Assembly (NCBI GenBank): GCA_937625935.1
Contig: OW569379.1
Coordinates: forward strand, 389,602 to 453,601
DNA: 64,000 nucleotides
Source: Tetramitus jugosus
Lineage: Eukaryota > Protista > Heterolobosea
Direction of reading: 5' to 3'
The notes under the pieces are model-generated. The model searched no databases and had not been told where the DNA came from. It saw only the letters and a program-made list of their open reading frames with translations. The position numbers and the translations under genes are program-made. Positions 1 to 64,000 of this stretch are shown one piece after another. How positions within the stretch are numbered: the stretch's first letter is position 1; every line of letters starts with the position of its first letter.

Positions 1-89
1 CAATTGGAGAAAGAAGATGAAGAAGCATGACTCATTTATGCAAAGTTTTGTTCTCAAGTAAAATTAATATAACGTCGTGAAGTGAAGAT

Positions 90-776
90 TTATTGTGGCT
101 TCTTTCTTCTACGATCATTGGACGTCAACCTCACTCCATCTTCAAAAATCATGTGCTTGACAATCTTAGTAATGTTTCTGCAATCATCAATTCCGCTGTG
201 ATGTCTTCCGTCTAGTGTCAAACCTAGTTCTCTCAACATGTTGTCCATGCCTCTAGCCTTTCTTCCCTTATACTTTTGCTCAAAAGAAAATTTAATGTTG
301 ATCCAGTCATCGAATATACCAAACTTGAACAAAGTGCTCTCAACGTTCTGAGAGTCCATCTGCTTGGGCAAACATGTTTTCAAGTCCCACGAACCACATG
401 TCACAAAAGCAAACTTCTTACTTCGCTTAATACCAGTCACTGCTCCACTCTGAGGATGCTTCTCTAATTTGATCAAACCTCTGGATACCATCCATTGTTG
501 ATACAGTGTGAGACATTCTCCTAGATTAGGAACACCTTGATCGACCCATTCTTGTTGAATTCCAGTCAATTTAATACAGAAATCAGTCAGAGTCTTGTTC
601 AATGTTGGTTGAACATAGTGGTGAAACTCATCCTCGACTTCTTTTGTGTGGCAATTGAGCAGCACAGTGGGAAATTCGATAATTTCGTTGGGCCATGATC
701 GATCATCCCTTTGGCAAGTTGCTTCAAAGTCTAATATCAATAGATAATCGTAAGGATATGTGTAGTTCGAGCTCAT
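90..776 (-). CDS. ERI1/ERI3-family DEDDh 3'-5' exoribonuclease
   Basis: 228-aa ORF with ILDFEATC, EIIEFP, TCGSWDL and GRHHSGIDDCRNI, the ERI-1 family exonuclease motifs. Confidence 0.92.
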   Translation of the reverse strand: MSSNYTYPYDYLLILDFEATCQRDDRSWPNEIIEFPTVLLNCHTKEVEDEFHHYVQPTLNKTLTDFCIKLTGIQQEWVDQGVPNLGECLTLYQQWMVSRGLIKLEKHPQSGAVTGIKRSKKFAFVTCGSWDLKTCLPKQMDSQNVESTLFKFGIFDDWINIKFSFEQKYKGRKARGMDNMLRELGLTLDGRHHSGIDDCRNITKIVKHMIFEDGVRLTSNDRRRKKPQ

Positions 777-1143
777 ATTTTTGTTCTCTTGTTTCTTTGT
801 TTTCTTCTTTGGTGGTGTGTTTCGAACAAGACAGTGTTGTCATGCAACCACTTTTGAACTTCACTCTCATCATCTCAATCCCAGATTTGACTTAGTCAAG
901 TTCTGCCAAGAAGTTTGGCGGGGTAATCCACGAGAATCTGTCTATTTTTGCACAAGATATTCACCGAAGAAAAAGCTAGAAGGAAAGAAATCAAATTACA
1001 AACAACGAATCACAACAACTTTTTTTGTTGCTGACAGACAAATCCAGACAAAAACAAACAATCTCTCAGAGCGAAATAACTTTTGCTTCCTATATATTAC
1101 CCACACACCAACAATCTCCGTTAAACTTTGTTTCTGAAAGACA

Positions 1144-2985
1144 ATGGGTATTCTTCAACGAGATCGTACAAAGTGAGTGTCTCTCTGTTTTTCATATACA
1201 TCTCTCTATGAAAAATGTGTATATGATATTGACTCCTCTGTTTTTTCATCATATAGGCGATATGAGCTTTTATTGGAATCTGTTCACAAGGTTGTTCTAT
1301 TTATTGTGTTAGGAATTGTGGCTGCTTTGTTAGCAGCTGCTATTGTAGTGGCTGTTATTGCTGCACCTCAGGGAGAGCTTGAGCTTTTGAAGACGCACGA
1401 TATTTTTGACGTTGGATACTTTGTAAGTGTTTTTTGGCGCCATTTTTTTTACAATAAGCTTTTTGAAAGCTAACATTTTTTTGAATTGTGACTCGTCATC
1501 TAGAATGGAAGCTTATTCTTTGATCATGTCGTGACTGGAGTTCGCGTACAAAACATTGAGTTCCAATATCAAATCAAGCTCGAAGCAAACAACTCTTACA
1601 CTGGTATCGCAAAGGACGATGTCGTTGTTTTGGCTGAGCTCTATGGCAGAAACTCTGACACTGCTGAATGGAAACTAGTAAACAGCAAGACAAAGCACAA
1701 GCAGTATAGAAGATCTGTTTCTTGTTCACAAAATGATGTGTTCAATGTCATTTTCAACCCTGGTGATACGATTCACAATCCATTCAAGACAAAGGTGTAT
1801 ATTTGTAAGCCTATTGTTGTTTTCCAACAACGAAGCTTGGAGTACAGTCAATACAAGTCCAGTATTTCATTTGCCAATTTGGGTCAAATGTATGAGATGG
1901 GTCTCTTTACTGGCAGAGCAAACACTACTGTATGTTTATGTTGATTCGGTGTTCTGTTGATTGTTTGTTATTGTTTTGTTGCTCACCATTTATGATTTTG
2001 AATATTGTTTGTTGTTGTTGTTGTGATATTATTGTGTTTGATGATTGAATTCTAGTATTTGGCAACGGCTCAAAGCTTTTCTGCTTTTGAGATGGCATTC
2101 AGATATTCATATGCCTTGTTGACCGTCTTCCACTTTATATTCTTTGTGGTGTTAACTGCAATCGCGCAGAGATGGAAAAAGTGGCACACGACTCAGAAAT
2201 GGTTGTCGTTTATGCTGTTTTTGAGCATTTGGTATCATGATCCATTGTTTGCGGGTCAAGTGTACACCTCGACATGGATCTTCCCATTCATTGAGTCTGT
2301 TTTGGCTCTGGCATTCATTTTTGGATTCCTATTGTATTTGCTCATCTTTTTCCACTCCCTGTTCAAGGCGCCTCAAGATCGAACCTTCTTTGGATTTTAT
2401 TTGTCAAAGATTTTGCTAGTGGGAGTCACTTACATCTTGGCGAATATTTTGATTATTTGGTCGAGATTGTACAATTCTGCTGATCCTGCACGATACAGCA
2501 TTAGCGAAGTTCCTGGCTACTTCTATTTGCAATGGATTGTGATTGGTTTGTTGGTGTTGTACGGTATTGATTTGGCCTATTATTTCTTCAAGGCAATTGG
2601 TGTCATTACGAAGATGAGAACCAAGTATACCAACAGATTTTGGGCAATTGCTTCATTCTCTATTTTGGTTGTTTTGTCATTCCTGGGTATCTTGATCACT
2701 GAGAGTGGATTCAGATATTCCTCACAAGCTTTGGGCTTCCTGGTGTCACATACCATTATTTATTTATATTTTGCAGTTTTGTCCATTTTGTTCCTGCCTG
2801 GATTCAATGAAGATGCTCGTCCAGTCACTGGCACCACACCTCCAGCAGAGGAACCTCAATCAGTTTCAACAGAAAGCCCACCTGTAGAGATTTACAGAGA
2901 GCGCGTAGTCGAGAAGGAAATCCCAGAAGTTAGACAACAAACTGGTTCTGATACCATCAGAATTACTTATTCTGGAGATGATTAA
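1144..2985 (+). CDS. TMEM181: TMEM181-like multi-pass membrane protein (4 exons)
   Basis: Exons 1144-1172, 1257-1422, 1504-1929 and 2056-2985 join in frame through GTGAGT/GTAAGT/GTATGT...AG introns. FEMAFRY and QKWLSFMLFLSIWYHDPLF resemble TMEM181 (EIWFRF; QKWMSxLLPLLLLYNDPFF). Confidence 0.8.
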
Positions 2986-3060
2986 TTTCATCAATAAAAA
3001 GGATTGTTTTCGAAGTAAATTTGTTGGTATGTTTCTTCTTGTTTTGAAAACACCCAATTG

Positions 3061-4251
3061 TCAGACCGCTGGTTCTTGTGGCATTGTTCGAGCTTCTTTC
3101 TCGCAAACTGTTCTCGCATCAGATTCAAACCATTGCATAATCGCCAGAGATTTAATCGATCGAAGGGTCGTAGCATGGTGGTAGAGGTACCACATTGATA
3201 TTGCGATAAGTGTACCATAGAGTACATCGTTTGTATAGTGGAACTTGGTGGCAATCAGAGTTAGACAACCGAGAACAGTCGATGGCCATATCAGAAGTAT
3301 CTTGACATATCGATTGTGAGTGTAGTAAGTCCAGAACATTGCGACCAGAGTCATTGAAACAGCATGACCACTGAAGAACACATCAGCACATGTGTGATTC
3401 CTTCCAACAATGATCAAGAAGGCAGCAATGTATCGGTTCGGATGCAGATTGGGTCTACAGTTAGGAAATGGATTTGGTAGCACTGTCAAAGCAATCGAGC
3501 ATCCTCTAAGGAAGAATATGACTCCATGTATGAAACAAAACCGCCGAAGCACAACAAGACCTGGTCTACCTAGAGCCAGGCATCTAAGTACACCGGGCAG
3601 AACAATACTCAACAGAGCAATATCGCTCAATCGATGTGATTCAATCGATGGAAGAATCTTGAATCCGAGATCTATCAAAGGTCTCTGTGTTTGCAATTCG
3701 TCCTGAGCCATCTCTTGGACTAATATTTGACATACAGTATTGAAATAGGCACAAATAATGTACCATATGGCTGCAATAATTATTTGCTTTTTAGGCAGGA
3801 ACTTCCTACTTTCCCTCCAGACATATTGTACAGATCTCTTGGAACAAGAGGCAGGAGACTCTACTCTTCTGTCTTGGAGTTCAAATTTTTCATTCATTAG
3901 TGCTTTAGTAGTCGTAGTCGAACCGTTACTGGGTACATTTTTACATATCAGGGGAATAGTCGCATATCCTTTCACAATCGGTTTTAGCATGGGTTCTGTC
4001 TCTAGTTCTACCTTGTAATTGATCATAGTATGGTAATCTTCATCTTCTTCCTCTTCTACTTGCTCGTCCACTGTCACAGCAACCTGTTCTTCCAACTGGG
4101 AAACATGGAGAGTTTTCCTATATGGATTGTTGTCGATATGATCCATGATATCTACTCTCTGATAGTTCGATTTGAAGAAAAGTAGAGCTCTTTTTTCTCT
4201 CTTTTTCTTTCGTGTACGGCATGTTCGTGTTTGCGATTCGACAGATGACAT
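3061..4251 (-). CDS. Sphingomyelin/inositol-phosphoceramide synthase family (PAP2_C)
   Basis: PLIDLGF, LTVLPNP, CADVFFSGH and HYTNDV catalytic motifs plus several TM helices; true start may be ATG at 4146. Confidence 0.88.
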   Translation of the reverse strand: MSSVESQTRTCRTRKKKREKRALLFFKSNYQRVDIMDHIDNNPYRKTLHVSQLEEQVAVTVDEQVEEEEDEDYHTMINYKVELETEPMLKPIVKGYATIPLICKNVPSNGSTTTTKALMNEKFELQDRRVESPASCSKRSVQYVWRESRKFLPKKQIIIAAIWYIICAYFNTVCQILVQEMAQDELQTQRPLIDLGFKILPSIESHRLSDIALLSIVLPGVLRCLALGRPGLVVLRRFCFIHGVIFFLRGCSIALTVLPNPFPNCRPNLHPNRYIAAFLIIVGRNHTCADVFFSGHAVSMTLVAMFWTYYTHNRYVKILLIWPSTVLGCLTLIATKFHYTNDVLYGTLIAISMWYLYHHATTLRSIKSLAIMQWFESDARTVCEKEARTMPQEPAV

Positions 4252-4282
4252 TATCTATCACGAAGCAAAACGTTTATTATTG

Positions 4283-5476
4283 TTAAAATAGAGCGGCCTG
4301 CTTTCTGGATGTCTCTCGCAATTTCAGTGTGAGTTGCACCCTTTCTCCATCATAGACTCCTGGTTGAGCCAACTGCGATGCTAGAACTATATCTCTCAAT
4401 GCCAAAATATTGTCTCCCTTCTTCTGATACAGTTCTGATCGATTCTTGAATGCGAGATCATACTTTGGCGCCAGAGCAATCGACTTTGAAAAGTCTTCAA
4501 AGGCCAAACTGAATAAATTGTCCTGTCTGTACATAATTCCTCTATACGTATACAAAACAGGATCATCAGGAGTCAACTCTAAAGCTTTTGTAAAGTCACT
4601 AATCGCTTTTGTCCGATTCCTCTTCTGATAGTAAAGAACACCTCTATTTTTGAGAACAGTCGCAAAATGAGGTTTCCACTTCAAAGCCTCGGAGTAATCT
4701 TCAATCGCAGCTTCATAGGCGAGCAAGGTCAACTGAAGGTTCGCTCTATTGTTGTACACGAGTGCCATAGGAGCATTGCCAAGCTCAATTGCAATCTTGT
4801 AGTCATTCAATGCTTCTAAATTCTTTCCCAAGCACTTTTTCACATTACCACGATAAAAAAACAAGGTTCCATTACTTGGTTCCAACTCAATAGAGTTATT
4901 CAAGTCATCGATCGCTAACGTATAGTAACCTCTCTTCTTTTTCAGCAAAGCTCTTGCTGTGATCGCCTCCACATTGATACAATTGAGAACAATGGCCTTG
5001 GAGAACTCTCTTTGAGCAAGATCAGGCATTTGAAGCAATTCCAAGCACTTTCCCTTGAGAAAATAGGCCTGAGAAAGCTTCACCTTGTCTTCTTCGTTGA
5101 CTACACGAGAAGAATAATGAACATCTTGCTCAGAGCTTTCCATCTGATCACGAGGAAGAGTCACTTGCTTTGTTAACGTTGCCAGAGTCGGTGTTTTATT
5201 CTTTTTACTGCTTTTTTCTTCCTTTGGTTGTTCATTTTCATCAGTTGTGGGTGTGGACGACGAAGATGAAGGTGTTGAGTGGTCACTACCACCACCACTA
5301 AAGTTGTGCATTGGAAAGGGTTGATGATGCTCACCGAACCCTTCCAAAGCATCGATTGCATGGGAGAAATATCGGTTGGCGCTCTTGTAATTTTTTTGTT
5401 TCATTTGTCGATCGCCCTTGAGCATGTACATCTCAAAGGACATTTGCGTTTGGGTGTTCTTGTTCATTTCATACAT
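4283..5476 (-). CDS. TPR-repeat protein
   Basis: Repeated 34-aa units such as YNNRANLQLTLLAYEAAIEDYSEALKWKP and NRGVLYYQKRNRTKAISDFTKALELTP. Confidence 0.88.
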   Translation of the reverse strand: MYEMNKNTQTQMSFEMYMLKGDRQMKQKNYKSANRYFSHAIDALEGFGEHHQPFPMHNFSGGGSDHSTPSSSSSTPTTDENEQPKEEKSSKKNKTPTLATLTKQVTLPRDQMESSEQDVHYSSRVVNEEDKVKLSQAYFLKGKCLELLQMPDLAQREFSKAIVLNCINVEAITARALLKKKRGYYTLAIDDLNNSIELEPSNGTLFFYRGNVKKCLGKNLEALNDYKIAIELGNAPMALVYNNRANLQLTLLAYEAAIEDYSEALKWKPHFATVLKNRGVLYYQKRNRTKAISDFTKALELTPDDPVLYTYRGIMYRQDNLFSLAFEDFSKSIALAPKYDLAFKNRSELYQKKGDNILALRDIVLASQLAQPGVYDGERVQLTLKLRETSRKQAALF

Positions 5477-5629
5477 TGTCGTCTCAGTTTTTTGTTGTTG
5501 TTGTTGATTGTTGTTTCTGGTTTGGACAAAGTTCCAAATGTGAAGATGATGGTGTTCATTGGGAACATGCGAAAAAGAACTAGATGGGCGGAAAAATGTT
5601 TTGGAACGAATACCGATTCAGAGCGACGA

Positions 5630-6119
5630 CTACAGTGGTTCCCGCTTGATGATTTCGGTGCGGAGACATTGGGCGAATGGCTCTAAATCATTCAAGAGAG
5701 GTATTGAAGCTTGTTGTGGTGGAAGATTGGATTGGATCTTGTTCATCTTGTGGAGGTATTTCTTGTATGGCTTGAGGCACTCATGATGGGCAAATCTCTC
5801 AACACTTCAAAGCACAAAAAGCACTTGGTGTGAATTTATGCATAGGAAACACAATACAGAGAAAAACAAACACATACTCAAGTTTTAATTCTGTCATCAA
5901 GCAATCCTGTAGAATATCATGATGATATTTACAATTGGATTTTCTTGATCCTTTTGATGTGTTTTGTAAACAAGCAAAATAAATATCAACAAGCATTGGA
6001 CACTTATCAACAGACTTGTGAATGATAAATGTGTACTTTAGCTTTGGGATCAGTTGAGAATACAATTGATCATCCAAAGACAACTTTCTGTGGTTGTCCC
6101 ACGTTTCCGATGATGCCAT
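5630..6119 (-). CDS. Small twin-CX9C (CHCH-type) protein, 2 exons
   Basis: Exon 6119-5878, 73-nt intron 5877-5805 (GTATGT...AG), exon 5804-5630. Contains CPMLVDIYFAC and CKYHHDILQDC, both CX9C. Confidence 0.65.
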
Positions 6120-6277
6120 TGTCGAACTGTTGTGCTTGACTCTGGCGCCAAAAATGTTCGTTTTTTTGCTCGAACTTTCCAGATCAATTTTATTCTAGTA
6201 AAAAACGGAAAAGCTTAACGTGTGCCAAAAACAAAAAGCTTTTCAGCGTCAAAAAAGACACAAAGATACAAAGAAAA

Positions 6278-9200
6278 ATGAAGAGTAATTTGCAAGAACA
6301 ATTGGCCTGGTTGGGTGGTGGTCATCAATCATCGACCACATCACCAACGACAACTTCAACCAATTTCAACAGTGCTTATCATGATGTCACTCCAAATACA
6401 AAAACAAGTCACAATAATAATAACAATTTTACATCCAATTCGACGAGTCAAATGTCTGCACTTGATCGACTCAAAATGTTCTCTCATTACTCTGCACCAC
6501 AATCCACTGAACAATTTTATCAATTTTCATCATCATCAAATCATCAAAACAATAACAATAACAATAGTAATAATAACAATCATTCTTCTTCTGCTTCTTC
6601 TGTCAAAAAACGATTCACTCCCATTGCAGTCACTAGAAGCTCAAGCACATCACCCAACAACAATGGTAGCAGTAGCAGTAACAGCACACCACCATCTTCC
6701 TCTTCTTCTTCATCATCATCATCATCACTGACGATTCGAAAACGTCCATTTCAAGCAACACCCATTCCCTCTTCATCATCATTCACACAAAAGAAACAAC
6801 AACAACAACAACCCAATGAGAGTGATGATGATGATGATTATCAACAATCATATGATGATAATCGTAACAACAAGAGACCACGAATGATGATGACTAACGA
6901 AAACACAACTACAACATCATCATCAAGAACAACATTTAGTGACCATGATGATGATGATTTACCAGATGATATGGAAGCCGAGTTTGATGCCATTTATGAA
7001 GAAGCAGAAAAATATGCACAATCATCCGTATCACGCAACAACACAAAGACAACTGCACGTGCAAGTAAAACGATTGGTGTTACTACTCCCAATCCTGATC
7101 ATGTCATATTAGACAATGATGATGATGACGATGATTGTGGGTATAATGAAAATGGAGGTGATCCTGCGGTAAAATCGTGGTATATAGATCAGCAGGAGGA
7201 GGTACCAATCTATAACAATAAGAACAATAGTCGAAGTGGTGGTAACAGTAGTAATAGCACAAGTAGTACTACTCGCGATTTCAATTCGAGAGGTAAAACC
7301 AGTGCGACGACATTTACTGGTTTTAATAACAGTAGTAATGTAGTGCCAAATACGACCATGACTCAAGTATCAAAGAGTGCCATCCAGTTGTGTGAAGAAT
7401 TGATTGATTGTATACAGAGTGGGAATGGTTCAATCAATCAGCGCATGCTTGAATCGTTTATCGACCGAAAGAATATGTTGAAAGATGATTTGTCTGTGAT
7501 TCAAACTCAGTACAATACTAATACTAATACCAATAATAATAATAATCTGAGTGACAACAACAACAATTATATTAACAATGACAATTATGGTAGTGGTGGT
7601 TACAGTAACGGTAGTGGTGATGCACAGCACTTCAATCCTACTCCAAGTTACAATCAAGACACCTATCAAGGTTCATTCGCTGGTGGTAATAGTAGTGATG
7701 GATTTGGAATGAACCAACAAAGCAATGACTATGGTTCATCTGAGTCTCGCGGTTTCGATATGATGATGACTGATAGCTCACGAAACTTTGACAATTATCA
7801 CAATAGCCTACCAAAGGTGAATACGGATCTGAGCGAGGAGGACTCTGCGAGAACCGAATGGTCCAGCAAAGAATTTTCATGGTATCCAGACTTGGAGCAC
7901 TATTTGAAGGATTTGTTCGGTTTAAAGTCCTTTAGACAGAATCAATTAGAAGCGATGAATGCTACAATGGCCAAGAGAGATGTATTCATGATTATGCCAA
8001 CTGGTGGTGGTAAATCACTGTGTTATCAACTGCCTGCAGTTTGTTCTCCTGGTGTAACGATTGTGGTCTCTCCTCTGTTGTCTCTCATTCAAGATCAAGT
8101 GAATTCTTTGATTTCTAATGATATTCCTGCGGCATTTATCAGTGGAGAACAGTCAGGTGAGGTTATCAAGGACATCTACAGAGATTTGGGTGGTAGAGAT
8201 CCGATGATTAAGCTATTGTATGTCACACCAGAAAAGATTGCAAAGAGTAAGACATTTATGGAGATTTTGGGTCGCATGTACAGTCGAGGACTATTAGCAA
8301 GAGTGGTCATTGATGAAGCGCATTGTGTGAGCACTTGGGGACACGATTTTAGAGTAGATTACAGAAATTTGATTGTTTTGAAGCAAAGTTTCCCAAATGT
8401 ACCAATGATAGCTCTTACTGCTACAGCTACCGCGCGAGTACAAACTGATATTATCAAACAACTAGGAATGAATCAGTGTTGCTTGTTTGATGCCTCATTC
8501 AATAGAACAAACTTGTTCTATGAAGTTCGCAAAAAGAAGAAGGAATACATTCAAGAGATTAGCAGTTTTATCAAGGACAAGTATCCAGAGGACTCAGGTA
8601 TTATCTATTGTTTCAGTAGAAGAGATTGTGAGACGGTGAGAGACCAGTTGATTGAATTAGGTCATGATTCTGTGGCAGTATATCACGCCGGCCTTCCTGT
8701 TGTCGAGAAACAAAGAAATCACGATCAGTGGAGTAAGGATGAGGTTAAAATTATGGTGGCAACGATTGCTTTTGGTATGGGTATCAATAAGCCGGATGTA
8801 CGTTATGTGATTCATCACAGTTTGCCAAAGAGTATCGAAGATTACTATCAGGAGAGTGGAAGAGCTGGTCGTGACGGAAAGACGAGTCACTGTCTACTTT
8901 ATTACACTTATGGAGACAAAGCTAAGCAACAAAGTTTGATGTTGAAAGATGCAGCCAAGACAACGAATCGTGATAATAATTTTGAGAGTTTAAATCGTAT
9001 TGTATCTTATTGTGAGAATGATACTGATTGCAGACGTGTGGTTCAACTTGCTCATTTCGGCGAACAATTTGATCGTAAGGTGTGCAACCAAATGTGTGAC
9101 AATTGTAAGGAGAATTGTGATATCGTACAGAAGGATTACACCGCGAAGGGAGTAGAATTCCTACAGATTGTGAAGGAGGTAGGAGACAACTTGCAATCAC

Positions 9201-10342
9201 TCAGCCACTGTATCATGATTTGGCGTGGTTCAAAAGCTCAGAAGCTTGTCAAACTCCAGCACGATAAGATCTCAGGTCATGGAGGTGCTAAGCAGATTAA
9301 GGGTAATTTGGTTGATCGTATTGCAGCACAACTCATACTTGAAGGATACCTCAATGAACAAGTTGTGGCATCAGACTACGGAAACAGCTTTACTCGATTG
9401 AACCTTAACAAACAAAAGATGAGTTTGTTAGAGAGTGGTAGAAACAAGTTGATGTTGAATATTAAGGGTGAAAGACAGAGAGCTACTCTTGATGTATTCA
9501 AGTCAAGCAAAACGAAGACCACCAACAAGAAGGGTCAGAAGGATGTCCAAAAGATGGTCGATTTGTGTTTGAAATTGCTGCAAGAGGTTAGACATCAAAT
9601 TTCAAAGGAGAACGGAGTGCATCCATATCACATCTTGACATCAGATGCCTTGGAAGCGTTGGCTGAGGCTCAACCTATCAACGTTGAACAATTATTGCAG
9701 GTTGAACGACTTGGTAAGAACAAGGCAAAACTGTATGGTGTGCAGATACTGACTACGATTCGTCAGTTTAGACACGAACATGTTGGTGACGTGGACCCAT
9801 TAACTGAAGAAGAAAAGAAGCAAATTAAGGAAGAGCTAGGAGGTTCAAATCTTGTTCAGTTGTCCATCAAGCATGGTCATACACCACCAAACAATAAGAA
9901 GAATTATGCCACCTTTATCACAGATAACGAGAATTCGAACACTGCATCATCATTATCATCCTCATCTTCGAAATACTTTGCAGCTCGTTCAAACAACACC
10001 AATCATGGAACGAATGCTGTTGATTTGACAGACGATGACTTTTGGAATAATGACGATATTGACAAACAACTTGACGAGCTGGCTTCCATGAATGTGGAGA
10101 AACCTGCACCTTCTGTGACTGGCAAGCGCACTGTAACACTGCGAGCACCTTCGCAACAAACTAATATTCGAAACAACAGCAGTAGTTCCAGTGTTGGCTC
10201 TCAGCACACTGGAGGAGACTTTACGAGCGCCAGACAAGCAATGAACAATCCTCAGTTCAACAGCACTCCTCCAGCTTCGTCACAGGCACCGAATAGCGGA
10301 CCCACACATCGAGGATTCCGATTCAATCCTGTCAAGAAATAA
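6278..10342 (+). CDS. BLM: RecQ helicase, BLM/Sgs1-like
   Basis: N-terminal NLQEQL motif, long low-complexity region, MPTGGGKSLCYQLP, DEAHCVS, QESGRAGRDG, RQC zinc site CRR...CDNC, and C-terminal HRDC-like domain. Confidence 0.92.
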   Translation: MKSNLQEQLAWLGGGHQSSTTSPTTTSTNFNSAYHDVTPNTKTSHNNNNNFTSNSTSQMSALDRLKMFSHYSAPQSTEQFYQFSSSSNHQNNNNNNSNNNNHSSSASSVKKRFTPIAVTRSSSTSPNNNGSSSSNSTPPSSSSSSSSSSSLTIRKRPFQATPIPSSSSFTQKKQQQQQPNESDDDDDYQQSYDDNRNNKRPRMMMTNENTTTTSSSRTTFSDHDDDDLPDDMEAEFDAIYEEAEKYAQSSVSRNNTKTTARASKTIGVTTPNPDHVILDNDDDDDDCGYNENGGDPAVKSWYIDQQEEVPIYNNKNNSRSGGNSSNSTSSTTRDFNSRGKTSATTFTGFNNSSNVVPNTTMTQVSKSAIQLCEELIDCIQSGNGSINQRMLESFIDRKNMLKDDLSVIQTQYNTNTNTNNNNNLSDNNNNYINNDNYGSGGYSNGSGDAQHFNPTPSYNQDTYQGSFAGGNSSDGFGMNQQSNDYGSSESRGFDMMMTDSSRNFDNYHNSLPKVNTDLSEEDSARTEWSSKEFSWYPDLEHYLKDLFGLKSFRQNQLEAMNATMAKRDVFMIMPTGGGKSLCYQLPAVCSPGVTIVVSPLLSLIQDQVNSLISNDIPAAFISGEQSGEVIKDIYRDLGGRDPMIKLLYVTPEKIAKSKTFMEILGRMYSRGLLARVVIDEAHCVSTWGHDFRVDYRNLIVLKQSFPNVPMIALTATATARVQTDIIKQLGMNQCCLFDASFNRTNLFYEVRKKKKEYIQEISSFIKDKYPEDSGIIYCFSRRDCETVRDQLIELGHDSVAVYHAGLPVVEKQRNHDQWSKDEVKIMVATIAFGMGINKPDVRYVIHHSLPKSIEDYYQESGRAGRDGKTSHCLLYYTYGDKAKQQSLMLKDAAKTTNRDNNFESLNRIVSYCENDTDCRRVVQLAHFGEQFDRKVCNQMCDNCKENCDIVQKDYTAKGVEFLQIVKEVGDNLQSLSHCIMIWRGSKAQKLVKLQHDKISGHGGAKQIKGNLVDRIAAQLILEGYLNEQVVASDYGNSFTRLNLNKQKMSLLESGRNKLMLNIKGERQRATLDVFKSSKTKTTNKKGQKDVQKMVDLCLKLLQEVRHQISKENGVHPYHILTSDALEALAEAQPINVEQLLQVERLGKNKAKLYGVQILTTIRQFRHEHVGDVDPLTEEEKKQIKEELGGSNLVQLSIKHGHTPPNNKKNYATFITDNENSNTASSLSSSSSKYFAARSNNTNHGTNAVDLTDDDFWNNDDIDKQLDELASMNVEKPAPSVTGKRTVTLRAPSQQTNIRNNSSSSSVGSQHTGGDFTSARQAMNNPQFNSTPPASSQAPNSGPTHRGFRFNPVKK

Positions 10343-10494
10343 AAAATAAGGTTTCTAATCATCGGAGACGAAAATAGGGCTGTTTTATATCTATGGGGAA
10401 TGCAATTTTCGGACACATGCGCGACTAAGCACGAGAATTCGCTTGGATACAACACGATCACACGACACGATAGAGATACCAAGTAGAAGAAGAA

Positions 10495-11778
10495 ATGATT
10501 AGAAAGCTTCCTGCGGCTGCCACCAACAAGTTTGTTCTTCTAAACTTTCGTACAGCTCCTCCTTGCTCCATTCCGCCGAAGAACAAACACGGAGAATTAT
10601 TCTATTGTAATCCTCCTAGTCAACCATTGTTAAGATCGGTTCCTCAAATGAGGTACATTCAATACTCTCGGACTAAAGTGAATGATCAGACATCAATTAA
10701 AAGTTCAACAGTAGCTACCCAACCAGAAGGTAAAGACGACTCCTTCGTCACATCATCTCCTCTCACAGCATCTCAACATTCCTCGCAGGAAGAATTAACA
10801 TTTCACAAACCAGATGAATCTATAATGGTCGAAAGTCCATATATTCACAATATGATCGCAGGTTCAACTGCTGGTCTCGTCTGCTGTCTCCTCTTCTATC
10901 CTCTCGAATCAACGGAAGCAAGGATGCAAGTCGCAAGGAAAGAACAAAAGAAACACGCCGAAGAACATGATACACAACTGGAGAAGAAAGCCAATCTTAC
11001 ATTCTTTGGTACCTTTCGTGATACAATTCGAACGGAAGGAGTTCGAGCACTTTACAAAGGAGTTACTCCGACGGCTCTTGGAGCCACCTGGAACAGTGCG
11101 TGGTATTTTTCACTGTACGAATCTTTTAAACGAGTAGTTCATGACCAAGGGTGGTGCGCATTGGAAGCAAGTAAGGATGCCAGCATGAATGCAACTGAAT
11201 TGGTGAATCATGTTGTTCACTATTCAACGAGTGAGATGATTGTGGCGGCCATGTTTGCTGGAATCATTTGTACGTTTCTCGTGAATCCATTCTACACATT
11301 GAAAATGAGAATGCTGACACAGACAGAGAATCATCGAAGCATGATGCAAACATTGAAACATATGGTTCAAACAGAGGGCGTGCTGTCCTTGTGGAAAGGT
11401 GTTGTTCCGAGCTTGTTTGGTACCACGGAAGGTGCGATCCAATTGGCAGTGTTTGAGAATTTGACACGAATGTTGGGTGCTCTGTTCGTTGGTAGTGCTC
11501 TATTGGGTGCTCCGAGTTCGGTTCACTTTATTTCTGGGTTTTTATCCAAAGCGGTATCTACACTTCTGACTTATCCATATCAAGTGATTCGAGCTAGACT
11601 CATGGCTGCTCATTCTCCCTATACTGGTCTCATGGATTGTATTCGGAAGACCAAGCTCGAGGGCTGGAGAGCTTTCTATCAAGGACTACTTCCAAATTTG
11701 ACAAGACAGTTGACACCTGCAGGAATATTCTTCATGGTATACAACTTAGTCAAAAAATTGTTGGGACAATTTGCATAA
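10495..11778 (+). CDS. Mitochondrial carrier (SLC25; folate/FAD/NAD carrier-like)
   Basis: Three carrier repeats (PLESTEARMQ, PFYTLKMRM, PYQVIRARL) with EGVRALYKG / EGVLSLWKG / EGWRAFYQG. Confidence 0.88.
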   Translation: MIRKLPAAATNKFVLLNFRTAPPCSIPPKNKHGELFYCNPPSQPLLRSVPQMRYIQYSRTKVNDQTSIKSSTVATQPEGKDDSFVTSSPLTASQHSSQEELTFHKPDESIMVESPYIHNMIAGSTAGLVCCLLFYPLESTEARMQVARKEQKKHAEEHDTQLEKKANLTFFGTFRDTIRTEGVRALYKGVTPTALGATWNSAWYFSLYESFKRVVHDQGWCALEASKDASMNATELVNHVVHYSTSEMIVAAMFAGIICTFLVNPFYTLKMRMLTQTENHRSMMQTLKHMVQTEGVLSLWKGVVPSLFGTTEGAIQLAVFENLTRMLGALFVGSALLGAPSSVHFISGFLSKAVSTLLTYPYQVIRARLMAAHSPYTGLMDCIRKTKLEGWRAFYQGLLPNLTRQLTPAGIFFMVYNLVKKLLGQFA

Positions 11779-11996
11779 AGGATAATTTACAACCGTTTCG
11801 AGCAAGTGTACGGAAGAAAAATTGACCACTGCTGGACCGAAAAACAATTTTTTTTCTGAGAAGAGATGATGGATTCATCACCCAAGGTCTCATCGTACTT
11901 ACTCGGAAGAAGCAACCTCTATGGAGACTTATCTGCTAAAATGTCAAAGTCATTCAGGCCGATCCTGTTCGCCAATGAATCAATGAATCCTGCAGT

Positions 11997-13490
11997 TTAT
12001 TTGCTGTAAGGAGTATTTGGTTCTTCTTCCTCCAAATCTTCTCCATCATCATTCGGTATCGATGTTTCAACATCAGATTGATTGTTGGCACTCGCTGCAG
12101 CTGCTGCAGCAGCCTTGTTCCTTGCTTTGTTTTGTGCCACTAAAAAGTATGTGACAGCAGCCATAACAATAACAGAGCCAACCAACTGCCATATACTCTT
12201 GAACCACTCTCCAATCAGCACACCTCCAAAGATAATGGTCGAAACTAATCGTAGAGCTAGAATACTGCCTGTGGTGCTTGGTCCAAGAGCCTGAATGGAA
12301 ACAATGTTAAATATGTTGCCAGCAATATAAATGCAAATAGTGAAAGCAACGAAAACGCCCCAGTCATATGTACTCAACGTTAACCAAACACTCCAATCAT
12401 CAACAACAAGAGCAGGGATAAAGAAGACTGTAGTCAAGATAACCTCCTGATACAGGTAAACTCCTTCTTCGGACATCTTGAGGCCAGCTTGCTTCATAAA
12501 CCGTAGACAAATCATGTACACAGCAAGACCACAGTTCGATATAAACGTCACAATAATACCAATCACATCACTCTTTGTCATTTCGTCACGAATGGATCTC
12601 CACGCAATCTTGTATGTGAGTAAAAAGTCATACCACTCGTGTTTCTCCTTCTTCTCAACAGCACCACCCAAAATGATCAACAATCCACCAAAAACAGTCA
12701 CAAACATGGCCAAAAGAGAGCTCCAACTCCACTTTTCTCTTTGATTTTCAGGAACGAAGCGATTCACAACTCCTAGAGAAAGAAAAGACACAATAAAAGG
12801 TGTCGTAGAGGCAACCATTTGTACATTCATAGCTTTTGTGAACCTAGTGCTAAGAATATTGGTTGAAGTTCGCAAACAAAGAGCAAACCCAAACACAACA
12901 TAGACACCATAATGCTTAATCATGTAAATGACCTTTTCCTTGAAAGAAAGTGGTGATGAAGAATGATTCTCATCTTCTTCAGCACCACCAAGTTGACTCT
13001 CTGTTTCATTATTCAATGAGAGCTCATCAGACACATTTGGATTTATCCTTGAAGAAATGTATGCCCTTATGTTTACTATCAATAGATAGATCCATCTTGG
13101 TGAGTACAGCATCAGAGCTAAGAAATTGGATGTGAAAATCAAGCTCAAGGTGGGTATCTTGGCATCCTTTTGCAAGTAACGACTGAACGGTGGTTGGAAA
13201 CCAAAGAGAATATGAGCCAACAAGCATATCACGATAGCACCAATGTACTTGAATTTGTCGCCACCAGTGAACAACGACAAACGTTCCCTTAGTTCCTGTG
13301 CACGCCCAAAATATTTTGTGGACTTGGTCGTAGTTTCATTTTGGCGCGATTCTTCATTTTCCTCAAATTCCCCTTCATTGTCAAACTCCCCCATTTCTTG
13401 ATCCCTGAAATAGTCGCGATATTCGTCGGCGTTTTCATCCTCATGCGCATAGGTGCCTGTGGTAATAGGAATAGAGTTTTTGGACGCCAT
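11997..13490 (-). CDS. DMT/EamA-like multi-pass transporter
   Basis: About 10 hydrophobic helices in two repeats; STTPFIVSFLS and GGVLIGE...QLVGSVIV are typical of DMT repeats. Confidence 0.7.
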   Translation of the reverse strand: MASKNSIPITTGTYAHEDENADEYRDYFRDQEMGEFDNEGEFEENEESRQNETTTKSTKYFGRAQELRERLSLFTGGDKFKYIGAIVICLLAHILFGFQPPFSRYLQKDAKIPTLSLIFTSNFLALMLYSPRWIYLLIVNIRAYISSRINPNVSDELSLNNETESQLGGAEEDENHSSSPLSFKEKVIYMIKHYGVYVVFGFALCLRTSTNILSTRFTKAMNVQMVASTTPFIVSFLSLGVVNRFVPENQREKWSWSSLLAMFVTVFGGLLIILGGAVEKKEKHEWYDFLLTYKIAWRSIRDEMTKSDVIGIIVTFISNCGLAVYMICLRFMKQAGLKMSEEGVYLYQEVILTTVFFIPALVVDDWSVWLTLSTYDWGVFVAFTICIYIAGNIFNIVSIQALGPSTTGSILALRLVSTIIFGGVLIGEWFKSIWQLVGSVIVMAAVTYFLVAQNKARNKAAAAAAASANNQSDVETSIPNDDGEDLEEEEPNTPYSK

Positions 13491-13714
13491 TATACACTTG
13501 TGCTATTGTGTGCTTCTATGATTGACTTTTTGTGAATTCGTGACAATTACACACAACGCCACATCGACCATTGCGGAAAAGCTTGAATGTCCGAATATCC
13601 GAATCGGTGAAACTCGAGCTATTCAGGGAATGAATTGGATTGGGACATCAATCTTCTGTTGATTGAGAAAAAGAAAACAGATATCCAGATCATCTTGTTC
13701 TTTTTGTTGCTACA

Positions 13715-15361
13715 ATGTTGGATCACATCGTCAAAGACAAGGCATCTCAAGTTCAAATGAACAGAAGACTCCAAGTGCTCACTGCCCACCTTTCCCGGGA
13801 TCAATTCCCCGATCAGTTCGGAACAATTTTACAAAAGAACGAAGTGTCCAGCTCCTCCCCAAAGAATACAATTCCCTCGCAGAAGGTGTGCTCTAATGTG
13901 CAAGAGGCGCTGAAAGGTATTGAATCTGGAATGACTGTTCTCATTGGTGGTTTTGGTATTTGTGGAACACCTCAAAAGCTTCTAGAAGGACTTCAAGCCC
14001 AATCGCCTTACATTAAGGATTTGACCATTGTAAGTAACAATGTCGGTGTTGACGATTATGGTCCCGGTCTCCTGTTCCAAACCAAGCAAGTCAAGAAAGT
14101 AGTTGCTTCCTACGTCGGAGAGAATTCGTTGTTTGAGAAGCAATACTTCGGTGGTGAAATCGAAGTGGAGCTGGTGCCTCAGGGAACGTTGGCTGAGAGA
14201 TTAAGATGCGCTGGAAGTGGAATCGCTGCATTCTATACTCCAACTGCTGTCAACACAGTGGTTCAACATGGCAATTTCCCAGTGCAGCTCCAGCCAGGAG
14301 GAGATGGAAAGACAGCCATCAAGGTAAGCAAGCCCAAGGATGTGAAGACCTTTAGAGGAAAGGAATATTTGATGGAAGAGGCCATTTATGGAGATGTAGC
14401 TCTCATTAAGGCACACAAGGCTGATACGATGGGCAATATTGTCTTCAAGAGAACTGCTCGCAATTTCAATCCTGAAATTGCTCGTGCTGCCAAGATTTGT
14501 ATTGCCGAAGTGGATGAAATTGTACAACCAGGAGAGATTGATCCCGATCACGTGCATTTGCCAGGAATCTTTGTCCACAGGATCTTTAGACCAGAGCCAT
14601 ATGAGAAGCGAATTGAAAGACTGCGTTTGAGTCAGTCAACACCAAAGCAATCAGCTACAACACAGCAAACACCAGTGAAAGGAGCCAAAGGAATGGATAC
14701 GAGAGAGAGAATTGTGAGAAGAGCTGCTTTGGAGTTCAAGGATGGCATGTATGTCAATTTGGGAATCGGTATGCCAACACTAGCATCCAACTACCTCCCC
14801 AAGGGTATCAACATTGTTTTGCAATCCGAAAACGGTCTTCTTGGTATTGGTCCCTATCCAATCAAGGGTCAAGAGGACCCAGATCTTGTTAATGCTGGAA
14901 AAGAAACTGTTACAACTTTGCCTGGCTCCTCAATTGTATCATCTTGTGATGCCTTTGGTATGATTAGAGGTGGTCATTTAGATCTGGCAGTACTCGGAGC
15001 TCTGCAAGTCTCAGAAACAGGAGATATTGCCAACTGGATTATCCCTGGAAAAATGATAAAGGGTGCAGGAGGGGCCATGGATCTTGTGAGCGCTGCCAAG
15101 AATGGAACAAAGGTCATTGTCACAATGGAACACACGGCAGGCAACAACAGACACAAAATTCTCAAAAGATGCACATTGCCACTCACTGGAGAGTCATGCA
15201 TCTCTCGAATCATTACGGAATTGTGTGTCTTTGATGTAACACCACAGGGATTAGAGCTGATTGAAATTGCGGAAGGAGTCACCGAAGAGGAAATCTGTCA
15301 AAAGACTGAGGCATCATTCACTGTTTCCAAGCATCTCAAACCGATGCAATTTGCCCAATAA
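13715..15361 (+). CDS. OXCT1: Succinyl-CoA:3-ketoacid CoA transferase (SCOT/OXCT), fused alpha+beta
   Basis: [31 protein letters not shown], catalytic [15 protein letters not shown]; N-terminal PTS2-like RLQVLTAHL. Confidence 0.92.
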
Positions 15362-15400
15362 AAACATACTAGCTCAAAAATGGATAGTGAAAGTAAGAAT

Positions 15401-16558
15401 TTATAGAGAAGCATTATCCCAGACAGCTCCCTTTGGAGCTTCACCATCGTTGGATGGTGCAGGCATAAAATCATTCTTGATCATCCAGTCATCAGCCAAA
15501 AACTTTGTCATATAGTTTCTGACAGAGTCAGGCAAAACGACTACACATCTCTGACCAGCCTTGAGCTCCTTGGCTGCTTGACAGGCAGCCCACACAGCGG
15601 TACCACTGCTTCCGCCGCACAACAATCCTTCATCACGAATCAATTGACGAGCCATCAACAAAGACTCCTTGTCCTCAGTCTTGACCCATCGATCCACTAG
15701 GCCTCTATCCAAAACATCAGGTACAAAATCGTATCCGATACCTTCGACTTGATAGCTACCGACAGCGTCGTGCTCTGGATCAGCCAACAAGGAACCAACA
15801 GGATCAACACCAACAACAATCAAGTTTGGAATCTTTTCCTTGAGTTTCTTAGCGATACCGGTAATGGTTCCACCAGTACCAGCACCAATCACAATCATAT
15901 CAATCTTGCCATCAGTCTGTGAAAGGATTTCCTCAGCAGTTTCATCATAGTGAGCCAATGGATTGCTTGGATTGGCATATTGATCCAGAATGTGAGAGTT
16001 TGGAATCTCTGATTGCAACTTTTTTGCAACACCAATGTGAGACTCTGGAGCATCCCATGCGGCAGCAGTTGGTGTTCTAATAATGGTTGCACCAAGAGCC
16101 TTGAGCACATTGCTCTTCTCCTCACTCATCTTTTCTGGCATAGTGATAATCATGTTGTATCCCTTGACTGCAGCAGTCAGAGCAAGACCAATACCAGTGT
16201 TACCAGATGTTGGTTCAATCAATGTATCACCAGGCTTGATTCTTCCGCTCTTTTCAGCATCAAGAATCATACGTTTACCAATTCTATCCTTGACGGAGCC
16301 ACCAGCGTTAAAGTATTCGCACTTGGCGACCAATTCGCACTCTAGACCATACTTTTGAGGGATACGGTTAAGTTTGACCATTGGTGTGCGGCCAATGTGC
16401 TCCAAAATATTTTCATAAATGCTGGAGTTGATGTCTCTGTGTGTGGTTCAGGTTGAAAAAGTCAGTTTTTTACTCTTCTCAACACCAGCAACTTTGAAAA
16501 AAAAACTGAAAAACAATAACACATACGGTTTGTTCAATCTTTCGTTTAAGGAGGACAT
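15401..16558 (-). CDS. CBS: Cystathionine beta-synthase (PLP-dependent, short form), 2 exons
   Basis: [56 protein letters not shown]. First exon [11 protein letters not shown] starts at 16558 and is spliced via GTATGT...CAG. Confidence 0.9.
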
Positions 16559-16875
16559 TTTGTTATTGAGAGGTAGGTGGTTGGAAAGCTGTAAGTGTGT
16601 GTGATAGAAAAAAAGCTAAAAAGCTTCACAAAGGACGTAAATAAAGAGGTTAGGTTGCTTTTTTTCACTTTTTGACTCTTTGGTCGCACCACGACCGTGA
16701 ACAGAAAAGCATAGACTGCTGCCCGGAGTTTGTCGGTTGACTAAAATTGATTGGGCCAATCTGCATTACTCCGTGTTCAACGAGGAATCAAAATGAACTG
16801 GCGGCAAAAAAGAACTCCTGCGCATGATTATTTCACAGAAGTAAGGGTATACAATAAATTCAAAGAAAGCTTAAG

Positions 16876-17352
16876 ATGACAACAAGTAAGCCCAACGCCA
16901 CTGTGGCAAAGAAGAATACAAAAATTCCATATGCCAAGAAAAACAAGCAACCTACTAACAACGACCAACTGGACCAAGAGCTACTCCAAAAATGGGATCA
17001 GATGACTCAAAAGCTAACAAGCACATTCAAAGCTAAGAACTCTGCACTTGTTCAGAAAGCTCAACAGCAGCACCAAGCCATGCAACAACACTTCTCTGAA
17101 GTTAGAGCTAACATGGATGATATGAAGACGTACATCATGTCCAGATACTCCACTCATGCCTCCACTTTTCAATCATCCATGACCAACGTAGAACAACGAA
17201 CCAAGCAAGGCAATTCAACAATAGTTGAAAAGTGGATTGAAGAATCAAGAAATGGTCTCAGCTCCAAATGTCAAGATATTCTCAACGACTGGACACAACG
17301 AGTCAACCAAATCTCCATCAAGGACTCTGCGATACAAAAAATTCGTGAATGA
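16876..17352 (+). CDS. Hypothetical helical/coiled-coil protein
   Basis: 158-aa ATG ORF filling the gap between genes; basic N-terminus, Q-rich helical body; no recognised motif. Confidence 0.6.
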   Translation: MTTSKPNATVAKKNTKIPYAKKNKQPTNNDQLDQELLQKWDQMTQKLTSTFKAKNSALVQKAQQQHQAMQQHFSEVRANMDDMKTYIMSRYSTHASTFQSSMTNVEQRTKQGNSTIVEKWIEESRNGLSSKCQDILNDWTQRVNQISIKDSAIQKIRE

Positions 17353-17683
17353 GAAAATATCATGTGTTGCGTCGTCGTCTTCATCATTATTGTCATCATC
17401 AAATAACACGAGAAAACAGATCTGTATTGTTTTGCTGTGACCAGCAGAGAAGAAGCAGAAAGTATCTCTGCACATCTTATCCCACAAAATTCCATCATCA
17501 TCATCATCGTAGACAGCGATCACCATACACTTTCTCGTGCATGCCATAGTTGCACTTTCACATGTTCTTTGATCTCTCACACAAAAGACCCAATCTCGCC
17601 AATTATCTGTACACACTCACTAAACACACACACACACACACACATACAATTGATCTAGAATGTTTCAATGTTGCAGTTGGTAT

Positions 17684-18502
17684 TTACAGAATAGAACACT
17701 TGGACTTTTTTGGAACCTTGTTTACGTTCAAAGCAGGACCATTACCATCTCTCACCAAGCGAACTACCTGATAAAATGCCTCATCAATATTCTTCTTCAG
17801 TTTGGCCGATGTCTCCATGAATGAACAACCATTCTTATCGGCAAACTCTTTCGCTTCACTCGCCTGAACCACTCTATTCGCTTCTAAATCACACTTGTTT
17901 CCAATAATTACAACAGGTACGCGTTCACTGTCTTTCACTCTTTGAATCTGAGGGAAAATATCCGTTGTCGCATCATCTAAAGTTGCTTTTTCAGTAATGG
18001 AATACACGAGAAGAAATCCATCACCTGATCGTATGTGCTGATCTCTCAATGATTTGTATTCTTCTTGTCCTGCAGTATCCAAAACTGATAATAAAACGGA
18101 TTCACCGTCGACTTGTGCGTGTTTTCGGTATGAATCCTCAATTGTTGGATCATAAATCTCAACAAACGTTCCTATCATTTGTTATCATTTGTTATCATTT
18201 GTTATCATTGTCAACATTGTTCATTCCATTATTGTGTCGTGCAGGAATTCCGCCGCGTTTGATTTCAAAGTATTTTCGAACAGCAACACGTGCATTTTTT
18301 CGTCGAAAAGCCATCAGCCAAATAATTCGTACATGCGAAAAAATTTAGTATTTACGATTGGGCAAAGAAGGGGGCGATAATGACACATGACACATGCTGT
18401 CAAAAAGGAAGAAAACAAACCTTGGATGAATTGAATGGTTACTGCGCTCTTGCCAACACCTCCTGATCCAAGAACTACGATTCTATATTCAGTGTTCGAC
18501 AT
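17684..18502 (-). CDS. Ras-family small GTPase, 2 exons
   Basis: Exon 18502-18421 (GSGGVGKS), intron 18420-18172, exon 18171-17684 with [25 protein letters not shown] and CaaX CSIL. Confidence 0.93.
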
Positions 18503-18955
18503 GTCTGGTTGGTCTGTGGTCTTTTGTGTGATGATGTTGTTGGGTTTTATTCGGTGTGTATTGTGACGTCTGAGGATAATAAAAAAAACTTTGACGCTTG
18601 ACGTTACCTTGAGGTGATTTTTGGTAAAAAATAAAGCCCAATTAGTGCGAATCCATTGTGCAGTTTCTGGAGAACAGACAATGAAGTCGCTCGTTGGTTC
18701 ATCAATGATGCAACGATGCGTATGTAAACTGCACTGAGTGAATAAAGAGGTAGGGGACGATGTGCATGTCGTAAAGAACTGCAGGGTAGCTTTCTCCGAT
18801 AGTTGTCGGACACTCTTGTCACACGTCGGGATAACTTCAAGCCGTCAGAAAACCTCAAAAAATATCATTGTAAACCGAGTGAGAAAATTGGGCGAGTGAA
18901 CCATCTAACACACAACCAACCTAATCAGAAAGCACACATCAAAAAACAGAAAATC

Positions 18956-19564
18956 ATGGCATCAGGCAACGCAGTTATCAATCAAGACCTTCTTGACACT
19001 TATAGCAAGAGCTTTAGATTCTCAAAGAATGATCACTCAATGGCTCTTGTGCTCAAGATCAACATGAAAGACTTGACAGTGTCAATTGACGAAAATTATA
19101 ACTCACCAGACACGACATTGGAGCTTGTTGCAGAAGATTTGGAAGAATCTACTCCAAGATTCATCTTGTACAGTTATCGATGGGTGAGAAGTGATCGATA
19201 TGGTGATAGAAAGCAATTTCCAATCAGGTGAGTGTGAGCGTTGTGATCACAAGATCCAGGATGATTCTTTTTGCTGTTTGCTTTTTTGTCATTTTGGAGT
19301 GAGGCGAAGAACGTTTTTTGTCCTTGTGTTTTTGGCGCGCAAAAACTGACTCGTTTACGGAAATGTGTGGTTGTTTTTTTTGTCATGTATTTTAGCTTGA
19401 TTTTCTATTCTCCAGAGGGAAGCAATCCTTCAATGAATATGGTGTACACTAGAGCAAAGGTTGTGATTCAAAATGCTTTCCAAGGCATTCAACGTGCTTA
19501 TGATATCAGAGACAAGGATGGTCTATCCGATGAGTGGCTCTTGTCCATGTTGAACAAGGCTTAA
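18956..19564 (+). CDS. GMF: Glia maturation factor (ADF-H family), 2 exons
   Basis: FRF, PRFILYSY and DRKQFPI-S-LIFYSPEG...MVY; intron 19228-19395 (GTGAGT...TAG) restores the frame. Confidence 0.85.
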
Positions 19565-19742
19565 ATCAGAGCAAATGTATCAACTTGATAAAAGTTGTGT
19601 GAAAAATTCACGGTGTGGTTTGATAAATAAACCACTCACACACAACAACATTGTGTAGTTTTAACTTCATTGAGGAAGGAACTGTAATTCTGTTCTTTTG
19701 GCGCCATTTTTTTTGGCGCTTTGTCTTTGGAAGAATAGATCA

Positions 19743-20017
19743 TCATTGATCTGTCTCTGGATCATAATAGGCATCTTCATAATCAAACACCATGTGAGAA
19801 GGAACTCTCCTGAACGTGCGATTCCATATCAAGAGACTCACTCCAATGACAATCACACCAATTGTCAGCGATAACTAACATAACACAATTCTCATTAGTG
19901 TGGCGAGTAACAATAAGAGAAATAAAGATGACTTACCCAGCTGTTATGATTATTGTTGCCATTGTTGGATGCATCATCAACATCCTCCTCCCAGTCGTAA
20001 TCCTTGCTGTTGTTCAT
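19743..20017 (-). CDS. 70-aa single-pass membrane microprotein, 2 exons (not in ORF track)
   Basis: Exon 20017-19937, 62-nt intron with GTAAGT donor, CTAAT branch-like site and TTAG acceptor, exon 19874-19743. One TM (LSLTIGVIVIGVSLLIW) followed by NRTFRR. Confidence 0.55.
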
Positions 20018-20254
20018 TGTTTTTTTGTCAAAGCTTTTCTTCTCCTTTTTCTGTGTGGAAAACTGAGATCTCTCTTTGTTGGAGAGGTTGCAAGATCATG
20101 ACCTTGTTCACCAACACAATGTATTTTGATTCCTCATGGGAATTCCTCCTATTTTCCTTCCGATCGGAAGCTCCCCTTCGAATCAACATGAAAAAAACGA
20201 ACGCACAACGAACTCTGTTGCTATTATCATCCAACAATAAACAAGACTCGCCGG

Positions 20255-22408
20255 ATGTTGTTCAACAAGGTATTGACACGATTGCTTGGCAAGAGACGCA
20301 GCAGTCAACCTACTCGACCCACTAGAACGAGTGCACACCAGGCAACATGTTGGGATGATATGAGTGATGATGTGTTGTGCAAGATTAGTAGCTTTCTGAA
20401 CAATGTTGAACTTTTTGAGTTGTTTGCATTGATTCATCAGAGAACGTATCGATTGGTTCGTTTCTCTATTGTGTTGTGGTCGTTGAGTCGTTCAGTTGAG
20501 ATCAATGAAAAGTCTTTTGATAGCTTGATGCCTATTACTTGTCGATGCATGATTCAGAGTATAGTCATGAGGCAATTGTCGCATGAAAAGACCATGAAAG
20601 CTTTAGGTCTGCTCTCTGCTGACCAACAATCTTTTGTAAGGGATTTAACAGTTTACAATTTTCCATCCAATTTTTTGTTCGATCCAATGGAGGGATTATT
20701 GGCCAATATTGCGAGTCGTGTTTCATTGTACAGGTCTAATCCGAGAGTCAAAGTTCTCCAGATGCCCAGTTACTTTGCAAGTGATGTGATACGGTTGAGT
20801 CGATTGCGAGACCTCAAGGTTCGTACATTTGTATTAGACAGAAACTCTCTTGCAATGATATTGGATCATTTGAGCGAGTTGGAAACGTTTGCTTTCGAGT
20901 TTTCTTTTCCATGTGACATACTGAGCTTTATAGCTGAGAGAAAGTTTTCTAAACAGCTTCGTCATGTATTTATTGAGAGGATTCAAACTCGGCAGCAGTT
21001 GCCTTTAAATCACGATCCAAGCGTACAACACAATGATGAAAACGATCCTTGCTTATTTATTGAAAAATTGAACTTTGTAGAATGCACGTGGAGTGAAATT
21101 TATTGGTTCTTGTGTCATAATAGCAGAGATGCCATGCGAAGTGTTGAGGTGAATGTGATGACATCGCTTCCAGAGTTTCAATTTCCATCCTATCCGAAGC
21201 TTCTTTTTCCTCAGCTAAAGTCATTTTCAATTAGTGGACATAATTGTGCTCCATTTTTTGAACATATCATTGCTGGTTCACCTATGATCGAGCAGATATC
21301 GATGGTAGAGAGAGTAGAGCAGCGAACAACGACAACAATGAATCGGAGCGAGTTGAGTCACGACGAGAAGTCATTACAACAAACAGCAATGAGAGGCAGA
21401 ACAGTGAAGAAATTGTTTTGTAATAGTGCGGATCACTTATTGCCGACCACTCTCAATCGATTGAGTGAATCTATTCAATCTCTCAGGTTGATGTTTCGAG
21501 GGACTCCACCTACATTATTCCACAATTTATCTGTTGTTCGGATAGAGTCTTGTACGTGTAATTATTCCGTATTTAAAATGATTCATCAGAAGATTGATAC
21601 TGCCCACTTGAAGCAATTGGCCCTGTTTGATGCAGATGATTGTGATACTGCCCAGATTGAGAATTTAATAACATTTCTTCCACATCTACATAAGTTAACT
21701 TTGAGCCGATTGAGACTAATGAGTGATACAAATGTACTTCAGGTTCTATTTTGTTATGGTCACGAGTCTTTGGAGCGCGTGACACTCGATTCTGTACTAT
21801 TTTCTGCAACTCAATCATTTGAAATCGATCTTTCGGTCTGGACAGAGCTACCTAGGTTGAAAAAACTACGGTTAGGTATCAAAGATATATGTTTTGGCCA
21901 GAGTTGGACGGATAACATGCTTAGTCTCACACCAGAGCTCGAGTCATTAGAGATTCCGATACCCGCTCCTCAGCTATCACAAGTGGTGCAGGCAATTCAC
22001 AAAAATGTACCTAATTTGCATGATTTAACTTTGTCCCTCTCATGGATAACCAATGGAGCAAGTAGGAGACTTGGTCGAGTTTATGCCTTTCCGAGTGGCC
22101 TCAAAAGCATTCACTTGAACTTCGATTTTGAGCGGACAGACATGTCAGATATCATAACGGTGTTATTAGCTGCGATCGTTAGTAACGCAAATGTGTCTTT
22201 CAATGTACTGCCTCCTTTGCTACAACCAATCCCGGATCCGATTCAGTTTATCAAAGAGAGAGTCGATTTTTGCATTGACAGTATTGATGGAGTGCCAAAG
22301 TCAACTCAAACTCGACTCAAGGATCAGTTCAGAAACATGAGTTGGCTCCCAGACTTTCCAGAGTGTTTCCGTCATTTGCTTTTCAAAATGGGATTTGAGA
22401 GTAGTTAA
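20255..22408 (+). CDS. F-box / leucine-rich-repeat protein
   Basis: F-box-like WDDMSDDVLCKISSFLN followed by LRR-like units (FPQLKSFSI, LPHLHKLTL, LPRLKKLRL, VPNLHDLTL). Confidence 0.75.
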   Translation: MLFNKVLTRLLGKRRSSQPTRPTRTSAHQATCWDDMSDDVLCKISSFLNNVELFELFALIHQRTYRLVRFSIVLWSLSRSVEINEKSFDSLMPITCRCMIQSIVMRQLSHEKTMKALGLLSADQQSFVRDLTVYNFPSNFLFDPMEGLLANIASRVSLYRSNPRVKVLQMPSYFASDVIRLSRLRDLKVRTFVLDRNSLAMILDHLSELETFAFEFSFPCDILSFIAERKFSKQLRHVFIERIQTRQQLPLNHDPSVQHNDENDPCLFIEKLNFVECTWSEIYWFLCHNSRDAMRSVEVNVMTSLPEFQFPSYPKLLFPQLKSFSISGHNCAPFFEHIIAGSPMIEQISMVERVEQRTTTTMNRSELSHDEKSLQQTAMRGRTVKKLFCNSADHLLPTTLNRLSESIQSLRLMFRGTPPTLFHNLSVVRIESCTCNYSVFKMIHQKIDTAHLKQLALFDADDCDTAQIENLITFLPHLHKLTLSRLRLMSDTNVLQVLFCYGHESLERVTLDSVLFSATQSFEIDLSVWTELPRLKKLRLGIKDICFGQSWTDNMLSLTPELESLEIPIPAPQLSQVVQAIHKNVPNLHDLTLSLSWITNGASRRLGRVYAFPSGLKSIHLNFDFERTDMSDIITVLLAAIVSNANVSFNVLPPLLQPIPDPIQFIKERVDFCIDSIDGVPKSTQTRLKDQFRNMSWLPDFPECFRHLLFKMGFESS

Positions 22409-22473
22409 CCAACATGTTCAAATAATTAGTATTTATTGCGATATACATTCATGAGTTAAACAGCACACTTGGA

Positions 22474-24794
22474 TCATTCTTCTCTCTTCCATTCGGCATC
22501 AATATTGATGTCCACTAACTCTTCTACTAGAGTTGGGTCAGTAGTGTTGAGCAAGAAATCATTCTTCAACACTTCACTCTTGAAAGTACCATCATCAACA
22601 AAGCACTTCTTCACGGTATAAAATTTGATAATCTGTTTCCAGTAGGGGTCCAGAGCTAAAAGATTAGCATTTCCAACAATGTACATCAACGAGATTGCTC
22701 TCGAGATGGCTACATTCAGTCTCTTCTCATTCTGCAAAAATCCAAGCCTAAACTTGATATCATGAGTCAAGTTTTCTCGGGCGGATCTCACAGTGGAGAT
22801 GATAATCACTTTGTATTCTCTACCTTGGAAATTCTCAGTGGTTCCAACTGTAATGCCTGAAAATCCTCTGCCTAAAGAATGGAATTGCTTTCGAATTAGA
22901 TCTGCTTGCTTTCTGTAAGGTGTAATGATGCCAATGTCCTCATTTGTGAATCTGTTGTTTTTGAATTCTCGAGTCTTATGTAATTGCGCAATCAATCGAA
23001 TCACAGTATTAATCTCACCTCTGTTGAACCAAGAAGGACTGTCAGATTCTCTGCTTTCTAGTGAAGTTATATGATGAAACACCATTGGAATCTCTGGATT
23101 CTGGAGTAGATCACGGTCCCCAACAAACAAACGAGAGATAGCCGGTGATTGATTAGTGAGTTGTCCATCATAGAACACGTCTGAATAGCATGCCATGATA
23201 TGCGGATGGGCACGATAGGATACTGTTAAAGGACAAATGATGCCAATGTTTCTCTTGAAAATTCTTTCAAGCATGGAGACATCTAGATTGTACTCTTTAG
23301 CTAGTGGGGATCGAATCACCGGTCCCAGCTGCTTAGGATCACCTGCAAGAATGATTTTAGTGGTAGGGGAAGCAAGTCCGAGAGGAATTAAGGTTTCTGC
23401 CTCCAGAGCCTCTCCTGCTTCGTCAATGAAAATGTGTCCGAACCATTCTTGGCCAATATTTCTGCTCACTAAATAACCAGCACTCACACATGTTGACACA
23501 ATTACTCTATACTGTTGTAGTTCGATTTTCTCTGGAATCGGAAACATTCCATCCTTGTAGTTTGAGTACTTCTTCAGTGATGGTTCCATTGTTTTTGGAT
23601 CTCTTGTCATGCCATTCATTCTAAAGATGTTGGTTTCACCAGCATCAATTAAGCGCCTACAGATTAAATCTGCGGCATGATTCGACGGAGCACACAGCAG
23701 AATGGATTTCTTACTTGCTTTCAACACAGCCAACGCACAGTGGATAACTGTTTCAGTCTTTTGTATTCGTTGTACAAAAAGATAGAGTATGAGAGTTAGT
23801 ACCTACATATCAGATAAATGGGGACAATTAAGAAAATAATACTAACCTTGCCTGTTCCCGGAGGACCAAATATGATGATAGGACGAGTTGAGTTGCCTAG
23901 GCAATGTCTAACACAATTTTTCTGATCTTCGTTCAGTTGTCCATGAACATTGGTATCTAATTGGAGAGCCAGCACCGAGTTATCATAGATCGTTCCGTGA
24001 TCAGTGAGTAGCCTTCTGTTGAAAACAATGTTTCCCAGAGCTCTGTGCATCAATTTTTGTGGAGTACGATTCATTCCGAATCGAACATCTAATCCATTCT
24101 TCAAGTACTTGTTAATGTCCACGTGAAACGATACTCTCACATCTTCTAGGTTCACATAGTGAACATAACCCTTGAACACAGTGCCATTGGATGCTGGAGA
24201 AGCAGTTATCGTGTCATTTCTCAGTACAGAGGGTCTTTTCTCTGCCAGTCCAGGAACAGAAAGTACATGGAGACCTCGATTGACTGGATCTACTGTCATA
24301 AATGCCTTATCAATATCATATTGACGGAGGTCAATCAAATTTTGTATCTCCTCAATAAACAAGAGAATATTCATGTGATTTTGATATCCTCTTGGTTTCA
24401 CAGATCTTGTTTGAATCTTAGGACTCAATAAACCCTTGTACTTGGTTTTCAACTCATCCAGAATAGAGTAAGAAGTATTGCCATGAATGCTTCTCAACAT
24501 TTTCTTCATTGCTTTTGGGGGTGGATATGGTCGAAGTGGACACTCAAATTCAACTCTCTCAATTGGAGGACGAACACCTCGTAACTTTTTACCTTGGAAG
24601 TTGTTTCTACTGACTCGTCTGCGCCATCCAGTGGTTCCATTCTTTGGTTGTTGTGGTTGTGTCTGGAAATTGCTGGGTTGAGATACTTGACCAGAGTTAA
24701 CTTGTTGCAGCTGTTGTGGCTGTTGTGCCTTTGCCTTGGGCTTTCTTTGTTTGCGTCTAGGCTTGTTGGTTGTTGTGGGATTAACTTGTGACAT
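22474..24794 (-). CDS. MOV10: MOV10/SDE3/Armitage-like SF1 RNA helicase, 2 exons
   Basis: VPGLAEKRPSVLRND (MOV10 signature). Walker A GPPGTGK|T is split by intron 23846-23758. Also CAPSNHAAD, IDEAGEA, LAGDPKQLGP, FQGRE, RLNVAISRA. Confidence 0.88.
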
Positions 24795-25041
24795 CTCAGT
24801 TCTTTGTCTTGTTTGCTTGTGTTTTTGTTGTCTTATATGTCAATTTTGTCCCCCTTCAAGTGTCGCACGAAGGATTTTTGAGGGTCCCCTCCTTCGTTTT
24901 TATTGTAAAGTGGAGAATGAATGGTTTGGCTATTTTTCGCAAATCAGGAGAATTAAACTCATCGAGAGACCTATTTATTTTACAATGATTGGGTCGTTTA
25001 TGGGTTGACTGTATTTGGAAAAGCTCATTCTGGTTAAAGTA

Positions 25042-26580
25042 TCAATCAAATAATACTTTCTTCAAGAACACTGGATTAAGGAAGCGAGTTTTGTAGTTTT
25101 GGTCCATGTGCTGGAATCTAATTTGCTCCTCCCACATGTACTTGTCGACTGCACATCGCTTTGCCCAACGCATTAGCAAGTTACTCAGGACTGGGTACAA
25201 GGTCTTCTGAAGGATAACATTTCCTCCAGTTGTTCCTGGATACTTAAGATCACCAATTGCAATGGTGGTCCATGGCAGTGTGACAGCATCATACACCTTC
25301 TGTTGGAATGATGGACCAAAGTTTGCGTCTTGTTCGACAGGTAGGGAGCACTGACGCAACAGAGTATCCAAGATCAGGCATTGCTCTGAAACAAGTGTCA
25401 TTCCTTGTCCGTAGATTGGACTGAGAGAGCAAACGACATCTCCCAGTGCTACATATCCCTTCATGTTAAACTTTTCAAAATGTTGATAAGTAGATCCCTC
25501 CTTCTTGTAAATCTTCAACTCGTCTTCATCGTTGCATTCAAAAGCATCGAGAATCTGGTTGGTTACCTTTTGGAGAATAGGGTGATCTTCAGGACCTCCA
25601 TAACTCGTTCTTGCTTCATAAACTGTCTTTGGCATCTTTGGATTATTGACACCAATGAGAGAAAGAATAGCCTTTCCATCTTCAATGGCATTGACACCAA
25701 CAGTTTTTACAGATGGATAAGCACCTCTAAACAGCACGTAGTGTTGATTGATACCATTTTGAACAGCCAATGGAGTATCTTTCTTGATCTTAAACTGTGA
25801 GCTAGAGTAAACAACATTGCTTCTGACAACACTTTGGAAGTCTGAGACTTTGTGGCCAGGGTGGAAGTGTCCAATCAATTGACTCAGAGTTTTTGTGCTT
25901 CGACCAGAACAATCAACAACAAATGATCCGAAGAGACTCTCCTCATCCGATGACTCTGATCCGGAACCAGTCTTTACACCAACAACGCGATGCTTATCAC
26001 TGTCATCCATCAACAACTCCTTGACAGTGACACGCGTTCTTACTTCCACATTCTTAATACTGGCCACTCTCTCACGAATATACAATTCGAGTAAATCACG
26101 GGAAAAACTCAACAATGTCAAATTGAATTCTCCTCTCTTGAATTGGGGCATGCTTCCAAACGGAGTCACAGCATTGAACTCTGAGTAATCGACATGCATA
26201 GTTCCTCTGTCAATCATACCTTGAGAGAAACCAGGAAAGATTTTGTCAAGAATGGACCTTCCTCTGTACAATAAACTGTGAATAAAGTGTCTCTGAGGTG
26301 CATTGCTCCTATCATCCAAATACTCTTGTTGTTCAAGCACAATCACCTTCTTAAAATGATGTGAGAGAGTAGCAGCAGAAATGAGACCCCCGAGTGAACC
26401 ACCAATTACAATGGCAGTACTATTCTTGTTTGGACTGTGTTCATTCAGAGTTCCAATCCTTGATTTTTGCAAGTTTTCATGGTACAGAATTTGAGTGAGA
26501 CGTTTGGCAACGTAGAACAATGCAGCAGTCAGAGCAATCACCAACAAGGCAGTTGCATATTGCAGGATTTGAAGTATCAT
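25042..26580 (-). CDS. Membrane-anchored FAD-dependent monooxygenase/oxidoreductase (bacterial LasC-like family)
   Basis: N-terminal TM, then VIGGSLGG FAD-binding motif, PQxxxxH motif, VVDCSGR and LGDVVCSLSPIYGQGMT. Confidence 0.8.
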   Translation of the reverse strand: MILQILQYATALLVIALTAALFYVAKRLTQILYHENLQKSRIGTLNEHSPNKNSTAIVIGGSLGGLISAATLSHHFKKVIVLEQQEYLDDRSNAPQRHFIHSLLYRGRSILDKIFPGFSQGMIDRGTMHVDYSEFNAVTPFGSMPQFKRGEFNLTLLSFSRDLLELYIRERVASIKNVEVRTRVTVKELLMDDSDKHRVVGVKTGSGSESSDEESLFGSFVVDCSGRSTKTLSQLIGHFHPGHKVSDFQSVVRSNVVYSSSQFKIKKDTPLAVQNGINQHYVLFRGAYPSVKTVGVNAIEDGKAILSLIGVNNPKMPKTVYEARTSYGGPEDHPILQKVTNQILDAFECNDEDELKIYKKEGSTYQHFEKFNMKGYVALGDVVCSLSPIYGQGMTLVSEQCLILDTLLRQCSLPVEQDANFGPSFQQKVYDAVTLPWTTIAIGDLKYPGTTGGNVILQKTLYPVLSNLLMRWAKRCAVDKYMWEEQIRFQHMDQNYKTRFLNPVFLKKVLFD

Positions 26581-27242
26581 GATGATGATAGATATTGAAA
26601 GCTTTCAAATTGATAATGATGATACGATCGTAGTATGGATAAAACAACAAGTTTTCTTCTTCTTCTTCTTGTCAAGTGTTTTGTGAGAGAGAAAAAGCGA
26701 CAAGTGCGATAGAGTGTGTTCAAACAAAAAGTTGGAGAATAAAAGTTGAAAATGAACGAATGAATTTTGCTATGAATGGTAGAATGCGATAGGCAGCTGA
26801 CTTGTGATGTCGGTTCTCTCTTATGGACTTTGGTTTTAGGTTAAAAACAGAATACTGCCAAGAATGTTGAGGATGCTTTGGATGGGTGAGTGAAGGATGA
26901 TGACAATCACGTGATAGAGTGAGTTGATTGTTAGTATTTGGGAAGTTTTTGTTTACTGGACCTTGCTTTTATTGTTGTCTTTTTGACGGGCGACGGCGAA
27001 AAATTAATGTCCGTTAAGGAAGCTTGACCTAGTGTGTCTCCGTTCGCCAGATTCGATTTGATTGATTTCACCTATCATTCCATAAAAGTAGGTAACTACG
27101 GAGTAATTCCCAAAAAGGATTGATGTTTGGCATGGGGAGTCAGCGAATTTTCGACTTCCAGCATTGTGTTGCCCAGTCCGAGACAAAACAACAAAGTAAC
27201 GATAATCACGAAAGACCACACAAACAAACAAACAATATCAAG

Positions 27243-30200
27243 ATGCAACAAGGTATCGAAAGAGTATGTCACACTTTGAACTTTTGTTCCACCCCTTACT
27301 GTGGCCCCGTAAGGGCCAGATCTATTTTTAGTGTTCGCTCACACAAACTTTTCTTCCTTCAACCAACATGAAATGTCTGTCTCTTTCATGGAATGGACAA
27401 TCATCATCATCATCATCACAACTACAGATACCACTAACAATCGAACAAAAAGGAATATGGTTCGAATGCGAAAAGAATCCAACATCATCGGCATATACTG
27501 TACAATGGGCCTATCACATACAAGGTAAACTAGACATTCAATTATTGGAACAAAGTTTGAACAGTGTCATTCATCGACACGATGCCATGAGAACAAGGTT
27601 CGGAAAGGAGAGTGGTGGCGTGCCTTACACGTACGTTGAAAAAGAACATTCCAATCAAATTTTGAGTGTTCAATTTTTGAGAGATCACAATGAAATTCAG
27701 GAGGTGATCAGGTCAGAGTGCGATCATTGCTTTGATTTGTACAAGGAGCGCCTGTATCGCTTTACGGTGATTATCGCGGGAAAAGATGATTTTTATTTTT
27801 TGGTGGTGAAGCATCATTTGATTTATGATGGTGCAAGTGCCTATTTGTTTGCCAAGGAGTTGTCCGAGGTGTATCAGGGCAAAACAATGGAGAAACCTGC
27901 GTCAAATATTCATGATTGGTACAGGTATCAAGAATCAATGCAAGAGCTAGTGGAAAAAAGCAAGCCATTCTGGGATCAGTATATGCTAGGGTCATCTCCC
28001 GTTGATCTCCATTGCTATTCCAATGTTGTGCCTGATCGATCAGTGAGCGTTGTGAATCGCTCCTTGCCTGTCGCCTTGTCGAGCCAGGTCAAATCGTTTA
28101 GCAGAGCGCACAAGAGCACGGATTTTAGAACTCTGATGACTGCATTTCAAATTTTGCTTCACAGGTATACACATTCGGATGACATTACCATCATGTATCC
28201 AAAGAACATGAGACCTAGAAGCTTACCGGATTTGATGGGTCTTCACATGTCTGTCCAGCCATGTAGAGTCAAATTCTCATCGGACACCTCATTTTTGAAC
28301 ATTATCGAACAGAACAATGAATCGTTTGATCAATTTAAGGATATGGCACCATTTAACATTGCAAAGCTCTCCTCTGATGATACAGCAGTGTTATTTGGCA
28401 GATCCATGTACATATTTGATACCCTTCAATTCGGAGAGGGAATCACTGTGAATAGAATGGATATCGCAAGAGCGGCATCTGTATCAACGTTTTGCTTGCA
28501 AATGGAACCTGTAGGCGACTCGTATGAACTCTTTTTCGAGTATAATAATAACAAGTTTGAGCTATCGTATGTTGAAGAGATGGCTGTACACTATTTGAAC
28601 ATTGTTAAGGCAATGATTGAAACTCCAGATGCACTGGTAAACTCGTTCAACTTTTTGTCGGAACCAGAGATGACACGGTTGGTATTCGATTGGAACGACA
28701 CTGTAACTCCTTTACCAAATAAGAATGTGATAGAGATATTTGAGGACAATGTAGCTCGGTATCCTGATCACACGGCAATCAAGTACCTCGATGAACAATA
28801 TACGTATCGACAGGTAAATGAAAGAGCAAACAAGTTGGCCCGGTATTTGGTGTCCGTGGGCGTATCGATTGAAGATTGCGTCGCTGTGAGTCTCGAAAGA
28901 ACACCTGATCTACTCATTTCTTTCCTGGCCGTGTTAAAGGCTGGTGGTGCCTATGTTCCTCTCGATATCAACTACCCTCAAAGCAGAGTTGATTATATTG
29001 TACAGGATTGTAATGCAAAAGCAATTATTGCTCACTCAAATTTTGAAGGGAAACTGAGTAACCATAAGATTGCCAAGTTGTATATTGACAGATCAAGTGA
29101 ATATGAACACTTCTCCAGTGATGAAAACTTGGGAGTTGTTGTGTCAAAGAACTCTTTACTAAATGTCATTTATACCTCAGGAACAAGTGGAAAGCCAAAG
29201 GGTTGTATGGTTCTTCATAGAGGTGTCGTCAGATTAGTCAAGAATACCAACTGCTTCTCCATTGAGCCATCTCACGTTGTCGGTCAGATTTGTAATCACT
29301 CCTTCGATGCTTCCTCCTTGGAAATATACATGGCTCTTTTGAATGCAGCGACCTTGGTAATGATTCCAACAAAGACTGTGCTTCATGCACAAAAATTCAA
29401 GCAGAATATGAAACGGTATGGTGTGACTCATCTCGTGTTCAGCACAGGTGTGTTTGATCACTTGGTTACTATGGATCCAACTGTCTTCGAAGGTTTAGAC
29501 ACGGTCATCGCTGGTGGAGATAAGATGAAACCAGCAATCAGCAACAGAGTATTATCTCTTGAAGCAACTAGACCTGCTCACTTGCTCAATGTTTACGGTC
29601 CAACCGAGAATTCAACAAGTACATCCTTTTTCGAAGTTGAGATCGCTGAGCCAGACTATGTCATTCCAATTGGTAAGAGCATCTCCAACACTCAGTGCTA
29701 CATTCTAGATAGAAATAGAAAATTGGTACCTGTTGGAGTCAACGGATTTTTGCACACTGGAGGTGAAGGTGTTGCTCGAGGTTATCTGAACAATCCAGAA
29801 CAGACTGAATCTCGGTTCTACGAACATGAGTTCGAAAATGGTTTTAAGACACGGCTATACAACACTGGTGATTTGGCTCGGTATCTTCCTGATGGTAATA
29901 TTGAGTTCTTGGGAAGAAATGACAAGCAAATCAAACTAAGAGGATACCGTATCGAACTTGCAGAGATTGAGGCTGAAATTTTGAAACATCCAGAAGTTTT
30001 CGAAGCAGTTGTCGAACCAGTAGATCAAGGAACAAACAAGAAGATTGTGGCATATGTTAAGGCACCAATGAACGTCAAGAGAAAGTTGTCTAATTCACTG
30101 CAATCGACTCTACCAAGTTATATGATGCCGAGCGAGATTGTTATGCTTGATGATTTCCCTCTCAATGGTAACGGTAAGGTAGATATTGAAAAGTTGAAGA

Positions 30201-33200
30201 CTCTTCATACACCAAGACCAAGTGTTGATGAAAGAGTTGTGCCGACGAATGGTGTTCAGAGAGACATTGAGAAGATTTGGGCAACAGTTTTGAGCGTTGA
30301 ATCCGTGAATGTGAATGCCAACTTTTTCGATCTAGGAGGAAACTCACTGTTGCTAGCTCAGTTGAGATCCATGCTGTCTGATTATTCCAAGAAGGAGATC
30401 TCCTTGGTAGATCTGTACAAGTATACAACAATCGAACAAATGGCTGAATATTTATGTCCAGAAGATAGTCAGGCAACTGATTCAATCCACATAAGTGAAG
30501 ATCAGAAATCTCAACCATCAGAAGAGTCACAAGTAGCAACGGATGCCATATCTAACAATGATATTGCTATCATTGGTATTGCCGGTAGATTCCCTGGTTC
30601 AACAGACATGGATACTTTCTGGGATAACATTTGCAATGGTAGAGGAGCAGTCTCCATCAAATCCAAGGATGAGTTGATTGGCTTAGTGGACGAGACTCTC
30701 ATAAAGAATCCTAATTTCATTCCTTCTCGTCCTTTATTGGATGATATCAAGGGATTTGATGCTGGATTCTTCAATGTGGGTGTTGGTGAGGCCGCTTTAT
30801 CTGACCCTCAACACAGAATTCTGATGGAGTGTGTCTGGGAGGCTTTGGAGTCATCTGGTCACACGCCATCTAACTATGATGGACGTATTGGACTATTTGC
30901 TGGTTGTGGTTTGAACTACTATTCTCCAGCTAGTCATCTCCATAAGGATGGAAATGCAGCAGAGAGGTATCAATCAACCATTCAGAACGAAGCTGATTTC
31001 TTGTGCTCAAAGATTGCATACAAGCTGAATCTGAAGGGACCTGCTGTAACTGTCCAAACTGCGTGCTCAACCTCCTTAGTTGCTGTACACATGGGCTGTA
31101 ACTCAATTATTGTCTCAGATTGTGACATGGCTATTGCTGGTGGTGTGAGTCTCGGATCATTGGATGCTCTAGGATACATCTATGAAGAAGGAATGATCTA
31201 TTCAAAGGATGGACTCGTCCGACCATTCGACAAGAACGCATGTGGTGTTGTTGCTGGACAAGGAGCTGCTGTTGTAGTGATGAAATCGCTCACGAAAGCA
31301 ATCAAGGACAGAAACACAATCTTTGCTGTCATCAAGGGATCAGCAATTAACAATGATGGAGGAGCAAACAAGGTAGGATTCACTGCGCCAAGTGAAGAAG
31401 GTATTTCTCAAGTTATCATGCAAGCACAAAGAAGAGGAAATGTCGACCCAAGCACCGTATCGTACATTGAAACACACGGAACTGCAACTGCACTCGGAGA
31501 TCAAATTGAGTTTGCTGGTCTACAAAGAGTTTTCTCAAAGTGCCAACAAACTCCATTCTGTGCTCTGTCATCAGTCAAGTCAATGTTGGGTCATCTAGAC
31601 ACAGCGTCCGGAGCAACCGGACTTATTACTGCTGCTCTTGCATTGAAGAACAAACAACTACCACCGATTGCAAACTTCTCTGAGCCACATCCAAAGTTCC
31701 ATATGGAATCTAGTCCGTTCTATGTCAATTCCACTAGTAAGGAATGGAAACACTCTCCTCAGCTACCACGTAGAGCTGGTGTGAACTCGATGGGTATTGG
31801 TGGTACCAATGCCCATGTCGTCCTGGAAGAATTCATATCAGAAACGAGAACTACAGAGTCCAGACCATGGCAAATCGTATCTCTCTCTGCGAAGACCCCA
31901 GCAGCACTTGAAGTTGCTACAAGCAACATGATGCACTACTTGAAGAAACATCCTGAAAATATGGCCGATGCCGCATACACCCTGCATGTTGGACGTGACA
32001 CCTATCAACACAAAAGATTTGTTGTTTGTGACACTGCACAGAGTGCTATTGATCAATTGAGCAACCCTGCTTCCTATTCAACACTACAACAGAAGAAGAT
32101 CATTTTCATGTTCCCTGGTTCTGGTAATCAATATGTGAACATGTCCAAGGGCATCTACGACTCTGAACCTCTATTCAGACAAGTAATCGATGAATGCTTG
32201 GTGATTATCAATCGAATCATTCTCACTAGTGAGACATCCTCTCTTGAAACCTTGTCATTCAAGGATCTTTTTGAGAACAGAGTGAATCAGATCGACTTGA
32301 TGCAGCCATTGATATTCTGTGTCGAATATGCACTTGCCAAATTGATTATGAGCTGGGGAATCATGCCATCTTCAATGATTGGTCACAGTCTTGGAGAGTA
32401 CACTGCTGCTTGTCTCGCTGGTGTTTTCACCTTGGAAGATGCCTTGACGATCATCATGGCCAGAGGTAGTTTGGCAAAATCCATTACAACGAAGGGATGC
32501 ATGTTAGCCGTCAGTGTACCAGAAGACAAGATTGCGCCCTATATCCGTGCTGACGTTAACCTTGCAGCCGTCAATGGTCCTAACCAATGTGTGCTCTCTG
32601 GTAGCGTAGAGAGCATTGACCAAGTGTGTAAGGAACTGAGTGAGAGCTCGGGTACACCAATTCAGTTCAAACGATTGAGAACTGAAACTGGATATCACTC
32701 ATACTTGTTTGACTCTGTCCTTGATCAATTCTCTAGAGTATTCGATGGAATTGTGATGCAACAGCCTCAAATTCCAATCATTTCATCAATGAATGGGACT
32801 TGGATGCAACAAGGAGAGGCCACTTCATCAGACTATTGGGTGCGTCACTTAAGAGACACCGTTCACTTCTCCAAGGGTGTATTCACCATTCTCTCCAGTC
32901 CTCTCTATGAAAGTGCAATTCTGCTCGAAGTTGGACCAAGCAGCACACTGTCATCACTTGCTAAAACACAAGTGACAAACAGCGAAAACCATGTCATTGT
33001 ACCACTCATGAGAAGAGAGACTGAAAAGTTTGAGGATATGCAACACCTTCTCAACGGTATTGGAAGACTGTGGGCTTGCAGTGGAGTACGTTCACCAGTC
33101 AACTGGAACAAATTCTATTCACAGGAACAAAGACTCAGAATTCCTTTGCCAACCTATCCGTTCCAACGTCAGCAACATTGGATCCATTCAGCCAAATCTC

Positions 33201-34333
33201 CTCCTATGATCCAAAACAACCGAAGAAGAACTGAACCTTTGGTGTCACTTGGAGAAGCACCAGTTGTTGCCTCACCACGTGAGGATGGATATTCGAGTGA
33301 AGTTCATCACACAACAGCAACCAACAGCATTGTCGGTGGCCACAATGATTTACAGCGTAGAATCATTGCACATTGGCAACAGACATTGGGTCTTCAAAAT
33401 GTCACCTTGGAAACTGACTTTTTCGATGCTGGAGGAGATTCTCTGTCCTCTATTGGCATGCTCTCAAAATTGGGAGCTGAATTGAGAATGGACTTGATGC
33501 CATCTTTGCTCATTGAGCATCGAACAGTTTCAAAGTTGGTCAAGTACATTGAAGGAGCCATGAGATCTTCTGCTGTGCCAACAACACCAACAAATGTCAT
33601 CGAAGCTACAAGCAATAGTGCAACAACGGCAACAAACAGTACTGTGACGAATCACTTGGTCTTGATACAGAAAGGAAAACCAGGCAAAACACCAATTGTT
33701 CTTGTTCATGCCATTGCAGGTCACATATTTGAGTATGTCGCCTTTGCAAAACACCTAGGTGATGATCAACCTCTCTACGCTTTCCAAGCATCATCTGGTC
33801 ATGGTAATCCTCCTTTTGATAATATCAACGATATGGCTCGTGTTTATGTGAATGAGCTTGTGTTAAAATTGAAAGAAAGGAAGTTTGTGCTTGGAGGTCA
33901 CTCATTTGGTGGAATTGTAGCCCTGGAGATGTCACATCAAATGCAACTAAGGGGTTATCACGTGCCTCTTTTGGTCTTACTCGATAGTCCGATTCTTAAA
34001 AGTGTACCAAAGTCACTGAAAAAAGATGCGATCGTCAAGTACATGTCAAAGTATCATGCGGGATACACATTAGATGATCAGCAGATCGAATCTTGGTTGT
34101 CGCATCAGAAAGCGATGACGGATTACGCACCCGCCAACATTTACGAAGGAACTGTTTTGTTTGTGAAAGCAGAAGTCAAAATTGAGGAGCTGCCCGTTTC
34201 ACCCGAGATTCCTTGGCACGAGATAACAGCGACAATGCATCTTTACACTGTCGCTGGTGACCATGCCACAATGCTCCGTGGTGACAATGTCGAACAAATC
34301 GTGCGCATCCTGAGCGAACACATGCCTCAATAA
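27243..34333 (+). CDS. Hybrid NRPS-PKS: C-A-PCP-KS-AT-ACP-TE
   Basis: C HHLIYDG (~27812). A: YTSGTSGKPKG (29171), SFDAS, YGPTE, YNTGDL, NGKVD. PCP GGNSL (~30335). KS VQTACSTS (Cys 31064), ETHGT, GHLD. AT GHSLG (32381). ACP GGDSL (~33431). TE GHSFG and GDH. Main exon ORF is 27368-34333; probable 5' micro-exon 27243-27263. Confidence 0.95.
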
Positions 34334-34957
34334 AATGATCTGTCAAACCAAAAGGCAAACAGGGCAAAGAGCCCGTGATTCGCTCCAATCAGTTTTCTCC
34401 GTACGTTATTATGCCGACCACCAGATTCGTGTGATTTAGCACAAAATGAGAAGGTCGGTTATTTTTGTGCCCTTGCATTTCAAAATTAAGCGCCAAGCAT
34501 GTCCTTGTTGGGGCCGTTCGACGTTTCGGTTTTTCTCATGTCGATTGTCAAACGATAAATCGAGGTGCTCAATGAAATAAATGGCTGTTGTTTCCACATC
34601 ATAACGACAGGTTGAAAGGTCGGGACCCCATCACGCCCACACACTCCATGTGACAAATAACTGAAACTCACACATCTGCTCCCAGTATAAAAAACAAACT
34701 CAACAACACGACCTGGCTCACTCAACTCTCCAAACCAACCAAACGAAACGCACAACAACAACGTCTCCTCTCTGAGCGCGCAACAACACCTTGAACGACC
34801 CGTCGTGCCATTTTCATACTCTCCTTCCAATAATAATCGCTTTTTATCGGAAAACTACCCCACTCACACACACACACAAAAGAGAGAGACTAACCAACCA
34901 ACCAACCAAATTTTTTTTTGAGACAATAACAACTGCCATTCAACAAACAACAACAAT

Positions 34958-37090
34958 ATGGCCTCACCAAAGACACAAAGTGCTAAACAACTGACTCATG
35001 AAAGCACCAAGGACCTAGAGCTTGACTCTCTCCACGAAGACAGTAGCTTAAGCATCGGAGAAAAGGAAACGAAAGAAACCAATACCATCAAGGATTTGTT
35101 CAACAGATACAATCTCATTGTTATCCTGTTGGCCATCATTTTGATTGCTATTGGTTTAGCTACAGGTCTCATTGCCTTCTTTACCCTGCAGGCACGAGAC
35201 AAGAGAACAGCCAAAAAAATTCTGAGAGAATATTCTCAGACACAAGCAGATTACTTGCAAAAAGAGTTGGACAAGAGTGTGTTGATTGCAATTAACATCA
35301 AGGGACTGTTCGAAGTGATGCCTCTCGTTCAATATGCCAATTTTGAAGCGTTCATCAACACGACTGAAGTCCGCTCGAGAAATCCTGGTATCAACACGAT
35401 TGCTTATTGTCCACAGGTCAAGAAGGCAGATATCACCACGTTTGAGAATGAGATTCGGACTTCATTGGGTGGAAACTATGAAAATTTTACCATTTTTGAC
35501 ATGGATGCCTCCTTTACACATATTCCATTGCCTGACATGACACTGTACACACCATTGTTGTTCAGTGATCCATTCATTAGTTTGTTGATTGGTTATGATA
35601 TTGGTGCCTCTGTTTCCTTCAAGTTGGATGCCATCAACAGAGCAAGAGCCAGTCAAAAGAGTGCTGCTACATCAAAGACTTACTTTACTGTGCCTGGATT
35701 GGGAGAAAGACCTGTTTGTGAAATGTATTGTCCAGTGTTGCAAAATGGAGAGATTAAGGGTTTCTCTGGTGTTGCCTTCTTCATTTCTACCATGGTGGAT
35801 GCAGCCTTCTCGGACTATGTGCTCAGTCAAGTCGAAGTGTACTTGATGGATGATGACGTTGCAGATGTCAACACTGATGCTCATTACTTGTATAGTACAA
35901 CGGGCGAATTGAATTATTTGGCTGCTAGAAAGGCAATCAATAAGGCATCGTTCAGCGTGTCTCAAACCGTGTTCATGGCTGATAGACAGTGGAAGGCTGT
36001 TTTCCTACCAACAAACGGCTTTTTGAGAAGCAATGAGGGATATGAAAAGTGGATTGCACTGTTTGTTCCACTCGTTGTCTGTGTCATTCTCTCATTTGTG
36101 TTGGCTCTGTTCGTCAAGGGTTTCGAATACTCGGCCAAGATGAGAGAGATGGCCAAGGAGCGTGTGGTCATTTTGGAAACAGCGCAACATAAGCTTCAAA
36201 ACTTGTTGGACTCGATCGCAACTCAGGAGAAGAAGACACGTACCATTATCAACACTTTGACTGATGCTGTGATTGTGACTGATGAGCACGGTAAGCTCCT
36301 CAAGATTAACAACAGTTTTGAGAAGATGTTTGGTATGAACGAAGTCGAAATTCATAACAATACTCTGCAAAACATTTTTGTTGAAGCTGACAATAGAATC
36401 CTATTGGTGGACAATCCAATCGGTACTGACACTCAGGCAAAGAATCAATTTGGAAAGACATTCCCTGTTCAAGTGTTCTCTCAGAGCTTGGTCAAGCAAC
36501 CTGGTGCAGAAGAAGCCTATGTGTTGTCTGTGAGAAACATGTCTGATAAGGAGCAAATGCTTAGAGATCTTGCCAGTCAAAAGGACAGAATTAAGAACTT
36601 GGAAGAGAAGGCTGAGTTTGACAGTGAGTTTGCCGTCGAGTCATTCAGAAAGGACTTGCTCGAATTCTGCAAGCGTGAAGTCAACTCTGAAAATGTTGAA
36701 TTCCTCATTGCATTGCTCGAATATAAGAGTTTGCCATTCAACATGCGTGCTGAGAGAAAGATGAACATTTTCAACAAGTTCCTCAAGATTGGTGCACAGA
36801 ATCAATTGAACATCTCCAAGGAAATTTCAGACAGAATTGAACACAAGATTAAGAAGTCCAAGACTGCCGATACTGACTTGTTCGAGCATGTTGAAGACTT
36901 GGTGAAGGCAATGATCATTCAAGACATTTATCCAAGATTCAAGAAGTACCAAGAGAGTATCAGAAGAACATCTTCTGAAATTTCCTCATCCGATGCAGCA
37001 TCCAACGAGAGAATATCAACAGACAAGGATAGAGGAGAGCAACCAGCTTCACCTTCTTCCCCATCGCATCCCAACTTCTTGAACAAGTAA
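34958..37090 (+). CDS. TM-CHASE-TM-PAS-RGS sensory protein
   Basis: Two TMs flank a CHASE-like region (PGINTIAYCPQV, LIGYD). PAS: DAVIVTDEHGKLLKINNSFEKMFG. RGS: EFCKREVNSENVEFL, QLNIS, DIYPRF. Confidence 0.8.
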   Translation: MASPKTQSAKQLTHESTKDLELDSLHEDSSLSIGEKETKETNTIKDLFNRYNLIVILLAIILIAIGLATGLIAFFTLQARDKRTAKKILREYSQTQADYLQKELDKSVLIAINIKGLFEVMPLVQYANFEAFINTTEVRSRNPGINTIAYCPQVKKADITTFENEIRTSLGGNYENFTIFDMDASFTHIPLPDMTLYTPLLFSDPFISLLIGYDIGASVSFKLDAINRARASQKSAATSKTYFTVPGLGERPVCEMYCPVLQNGEIKGFSGVAFFISTMVDAAFSDYVLSQVEVYLMDDDVADVNTDAHYLYSTTGELNYLAARKAINKASFSVSQTVFMADRQWKAVFLPTNGFLRSNEGYEKWIALFVPLVVCVILSFVLALFVKGFEYSAKMREMAKERVVILETAQHKLQNLLDSIATQEKKTRTIINTLTDAVIVTDEHGKLLKINNSFEKMFGMNEVEIHNNTLQNIFVEADNRILLVDNPIGTDTQAKNQFGKTFPVQVFSQSLVKQPGAEEAYVLSVRNMSDKEQMLRDLASQKDRIKNLEEKAEFDSEFAVESFRKDLLEFCKREVNSENVEFLIALLEYKSLPFNMRAERKMNIFNKFLKIGAQNQLNISKEISDRIEHKIKKSKTADTDLFEHVEDLVKAMIIQDIYPRFKKYQESIRRTSSEISSSDAASNERISTDKDRGEQPASPSSPSHPNFLNK

Positions 37091-37366
37091 GGAGACAAAA
37101 GAACTCTGATATGCAGTATATCAGTTGGCTGTCACAATGTTGAGATGTTTGAATTGCTCCACAGCTTGAGCTACACATCGGATTCCCCTCATTTGGCCTC
37201 ATTTTTTCATGACTAAGCAAGGCTGCACGCGAAAGGCACGACCATCGAGGTTTGACTCAATAAACCATTTTCACTATTCTCTTTGGTCCACCTTCATTTC
37301 CCCGCGCGTCTACAACAAAACGATCGTTTTTCATTGTTTCTCCGTTTTGGCATCACCTAAGTAACA

Positions 37367-40216
37367 ATGAGTCAATATGAACATGTGAGTTCACGATATA
37401 GAAATGGAACTAGCTCGAGTGAAGCAGGTTCCACGCAACTCTTGATGAACACTCCCAGGAGCTACAACAAGGAAACTCCCATCACCACCAGGAGCATCAG
37501 TGCAACAACTCCTAGGAGTTCATCAAAGCTAGGTATGAGAATATCAACAAACTCATCAAAGAATGGAACCCAGAATTCCGTGTCCTTGGGAACAACACCC
37601 AATCAAAGCTCCCAAAAAGCAAAACTATCCACTCATTCTGTTGCTTCAGCCACTATTCCGTTTCCAAAGGTAGTGACATCGAGTGGATATGGCAAAGGTA
37701 TGTTTACTTCTTGTGGAGGAAATTTTGATTACTTTTCTCACATGTTTGGATTGATAGACACAAAGAGAAGATCTACAAGGACTCACGTACTCTCTATGAC
37801 TCCAGCTACTAGCTCTCCCTTCACTACACCAAAGAGCCAGATCAAAGGGAACATTCATCTCCATAGTTCAGTCATTGATTCTCCTCCGGATTTTCCAGGA
37901 AAGAGCACTGGCGATTTATTGTCCACTTTGAAAGATTCCCTACCGAGAGGAGAGGTTAGATGTATGTGCACAGTTGGAAATTACATATGGACAGGAGGAA
38001 CATTTGGACAGATGGGTATTTATTCCAACAACAACACTTACGAGAACATTGAGACCAAAACCATATGGAGACCGACCGATTCATTCTCTGTCCTCGCAAC
38101 AATCTCAGTGGGAAATGAAAAGGATGTTCATACGATAGATAATAAGATTTGGAGTGGATTTCATTCCGGAAAGGTGGCAGTGTGGAATTTTGAGACAATG
38201 AAGAAGGAACACGAGATTTCAGGTCATCATGATGCAGTTACTTCTATAATACAGGCAGGTGACAAGGTATGGAGTTCATCAATGGATGGCACGATCAGGA
38301 TATGGGATTCTCAGACATTACAACCTTTGAACAAGCATGATGACCATAAATGTCCCGTAAGATGTATGGCACTTATTCCTTCATTGAAGGAAGTGTGGAC
38401 AGCGGGGGATGATGGAGTGATCATTATCAGAGATGCAGATACAGGAGAGCCGAGGACTGGGATAGAAATGACAGACAACATCGCAACTCTCTTTCTGGTT
38501 GTGGTTTCCAATGGAAATGTCTGGTCTGGTCATGGAGACGGAAAGTTAAGAGTATGGGATTCTACCGAGAGGGTGTGCTTGAAGGAGATTCAAGCCCATA
38601 CATCAGAACCTACTCATCTCATCTCAACATCAAAACAAGTATGGAGCAGTAGTTCTGATAAGTTAATTCGAATTTTCGACAGTGATAGCATGAAAGAATT
38701 GAAGAAGATTAGGGCTGTTACGGTCTGGGTATTATCTATGTTGTGCCTAACTAAAGAAAGAGTTTTTGCAGTATGTTCTGATAAAAAGATTCGAGTTTGG
38801 AAGTGTGAGGGAGAGCAATTAACGTTAAAACTACCGAAACCAGCGTCAGCAGTTAAGAAATACGAAGTCACCTCAGGGCAAAAAAAATTGTCTTCGTCGT
38901 TCACTCATTCGAGAGCTCATTCTGTGGATAATTCATTGATGCGTTCATTAGAGATGAGTGAAGAAGCATTTGACTTGTTAAATGGAGTTGTTGAGTTTCC
39001 AGACAATGAACCTGTTAATACTATCGATCTACCTCTACACTCTCAACTTACTCGTTTACACCATGTACCGTCTCCAATGGTTTCTCCCATCCTAACTCAA
39101 CAACAATTAAAACAAAGGTATGCTCCTCCATTGGAGAGAAAAGTGTCACAATCACAAGGGATTCTTCTTTCTCCTGAGTTTTCTGTGCCTCATGCACCAG
39201 ACAATTCATATGATAGCAGTGACGATGATGATGATGATGAGGATGTTCATACAGCGATGAAGGAGGCTTTTGAGAAAGAGATAGTCATCTTACGACAGCA
39301 ACTACAGGAGGCCACATCTAGGATAGGCAAGTACCGAACAAAATTGAGAACAAGAAGGACAAAGTTACATGAAAAAGAAACAGAGAACAAAGGATTTCAA
39401 ATGAAGTACAACATCATGCAAGAAGAGTTGTACTCACTACGCGGAGAAATGGTTGAGCTTCACCAGCAATTGTCTGAAAAAGATTCAAGTATAGATCAAC
39501 TACAAGGTGAAAGAAAGCAAATAATGGCCAGATTATTATCCATTTATTCAACAGTGTCTAGTGGAAAAAATATAGCTGATGAGCACGATTCCTCCAAAGA
39601 AGTCTCAATCCGAGCATTGGAAAAAGTAGCTTTGCAGATAGAAATGGATGTTCAGTTAATTCGATTTAATTCGATCCAACATTCAATCTCGACCGAGGAT
39701 GTGTCAGGCAGTTCACTCGACGAGGTGTTAAAGGAGAATCGGAAATTGAAGGAGAAACTTAGTGAATTAAAACCGGTAGTAGATCTGTGTAAGGATGATA
39801 TACGGAATCTTCTGGACGAGATTACAATTTTGGAGGAGAGGAACCAACAATTGAGTAACAGTATCCAGGGGAGGAGGGAAGGACAACAACATTTAACGAT
39901 GACTAGATCAAACTCAGATCAAATTTCTGCCCAAAATCATGATCTTGTTAATCTCTTGGCTTTAACAGAACAATCAATGCTTTCAGTACTAGAGGATGTG
40001 AATGATTTGAGAAATGTGATCGAACAAGAACATAGTTCTGCATCACTTTCTCTTCAAAACAACAGCTTCCAAAAGGATTTCAGTTTCAGTGATGAGACGG
40101 TTTTGGGGAATACAACAAGAGATTTAGAAGTGTCTGCGGACCTAGAACAACAAATAATATCGGATTGGGTCGATGGAATCGTGAAAAAAATGAACGATGT
40201 GTATGGCGAGTGTTGA
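37367..40216 (+). CDS. WD40-repeat protein with C-terminal coiled coil
   Basis: GH...VWSSSMDGTIRIWD, VWTAGDDG and VWSGHGDGKLRVWD repeats; long heptad region after aa ~630. Confidence 0.85.
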   Translation: MSQYEHVSSRYRNGTSSSEAGSTQLLMNTPRSYNKETPITTRSISATTPRSSSKLGMRISTNSSKNGTQNSVSLGTTPNQSSQKAKLSTHSVASATIPFPKVVTSSGYGKGMFTSCGGNFDYFSHMFGLIDTKRRSTRTHVLSMTPATSSPFTTPKSQIKGNIHLHSSVIDSPPDFPGKSTGDLLSTLKDSLPRGEVRCMCTVGNYIWTGGTFGQMGIYSNNNTYENIETKTIWRPTDSFSVLATISVGNEKDVHTIDNKIWSGFHSGKVAVWNFETMKKEHEISGHHDAVTSIIQAGDKVWSSSMDGTIRIWDSQTLQPLNKHDDHKCPVRCMALIPSLKEVWTAGDDGVIIIRDADTGEPRTGIEMTDNIATLFLVVVSNGNVWSGHGDGKLRVWDSTERVCLKEIQAHTSEPTHLISTSKQVWSSSSDKLIRIFDSDSMKELKKIRAVTVWVLSMLCLTKERVFAVCSDKKIRVWKCEGEQLTLKLPKPASAVKKYEVTSGQKKLSSSFTHSRAHSVDNSLMRSLEMSEEAFDLLNGVVEFPDNEPVNTIDLPLHSQLTRLHHVPSPMVSPILTQQQLKQRYAPPLERKVSQSQGILLSPEFSVPHAPDNSYDSSDDDDDDEDVHTAMKEAFEKEIVILRQQLQEATSRIGKYRTKLRTRRTKLHEKETENKGFQMKYNIMQEELYSLRGEMVELHQQLSEKDSSIDQLQGERKQIMARLLSIYSTVSSGKNIADEHDSSKEVSIRALEKVALQIEMDVQLIRFNSIQHSISTEDVSGSSLDEVLKENRKLKEKLSELKPVVDLCKDDIRNLLDEITILEERNQQLSNSIQGRREGQQHLTMTRSNSDQISAQNHDLVNLLALTEQSMLSVLEDVNDLRNVIEQEHSSASLSLQNNSFQKDFSFSDETVLGNTTRDLEVSADLEQQIISDWVDGIVKKMNDVYGEC

Positions 40217-40366
40217 GAATACAAATCTCGTTGTATTCATGCACAATTCTCCGCAACTCTGCTAAAATAAATAGATCCCACAGAATATTCGCTGATCCAA
40301 CGCCATGTTTCTGATATCTTGGAAGTTTTTTGATTGGAATCTCAGTTTCATCGTGAAGAAACAAAA

Positions 40367-41551
40367 ATGATGAAACATTGCGAGTCAAGAGCCACTCAGG
40401 AGTATTGGGACAGTTTGTTGAAAATTGAGTCTGGTGAAGGGATTGACCTGAATTCGTTAAATCGAACAAAGCTCTCACCTCTCCTAAAGTATGGTGATAG
40501 AGAGGTGAAGGAAGAGATTGTGAAGAATTTTGAAAGTATGATTTTTCGCAAGGGTGTCCAGCGAACAACGGAGGCTCCCATTCCCACAGATGATGATCCA
40601 TCGTCGAGAATACAAGATAACAGTCGCACCTGCTATGAAGAAGATGAAATTTTGTTGTTAAAGTTCGGTCTGCTGTACATTCAACAATCGTCCATGAGCA
40701 ACGATTTTCTAATTCAACAATTTAGTAATTTGTTGTACACAATAATGGATAAACAAGCACAGAAAGCAAGTTGTGGACTAATGTTCGAGAGATATCAGAA
40801 TCTTGCTATCTCATCAGAGCCAAAGATAACCATTTCAAGTTACAAGAATCTGAGTTCATTGTTGTACAACAACAGGGCGAAATGCTATCGAAAGCTGAAC
40901 AATCTACAATTGGCATTACTAGACTACAATAGTGCCATCGAAGCATGTCCCAAGTTCGCCCTTGCAGTGTACAACCGTGGTTTGTGTTACCAGGCCATGA
41001 AAGAGTACTTTAACGCAATAGAAGATTTCTCGGTCTGTTTAACTATCGATCCTACGAGTAGTGTCGATTATTGGGGGAGAAGAGCCCAGTGTTATGAAGC
41101 ACTGGGAATGAAACAGCTGGTGATCGATGATTATTCAAAACTTCTGAATCAACTAGTGCAAGGGGATTCTATCGAGGAACGAAGAGAAAGTCAAATGGAA
41201 AATAAATACGACAACCAACTGAAGGAAGAGCGGAACAAGGTAGTTTGTCGAACACTTACTCGTCGCGCTCATTTGTATCACGAGTTGGGAAGATACAAAT
41301 TAGCAATCAAAGACTATGATCAAGCATTATGTATGGATCCTCATGACCACAAACTCTGGTTCAACAAGGCTTCAGATCATCTCAGGCTCAGCGAGCATTA
41401 TCTGGCTCTCCAGTCCATGAATAAGGCAATATCTCACTGCACGATAGAGACAGAGAAAAATGTTCTGGACAAGTATGAGAAGGTGAGGAGGACTTTGATT
41501 GAAATGAGTCGCAAAGATAGAGGTGTCGCTGATTCTCCAAGCAGTCCTTGA
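40367..41551 (+). CDS. TPR-repeat protein
   Basis: YNNRAKCY...ALLDYNSAI, YNRGLCY...AIEDFS, RRAHLY...AIKDYDQAL; first ATG at 40367. Confidence 0.85.
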   Translation: MMKHCESRATQEYWDSLLKIESGEGIDLNSLNRTKLSPLLKYGDREVKEEIVKNFESMIFRKGVQRTTEAPIPTDDDPSSRIQDNSRTCYEEDEILLLKFGLLYIQQSSMSNDFLIQQFSNLLYTIMDKQAQKASCGLMFERYQNLAISSEPKITISSYKNLSSLLYNNRAKCYRKLNNLQLALLDYNSAIEACPKFALAVYNRGLCYQAMKEYFNAIEDFSVCLTIDPTSSVDYWGRRAQCYEALGMKQLVIDDYSKLLNQLVQGDSIEERRESQMENKYDNQLKEERNKVVCRTLTRRAHLYHELGRYKLAIKDYDQALCMDPHDHKLWFNKASDHLRLSEHYLALQSMNKAISHCTIETEKNVLDKYEKVRRTLIEMSRKDRGVADSPSSP

Positions 41552-41823
41552 GTGTTTTCTGACAAATCGCATCACAATGAGTGTACTGATCATCCTGCAG
41601 AGCAGAAGAATTGATAGGATCGGATTGTCTAACCACCGTCAGAGTTGATTGGTGAATACCACGTCATCTTTTTGATTGGAGTGTCCATATCGAAGTGACA
41701 CCCATGTTGATACAAATCCTTTGTTGGTTACTTTATGATTGTTGTAGTTAGTTGGAGAAACGATAAACAACTAGAAAAGCTCATCAAGTTAGATCCGGCA
41801 ATAAATTCTCTACGAAACCTTCT

Positions 41824-44385
41824 TTACATTTCATCCAAAAGAGGAGCTCTGACACCCACAGACGACTTATTGATATCCATTTGAAACCTTTCAGAGGATT
41901 TGTATCTTGAAAGCGTATCGGTACTCATCAGAAGTTCTAATTCTTGCTTCACTCTCTCAAACAGAGTGTGGTCGATGGTGACTGTATCATTCTTTTGAAT
42001 CTTATCCAGCACTTCCATTTTCATTGATTCATTGATATTCACGGTGTACAACCCATTGAGAGAAAAGTATTTGTCATACAACTCTTTGGCGAACCTCATG
42101 CGTTCATGTCTGTCAATTATCGTCCTATACTCTTGAATCTTGTTCCAAATTGAAATATTCTCCTGAGATCTTTCAGCAATGCAGAACTGTTCGAATGATT
42201 CCCTCAACACTTCATCTTGTAAGATGTCTCCCATTTGGAGCGACTGAACAACGAGTTTGGTTTGCTTTTGGAGGTCTAAAGCCTTCTGTAAGTACGCCTC
42301 AGCAACTCCATCTCTTTCTGATGACTCTTGACAAACTTTCTCAAATTCTTTGACTGAATCACCGTAGCGTCCATGCAAGAACAGATCAAGGGCAGTGTTG
42401 AAAGTTTCCTTCTGTGCTAACTTTCCGGTATCCTCGGGATGCAACAACTCGTATACTTCCATACTATCTTGATACTTGTCGGTGGATGATGCTTTAAAGG
42501 AGGCAACAGATCCTATTCTTCTCACTTGATATCTTTTCGCATTCTTGTAGCAAGCAGAGATTACATTCTTGGTCGTTAGAGTTCTGGCTTGCAATTTGTT
42601 CGTCAATCGAGTGAGAGCTGTCTTGATATGAGAATGAGAAGGACTGAGAATCGCACCATCAATTCTTTCATTTTCTCCCAATGTGCCAATCAGTGCTGAA
42701 TCTGAATGAATTCTTGTTCCGAGTCGAATGTCGACATATGGTTGATCTTCATTGAACATGTTGATTGTTTCTTGCATTTCCAAACTTGCTTTCACTGCTT
42801 TCTCAGCACTCTTAAAGAGGGCAGTGAATCTCTCACCTTGATATGATTGAATGAATCCATCATACTTTCGAATCAATGGTCCCACAAATGTCAGATATTG
42901 GTTCAACAAACTGAACAACTCTTCATCATTCATTAGCTGAGACACTGCTGCAAAGTCTAATACTTCAACCTCCATTAGAGTTAGTTTATCTTTCTTGATG
43001 TGCATGCCGAGTTTGATATCAGTGATACGTTTGCAACCAATCATATGAAGGAAGCCCTTTGGAACAAACTTTGCAATCGCCAATTCTTGGATTCGGTTCA
43101 TTCTTCTCCATGGAGAAATAATGGTACTGGAAAGAACAACTGCTGTGACAATTGAGAGAACTGCAAACAGGAAGGCAATGATGCAAAAGACAACAATTTG
43201 CACAATCGAGTTTCTTCCTTGACTCAACGCACTCTCAAACATGGAGTCGACTATAGATCCCTCAATTATCCTTAGTTCTGCAACAAGACGAGCTAAAACA
43301 TTGCTATACAATTTCGCATCAGCTGGATTGAAAGAAAGAGAGCCGTTGTTGTTCGTCACAGCATATTCAATGAGCATGTTCACTTCAGTCAAATTGTAAT
43401 ACCTCAGTGGATTTGTCAAGGATCCCTGATCCAAAAAGAATTCTTCAAGTGTCCTTTTGTTCTGAGTGGTCAAGAACAACATCTGATAGATTTCAAACTC
43501 TTTTTTGAAAGACAACCAAGCAGTGAATCGCTGAACGCCAATAGATGCGCCAAACAATAAATTCATGGCTCCAGGTTTCATCTTCTCCGTTGCTTCAATG
43601 AGGCGAGCAACAAAGAGATACGTAGTTCCTTTGTAACCTAAGTCAGCCACCTCTATCACCTTTGTCTGCAACAATAGAGCAGAATGAATAGCTTTTTGAT
43701 AATAACGGAAGCTATCGCTGGAACTGATTGTTCTAGACTGAACTTCTTTTCGATTTTGATCAGTGAGACCTTCCAAATATTTCAAGTCATCAAAGTAGAG
43801 ATGGAGTTGTTCATACTTATTTCCTAGATACTCGTGAAGTTGAGACTGCTCAGTATACATTTCACTCTGTTTCTTTTGTGTGTTACCCATCGCTGCACGC
43901 AGGAGCAAAGTTACATTCCCAAAATTGGCATCTGTCACGTTCGTAGACAAGTACACAGTGGAGTACGTTCTCTCATCTTGCAGAGCCATAATATACTTGG
44001 ACATGTGATAAACAAACGTATTGGTTTCTTTGTGTATGATTGAACGATGGGTCGATGTTCCAGCATTGGTCAACGTCAGAATGACAAACAATGTCATTCC
44101 CACAATGCTCACCAAGCACATGACAATCAACTTGATTGGCAGCGGTGTGCGTTCCATGAGACCAATAATACCCTTGCGATGCAATTGTAGAAGATTGTCA
44201 GACAGGGTGTGCTCAGTTGAATCATTATGGAAGTCAGTGTCCGTGGTTCCTGCATCCAATTGGCTGGTAGGCACACCATCCATTCCCACGCTGTTCTGCT
44301 GAACATGGGAGTGTGTACCACTGTCAGCATATGCAAGATCCTGCATCTCAATATCATCGAGATGATTGGGTACCAGAATACTCAT
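41824..44385 (-). CDS. TM-NIT-like-TM-degenerate class III cyclase-RGS protein
   Basis: NIT-like ALQDERTYSTVYL; KFVPKGFL/LG linker; cyclase-like fold (LNQYL..VGPLIRKYDGFI, GTLGENER); RGS FCIAERSQENISIW, TVNI, TLSRY. Likely ATG 44385 (ORF open to 44538). Confidence 0.8.
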   Translation of the reverse strand: MSILVPNHLDDIEMQDLAYADSGTHSHVQQNSVGMDGVPTSQLDAGTTDTDFHNDSTEHTLSDNLLQLHRKGIIGLMERTPLPIKLIVMCLVSIVGMTLFVILTLTNAGTSTHRSIIHKETNTFVYHMSKYIMALQDERTYSTVYLSTNVTDANFGNVTLLLRAAMGNTQKKQSEMYTEQSQLHEYLGNKYEQLHLYFDDLKYLEGLTDQNRKEVQSRTISSSDSFRYYQKAIHSALLLQTKVIEVADLGYKGTTYLFVARLIEATEKMKPGAMNLLFGASIGVQRFTAWLSFKKEFEIYQMLFLTTQNKRTLEEFFLDQGSLTNPLRYYNLTEVNMLIEYAVTNNNGSLSFNPADAKLYSNVLARLVAELRIIEGSIVDSMFESALSQGRNSIVQIVVFCIIAFLFAVLSIVTAVVLSSTIISPWRRMNRIQELAIAKFVPKGFLHMIGCKRITDIKLGMHIKKDKLTLMEVEVLDFAAVSQLMNDEELFSLLNQYLTFVGPLIRKYDGFIQSYQGERFTALFKSAEKAVKASLEMQETINMFNEDQPYVDIRLGTRIHSDSALIGTLGENERIDGAILSPSHSHIKTALTRLTNKLQARTLTTKNVISACYKNAKRYQVRRIGSVASFKASSTDKYQDSMEVYELLHPEDTGKLAQKETFNTALDLFLHGRYGDSVKEFEKVCQESSERDGVAEAYLQKALDLQKQTKLVVQSLQMGDILQDEVLRESFEQFCIAERSQENISIWNKIQEYRTIIDRHERMRFAKELYDKYFSLNGLYTVNINESMKMEVLDKIQKNDTVTIDHTLFERVKQELELLMSTDTLSRYKSSERFQMDINKSSVGVRAPLLDEM

Positions 44386-45112
44386 CTTGTTTGTTCGTTT
44401 TGGTGGTGGACGTTCTTTACCAAGATCCGGTAACGAATACCTGTTCATGACATGTGAACCATGACAACCCTCGTCAGAAGAACAGGGGACGCAGAAATTG
44501 TCCACATGCAGTAATCTCATTATTATCCGACATACCAAAATCAGAAAGCACCCGGAATTTTACAGGAAAAGTTGGCGCCCAGATGCTCAATGAAAAGTGT
44601 GAAGTGGAACCCATACCATGAAGATAAAAGTTTGATAGATCCATCTGGACCTTGACCACTTGGAGCTCACAGTATCGCGTCTCTAGAATGATGAATGGCA
44701 TAACTACAGACTACAGGTCACATTCGAAGAAAGGACAGCATAATCAGACTCTTGACATCTTGTTTTGATAGAACACCAAACCTCCCAACAAACGAAAGGC
44801 AATGAAATGAGAAGTGAGAGTATTCCATCGTGGAGAGATTTCTGTGCTGTGTGTTGAAGAATACAAGCCCGAAGTTACTTGACCATCCATTGTTTCAGCA
44901 CTGTTTTACCCATGAATAGGACAGCCATCATTGAACCATTCAAGTTCTCAAATATCATAAGGCAACGACCAATGCGATCTCTTGGTTTTCTGAGATAGAG
45001 GAGGATGTGTTGTTAGTGAACAGAGAAATTCACTATTTATTGTCTAGCTGGATACAACAACGAATGAAAGTTGAATGCATCTGTCGCTAGGCTATATCTT
45101 TTGTTTCATTGC

Positions 45113-45937
45113 TCATTTCTTGCAACACACTTGTGCAACACGCTCGTCAGAAGGAGTATCGGAAAGGGAGTTACCCTGTTGATTTTTCTCTTCAGGAAGT
45201 CCATCTCTCGACTTGAAAAAAGGGAACCAATTGATAATCAAAGACCATAGTGAGGGTCTAGCTCGTGGTGGAACATTTCTAAACTGTTCTTCAATCGAAG
45301 CAGGACTTGCCATCATCATATTCCATTCACTTGGGGGAACCTTCAAATCAGGGGAGATTTGATCGTAGTCCGAGAAAGTAACATCGTAGTTTAGATTCAT
45401 GAACTTATTTATGGAAGACAACAAATCTGTGGTAGAGTTCTTTCTCAAGGGCTCATACTCAGACTCCATGAATCCTCCTTTCCCAAAACAAGTCAAAAGT
45501 TGATCAGCTGACTTCATACCAACTCGTTCGAAGTGATCAATACTGTCCTTGACATAAGCTTGTGATGGAAGAAAAACCTCTCCTCGAGTCAACACGAGGA
45601 TGACAGGAGGGGGTTTCTGAAATAATTCGTTTTCAAAAAATTGGTAGCTTTCTGCGTGATACTTCTTGATGCTAGTTGCCTCCATGACAAAGATTATCAG
45701 GGCTACATTGTTACGATCTCGCGCTTCTTTGTAAATCTCTTGCTTCTTTGCAAGGACTTCCTCTCTCCTTGGTGGAGGGAAACAGAACTCTACTAAATCA
45801 TAAGAGTCTGATTCGGGTTCCAAGCAATCAATTATTGCTGTTTTACCTTCACTAATTTAACCACAAACCATTACGGTTGGTTTTAAGGAAGTTTGAATCT
45901 TGATTACACAATCTTCGGTCATTGGTATCTCGTTCAT
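45113..45937 (-). pseudogene. P-loop GTPase-like gene (AIG1/MMR_HSR1-like) with in-frame TAA inside Walker A
   Basis: ATG 45937 reads ...VMVCG*ISEGKTAII in frame with ORF 45823-45113. Shares LIIFV, PVILVLT and TCF blocks with the neighbouring GTPase. Confidence 0.6.
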
Positions 45938-46182
45938 TTTGTTGTTTTTTGTGCTGATATTTGGCTTTTGTGATGTGCACATCTGACAAATTACTAACAG
46001 AGGGCAGATTACAATAAGATTCACTGATTGGATAATTGAAAAAAAGGAAGGAGTATGTTTACAACAAGAGAATTTGATTGGGCATAGTTTTCGCCTTCGT
46101 TCCTTACTTTAAACAAGAGGATCTTGACAGACTACAACAAAAAAACACAAAAATCGTTCATAGAAAGTACTAGCATTATACC

Positions 46183-47226
46183 ATGGTTGTTCCATTGTTA
46201 GCATTAGGAGGGGCTATGTACTATGGCTACAAAAAATACGTGAGTAGAATTTCTTCTTTTTGCAATACTATTTAGTGAATCTTACTAGTAACTTACACTT
46301 TGGTATTTAGCAATCATGGGTGGCTCCAAAGAGAATAATTGTTTTTGGGTTCTCCGCTTCTGATAAGGTTTGTATGACTTTTTTGCGAATTTTAATTCTC
46401 ATGAATCATGTACTCACTACATTACATATTTAAGACCTCATTGATCAACACCCTGACTGGGAATAATGACGCAGTGGGAAACTATCAGGCCATCGGAACT
46501 TCTTTCGAAAATAAGTGTGTCACTTATCGCAGAAAGAATCAAGATTATCAACTCTGGGATACCCCTGGTCTCAATGATTTTGCAGCACTAGATTTGCCTC
46601 CAGCAGCTATTTTGAATTCACTTACAGATTTGATGAAGAATACATCTGAGGGTGTCAATTTGTTGATTTTTGTGGTAAAAGTATCAGAACTGAAAAAGCC
46701 TGAAATCAGAAATCAATATGACTTGATTGTTAACCAACTGACTCAGACTAGGATACCAGTGATATTAGTGGTGACCAACTGTGAGCAAAACATTCAAAGT
46801 GAAGGAACCTTCGAAGAACAGTGCCAGTCCATGTTCGATAGTTGTAACTCTATCGAATTGGATGGAATGAAATTTTGTGCTCGAGTTGGTACTTGCTTTG
46901 CTTCTTCTGACAAAGGAAAGTATGGGAAGCTTAAAAATCAATCTGCAAACAAGGTTTGGACTTTGATTGAGGAGAGGGCAAATGATTCTTATATTCCTTA
47001 CTTCTCTGGTTTTTCGGGCACTGATGGAATTCTCTGGAAGTGGTACAACTCTGCTGTAAAATCAACTGGGGCTAACCTCAATCAAAGAGAATGTACAGAG
47101 TTAATTACTCTCTTTGAACGTCTTGGATTTAATTCTGAACAAGCCAAAAGGAGTGCAGAGCAACTCGCCTCTCCTAGAATAAAAAATCATTCTCAACCAA
47201 ATTCCGACAAGGAATTCAAAAAGTAG
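46183..47226 (+). CDS. P-loop GTPase-like protein (AIG1/MMR_HSR1-like), 3 exons, degenerate P-loop
   Basis: Exons 46183-46239, 46311-46367, 46435-47226 give RIIVFGFSASDK|TSLINTLTG, G3 LWDTPG, GVNLLIFVV and PVILVVTNCE. Confidence 0.7.
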
Positions 47227-48390
47227 TTGGATTTAAAAATCATATTCACACCCATTCAATTATCACTCTATCATGATTATATGATCCAGAGATTCATGGA
47301 GCAGAATCCCAATCACTTCAGTAGTTGTTTAACTCCGGATTGTAACATGATTTTTGCGTATGATGGAAGTTGTGAAGAAGATCACGATTGCTTCTGTCCC
47401 AAATGTAAAAAACGGTATTGTCTTAAATGTCAATGTGACTACCATGTGAACATTACATGTCAACAATATCAACAGTGGAAACGAGAGAATACAACAACAG
47501 ATGATAAATTCCAGGAATACATTGAAAAATCAGGAAGTAAGCAATGCCCTCAATGTAAACGATATATTCAGAAGAGTCTAGGTTGTGACCATATGACTTG
47601 TAAATGTGGATGTCAATTTTGCTATAGATGTGGTGGTAGTTATCCATGTAGGAACCGATCGTGTGGAGGATTAATAACGACACAATTAATGGGTGGAATA
47701 AGGAGAATGGGAGGTGTAGATATATTGGAGGGAATTAGAGAGCAGTTTAGAAGATGGGAACAAAATATGTCGCTCGTTACAAATCGTAATACTTCAACTG
47801 GAGCTACTAATAGAGAGAAAGGTGACGCAAATACTTCAAGTGTTCAACAACGAGCACGAATGCCTATTTCTACCGCAGAATCATCTTCAACAATTCCAAT
47901 CCCAGTTTCATCAGAATCGTCGTTATTTTCAAGGTGGTGGCCTTCACCAGAAACATTCTTGGTGCCGCGAGCTGCGCCACAAAGTACATCACAAGCTACG
48001 GAAGCGACAGCATCCTCATCAATAGCACCACGTACAAGACGATCGGTACGGCAAGCAACTTCGAGGAACACAACGACAAGCAGTAGTAATGCTGATACAT
48101 CTTCGACGCTAACACCAAGCTCACTGTTATCGGAATCGTTGTTATCTACAATGTGGTGGCCTTCACCTGAAACGTTCTTGGCACCGAGGGAAGCGATTAC
48201 AAGTGTGAATAGAAGAAGAGGTGAGAGTAGTGGTCGTAATACCACTTCCAATTCTTCTATTATTACTGTAGCCGATACTGGTATAAGAGCAGACAGAGGT
48301 GGAAGTAACAGTGTTACAGAGCTTAGCAGTCGTAGTACCAGTGGTGGAGGTAATAATGATGTTGCTCCTGCTCTTATTATTTTGGATTAA
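47227..48390 (+). CDS. IBR-RING2 (C-terminal half of RBR E3 ligase) with S/T-rich tail; RING1 absent
   Basis: IBR CLTPDC...CPKC...CLKC..YH...C and RING2 CPQC...GCDHMTC.CGCQFCYRC. Begins directly after the upstream gene's TAG; first ATG at 47281. Confidence 0.7.
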   Translation: MDLKIIFTPIQLSLYHDYMIQRFMEQNPNHFSSCLTPDCNMIFAYDGSCEEDHDCFCPKCKKRYCLKCQCDYHVNITCQQYQQWKRENTTTDDKFQEYIEKSGSKQCPQCKRYIQKSLGCDHMTCKCGCQFCYRCGGSYPCRNRSCGGLITTQLMGGIRRMGGVDILEGIREQFRRWEQNMSLVTNRNTSTGATNREKGDANTSSVQQRARMPISTAESSSTIPIPVSSESSLFSRWWPSPETFLVPRAAPQSTSQATEATASSSIAPRTRRSVRQATSRNTTTSSSNADTSSTLTPSSLLSESLLSTMWWPSPETFLAPREAITSVNRRRGESSGRNTTSNSSIITVADTGIRADRGGSNSVTELSSRSTSGGGNNDVAPALIILD

Positions 48391-49348
48391 TGGCATAACA
48401 AACTAATGCTTCTCATGCACCCTTTCCTATGCCATAGCGTGGAACAATTTAAAATATTACTCTCATATTGCATCTTCCCAATTTGATCCCGGAAATGGCC
48501 CACACTTCTTGTATGATACTTCCACCTACTCACGATAGATTTAAGTGCTTGTACGCAGTGAGAGAGGCGGTAAAAAGGCTCCAGATCGAGTTGATAAGGA
48601 CGATGGGGAGGTTGTAACACAACAGTTCAATCTGTACCTTCCGTTCGAAGATATAGTCATCAGATTTGTTAGAGAAGAAACTGTCGTCTGCTCTACCTTT
48701 GGAAGAACCTTCCAAAGGAATAGTAAAAAATTGGAGGTAGTGACCACACTCCGTGACTTTCATTCTCGCGATATTAGACAATCATCTCACCCCACGATTC
48801 ATCGTAGATGGCACAGTGAACTCATACTGTATGTTCTTCCGGTTGATCCGCTCTAAACCATCGAACGTCATGTAAATTGTTCTTCTTTTCTCCCAAAACT
48901 TCACATACTGAACAGTCTCTAAATCCGTTGTAACTGCTCCAAGTGCAATGGTTGAAGATTTTCATGCGAGTCTCAAGATCAGCAATCATTTGAACTAAAA
49001 CAACACTGTACTCTTGTTGTCTTCCTTTTTTGACATTGAATACCTTCAACTTGACGAACGTTGTCCGAAAAGTATAGCAGTTCAAAGAAGAACGGGAGTA
49101 AAAGCGCATCCAAGGACTTTGGCTTCTCATTATGCACTTAAACGGCATTCACAAGATAATTATCTATGGCATGTCTTGTAGTTCAAAGTTACACACATAG
49201 GACAGAATTGGCCAGGCATCTTTAGATGAGGACTTTTTGTAAAGACTTCTATGATCCAAACTCTCGTGTGAATCTCCTGTATGGAAATTATGAATTGAAG
49301 AGGTTCTATAGTGTTGTTGAAACGTACGAAGAACACATCGAACAACAA
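48387..49348 (-). mobile_element. Degraded DNA-transposase relic, CACTA/EnSpm(CMC)-like
   Basis: Chain of broken ORFs. ADLETRMKIFNH...YNGFRDCSVC resembles the ADLPARAxxLNxxxFNGxxGCxxC block of CMC-type transposases. No TIRs seen. Confidence 0.4.
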
Positions 49349-49821
49349 GTTCGACTAAACGAAAATTGATTGAAACAAGAGTTGTGAGTGTTTCTTTGTT
49401 TGTTTTGTTGTTGTTCTCTGCTGATAGCTCCAGTGAAGAAGAAGTGAGAGAAGACAGCAGACCAGTGAAGAAGACTGTGATTCGAAATAGCAGCTTTTTC
49501 CAGTGGCTTATGGATCGTTGTTTCAATTTGTTTGAAAATTGATTTCAATCCGATACAACCGCTTTTCCTCCAAAATCATTCACCTATTGACAGATGAGAG
49601 ATCATAAGCGGAGATTTCCCCTTCTCATTTTGGATAACTTAAGATTTTCAAAACTCGTGGATAAAAGACTCAAAACATGATAGTTGATTGATGACCAGGT
49701 GTGCGAGAGCTGAACATCACGAGGGATAGCAACAGGTCACTTTGGGACCTTCCCCCTCGTCAAAGAGGCAAGGACCTATATTGTTCCTTTTGCAAGGAAT
49801 TGTAGGTTTTAATAAAGGCGA

Positions 49822-49999
49822 TGCAGACAGCAACACCATTTTTCACCGTTGTGTCATGCTACGTGACTTTGGAGACTTCAACAAAGGACAAGTCTTGGGC
49901 AGCATTGTCATTAGTGTTAAACTCTATGGTTGGATCAGACAGGGAAAAGAAGAATGCGAGTTTGAGGGATGGGACCTTGATGGAGAAGAGTTTGATTAA
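49822..49999 (+). pseudogene. 5'-truncated tandem paralog of the 50070-50300 ORF
   Basis: DSNTIFHRCVMLRDFGDFNKGQVLG...WDLDGEEFD aligns with the downstream copy; no ATG or N-terminus. Confidence 0.6.
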
Positions 50000-50069
50000 A
50001 GTTGCACTTTTGTTGGCGCTTGCAAGCACAACAGCCACCATTCAATCAATCATTCACCTAGAGAAAATC

Positions 50070-50300
50070 ATGCCACAATACAAGGACATCTTCACCTACG
50101 AATCTGTTGATCTCGCTGCCGACCAGGATAGCAACACAATCTTTCATCACTGTGTCATGCTTCGTGACTTTGGAGAACTCAAGAAGGAACAAGTCTTGGG
50201 CAACATTGTCGTCAGCATGAAACTTTATGCCTGGACCAATCACAAGACTGAGGGAAGCGAGTGGGAGGCATGGGACCTCGAGCAAGAGGAGTTTGCATAA
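50070..50300 (+). CDS. 76-aa orphan protein
   Basis: ATG ORF MPQYKDIFTY...; the paralogous copy upstream keeps the frame, supporting coding status. Confidence 0.65.
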   Translation: MPQYKDIFTYESVDLAADQDSNTIFHHCVMLRDFGELKKEQVLGNIVVSMKLYAWTNHKTEGSEWEAWDLEQEEFA

Positions 50301-50317
50301 AGTTTGTGTTTTATTGT

Positions 50318-50524
50318 CTACATCCTTGCCATGTTTGTTTCTTCTTGATGTCGTCTTCTGTTGCACGAACAAGTGAGGCACTCAATCAACAAGCAGCAGT
50401 AACGATTGATGCAGCAATGTCTGGGTAAAAACATCATCAAAAAGATGAAGCCCATCATGAGAAGGATGCCACCAATCAATCCAAAGAAGGCGAGAAAGTA
50501 TGCTGGCTCTCCAAGGAATGTCAT
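50318..50524 (-). CDS. Small TM protein with Cys-rich juxtamembrane tail
   Basis: 68 aa: one long hydrophobic helix then HCCINRYCC...CLTCSC. Confidence 0.5.
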   Translation of the reverse strand: MTFLGEPAYFLAFFGLIGGILLMMGFIFLMMFLPRHCCINRYCCLLIECLTCSCNRRRHQEETNMARM

Positions 50525-50747
50525 ATTGTTTGGAAAGCAATAGTCGCTCTCATGTTGTCCGATGGTTTATTGTTTTTGCAAGTTTGCTTGGAAGCGGCTT
50601 CTCCACGTTTTGAAACCAGCAGTCTCGCCAACAGAAAGAATGTGCTGCCATCTGTCATGTTGTTCTTTAAACGACACAATCCAACTGTCAAAGTGGTGCA
50701 AGACAAAGTCAATATCGAGCAGAAACAACAAGAGGATGGTTGGAGTT

Positions 50748-51311
50748 TCACCACCCTGATTCACTACCTGCTGAAGCCGACCACGACGAATGTAAAGCAC
50801 CATTAGTCGGACGAGATTGTGATACTCGTACCAGGCTGGATGGTTGCTGCGTGGGGTGCTCAAGAACGAAAAGAATGGGTAGGTGTTGAGGGTGGGATCG
50901 ATGGTGGATCGAGTCAATATAATCTTGGATGGGCTCGTTTCTTTGGATGAAAGAGAGTGGGGGAAGCAATGGCGTGTGCTCCAACCAAGGAACCAACCGA
51001 GCATAATCAGGGTCGTCCACATCGGGCGAGGGAATGTGCTTGTGCTGTTCTCGTCGAAAGACTCCCCTCCAGTCATAGAGCGATGTAGTCACAATGGCAC
51101 GAGTCGCACTAAACAATTGTGCCATCAAGTTCTCGCCACCTTCACAATGATTGAATAGGTGAACCAAGTCAATGCTTGATGCAAAACGAATCACGTAGGA
51201 AACCCAACGATGAAAATCATTCATGGATGGCTGCTGTAAAAACTCACTCACCTTGACAGTGTTGACTTGCAAAAACAATGGTGGGGAGATGACAGGAGTG
51301 ATGTGAACCAT
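50748..51311 (-). CDS. Hypothetical protein
   Basis: 187-aa ATG ORF with A-rich upstream context; no recognised motif. Confidence 0.45.
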   Translation of the reverse strand: MVHITPVISPPLFLQVNTVKVSEFLQQPSMNDFHRWVSYVIRFASSIDLVHLFNHCEGGENLMAQLFSATRAIVTTSLYDWRGVFRREQHKHIPSPDVDDPDYARLVPWLEHTPLLPPLSFIQRNEPIQDYIDSIHHRSHPQHLPILFVLEHPTQQPSSLVRVSQSRPTNGALHSSWSASAGSESGW

Positions 51312-51329
51312 TTTCTTGAGTTTGTTTAC

Positions 51330-52046
51330 TTACATAAACAGAAGCACAAATGTGACAACGGCGATAGAAGTTGTCGCCACAAAAGAGAGGCATGTGTAGA
51401 ATGTTGCAGCATCACTCGTCTCGGTGCGGCCCGATGAGTTAGCAGGCATCGACGATTGTGCACCACTGGAGTGTCCTGGAGCACTGGAAGAATGCACTGG
51501 TTGTTCAGCCAGGATCTCTTCGTCTGACTTTTCTTTTCCACACAGATTCTGTTCGATGCCTTCGTCTTTGGTCACGATGGAGAATGTGATCTGAATAGTG
51601 CTTGTGTCGTCAGGTGTAGTATTAGGAGAACTCTCGATGAGTTTGGTGGTGTTGATTTTGATGTACCATTCACACGAAATCGCCGGGAATGTGTAACTGC
51701 CAGCAGCACCACCGTAGCGCAGCTCCATAGATGTACCAGCTTCTACATCAGAAGGGACATATCGAGGTCGGATACTGACCTGAGCAAAAGGCACTGTTCT
51801 GGTGGTGACATTGCTTCTGCCGGCGTCAACAACAAGGAGACGACTTGAGTACATAAACACACCACGCCTCAGATATACGGCCTCAGCATGAATAGGAACT
51901 TTGATCTGAACCACTTCGTTGTATGGAAGCAGGGTGGGGCTGGCTGGATCGGTGCTCAGGACGTCATAGTCCATAACTGTGACGCAATGGGCAACAGAGA
52001 AGCAAAAGGCAACAACAAGAGCAAGGAGAAGGTATGAGTAACGCAT
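51330..52046 (-). CDS. Secreted/surface protein with C-terminal hydrophobic (GPI/TM) anchor
   Basis: Signal peptide MRYSYLLLALVVAFCFSVAHC, Ser-rich stalk, hydrophobic C-terminus. Confidence 0.75.
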   Translation of the reverse strand: MRYSYLLLALVVAFCFSVAHCVTVMDYDVLSTDPASPTLLPYNEVVQIKVPIHAEAVYLRRGVFMYSSRLLVVDAGRSNVTTRTVPFAQVSIRPRYVPSDVEAGTSMELRYGGAAGSYTFPAISCEWYIKINTTKLIESSPNTTPDDTSTIQITFSIVTKDEGIEQNLCGKEKSDEEILAEQPVHSSSAPGHSSGAQSSMPANSSGRTETSDAATFYTCLSFVATTSIAVVTFVLLFM

Positions 52047-52443
52047 AAGTGTATTTGTGCAGGAGGTGTGTTTGTTTGTTTCTAGTGAGGGCCAAGTAGG
52101 CCCTCACAGACACCTCCCCGAAAGATTGAGAAACACCATTGTAGTGATTACCGATATTCCCGTTATTAGACCCACTAACGAATACAGAGGAGAAGAGGCC
52201 AGAGAATAGGTTCCAATTGTTTGCAGATCGTCCAACAACTTCTAGAGTACTGCCTATTAGTGTACATCTTATTGGATAGCTACTGTAAATCCTATCGTCT
52301 TTGATATGGAAGTTACCCAAGCCACTTACTTTTAGCGATGTTATTTTGGTTGTCATTGTGTTTTTTTTCTCTCTGGAAATTGTTTTGTTCAGGTCTTATT
52401 GTCGTTTATTAACGTATTGTTATTCCAACTTCTCCGACCAGAA

Positions 52444-53298
52444 ATGAACTGTCAGAACGAAACTTCCTTTTTGGAAGTATTGAAATGCGAGGGAACTAGG
52501 TGGCCCCTGCCACATGTCCTACTACCTTTTATTGCTATGCTCTATACAGGCAACATGTGGTTCGTCGTCGCCCTGGTGTATTTCTGGGAATCGTTTGAAG
52601 AGGCCATGTGGATGGAGTTACAGTCATATCGATTGCTGTTTCCTGGAACTCCCAACACCAGAGAATCTCGACTTAACAGCATCTTGTTAGACCCTTTATG
52701 TGGTTTCTTCGGAATAGCGTTGGGAATATGGTTGATGTATTTCTTGAAGTCACCTTTCTTCCAGTCTAGACTTGCAAGCAATCAGTACGTGAAGATAGAC
52801 CCTTACACGAGAGAGCTGAGGCTATATTCGCTTGACTGTGGTGGGATTAAGAAATATCTAACCAAGTATTCAATCTATACATGTAATGGTCGATGGTTTG
52901 TCAGGTATCTCTTGTTGTTTTGTGCAGTTTCCTGTACATTTGCGTTTTTAGATGAGAAGTCTGCTTATTTTAATGGAAACTATTTCGCTTTGATCATGGG
53001 GCCAGCGATTATCATGTCACACGCTTGGATGTTTTCACGAGATCGTTATGAGAGGTATGTGATATTTGGAGGAAAGTCTGATTCGCATTATTATCTCGTG
53101 CACGGGATGATTGCCTTGGTATTTGCATGGATTATTGGAACCCTTCTGGTTCTTAAGGTGGTTGTCAACGTAACGGGTACGGCGCCTGTCATCTTCGCGA
53201 TGTCTCTTGTCTTCGTGTTTTTGGCAGAAATGATAAAAATGCTATTCGAAGGAGAAAAACAACAACGGATGCCTGTGGTCAATCTATTAAAATCCTAG
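52444..53298 (+). CDS. Multi-pass membrane protein with H...WExxE...ESxxNxxxD motif
   Basis: About 7 hydrophobic segments; WPLPHV, YFWESFEE, ESRLNSILLD; ATG at 52444. Confidence 0.65.
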   Translation: MNCQNETSFLEVLKCEGTRWPLPHVLLPFIAMLYTGNMWFVVALVYFWESFEEAMWMELQSYRLLFPGTPNTRESRLNSILLDPLCGFFGIALGIWLMYFLKSPFFQSRLASNQYVKIDPYTRELRLYSLDCGGIKKYLTKYSIYTCNGRWFVRYLLLFCAVSCTFAFLDEKSAYFNGNYFALIMGPAIIMSHAWMFSRDRYERYVIFGGKSDSHYYLVHGMIALVFAWIIGTLLVLKVVVNVTGTAPVIFAMSLVFVFLAEMIKMLFEGEKQQRMPVVNLLKS

Positions 53299-54295
53299 TA
53301 GAGGGTAAATTGGTGGGAATCACAATTTTTTGTAATGACAAGAAAACAGATTGTGCAAACTTAAATTGCTGTCGTATGACTCACACTTGTAACTTTGATT
53401 TTTCTAGTAATTATGCCGTTCGGTAAAGCTTCTTCTTTGTTTCGTGATGACCCAACTTAAAACGTACTCATGCCTGGTTGTTGAACAATGATTTATGATT
53501 ATACATTACATTTATGATTATACAGAAGACAACAAGTACCCGTCAACATGCACGTTGTTCTGTTTTGCTTGAACACCCAAGACCAAAGGAGTACTTAACA
53601 TTACAAATAAATTGCACCACCCACAGTACGAGAAAGGCCCTTGTGAATTAGTCTCTTGATTCTTCTGACGAGACCCTCATTTAGATCTCCGAAGAACATG
53701 AGGTTGTAGAGAAGGGATAGAATTTCCGGATCATAAAGCTGGACTTGGTCGGAGCCCTCTATAGCCTTGACAATAGTGTCTACAGTTGCAGTATCAACTT
53801 TGCTGACATTCTCATAAGTATCTCTGTTAGCACCAAGGATGCCACCTTGAACTCTCAAGTAAGTTCTATTGTAAAGAAACTGGAAAGTAATCTTTGTAAA
53901 TTACTCTCATGTATAAATGTACCATACACAGTTATTAGTTGCCTTCAAGTTTCTTTTTAATTTGAATTGAAAAACGGAGCCCGAACCCGCAAGTGCGTTG
54001 TTCATGTCAAGGGAAGAAGAAGAGATCCATGATACTCGGAAGGTATTACCCTGAACACACAACGAAAAACCTCGAAACTCTTAAGGTTGTTGAAACAACT
54101 TGGACCCAAAAAAGGTTCAGTCATACTTTTTAGAGGTAGTTGGCAACTGTGACTGATCAGATTCTATATATTTAAACTTCAGAGAAGAAGAATTGAATAC
54201 ACATGTGTATTTACCCCCAGAAGCATTTGCTATGTTTAATTATTTATTACTCTAATAGTTCATCATGAAGTGAATAATAGTTGTTCATGTGTGCT

Positions 54296-55552
54296 CTATG
54301 ATATGATTCTACGTTTGGAGCATTTCATAAATGCACTTCGAGTATCACCACGACGGCCACAAGTGTAAAACTCGTTATTTTCTCGAGCAGCAAAATTACC
54401 AATCAAAGCACCACCAAAATATTCATCAATTGTTCCAATCAATTGTCCCTTTTGATCTGCTCTTACAAACTGAGTTTCCTTTTTCGTTGATGAAGTATAG
54501 GCAATGATGGGTGTATTAATGGATCCAATAGCACTCATAATATAGTAGGGTTTTTCCTTTTCATACTCTCTATACCATACCAGCTTCTTCTCCTTCATAC
54601 AGAACATGGCAGCACCCTTTTCAGAGCTGAGGTACAAGTGATTTCTGTCAATACTCTCAATCATTTGTATTTGTGCAGCAGCTGGCATTGGGTACCAATT
54701 GACATATTTGCCGTTGGTAGCATTCACTGCAATTAGTCCTACACCATTCTCTGATCTCAATTGATTCATACCTGCCAAATAGAGGAGTGATTTATCAGGT
54801 GAGATGAATCCTTTGAAACGCATGATCAAAAAATGTTGGGGTAATCCTTCGTTATTAGTGAACTTGGTGACTCCTGTTTTCACATTGATCATGCTGGTCT
54901 TGCCTGATCCAAAAGCCCATAATGAGGCATTTGCCGTATCTCCTTCCTCATCCATCATGACCACCGCATTCAAATTGGCCTTAGGCCCAGTGGAATAACT
55001 CCACATCAGGGTCTCTAATTGAGATCCGTCTGTTTTGAAGGCAGCAATAGTGTTGTAACGAGCAGGATCGTCAACAGTACTCACTATTGCGATCAACACT
55101 GATCCACCACATAATGAACTATCAATATACCCTTGACTAGCGAATTGATCAATTGTATAATCATATACACTTCCAGTCTCGAGATCCATATGATGCAGTA
55201 CAAAGTTTGGCAATATACCAGAGGTGTGACTATACCACATGGACTTGTGTGAAGGTAGGAATGTCATAGATTGACTATAACAAGGACTTTTAGAAGGAAT
55301 TTTGAATTCCTTTTTAACAGCTCCAGTTGTTCCATCCAATGCAACCACATGGAGATTTGTGCCAACATATAATAGATTGTCTCTGGTGTTCAGGTGAGTT
55401 TTCGTGTATCCGTCCAATGACATAACCTGTTCATTGTTCTCCCATATGGCTTGAACTGCGAATTCGCCATGTGCAGTACCACACATGAAGCAACTACTAC
55501 TCAGAATGAGTAGCAGTAGCAGTAACGGTAATTTTGTTGGTATTTGTTTCAT
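54296..55552 (-). CDS. Secreted beta-propeller-like (PQQ-repeat-like) protein
   Basis: Signal peptide; repeats LYVGT..VVALDGTTGAV, LIAVNATNGK..W, LYLS...KKLVW. Confidence 0.65.
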   Translation of the reverse strand: MKQIPTKLPLLLLLLILSSSCFMCGTAHGEFAVQAIWENNEQVMSLDGYTKTHLNTRDNLLYVGTNLHVVALDGTTGAVKKEFKIPSKSPCYSQSMTFLPSHKSMWYSHTSGILPNFVLHHMDLETGSVYDYTIDQFASQGYIDSSLCGGSVLIAIVSTVDDPARYNTIAAFKTDGSQLETLMWSYSTGPKANLNAVVMMDEEGDTANASLWAFGSGKTSMINVKTGVTKFTNNEGLPQHFLIMRFKGFISPDKSLLYLAGMNQLRSENGVGLIAVNATNGKYVNWYPMPAAAQIQMIESIDRNHLYLSSEKGAAMFCMKEKKLVWYREYEKEKPYYIMSAIGSINTPIIAYTSSTKKETQFVRADQKGQLIGTIDEYFGGALIGNFAARENNEFYTCGRRGDTRSAFMKCSKRRIIS

Positions 55553-55604
55553 GGTGTGTGTGTGTTTCTGCTGTTATATTGGTTGATGAGGGCCCAGTAG
55601 GCTC

Positions 55605-55613
55605 TATTTATAG
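55605..55613 (-). promoter_or_regulatory. TATA-like box (CTATAAATA) upstream of the secreted propeller gene
   Basis: CTATAAATA on the minus strand about 55-60 nt before ATG 55552. Confidence 0.4.
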
Positions 55614-55999
55614 CTCTCAGGAAGATTACGCGAATCCAGGATTATTGAATGGTCTAGATCCGGGCCCACCACACACGTGGCATCTCCGAAACTTTGTAAA
55701 GTTATGTTGGTGCTCCAATCACGTGCTGGCGTTCCAGAGAGATTCACGCACATCCACGAACACATAACGATGCACTTGCCCAAAGCACCCATGGCTTTAT
55801 TAGCTTCGTCCTGTGGAATATTATCAGTCCTTGCGAAAGTATCTGGTAATATTAGAAGGTAGTTGCGTCCTTGCGACGCTTAGGTCTCTATGGGACACCC
55901 CTTGTGCCATTATCGTCAATACCCAAAGTGGCCACAAAAGTTTGGAACAAAAAGGGCAGTCGGTTGAATTTGGATTCATGATGCGTTGGCAGAATTGTG

Positions 56000-56567
56000 T
56001 TTACAGACGGCTCGACAGCATTTATTGGATTGAAGGGTAACCGTTTCTTAAACCGTGCTTCGCTCTGAATGTTTCTTTGAGAAGATCATGAAATGTTGTC
56101 TTATCTTCTTTTTGATCCTCGATATCTGCTTCACGAAATCCCAGCTCTGCTACTTTAATTTTCATGAACCAACACGGCACAATTCTCCTCGATGAACCGC
56201 AATGACAAATAATCCTGAACTTCTTGGGATTTGGGGTCAGTTCGTTTTTTCTGATTCAGATCTTCCTCATTTCTTTGTTGTTTAACAATTCCTCGTATGA
56301 GCACATTATTGTAAGACATTTAGCCAATGAATATTGTGAATAACACTGAGAGAAGCATGTAGCTACTGTCTCCAGATCAACTACATGATCTACATGAGTA
56401 GTTTCGTCCAAAAAAAATATGGTGTCTGGATGACTCTCCTCTGTTTTTTTACGGAGGTTAACGTCCTTTCTGAAGGAGTGTGACTTGAGCAAGTTTTTGC
56501 ATGCCTTAGTTCGTCCTTCACGGATTGTTAAATCCCACGTGTCGTATTGGATGTTGTCTGCCTCCAT
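56000..56567 (-). pseudogene. Broken ORF with HNH-like HVDHVVDLE motif
   Basis: 103-aa ORF ends at 56256 and coding-like sequence continues past stops; only one short motif supports a family. Confidence 0.3.
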
Positions 56568-56743
56568 TGTGTGATTAACGAACTAAGATCACCGCCTGAC
56601 GTGTGATGTTGTTGACCATTTTGGTTACCCCGCTTGGCAAAACAAACATGCCGACGAAAACAAATGTGTGAGGACCTTGATCAGCTTGTAATGAGTGCAG
56701 GACTCACGCAGGTGGAACCATTTTTTCTAACTAAACTAACACA

Positions 56744-57082
56744 ATGGAAGAACATGGTGTTGATGATGATTGTTTCTTTGGTTATGTTGAGAGAAATGAC
56801 GATTTGTACCTGGATGATGAAGACTCAGATGACGACAACGATATGGTTGAACAACCATCGGGGGATGCCACAGTAGAAGATGTGTTAGCTGGAATTGAGA
56901 TGTTGACCATTTCTGCAGCTGAAGGGATCGAGTACGTGGGCCAGAGTGCTTCTGCAGCACGTTTTAATGCATCTGCTCTGGAGGGGAATGTGTTTGATTC
57001 AGACAGCATTGGTCGGTTTGATGAGGAAGACTCGGACAGTGATAACCCCTCCTCGTCGATTAAGGCACTCCAACTCGGATGA
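56744..57082 (+). CDS. Acidic low-complexity hypothetical protein
   Basis: 112-aa D/E-rich ATG ORF. Confidence 0.4.
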   Translation: MEEHGVDDDCFFGYVERNDDLYLDDEDSDDDNDMVEQPSGDATVEDVLAGIEMLTISAAEGIEYVGQSASAARFNASALEGNVFDSDSIGRFDEEDSDSDNPSSSIKALQLG

Positions 57083-57269
57083 ATGCTCGAGTGACACTCC
57101 TCCAAACTGGCTGTGGGTGAAGCGATTGACACCTGCACTCACACGTCGTAAGTGATAGGGCAAAAAAGTAAAGACACAATACAGGATATCGTTGTTCATT
57201 TTTTTTTGTATTGGTCATTTTTGGGCTAGCTGTCCAAAAAAAACAAGAAAACACTCAGCAATCTAAAAA

Positions 57270-58544
57270 ATGAATGTGAGCGACCTTATTGGCCATACTC
57301 TGTTGTTCTGTGACATTAGCCAAATAATGATCAATCGGCGAGTGTCAAAGCAGTGGCAAGCGATGTCCGTGGAGACATTAGAGCGTATTGTGCTTCAAGG
57401 AACCATAATCCATCGATTCAGAATCGACATGTCCGGTGATTACGTGGAAGTTGTTTTCGGGAATGGATTCAAGCAAGGCAATGCTCTTGTCTTCGCACCC
57501 CAACCAAACTTGATCACCTATATTTACGACAAAGATTCAGAGGGACTGGACACCCAGGAAATCGAATTGCACCCGGACAGCAAGTACCACTCTCTGTCAT
57601 TCTGTGGTGGTCGCCTCGGTGAACAAATAGATGCCATTGAATGTGATGATGGTGTGTCAAAACACAGCATCAGGTGCCACCAGAACAAACAATGCATTTT
57701 GGACTATGTGGCAAATCACACCATTGGATATTGGAACAAGAAAGTGGTGTTTGTTCGGCTTGCAATCTCCTTGTCTAAAATCTTTACAAATCTTTCACCA
57801 GGGGAACCAATCCATTCCGTCCCACCTTTGAAAGAAAGTAACTTGTATCCAGCAGCACAAATCAAACACCTCATCGATGCTGTTCCAGGGGCCAAGGAGA
57901 GTGAGTGCTTGGAAATGATTGTGAGTGGCAAGCAAAATATCGAAGAGAAACTTGCCAAGAGGACAGCCAGATGGAACACGTTCATTGACAATGTTCGTGG
58001 TCTATTGGTGACCCACGGATTGGAAACAACTACCAACATTGAAGCATGTGAACTGTACGACAAATACCGACTATCCCAATACAACAACGAAGAATCCTTC
58101 ATGGAACAAGTGATTCAGCCAGTGATCACGGAAAGAGAGGAGCAGCAGAGAACACAAGAATTGTCACAATATCTCAAACAACAAGGTTTAGAGTTCAGAA
58201 CTGATTCAGAGATGTGCAGGCGCTGGGTCAAGAATGCCACCATAAAAACAATGGAGCAAATTGGCTGGATTATGAGAGACGCCAAACACCTTTACACAAA
58301 GACCGACTACCCCGAAAGGATTGGCAAAGAGATTGAAAAAAGAAAACGACTCAGTTCCGATGATAGAGAACTATTCTTTATCGTTAAGAAGAGATGCAAG
58401 CTCGAAGCCCTGTCAGCAATGGACGATTCTTTCTCGAAACGGCTTGCACAACGAGTGAAGCACAATGACGAGTGGTACGACTTTGAAAACGAAACTTATA
58501 GCAGTAGCGAGTACGAATACGAATCAGATAGCGATGACGAATAA
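57270..58544 (+). CDS. F-box-like N-terminus plus GLxxRxDSxxC-domain protein
   Basis: SDLIGHTLLFCD...RRVSKQW is F-box-like; LKQQGLEFRTDSEMCRRWV...LYTKTDY block; acidic tail. Confidence 0.65.
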   Translation: MNVSDLIGHTLLFCDISQIMINRRVSKQWQAMSVETLERIVLQGTIIHRFRIDMSGDYVEVVFGNGFKQGNALVFAPQPNLITYIYDKDSEGLDTQEIELHPDSKYHSLSFCGGRLGEQIDAIECDDGVSKHSIRCHQNKQCILDYVANHTIGYWNKKVVFVRLAISLSKIFTNLSPGEPIHSVPPLKESNLYPAAQIKHLIDAVPGAKESECLEMIVSGKQNIEEKLAKRTARWNTFIDNVRGLLVTHGLETTTNIEACELYDKYRLSQYNNEESFMEQVIQPVITEREEQQRTQELSQYLKQQGLEFRTDSEMCRRWVKNATIKTMEQIGWIMRDAKHLYTKTDYPERIGKEIEKRKRLSSDDRELFFIVKKRCKLEALSAMDDSFSKRLAQRVKHNDEWYDFENETYSSSEYEYESDSDDE

Positions 58545-58636
58545 ATCAACCAATTTGCAATGCCTCATGTTTCAAACTTTTGTCAAACAGTTGTTGTCAC
58601 CAAACCCAAACCCACTTTATCAAAATTGTTATTGTC

Positions 58637-60265
58637 ATGATCCCCCTGAGTGAAGATGTTATCAATCACCACGTCGTGCCCTGCCTCGGTCTTGCTGAGC
58701 AGTGCTGTTTGCACCAAGCACTCCCACTGCAGACCAAAGGACCCCTTCTTCAAAGCACAAGGGCATTGGCCCATCAATTACTGGCGGTTGTTCAACCCGG
58801 AAAGGATTGGTCATGGGTCACCTCCTTTATCGATCCTCATGTGCTCAACTGTAGCAGCCTAGAGCTTGCTTGTCAGAGAGGCAACTTGGACGTGGTTCAA
58901 TGGGTCAAGTCATTTCTCATTGTAGGAGACGTCCATGTTCTGGAGCTCATCAAGCACAGCAGTCGAATCATTGCAGAGTGGCTCTTGGACCATCACACTT
59001 TCGAATCAGACAAGAAAATGTTTCGTGCAAAGATTGCATTTGCGATTGCCCAGGAAGATATGACACTGTTGGACGACATGCTGAGCAGGAGTGACTTTCG
59101 ACCGAGCACAAAAATGTTGGAGAAAGCGATACGACTTGGCAAAGCAAAAAGTGTGCAATGGCTGCTGGATAAAAAGCAGAGACCCAACTCGGTTTGTTGG
59201 CGATGGTCATGTGAGTTTCCATGCTGGGATGTCCTCAAGTGTTTGTCCAGGGTGTCGAAAATTGGTTGGCGAGCGAGTGAGCTGCTTCGTGTTTGCGATA
59301 CTGGTGATCCAGATCTGATTCGCTTCGTGTTTCGTTCCATGTTGCCACGAATGCAAAGATGGGGATCGATCAATGGCAAACTGTTTCTGTTGCTTGCCGC
59401 CAAACATGCAACTGTGGTGCTCGATTGTTTGAAAGAAGCAGGCATGAACATGATCATTCATCGATTGAGATACAACGACATTCATCAGCCCTCGGTTGTG
59501 AAATGGTTTTCCATTCATTTGAACGAAAAACCAGAGAATGTTCGCCTTTTCTGTGGTCATTACACAGTGGATTCCATTAAACAGGAAAGACTGGAAGCAA
59601 TTCGTCAGTTATTGCAGTCGGTTGTTAGTGGTGGAGACTGGACCCTTCTCGATTGGATGAAAACAATAGTCGATAGCACCTTCATAGAACAGCGCATCAG
59701 AACCAGCCGTTGTGTGCAGAGCCTACGATGGCTAATGAAAGAACAGGTGGATCCAGACATGACAGAGGACGGAGGCTTGACCCGTGTCTTTTTGAATTGG
59801 CTCGGACCACTTGTATCGCAGTACTTTGTCGGGTGCTGGTTTCTTCAAGAGCAATGCAAAAAGTTGGATCTTGACTTGCTATTGGAGTGGTTCGTTGCAG
59901 TAAAGATTTGCTTCTGGAAAGATCAAGGCCTCATAACGTTGCTCGCGAGCGGCCAGTTAAACAAATTTCTGGACTGGTTGGAACAACAAAAGAGGATTGA
60001 TATGGTCGAGATCTATAACGAAGCATTGTCGGTGGGCAACGAATCCATTGTGAAACGCTATTCACCCACGAGGGCATTTCCCCGATTATTCTCATGGGAA
60101 AGGCGTGACTTGTTGCGATCGGGCAACATGAATCTGATTCGGTGGGTGCATGATCACTTTGTGTTGGGATCGGATCCAGAGATGAGAACTGACAATGTGC
60201 TTGTCAACCAGTGGATCGTGACTCACCTCGGACAAGACAAAACCGGTTCTCGCTCAGAACAATAA
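58637..60265 (+). CDS. Degenerate ankyrin-repeat protein with F-box-like N-terminus
   Basis: LSEDVINHHVVPCL; ACQRGNLDVVQWV, AIRLGKAKSVQWL, SGGDWTLLDWM, SGNMNLIRWV. Confidence 0.65.
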   Translation: MIPLSEDVINHHVVPCLGLAEQCCLHQALPLQTKGPLLQSTRALAHQLLAVVQPGKDWSWVTSFIDPHVLNCSSLELACQRGNLDVVQWVKSFLIVGDVHVLELIKHSSRIIAEWLLDHHTFESDKKMFRAKIAFAIAQEDMTLLDDMLSRSDFRPSTKMLEKAIRLGKAKSVQWLLDKKQRPNSVCWRWSCEFPCWDVLKCLSRVSKIGWRASELLRVCDTGDPDLIRFVFRSMLPRMQRWGSINGKLFLLLAAKHATVVLDCLKEAGMNMIIHRLRYNDIHQPSVVKWFSIHLNEKPENVRLFCGHYTVDSIKQERLEAIRQLLQSVVSGGDWTLLDWMKTIVDSTFIEQRIRTSRCVQSLRWLMKEQVDPDMTEDGGLTRVFLNWLGPLVSQYFVGCWFLQEQCKKLDLDLLLEWFVAVKICFWKDQGLITLLASGQLNKFLDWLEQQKRIDMVEIYNEALSVGNESIVKRYSPTRAFPRLFSWERRDLLRSGNMNLIRWVHDHFVLGSDPEMRTDNVLVNQWIVTHLGQDKTGSRSEQ

Positions 60266-60271
60266 ACGACT

Positions 60272-61011
60272 TTATTCGATGAATGCTTTGAGTGTCTTCC
60301 AGTATGAATCGAGGCTGCAGAGGAAACCTCGATTGATGACACCCGCTTCCAAGTTGTATCGAATCAGTCTCTGCCATTGTGATGCTTGTTCAGCAAAACT
60401 CAGCTCCCAGGTAGGACGAACGCTTGCCTCAGTGCCCCACAAGAGAAAGACCAACACGTAAGGAATGTCCATCGATTGATCTAGCAACTCTTGGATCCTT
60501 CCTTGGTGAGCCATCACTCTCATGATGCCAAGATCGTGAGCGATATCTCGGCGAAGGTGTCCATCCTTCAGTATTCGATAGATCAATTCTCTTGGGGTGC
60601 TGAGTGGGGGCACCTCTAGCCTCATTCGTGATAACAACGTGTCCGACAGATCGATGCCAAGAAAGTCATCCAGTTCAAAGTCTCTCTCGCACAACTCTTT
60701 CACCAACGACAGGTCTTGCAGGTTTGCTTTCTCTCCCACTTCCAGTATTCAAATCGCCTGTGCAGTGGATGGTCTGGATTGTGCATACAATCCTCTCGAA
60801 ACAAGCGTGGCAAAATCAGTGGCAACACTTTACCCATGGCTCCGATCACTCTGTCATGGGTGTGCTCTCTGTCGATCATGTACAACGAACTGTTGTTGAT
60901 CATGGATCGAAGATTTTCCATTTCCAGGTGCATCAAATTCCAATCACGATTCCTCCAGTAGGCCTCACCAATGTAGTCTCGAAATTGGCGTGCACTGAAT
61001 TCCGGCAGCAA
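60272..61011 (-). pseudogene. Frameshifted hypothetical gene
   Basis: Overlapping ORFs 61011-60700 and 60739-60272 read as one protein with a frameshift near 60735; no ATG upstream of 61011 in frame. Confidence 0.45.
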
Positions 61012-61029
61012 AGGTTCTTTCGTTATCCA

Positions 61030-61050
61030 GGGTTGGGTTTGGGTTTGGGT
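61030..61050 (+). repeat. Interstitial telomere-like repeat
   Basis: GGGTTGGGTTTGGGTTTGGGT. Confidence 0.8.
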
Positions 61051-61721
61051 CTGTCTTGTTGTTAAGGAAAACCCGAGAATTTTGCTGTATTTGGTATCAG
61101 AGCGTTGAAATTTACAGTTTAGTGTAAAAAAAAAAATTGAGTTCGGTTGAGTTGTGGCTTATAGGTTGAGGGAGTAAAAAGAAGACATATAGGACAAGAG
61201 CTGTATGGCTTTTGGAGTCTATTATCAGATCGGAGATATTGAGGTTCAACGAACAGGGAGGTTCACGGTCCAGGACCGTGAAATGATTTCCTGTATTTCA
61301 TCTCAGGTCAATTCTCTGTGGAGCTTTTTGGCTTCAGCAAAGAATTTCGACCAATGAGCGAAGTGATTGTAACGGATTAAGAAGGAATACCACACAGCAA
61401 CATGAATATGCCAGAAGACTTGTGAAGGAGTTCAACCTGAAATTCAATAGTTAACTATATTTTGTCTTGATCATGATCTGTGACTACTAATTACGACTTA
61501 TAGATACGCCGCAACATGATTTTTAAGTAGTTTGATTTGATGTCTTTCTGCTCTATCTGTTTCCTCCATCGTATCCTGTTGCATTTTACGTTTGTTTTAT
61601 CGTGAACACTGTTTTTTAGAGTGATACATCCTCAAACTTCGACTCTATTTTTTGGATCAACTTGCCTTCAATAGTGTCTGTACTAAAGTGCAAGTGATTT
61701 CTGTTGAAAAGCAGATTTCGG

Positions 61722-62080
61722 TTGCATCGACCTCCAACCAGCATATAAACCCAAACCCCACCCTTTTTTACTTTTTGATTTTATCTGCAGAATAGGTCGT
61801 AGGGGGATCTGTAGTCATTCAATGAATCTTCAATTGTATCTCTGTCGAATCGCAAGCTAATTATGTCAAAAGTACATTTAGGGTTGACTTCTCCTCCAAC
61901 GAGTGTATAAACCCTTACCCAACCTTTTTTCTTTTTGACTGTTCAGGACTCAGATCATTTCTATGTCCTAATTATCATATCTGTTCGTAATCTATTGGTT
62001 CTGAAGTTATTTACATTGAGAATGCATGTCAGAGGTTCAATCTGTATCCAACCATCTTATAAACCCTTACCCAACCTCAA
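61722..62080. repeat. Three spaced subtelomeric motifs TCCAAC-N5-TATAAACCC(AA/TT)ACCC
   Basis: TATAAACCC at 61744, 61906 and 62058 with shared flanks. Confidence 0.75.
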
Positions 62081-62675
62081 TTTTATGTCATGATTGGTGC
62101 AAGAGTGAAGTGAACATAGATTCTCTGATACCGAGAGTGTTATTAAACCTACTACTATGCTTTACAAGATTAAATCTATGACCGGTTAGAGTTTCATTCT
62201 CCTGCAGCTTGCAACGATTCCAAGAATGTATTGAACCAAGTAATCAACCAGATATTAACATGAATCACGAATCATAAACTTCAAATTACGAGGTAAATGA
62301 CTCAATAGTTGAATAAAGACATTTCAAAGTCAGCTCAGAAGTCTTGATTACACACCAATCCGCAGAAGCAGAAGTTCAGCGCGAGCAATAGTTAAGAAGT
62401 ATCATGAAGTGAATCACAATAGAACAACATGTTATCTACTTATTCTATTGTAAAGAATAAAAAGCCATAATAAAACGATGAAGGGTGCAAGTCCCGAAAT
62501 TTTTTTGATTTACAAAAGAGCATAAAACTGAATCTCTGATGCACTGATAGAAACAAACCAACATACTCATTAAACATAGATAAAGAAGGCGAATAATTGA
62601 AATCTGGGTGAAAAATAGACAGAGAAATGTGTTGGTAAACTTTTTGATTTTTTAGGGAAAAAAATTGAAGTTGAC

Positions 62676-64000
62676 TTGGGTTTGGGTTTGGGTTTGGGTT
62701 TGGGTTTGGGTTTGGGTTTGGGTTTGGGTTTGGGTTTGGGTTTGGGTTTGGGTTTGGGTTTGGGTTTGGGTTTGGGTTTGGGTTTGGGTTTGGGTTTGGG
62801 TTTGGGTTTGGGTTTGGGTTTGGGTTTGGGTTTGGGTTTGGGTTTGGGTTTGGGTTTGGGTTTGGGTTTGGGTTTGGGTTTGGGTTTGGGTTTGGGTTTG
62901 GGTTTGGGTTTGGGTTTGGGTTTGGGTTTGGGTTTGGGTTTGGGTTTGGGTTTGGGTTTGGGTTTGGGTTTGGGTTTGGGTTTGGGTTTGGGTTTGGGTT
63001 TGGGTTTGGGTTTGGGTTTGGGTTTGGGTTTGGGTTTGGGTTTGGGTTTGGGTTTGGGTTTGGGTTTGGGTTTGGGTTTGGGTTTGGGTTTGGGTTTGGG
63101 TTTGGGTTTGGGTTTGGGTTTGGGTTTGGGTTTGGGTTTGGGTTTGGGTTTGGGTTTGGGTTTGGGTTTGGGTTTGGGTTTGGGTTTGGGTTTGGGTTTG
63201 GGTTTGGGTTTGGGTTTGGGTTTGGGTTTGGGTTTGGGTTTGGGTTTGGGTTTGGGTTTGGGTTTGGGTTTGGGTTTGGGTTTGGGTTTGGGTTTGGGTT
63301 TGGGTTTGGGTTTGGGTTTGGGTTTGGGTTTGGGTTTGGGTTTGGGTTTGGGTTTGGGTTTGGGTTTGGGTTTGGGTTTGGGTTTGGGTTTGGGTTTGGG
63401 TTTGGGTTTGGGTTTGGGTTTGGGTTTGGGTTTGGGTTTGGGTTTGGGTTTGGGTTTGGGTTTGGGTTTGGGTTTGGGTTTGGGTTTGGGTTTGGGTTTG
63501 GGTTTGGGTTTGGGTTTGGGTTTGGGTTTGGGTTTGGGTTTGGGTTTGGGTTTGGGTTTGGGTTTGGGTTTGGGTTTGGGTTGGGTTGGTGGGTTTGGGG
63601 TTGGGGTGGGTTGGGTTTGGGTTTGGGTTTGGGGGTGGGGTTGGGTTTGGGTTTGGGTTGTGGGGTTTGGGGTTTGGGTTTGGGTTGTGGGGTTTGGGTT
63701 TGGGGTTGGGGGTTGGGTTTGGGTTTGGGTTGGGGTTTGGGTTGGGGGGTTTGGGGTTTGGGGTTGGGTTGGGTTTGGGGTTGGGTTTGGGGTTTGGGGT
63801 TGGGTTTGGGGTGGGGGGGGTTTGGGGGTTGGGGTTGGGGTTGGGTTGTGGGGGGTGGGTTGGGTGTGTGGGGGGGGGGTTGGGGGTGGGGGTGGTTGGG
63901 GTGGGGGTGTGGGTTTGGGTTGGGGGTTGGGGGGGGGGGGGGGTGGGGGTGGGGTGTGGGGTGGTGGGGTGTGGGGTTGGGGTGTTGGGTTTGGGTGTTG
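62676..64000 (+). repeat. Telomere (TTTGGG)n
   Basis: Perfect TTTGGG array to ~63580, then degenerate G-rich sequence to the end of the window; G-strand runs toward the end. Confidence 0.97.

Follow-up and report, generated by a model that had tools for sequence, protein, structure and literature searches.

A transcribed, bacterial-type NRPS-PKS hybrid gene in the heterolobosean amoeba Tetramitus jugosus and its predicted product

How does a complete bacterial-style peptide-polyketide assembly line come to stand in the chromosome of a soil amoeba, is it a working gene there, and what would it make? These questions are raised by a 64-kb stretch of DNA (hereafter, the window) that forms the right end of a chromosome, number 36, in Tetramitus jugosus (Heterolobosea). 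The natural products of bacterivorous protists beyond the dictyostelids are little studied, and one coding sequence of 6.9 kb from a harmless soil amoeba kept in culture, with expression in soil and a prediction that involves two substrates, makes the question of which small molecules amoebae use against bacteria, or among them, directly testable. Here, we find that the gene is real, transcribed, intact, domesticated and kept under selection, and we give about even chances to the reading that it encodes a domesticated bacterial NRPS-PKS that caps one hydrophobic amino acid, adds one malonate and releases the product through its thioesterase (TE).

The assembly of T. jugosus CCAP 1588/3C was built from HiFi reads and Hi-C and comprises 26,350,207 bases at QV 56.7 (PMC11106597). 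The synthase gene lies ~28 kb from a (TTTGGG)n telomere that starts at window position 62676, and the flanking genes (RecQ, mitochondrial carrier, MOV10, RGS and WD40) are eukaryotic, as a preliminary description of the locus had said of both the flanks and the telomere-bearing contig. The features of the locus, in window positions, are as follows.

25042..26580, minus strand: flavin monooxygenase of the Lsd18/MonCI epoxidase family (E 2e-20) with a hydrophobic N-terminus, head-to-head with the synthase
26581..27242, no strand: intergenic region between the divergent start codons, 662 bp; spanned by DNA contigs, but by RNA contigs only in part
27243..27263, plus strand: exon 1, 7 codons from the start ATG; sequence and splice joint 27263->27428 in soil RNA contig X9
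27264..27427, plus strand: spliceosomal intron, 164 nt, GTATGT...CTACAG, phase 0
27428..34333, plus strand: exon 2, 2301 codons plus stop
27428..28681, plus strand: condensation (C) domain, HHxxxDG intact; divergent lineage of its own beside DCL/Dual domains
28739..30178, plus strand: adenylation (A) domain, pocket code DALVIGVTS(K)
30263..30454, plus strand: peptidyl carrier domain (PCP), GGNS serine
30557..31678, plus strand: ketosynthase (KS), Cys-His-His intact; hybrid (post-NRPS) type
32102..33040, plus strand: acyltransferase (AT), GHS and Arg intact; atypical TGYH motif
33341..33553, plus strand: acyl carrier domain (ACP), GGDS serine; limits approximate
33692..34315, plus strand: TE, Ser-Asp-His intact

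The stop-free frame at 27368-34333 (+) holds 2321 codons, or 2321 aa counted from the first in-frame ATG; homology searches were queried with a single reading frame or with exon 2. The splice joint 27263->27428 is seen in one soil metatranscriptome contig, with a short side of 25 letters, and the joined exons translate to a protein of 2308 aa, which replaces the ~2340-aa polypeptide of the preliminary description; the gene start that it had placed at 27243 agrees with the sequence and with the spliced exon 1. A 68-nt intron with its acceptor at 27331, giving 2340 aa, is compatible with the sequence, but the soil RNA uses acceptor 27427 instead. Under the spliced model, the poly-Ser stretch seen in the mechanical ORF falls within the intron.

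In a single frame, Pfam places the domains C, A, PCP, KS and AT, then another carrier domain and the TE, in this order, and it finds no KR, DH, ER, MT, E or R domain in the synthase, confirming the complete C-A-PCP-KS-AT-ACP-TE layout free of reductive domains described before. All of the motifs listed at that time are present (HHLIYDG, both carrier serines, VQTACSTS, two KS histidines, GHSLGE, GHSFG and GDH), and the catalytic residues are intact throughout: HHLIYDG in C, Ser in both carriers, Cys-His-His in KS, Ser/Arg/His in AT and Ser-Asp-His in TE. These residues are invariant between the synthase and its orthologue P0035, despite an identity of 39-41%.

Is this a living gene of the amoeba? 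Twenty public runs from 15 studies contain the stretch or part of it, and eight soil metatranscriptomes hold more than half of its sampled words. Contigs placed on 25900-31850 come from three runs, of which two are RNA libraries and the third, unlabelled but of the same organism, has an RNA-like pattern; they cover the coding sequence and leave gaps in the intergenic region. RNA contigs thus cover the gene, one of them in spliced form. In groundwater DNA, contigs that overlap by 30 nt run from the 5' neighbour gene into the synthase, which excludes a chimera on that side; for the 3' junction the support is the assembly alone. Among the strain differences listed for the coding part, a partial list, 21 of 28 are synonymous, against 22% expected for random changes. 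Codon use (r = 0.93) and GC match those of host genes, in keeping, together with splicing, with the earlier view of a real nuclear gene. A genome search found the Sfp/AASDHPPT-type PPTase (a protein with AASDHPPT_N plus ACPS) on chr18, in addition to an AcpS-type enzyme on chr47, and we infer that the chr18 enzyme is available to prime the carriers of the synthase. Two findings that would have spoken against the earlier view, a lack of transcription and a lack of a PPTase, are thus excluded.

The domain trees are unrooted and built from search hits, and thus display affinity rather than donor; in the KS tree, the synthase falls into a clade supported at 98/99 with four uncharacterised, stand-alone bacterial hybrids (P0322, P0324, P0062 and P0065), which agrees with the post-NRPS hybrid type assigned to it previously. 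The AT groups with the same four at 91, and the TE, without P0065, at 89. The KS is 50-52% identical to the KSs of bacterial hybrids versus 36% to the own-genome KS (rank 400), 36% being the upper limit for own-genome KS domains, and for every domain the best non-orthologue matches listed are bacterial. P0322 and P0324 share the one-module layout of T. jugosus, and P0324 is identical in layout and similar in length; P0062 and P0065 are two-module hybrids that, with P0322 and P0324, are the nearest in KS, AT and TE among the matches listed. The four differ from the amoeba gene in having other A-domain codes, degenerate leading C motifs and no intron. Several bacterial relatives have the two-module layout C-A-T-C-A-T-KS-AT-T-TE, that is, the layout of the coralinone synthetase CorA plus a leading C. 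On viral contigs there was no relative of the KS or the monooxygenase, and the one locus that came up in a metagenome scan, at 24% identity, is unrelated.

The orthologue, P0035, was called with 2267 aa; its identity to the T. jugosus synthase is 39% over 99% of the length, and it lies on a gene-dense eukaryotic contig. Its host should be another heterolobosean, because two genes close to P0035, for a probable radial-spoke protein (69% identity) and for Utp11 (54%), have T. jugosus counterparts that stand in the same order on chr17. The two synthases are sisters in the C (99), A (100), TE (98) and KS (95/94) trees, and are not resolved as sisters in the AT tree. A phase-0 GT..AG intron is predicted in the P0035 gene just before the same IPLT motif, matching the T. 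jugosus position. The horizontal transfer proposed earlier is supported as to its bacterial origin, and is old, since the orthologue with the same predicted intron position is found in another heterolobosean. No orthologue from Naegleria, Acrasis or Willaertia appears among the TE-region search matches listed; the C-region search missed even the known orthologue P0035, and the whole-protein and KS-AT searches were dominated by multi-module bacterial proteins, so that lower-scoring orthologues may escape listing. The second heterolobosean and P0062, which sits in a gammaproteobacterial gene order, come from the same JGI sample (3300062347), and the host of P0062 is possibly an amoeba-associated bacterium.

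The simplest reading of these comparisons is one old transfer of a whole bacterial stand-alone gene into an ancestral heterolobosean, where the gene would have acquired an intron and the codon usage of its host and been retained by selection. An old, vertically inherited eukaryotic gene, or one put together in the amoeba out of PKS and NRPS pieces that it already had, seems very unlikely to us. An AU test does not reject grouping of the KS with the long-branched Steely-like KS of the same genome (p = 0.62), the constrained tree even outscored the free tree, and protist sampling is thin; against this stand the much closer KS identity to bacterial hybrids, the long branch of the own-genome KS itself, the bacterial best matches in every domain and the existence of the full layout in bacterial genes. 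No characterised orthologue was found either. A bacterial-type sequence in a bacterivore also calls to mind contamination, a chimeric assembly or a dead relic, the more so with a 3' junction that comes from the assembly, but splicing, RNA coverage, 5' DNA linkage in an unrelated sample, host-like GC and codon use, the purifying selection seen in the excess of synonymous changes, and a HiFi and Hi-C assembly lead us to reject these readings, the chimera on the 5' side, as extremely improbable.

What would the enzyme make? The A domain retains the Asp needed to bind an alpha-amino acid. Alignment to LgrA gives it the code DALVIGVTS(K), and that of P0035 is DALAMGATS(K). The closest bacterial A domains carry DAFWIGGTF, DALWLGGTF and DAFFLGVTF/Y, which we take to be Val and Ile codes. 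The synthase A domain sits among these Val/Ile-type domains, but two positions of its pocket are filled by smaller residues, which would make for a roomier hydrophobic pocket; we infer specificity for a hydrophobic residue from a code that lacks a matching verified entry and from codes that are presumably those of Val and Ile. Among solved structures the AT is nearest to ZmaA and CurL, and the orthologue's IAFH motif, in place of TGYH, points to a malonyl substrate.

After priming of both carriers by the chr18 PPTase, the A domain would load a hydrophobic amino acid, the C domain would cap its amine with an acyl group from acyl-CoA or a carrier-bound donor, and the KS would add one malonyl unit. 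There is no KR, so the extended chain would remain a 4-amino-3-oxo thioester. The collinear product proposed before, one amino acid plus one unreduced ketide, is thus supported by the domain order. Release may take either of two courses: hydrolysis by the TE to an N-acyl 4-amino-3-oxo acid, followed by decarboxylation to an N-acyl amino methyl ketone, and closure by the TE to an N-acyl tetramic acid are both tentative proposals, the second being held slightly less likely than the first.

The role of the C domain is central to this prediction. Its predicted fold is complete (pLDDT 90), and it scores ~80 bits against solved elongating domains versus 25-31 bits against solved starter domains. In a tree of 131 C domains, with motif-based subtype labels and motif sorting being unreliable by itself, the protist pair forms a long branch in a group supported at 98 with DCL and Dual domains, apart from the starters. 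The preliminary description had expected the N-terminal C domain to acylate the amino acid, as a starter domain would; the sequence tree and the scores against solved structures place the domain outside the starter group. Fold comparison is nearly tied between subtypes (Z 38.9 versus 37.6), and structures thus do not separate them. HHxxYDG is retained in both protist C domains, though these share just 33% identity. The domain falls outside the starter group by sequence, but with the motif kept in both protists and the fold scores nearly tied, N-capping appears the most likely role, and a peptide donor and a scaffold function are its rivals.

If the C domain instead elongates, it may receive an aminoacyl or peptidyl chain in trans, either from an A-T-C-A-T NRPS encoded on chr46 or from the partner chain of a dimer, to give a dipeptide methyl ketone that could cyclise to a 5-methylpyrazinone, as in coralinone, with a signal role. 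The grouping of the C domain with elongating domains speaks for this, as do the two-module bacterial relatives and the chr46 NRPS itself, which holds the one further NRPS C domain that a search of the genome brought up and ends in a carrier without a TE. That enzyme, however, is unlinked to the synthase, its domains are 22-32% identical to those of the hybrid and do not group with the hybrid A domain, and its own C motif is degenerate (HGIVIDS), the C domain being probably inactive; we regard a donor in trans as rather unlikely. Less likely still, the C domain may serve as a scaffold only, leaving a free 4-amino-3-oxo thioester that closes to a 5-alkyl tetramic acid or, after hydrolysis and decarboxylation, yields an aminoketone that dimerises to an alkylpyrazine. 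The C domain is indeed the fastest-evolving large domain of the synthase, and in the bacterial one-module P0322 and P0324 the leading C motif is degenerate and lacks its glycine; the conservation of HHxxYDG in both protists argues the other way, and MucE does not accept an unacylated substrate (PMC10161427). Capping of a single amino acid thus remains our preferred reading.

How does the synthase compare with known systems? The reutericyclin-type precedent invoked earlier is retained, and CorA is added as the closest tested precedent for the KS-AT-ACP-TE half (PMC10979478). CorA, the coralinone synthetase of Corallococcus exiguus, has the layout A-T-C-A-T-KS-AT-ACP-TE; its KS-AT-ACP-TE part was shown to install the methyl group, and release of a beta-keto acid followed by decarboxylation was proposed (PMC10979478). 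The two enzymes are alike in being one polypeptide with a cis-AT, a single unreduced malonyl extension after a hydrophobic residue and a terminal TE, and CorA likewise needs no tailoring. Compared by layout, CorA carries a pair of A-T modules and lacks a leading C, whereas the T. jugosus synthase has one module and a leading C, and only one A domain versus the two amino-acid modules of cor-like 5-alkylpyrazinone systems. It shares with these systems a KS-AT-ACP-TE half that is free of reductive domains. No peptidase family, and hence no corB-type peptidase, occurs among the neighbours scanned. In the mutanocyclin and reutericyclin systems (MucD/MucE and RtcN/RtcK), C-A-PCP is likewise followed by KS-ACP-TE, with one amino acid and one malonate, and the MucE TE closes the lactam (PMC10161427). 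These systems, however, are split and AT-less, their C domain belongs to the starter clade (MucD-C is a starter), and MucABC are required for 3-acetylation (PMC10161427); the T. jugosus synthase is fused, with a cis-AT and a C domain outside the starter group by sequence, and no mucABC-type acetylation genes are found among its neighbours.

TAS1, the tenuazonic acid synthetase, is a C-A-PCP-KS enzyme without AT, ACP and TE, in which the KS cyclises the chain and does not extend it. It resembles the T. jugosus synthase as an NRPS-first hybrid in a eukaryotic host (its route is given in PMC10161427), and ascomycetes have bacterially derived hybrids in which the NRPS comes first (PMC6854747). The gene is less exceptional in a eukaryote than the preliminary description held, as the domain order C, A, carrier, KS, AT, carrier, release domain has already been described (PMC7732545) for hybrids of Gigaspora margarita and G. 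rosea. The Gigaspora hybrids likewise have a eukaryotic host, a bacterial-type KS and no known product, and differ in being fungal and present in five or six copies (PMC7732545). No Gigaspora protein (including KAF0502938.1) was among our search matches, and the fungal and heterolobosean genes are probably independent acquisitions. For Discoba we found no report of such a hybrid, nor any description of the T. jugosus gene in the literature; the main texts of the Acrasis, Naegleria and Willaertia papers searched describe none, and the Naegleria and Willaertia papers list PKS genes without products (PMC9928731, PMC7285305). What we describe is thus a known domain order in a new lineage, a well-supported working gene with a predicted product. 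The gene also documents the transfer of a whole megasynthase from bacteria, domesticated and retained.

The adjacent flavin monooxygenase (25042-26580), one of two in the genome, is covered by RNA contigs of the same runs as the synthase. It is a possible tailoring partner that may oxidise the product; the link is not conserved, with no Lsd18-like monooxygenase seen within ~9 kb of P0035 and none beside the bacterial hybrids. A flavoprotein beside the bacterial P0065, considered as a counterpart, is not homologous to the amoeba enzyme. No sigma-70 sites above chance occur in 26581..27242. Peptide epoxyketone systems of the eponemycin type carry a C-methyltransferase within their PKS, and their clusters encode an acyl-CoA-dehydrogenase-like enzyme; the T. 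jugosus synthase differs from them in having no MT domain and, as its neighbour, an Lsd18-type monooxygenase. That heteroloboseans keep a bacterial NRPS-PKS with an undescribed C subtype, which together with its epoxidase-like neighbour makes a new soil signal or weapon, is a possibility that we hold to be rather unlikely; if true, we know of no earlier peptide-polyketide natural product from Discoba. A role of the product as a secreted signal or an antibacterial in soil would be a guess from the precedents. Three of the four bacterial hybrids adjoin two-component or kinase genes. More widely, stand-alone bacterial hybrids (L039, L040, L048, L049 and L051, the last being the P0062 locus) repeatedly have genes for a kinase-GAF protein, a histidine kinase or a response regulator as neighbours, and tailoring genes are few or lacking, which, considered without a control for gene density, would fit a signalling product.

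Further along the window, downstream of the synthase, lie a CHASE-PAS-RGS gene (34958-37090, plus strand) and a NIT-RGS gene (41824-44538, minus strand), both sensor fusions. Several RGS genes were seen in the genome, the CHASE-PAS-RGS gene among them, and its position beside the synthase is treated as chance. At 46408-48390 (plus strand), a GTPase ORF is followed in the same frame by an IBR-domain ORF, with a single stop codon between them.

Finally, the 26-Mb genome carries a secondary-metabolism set that is sizeable for an amoeba. The chr46 NRPS without a release domain is subtelomeric (L016:4575-9338, G000:C46). A Steely-like fusion has the order FAAL-ACP-KS-AT-MT-ACP-type III PKS (G000:C45, L014:693-8764), and a fully reducing type I PKS/FAS with the layout KS-AT-DH-ER-KR-ACP-TE (G000:C28, L019:1346-9538) resembles the one reported from Willaertia. 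A set of four loci (L044:2296-5508, L045:2450-5963, L046:2303-6427 and L047:2892-6062) includes, at L044, L046 and L047, two A-T-R enzymes and one A-T-R-R enzyme, and within the set an A-domain protein stands head-to-head with a cytochrome b5-YqcI/YcgG fusion. Possible free-standing acyltransferases are encoded at L008, L009 and L010, by three stand-alone proteins whose matches to Condensation or acyltransferase domains are weak.
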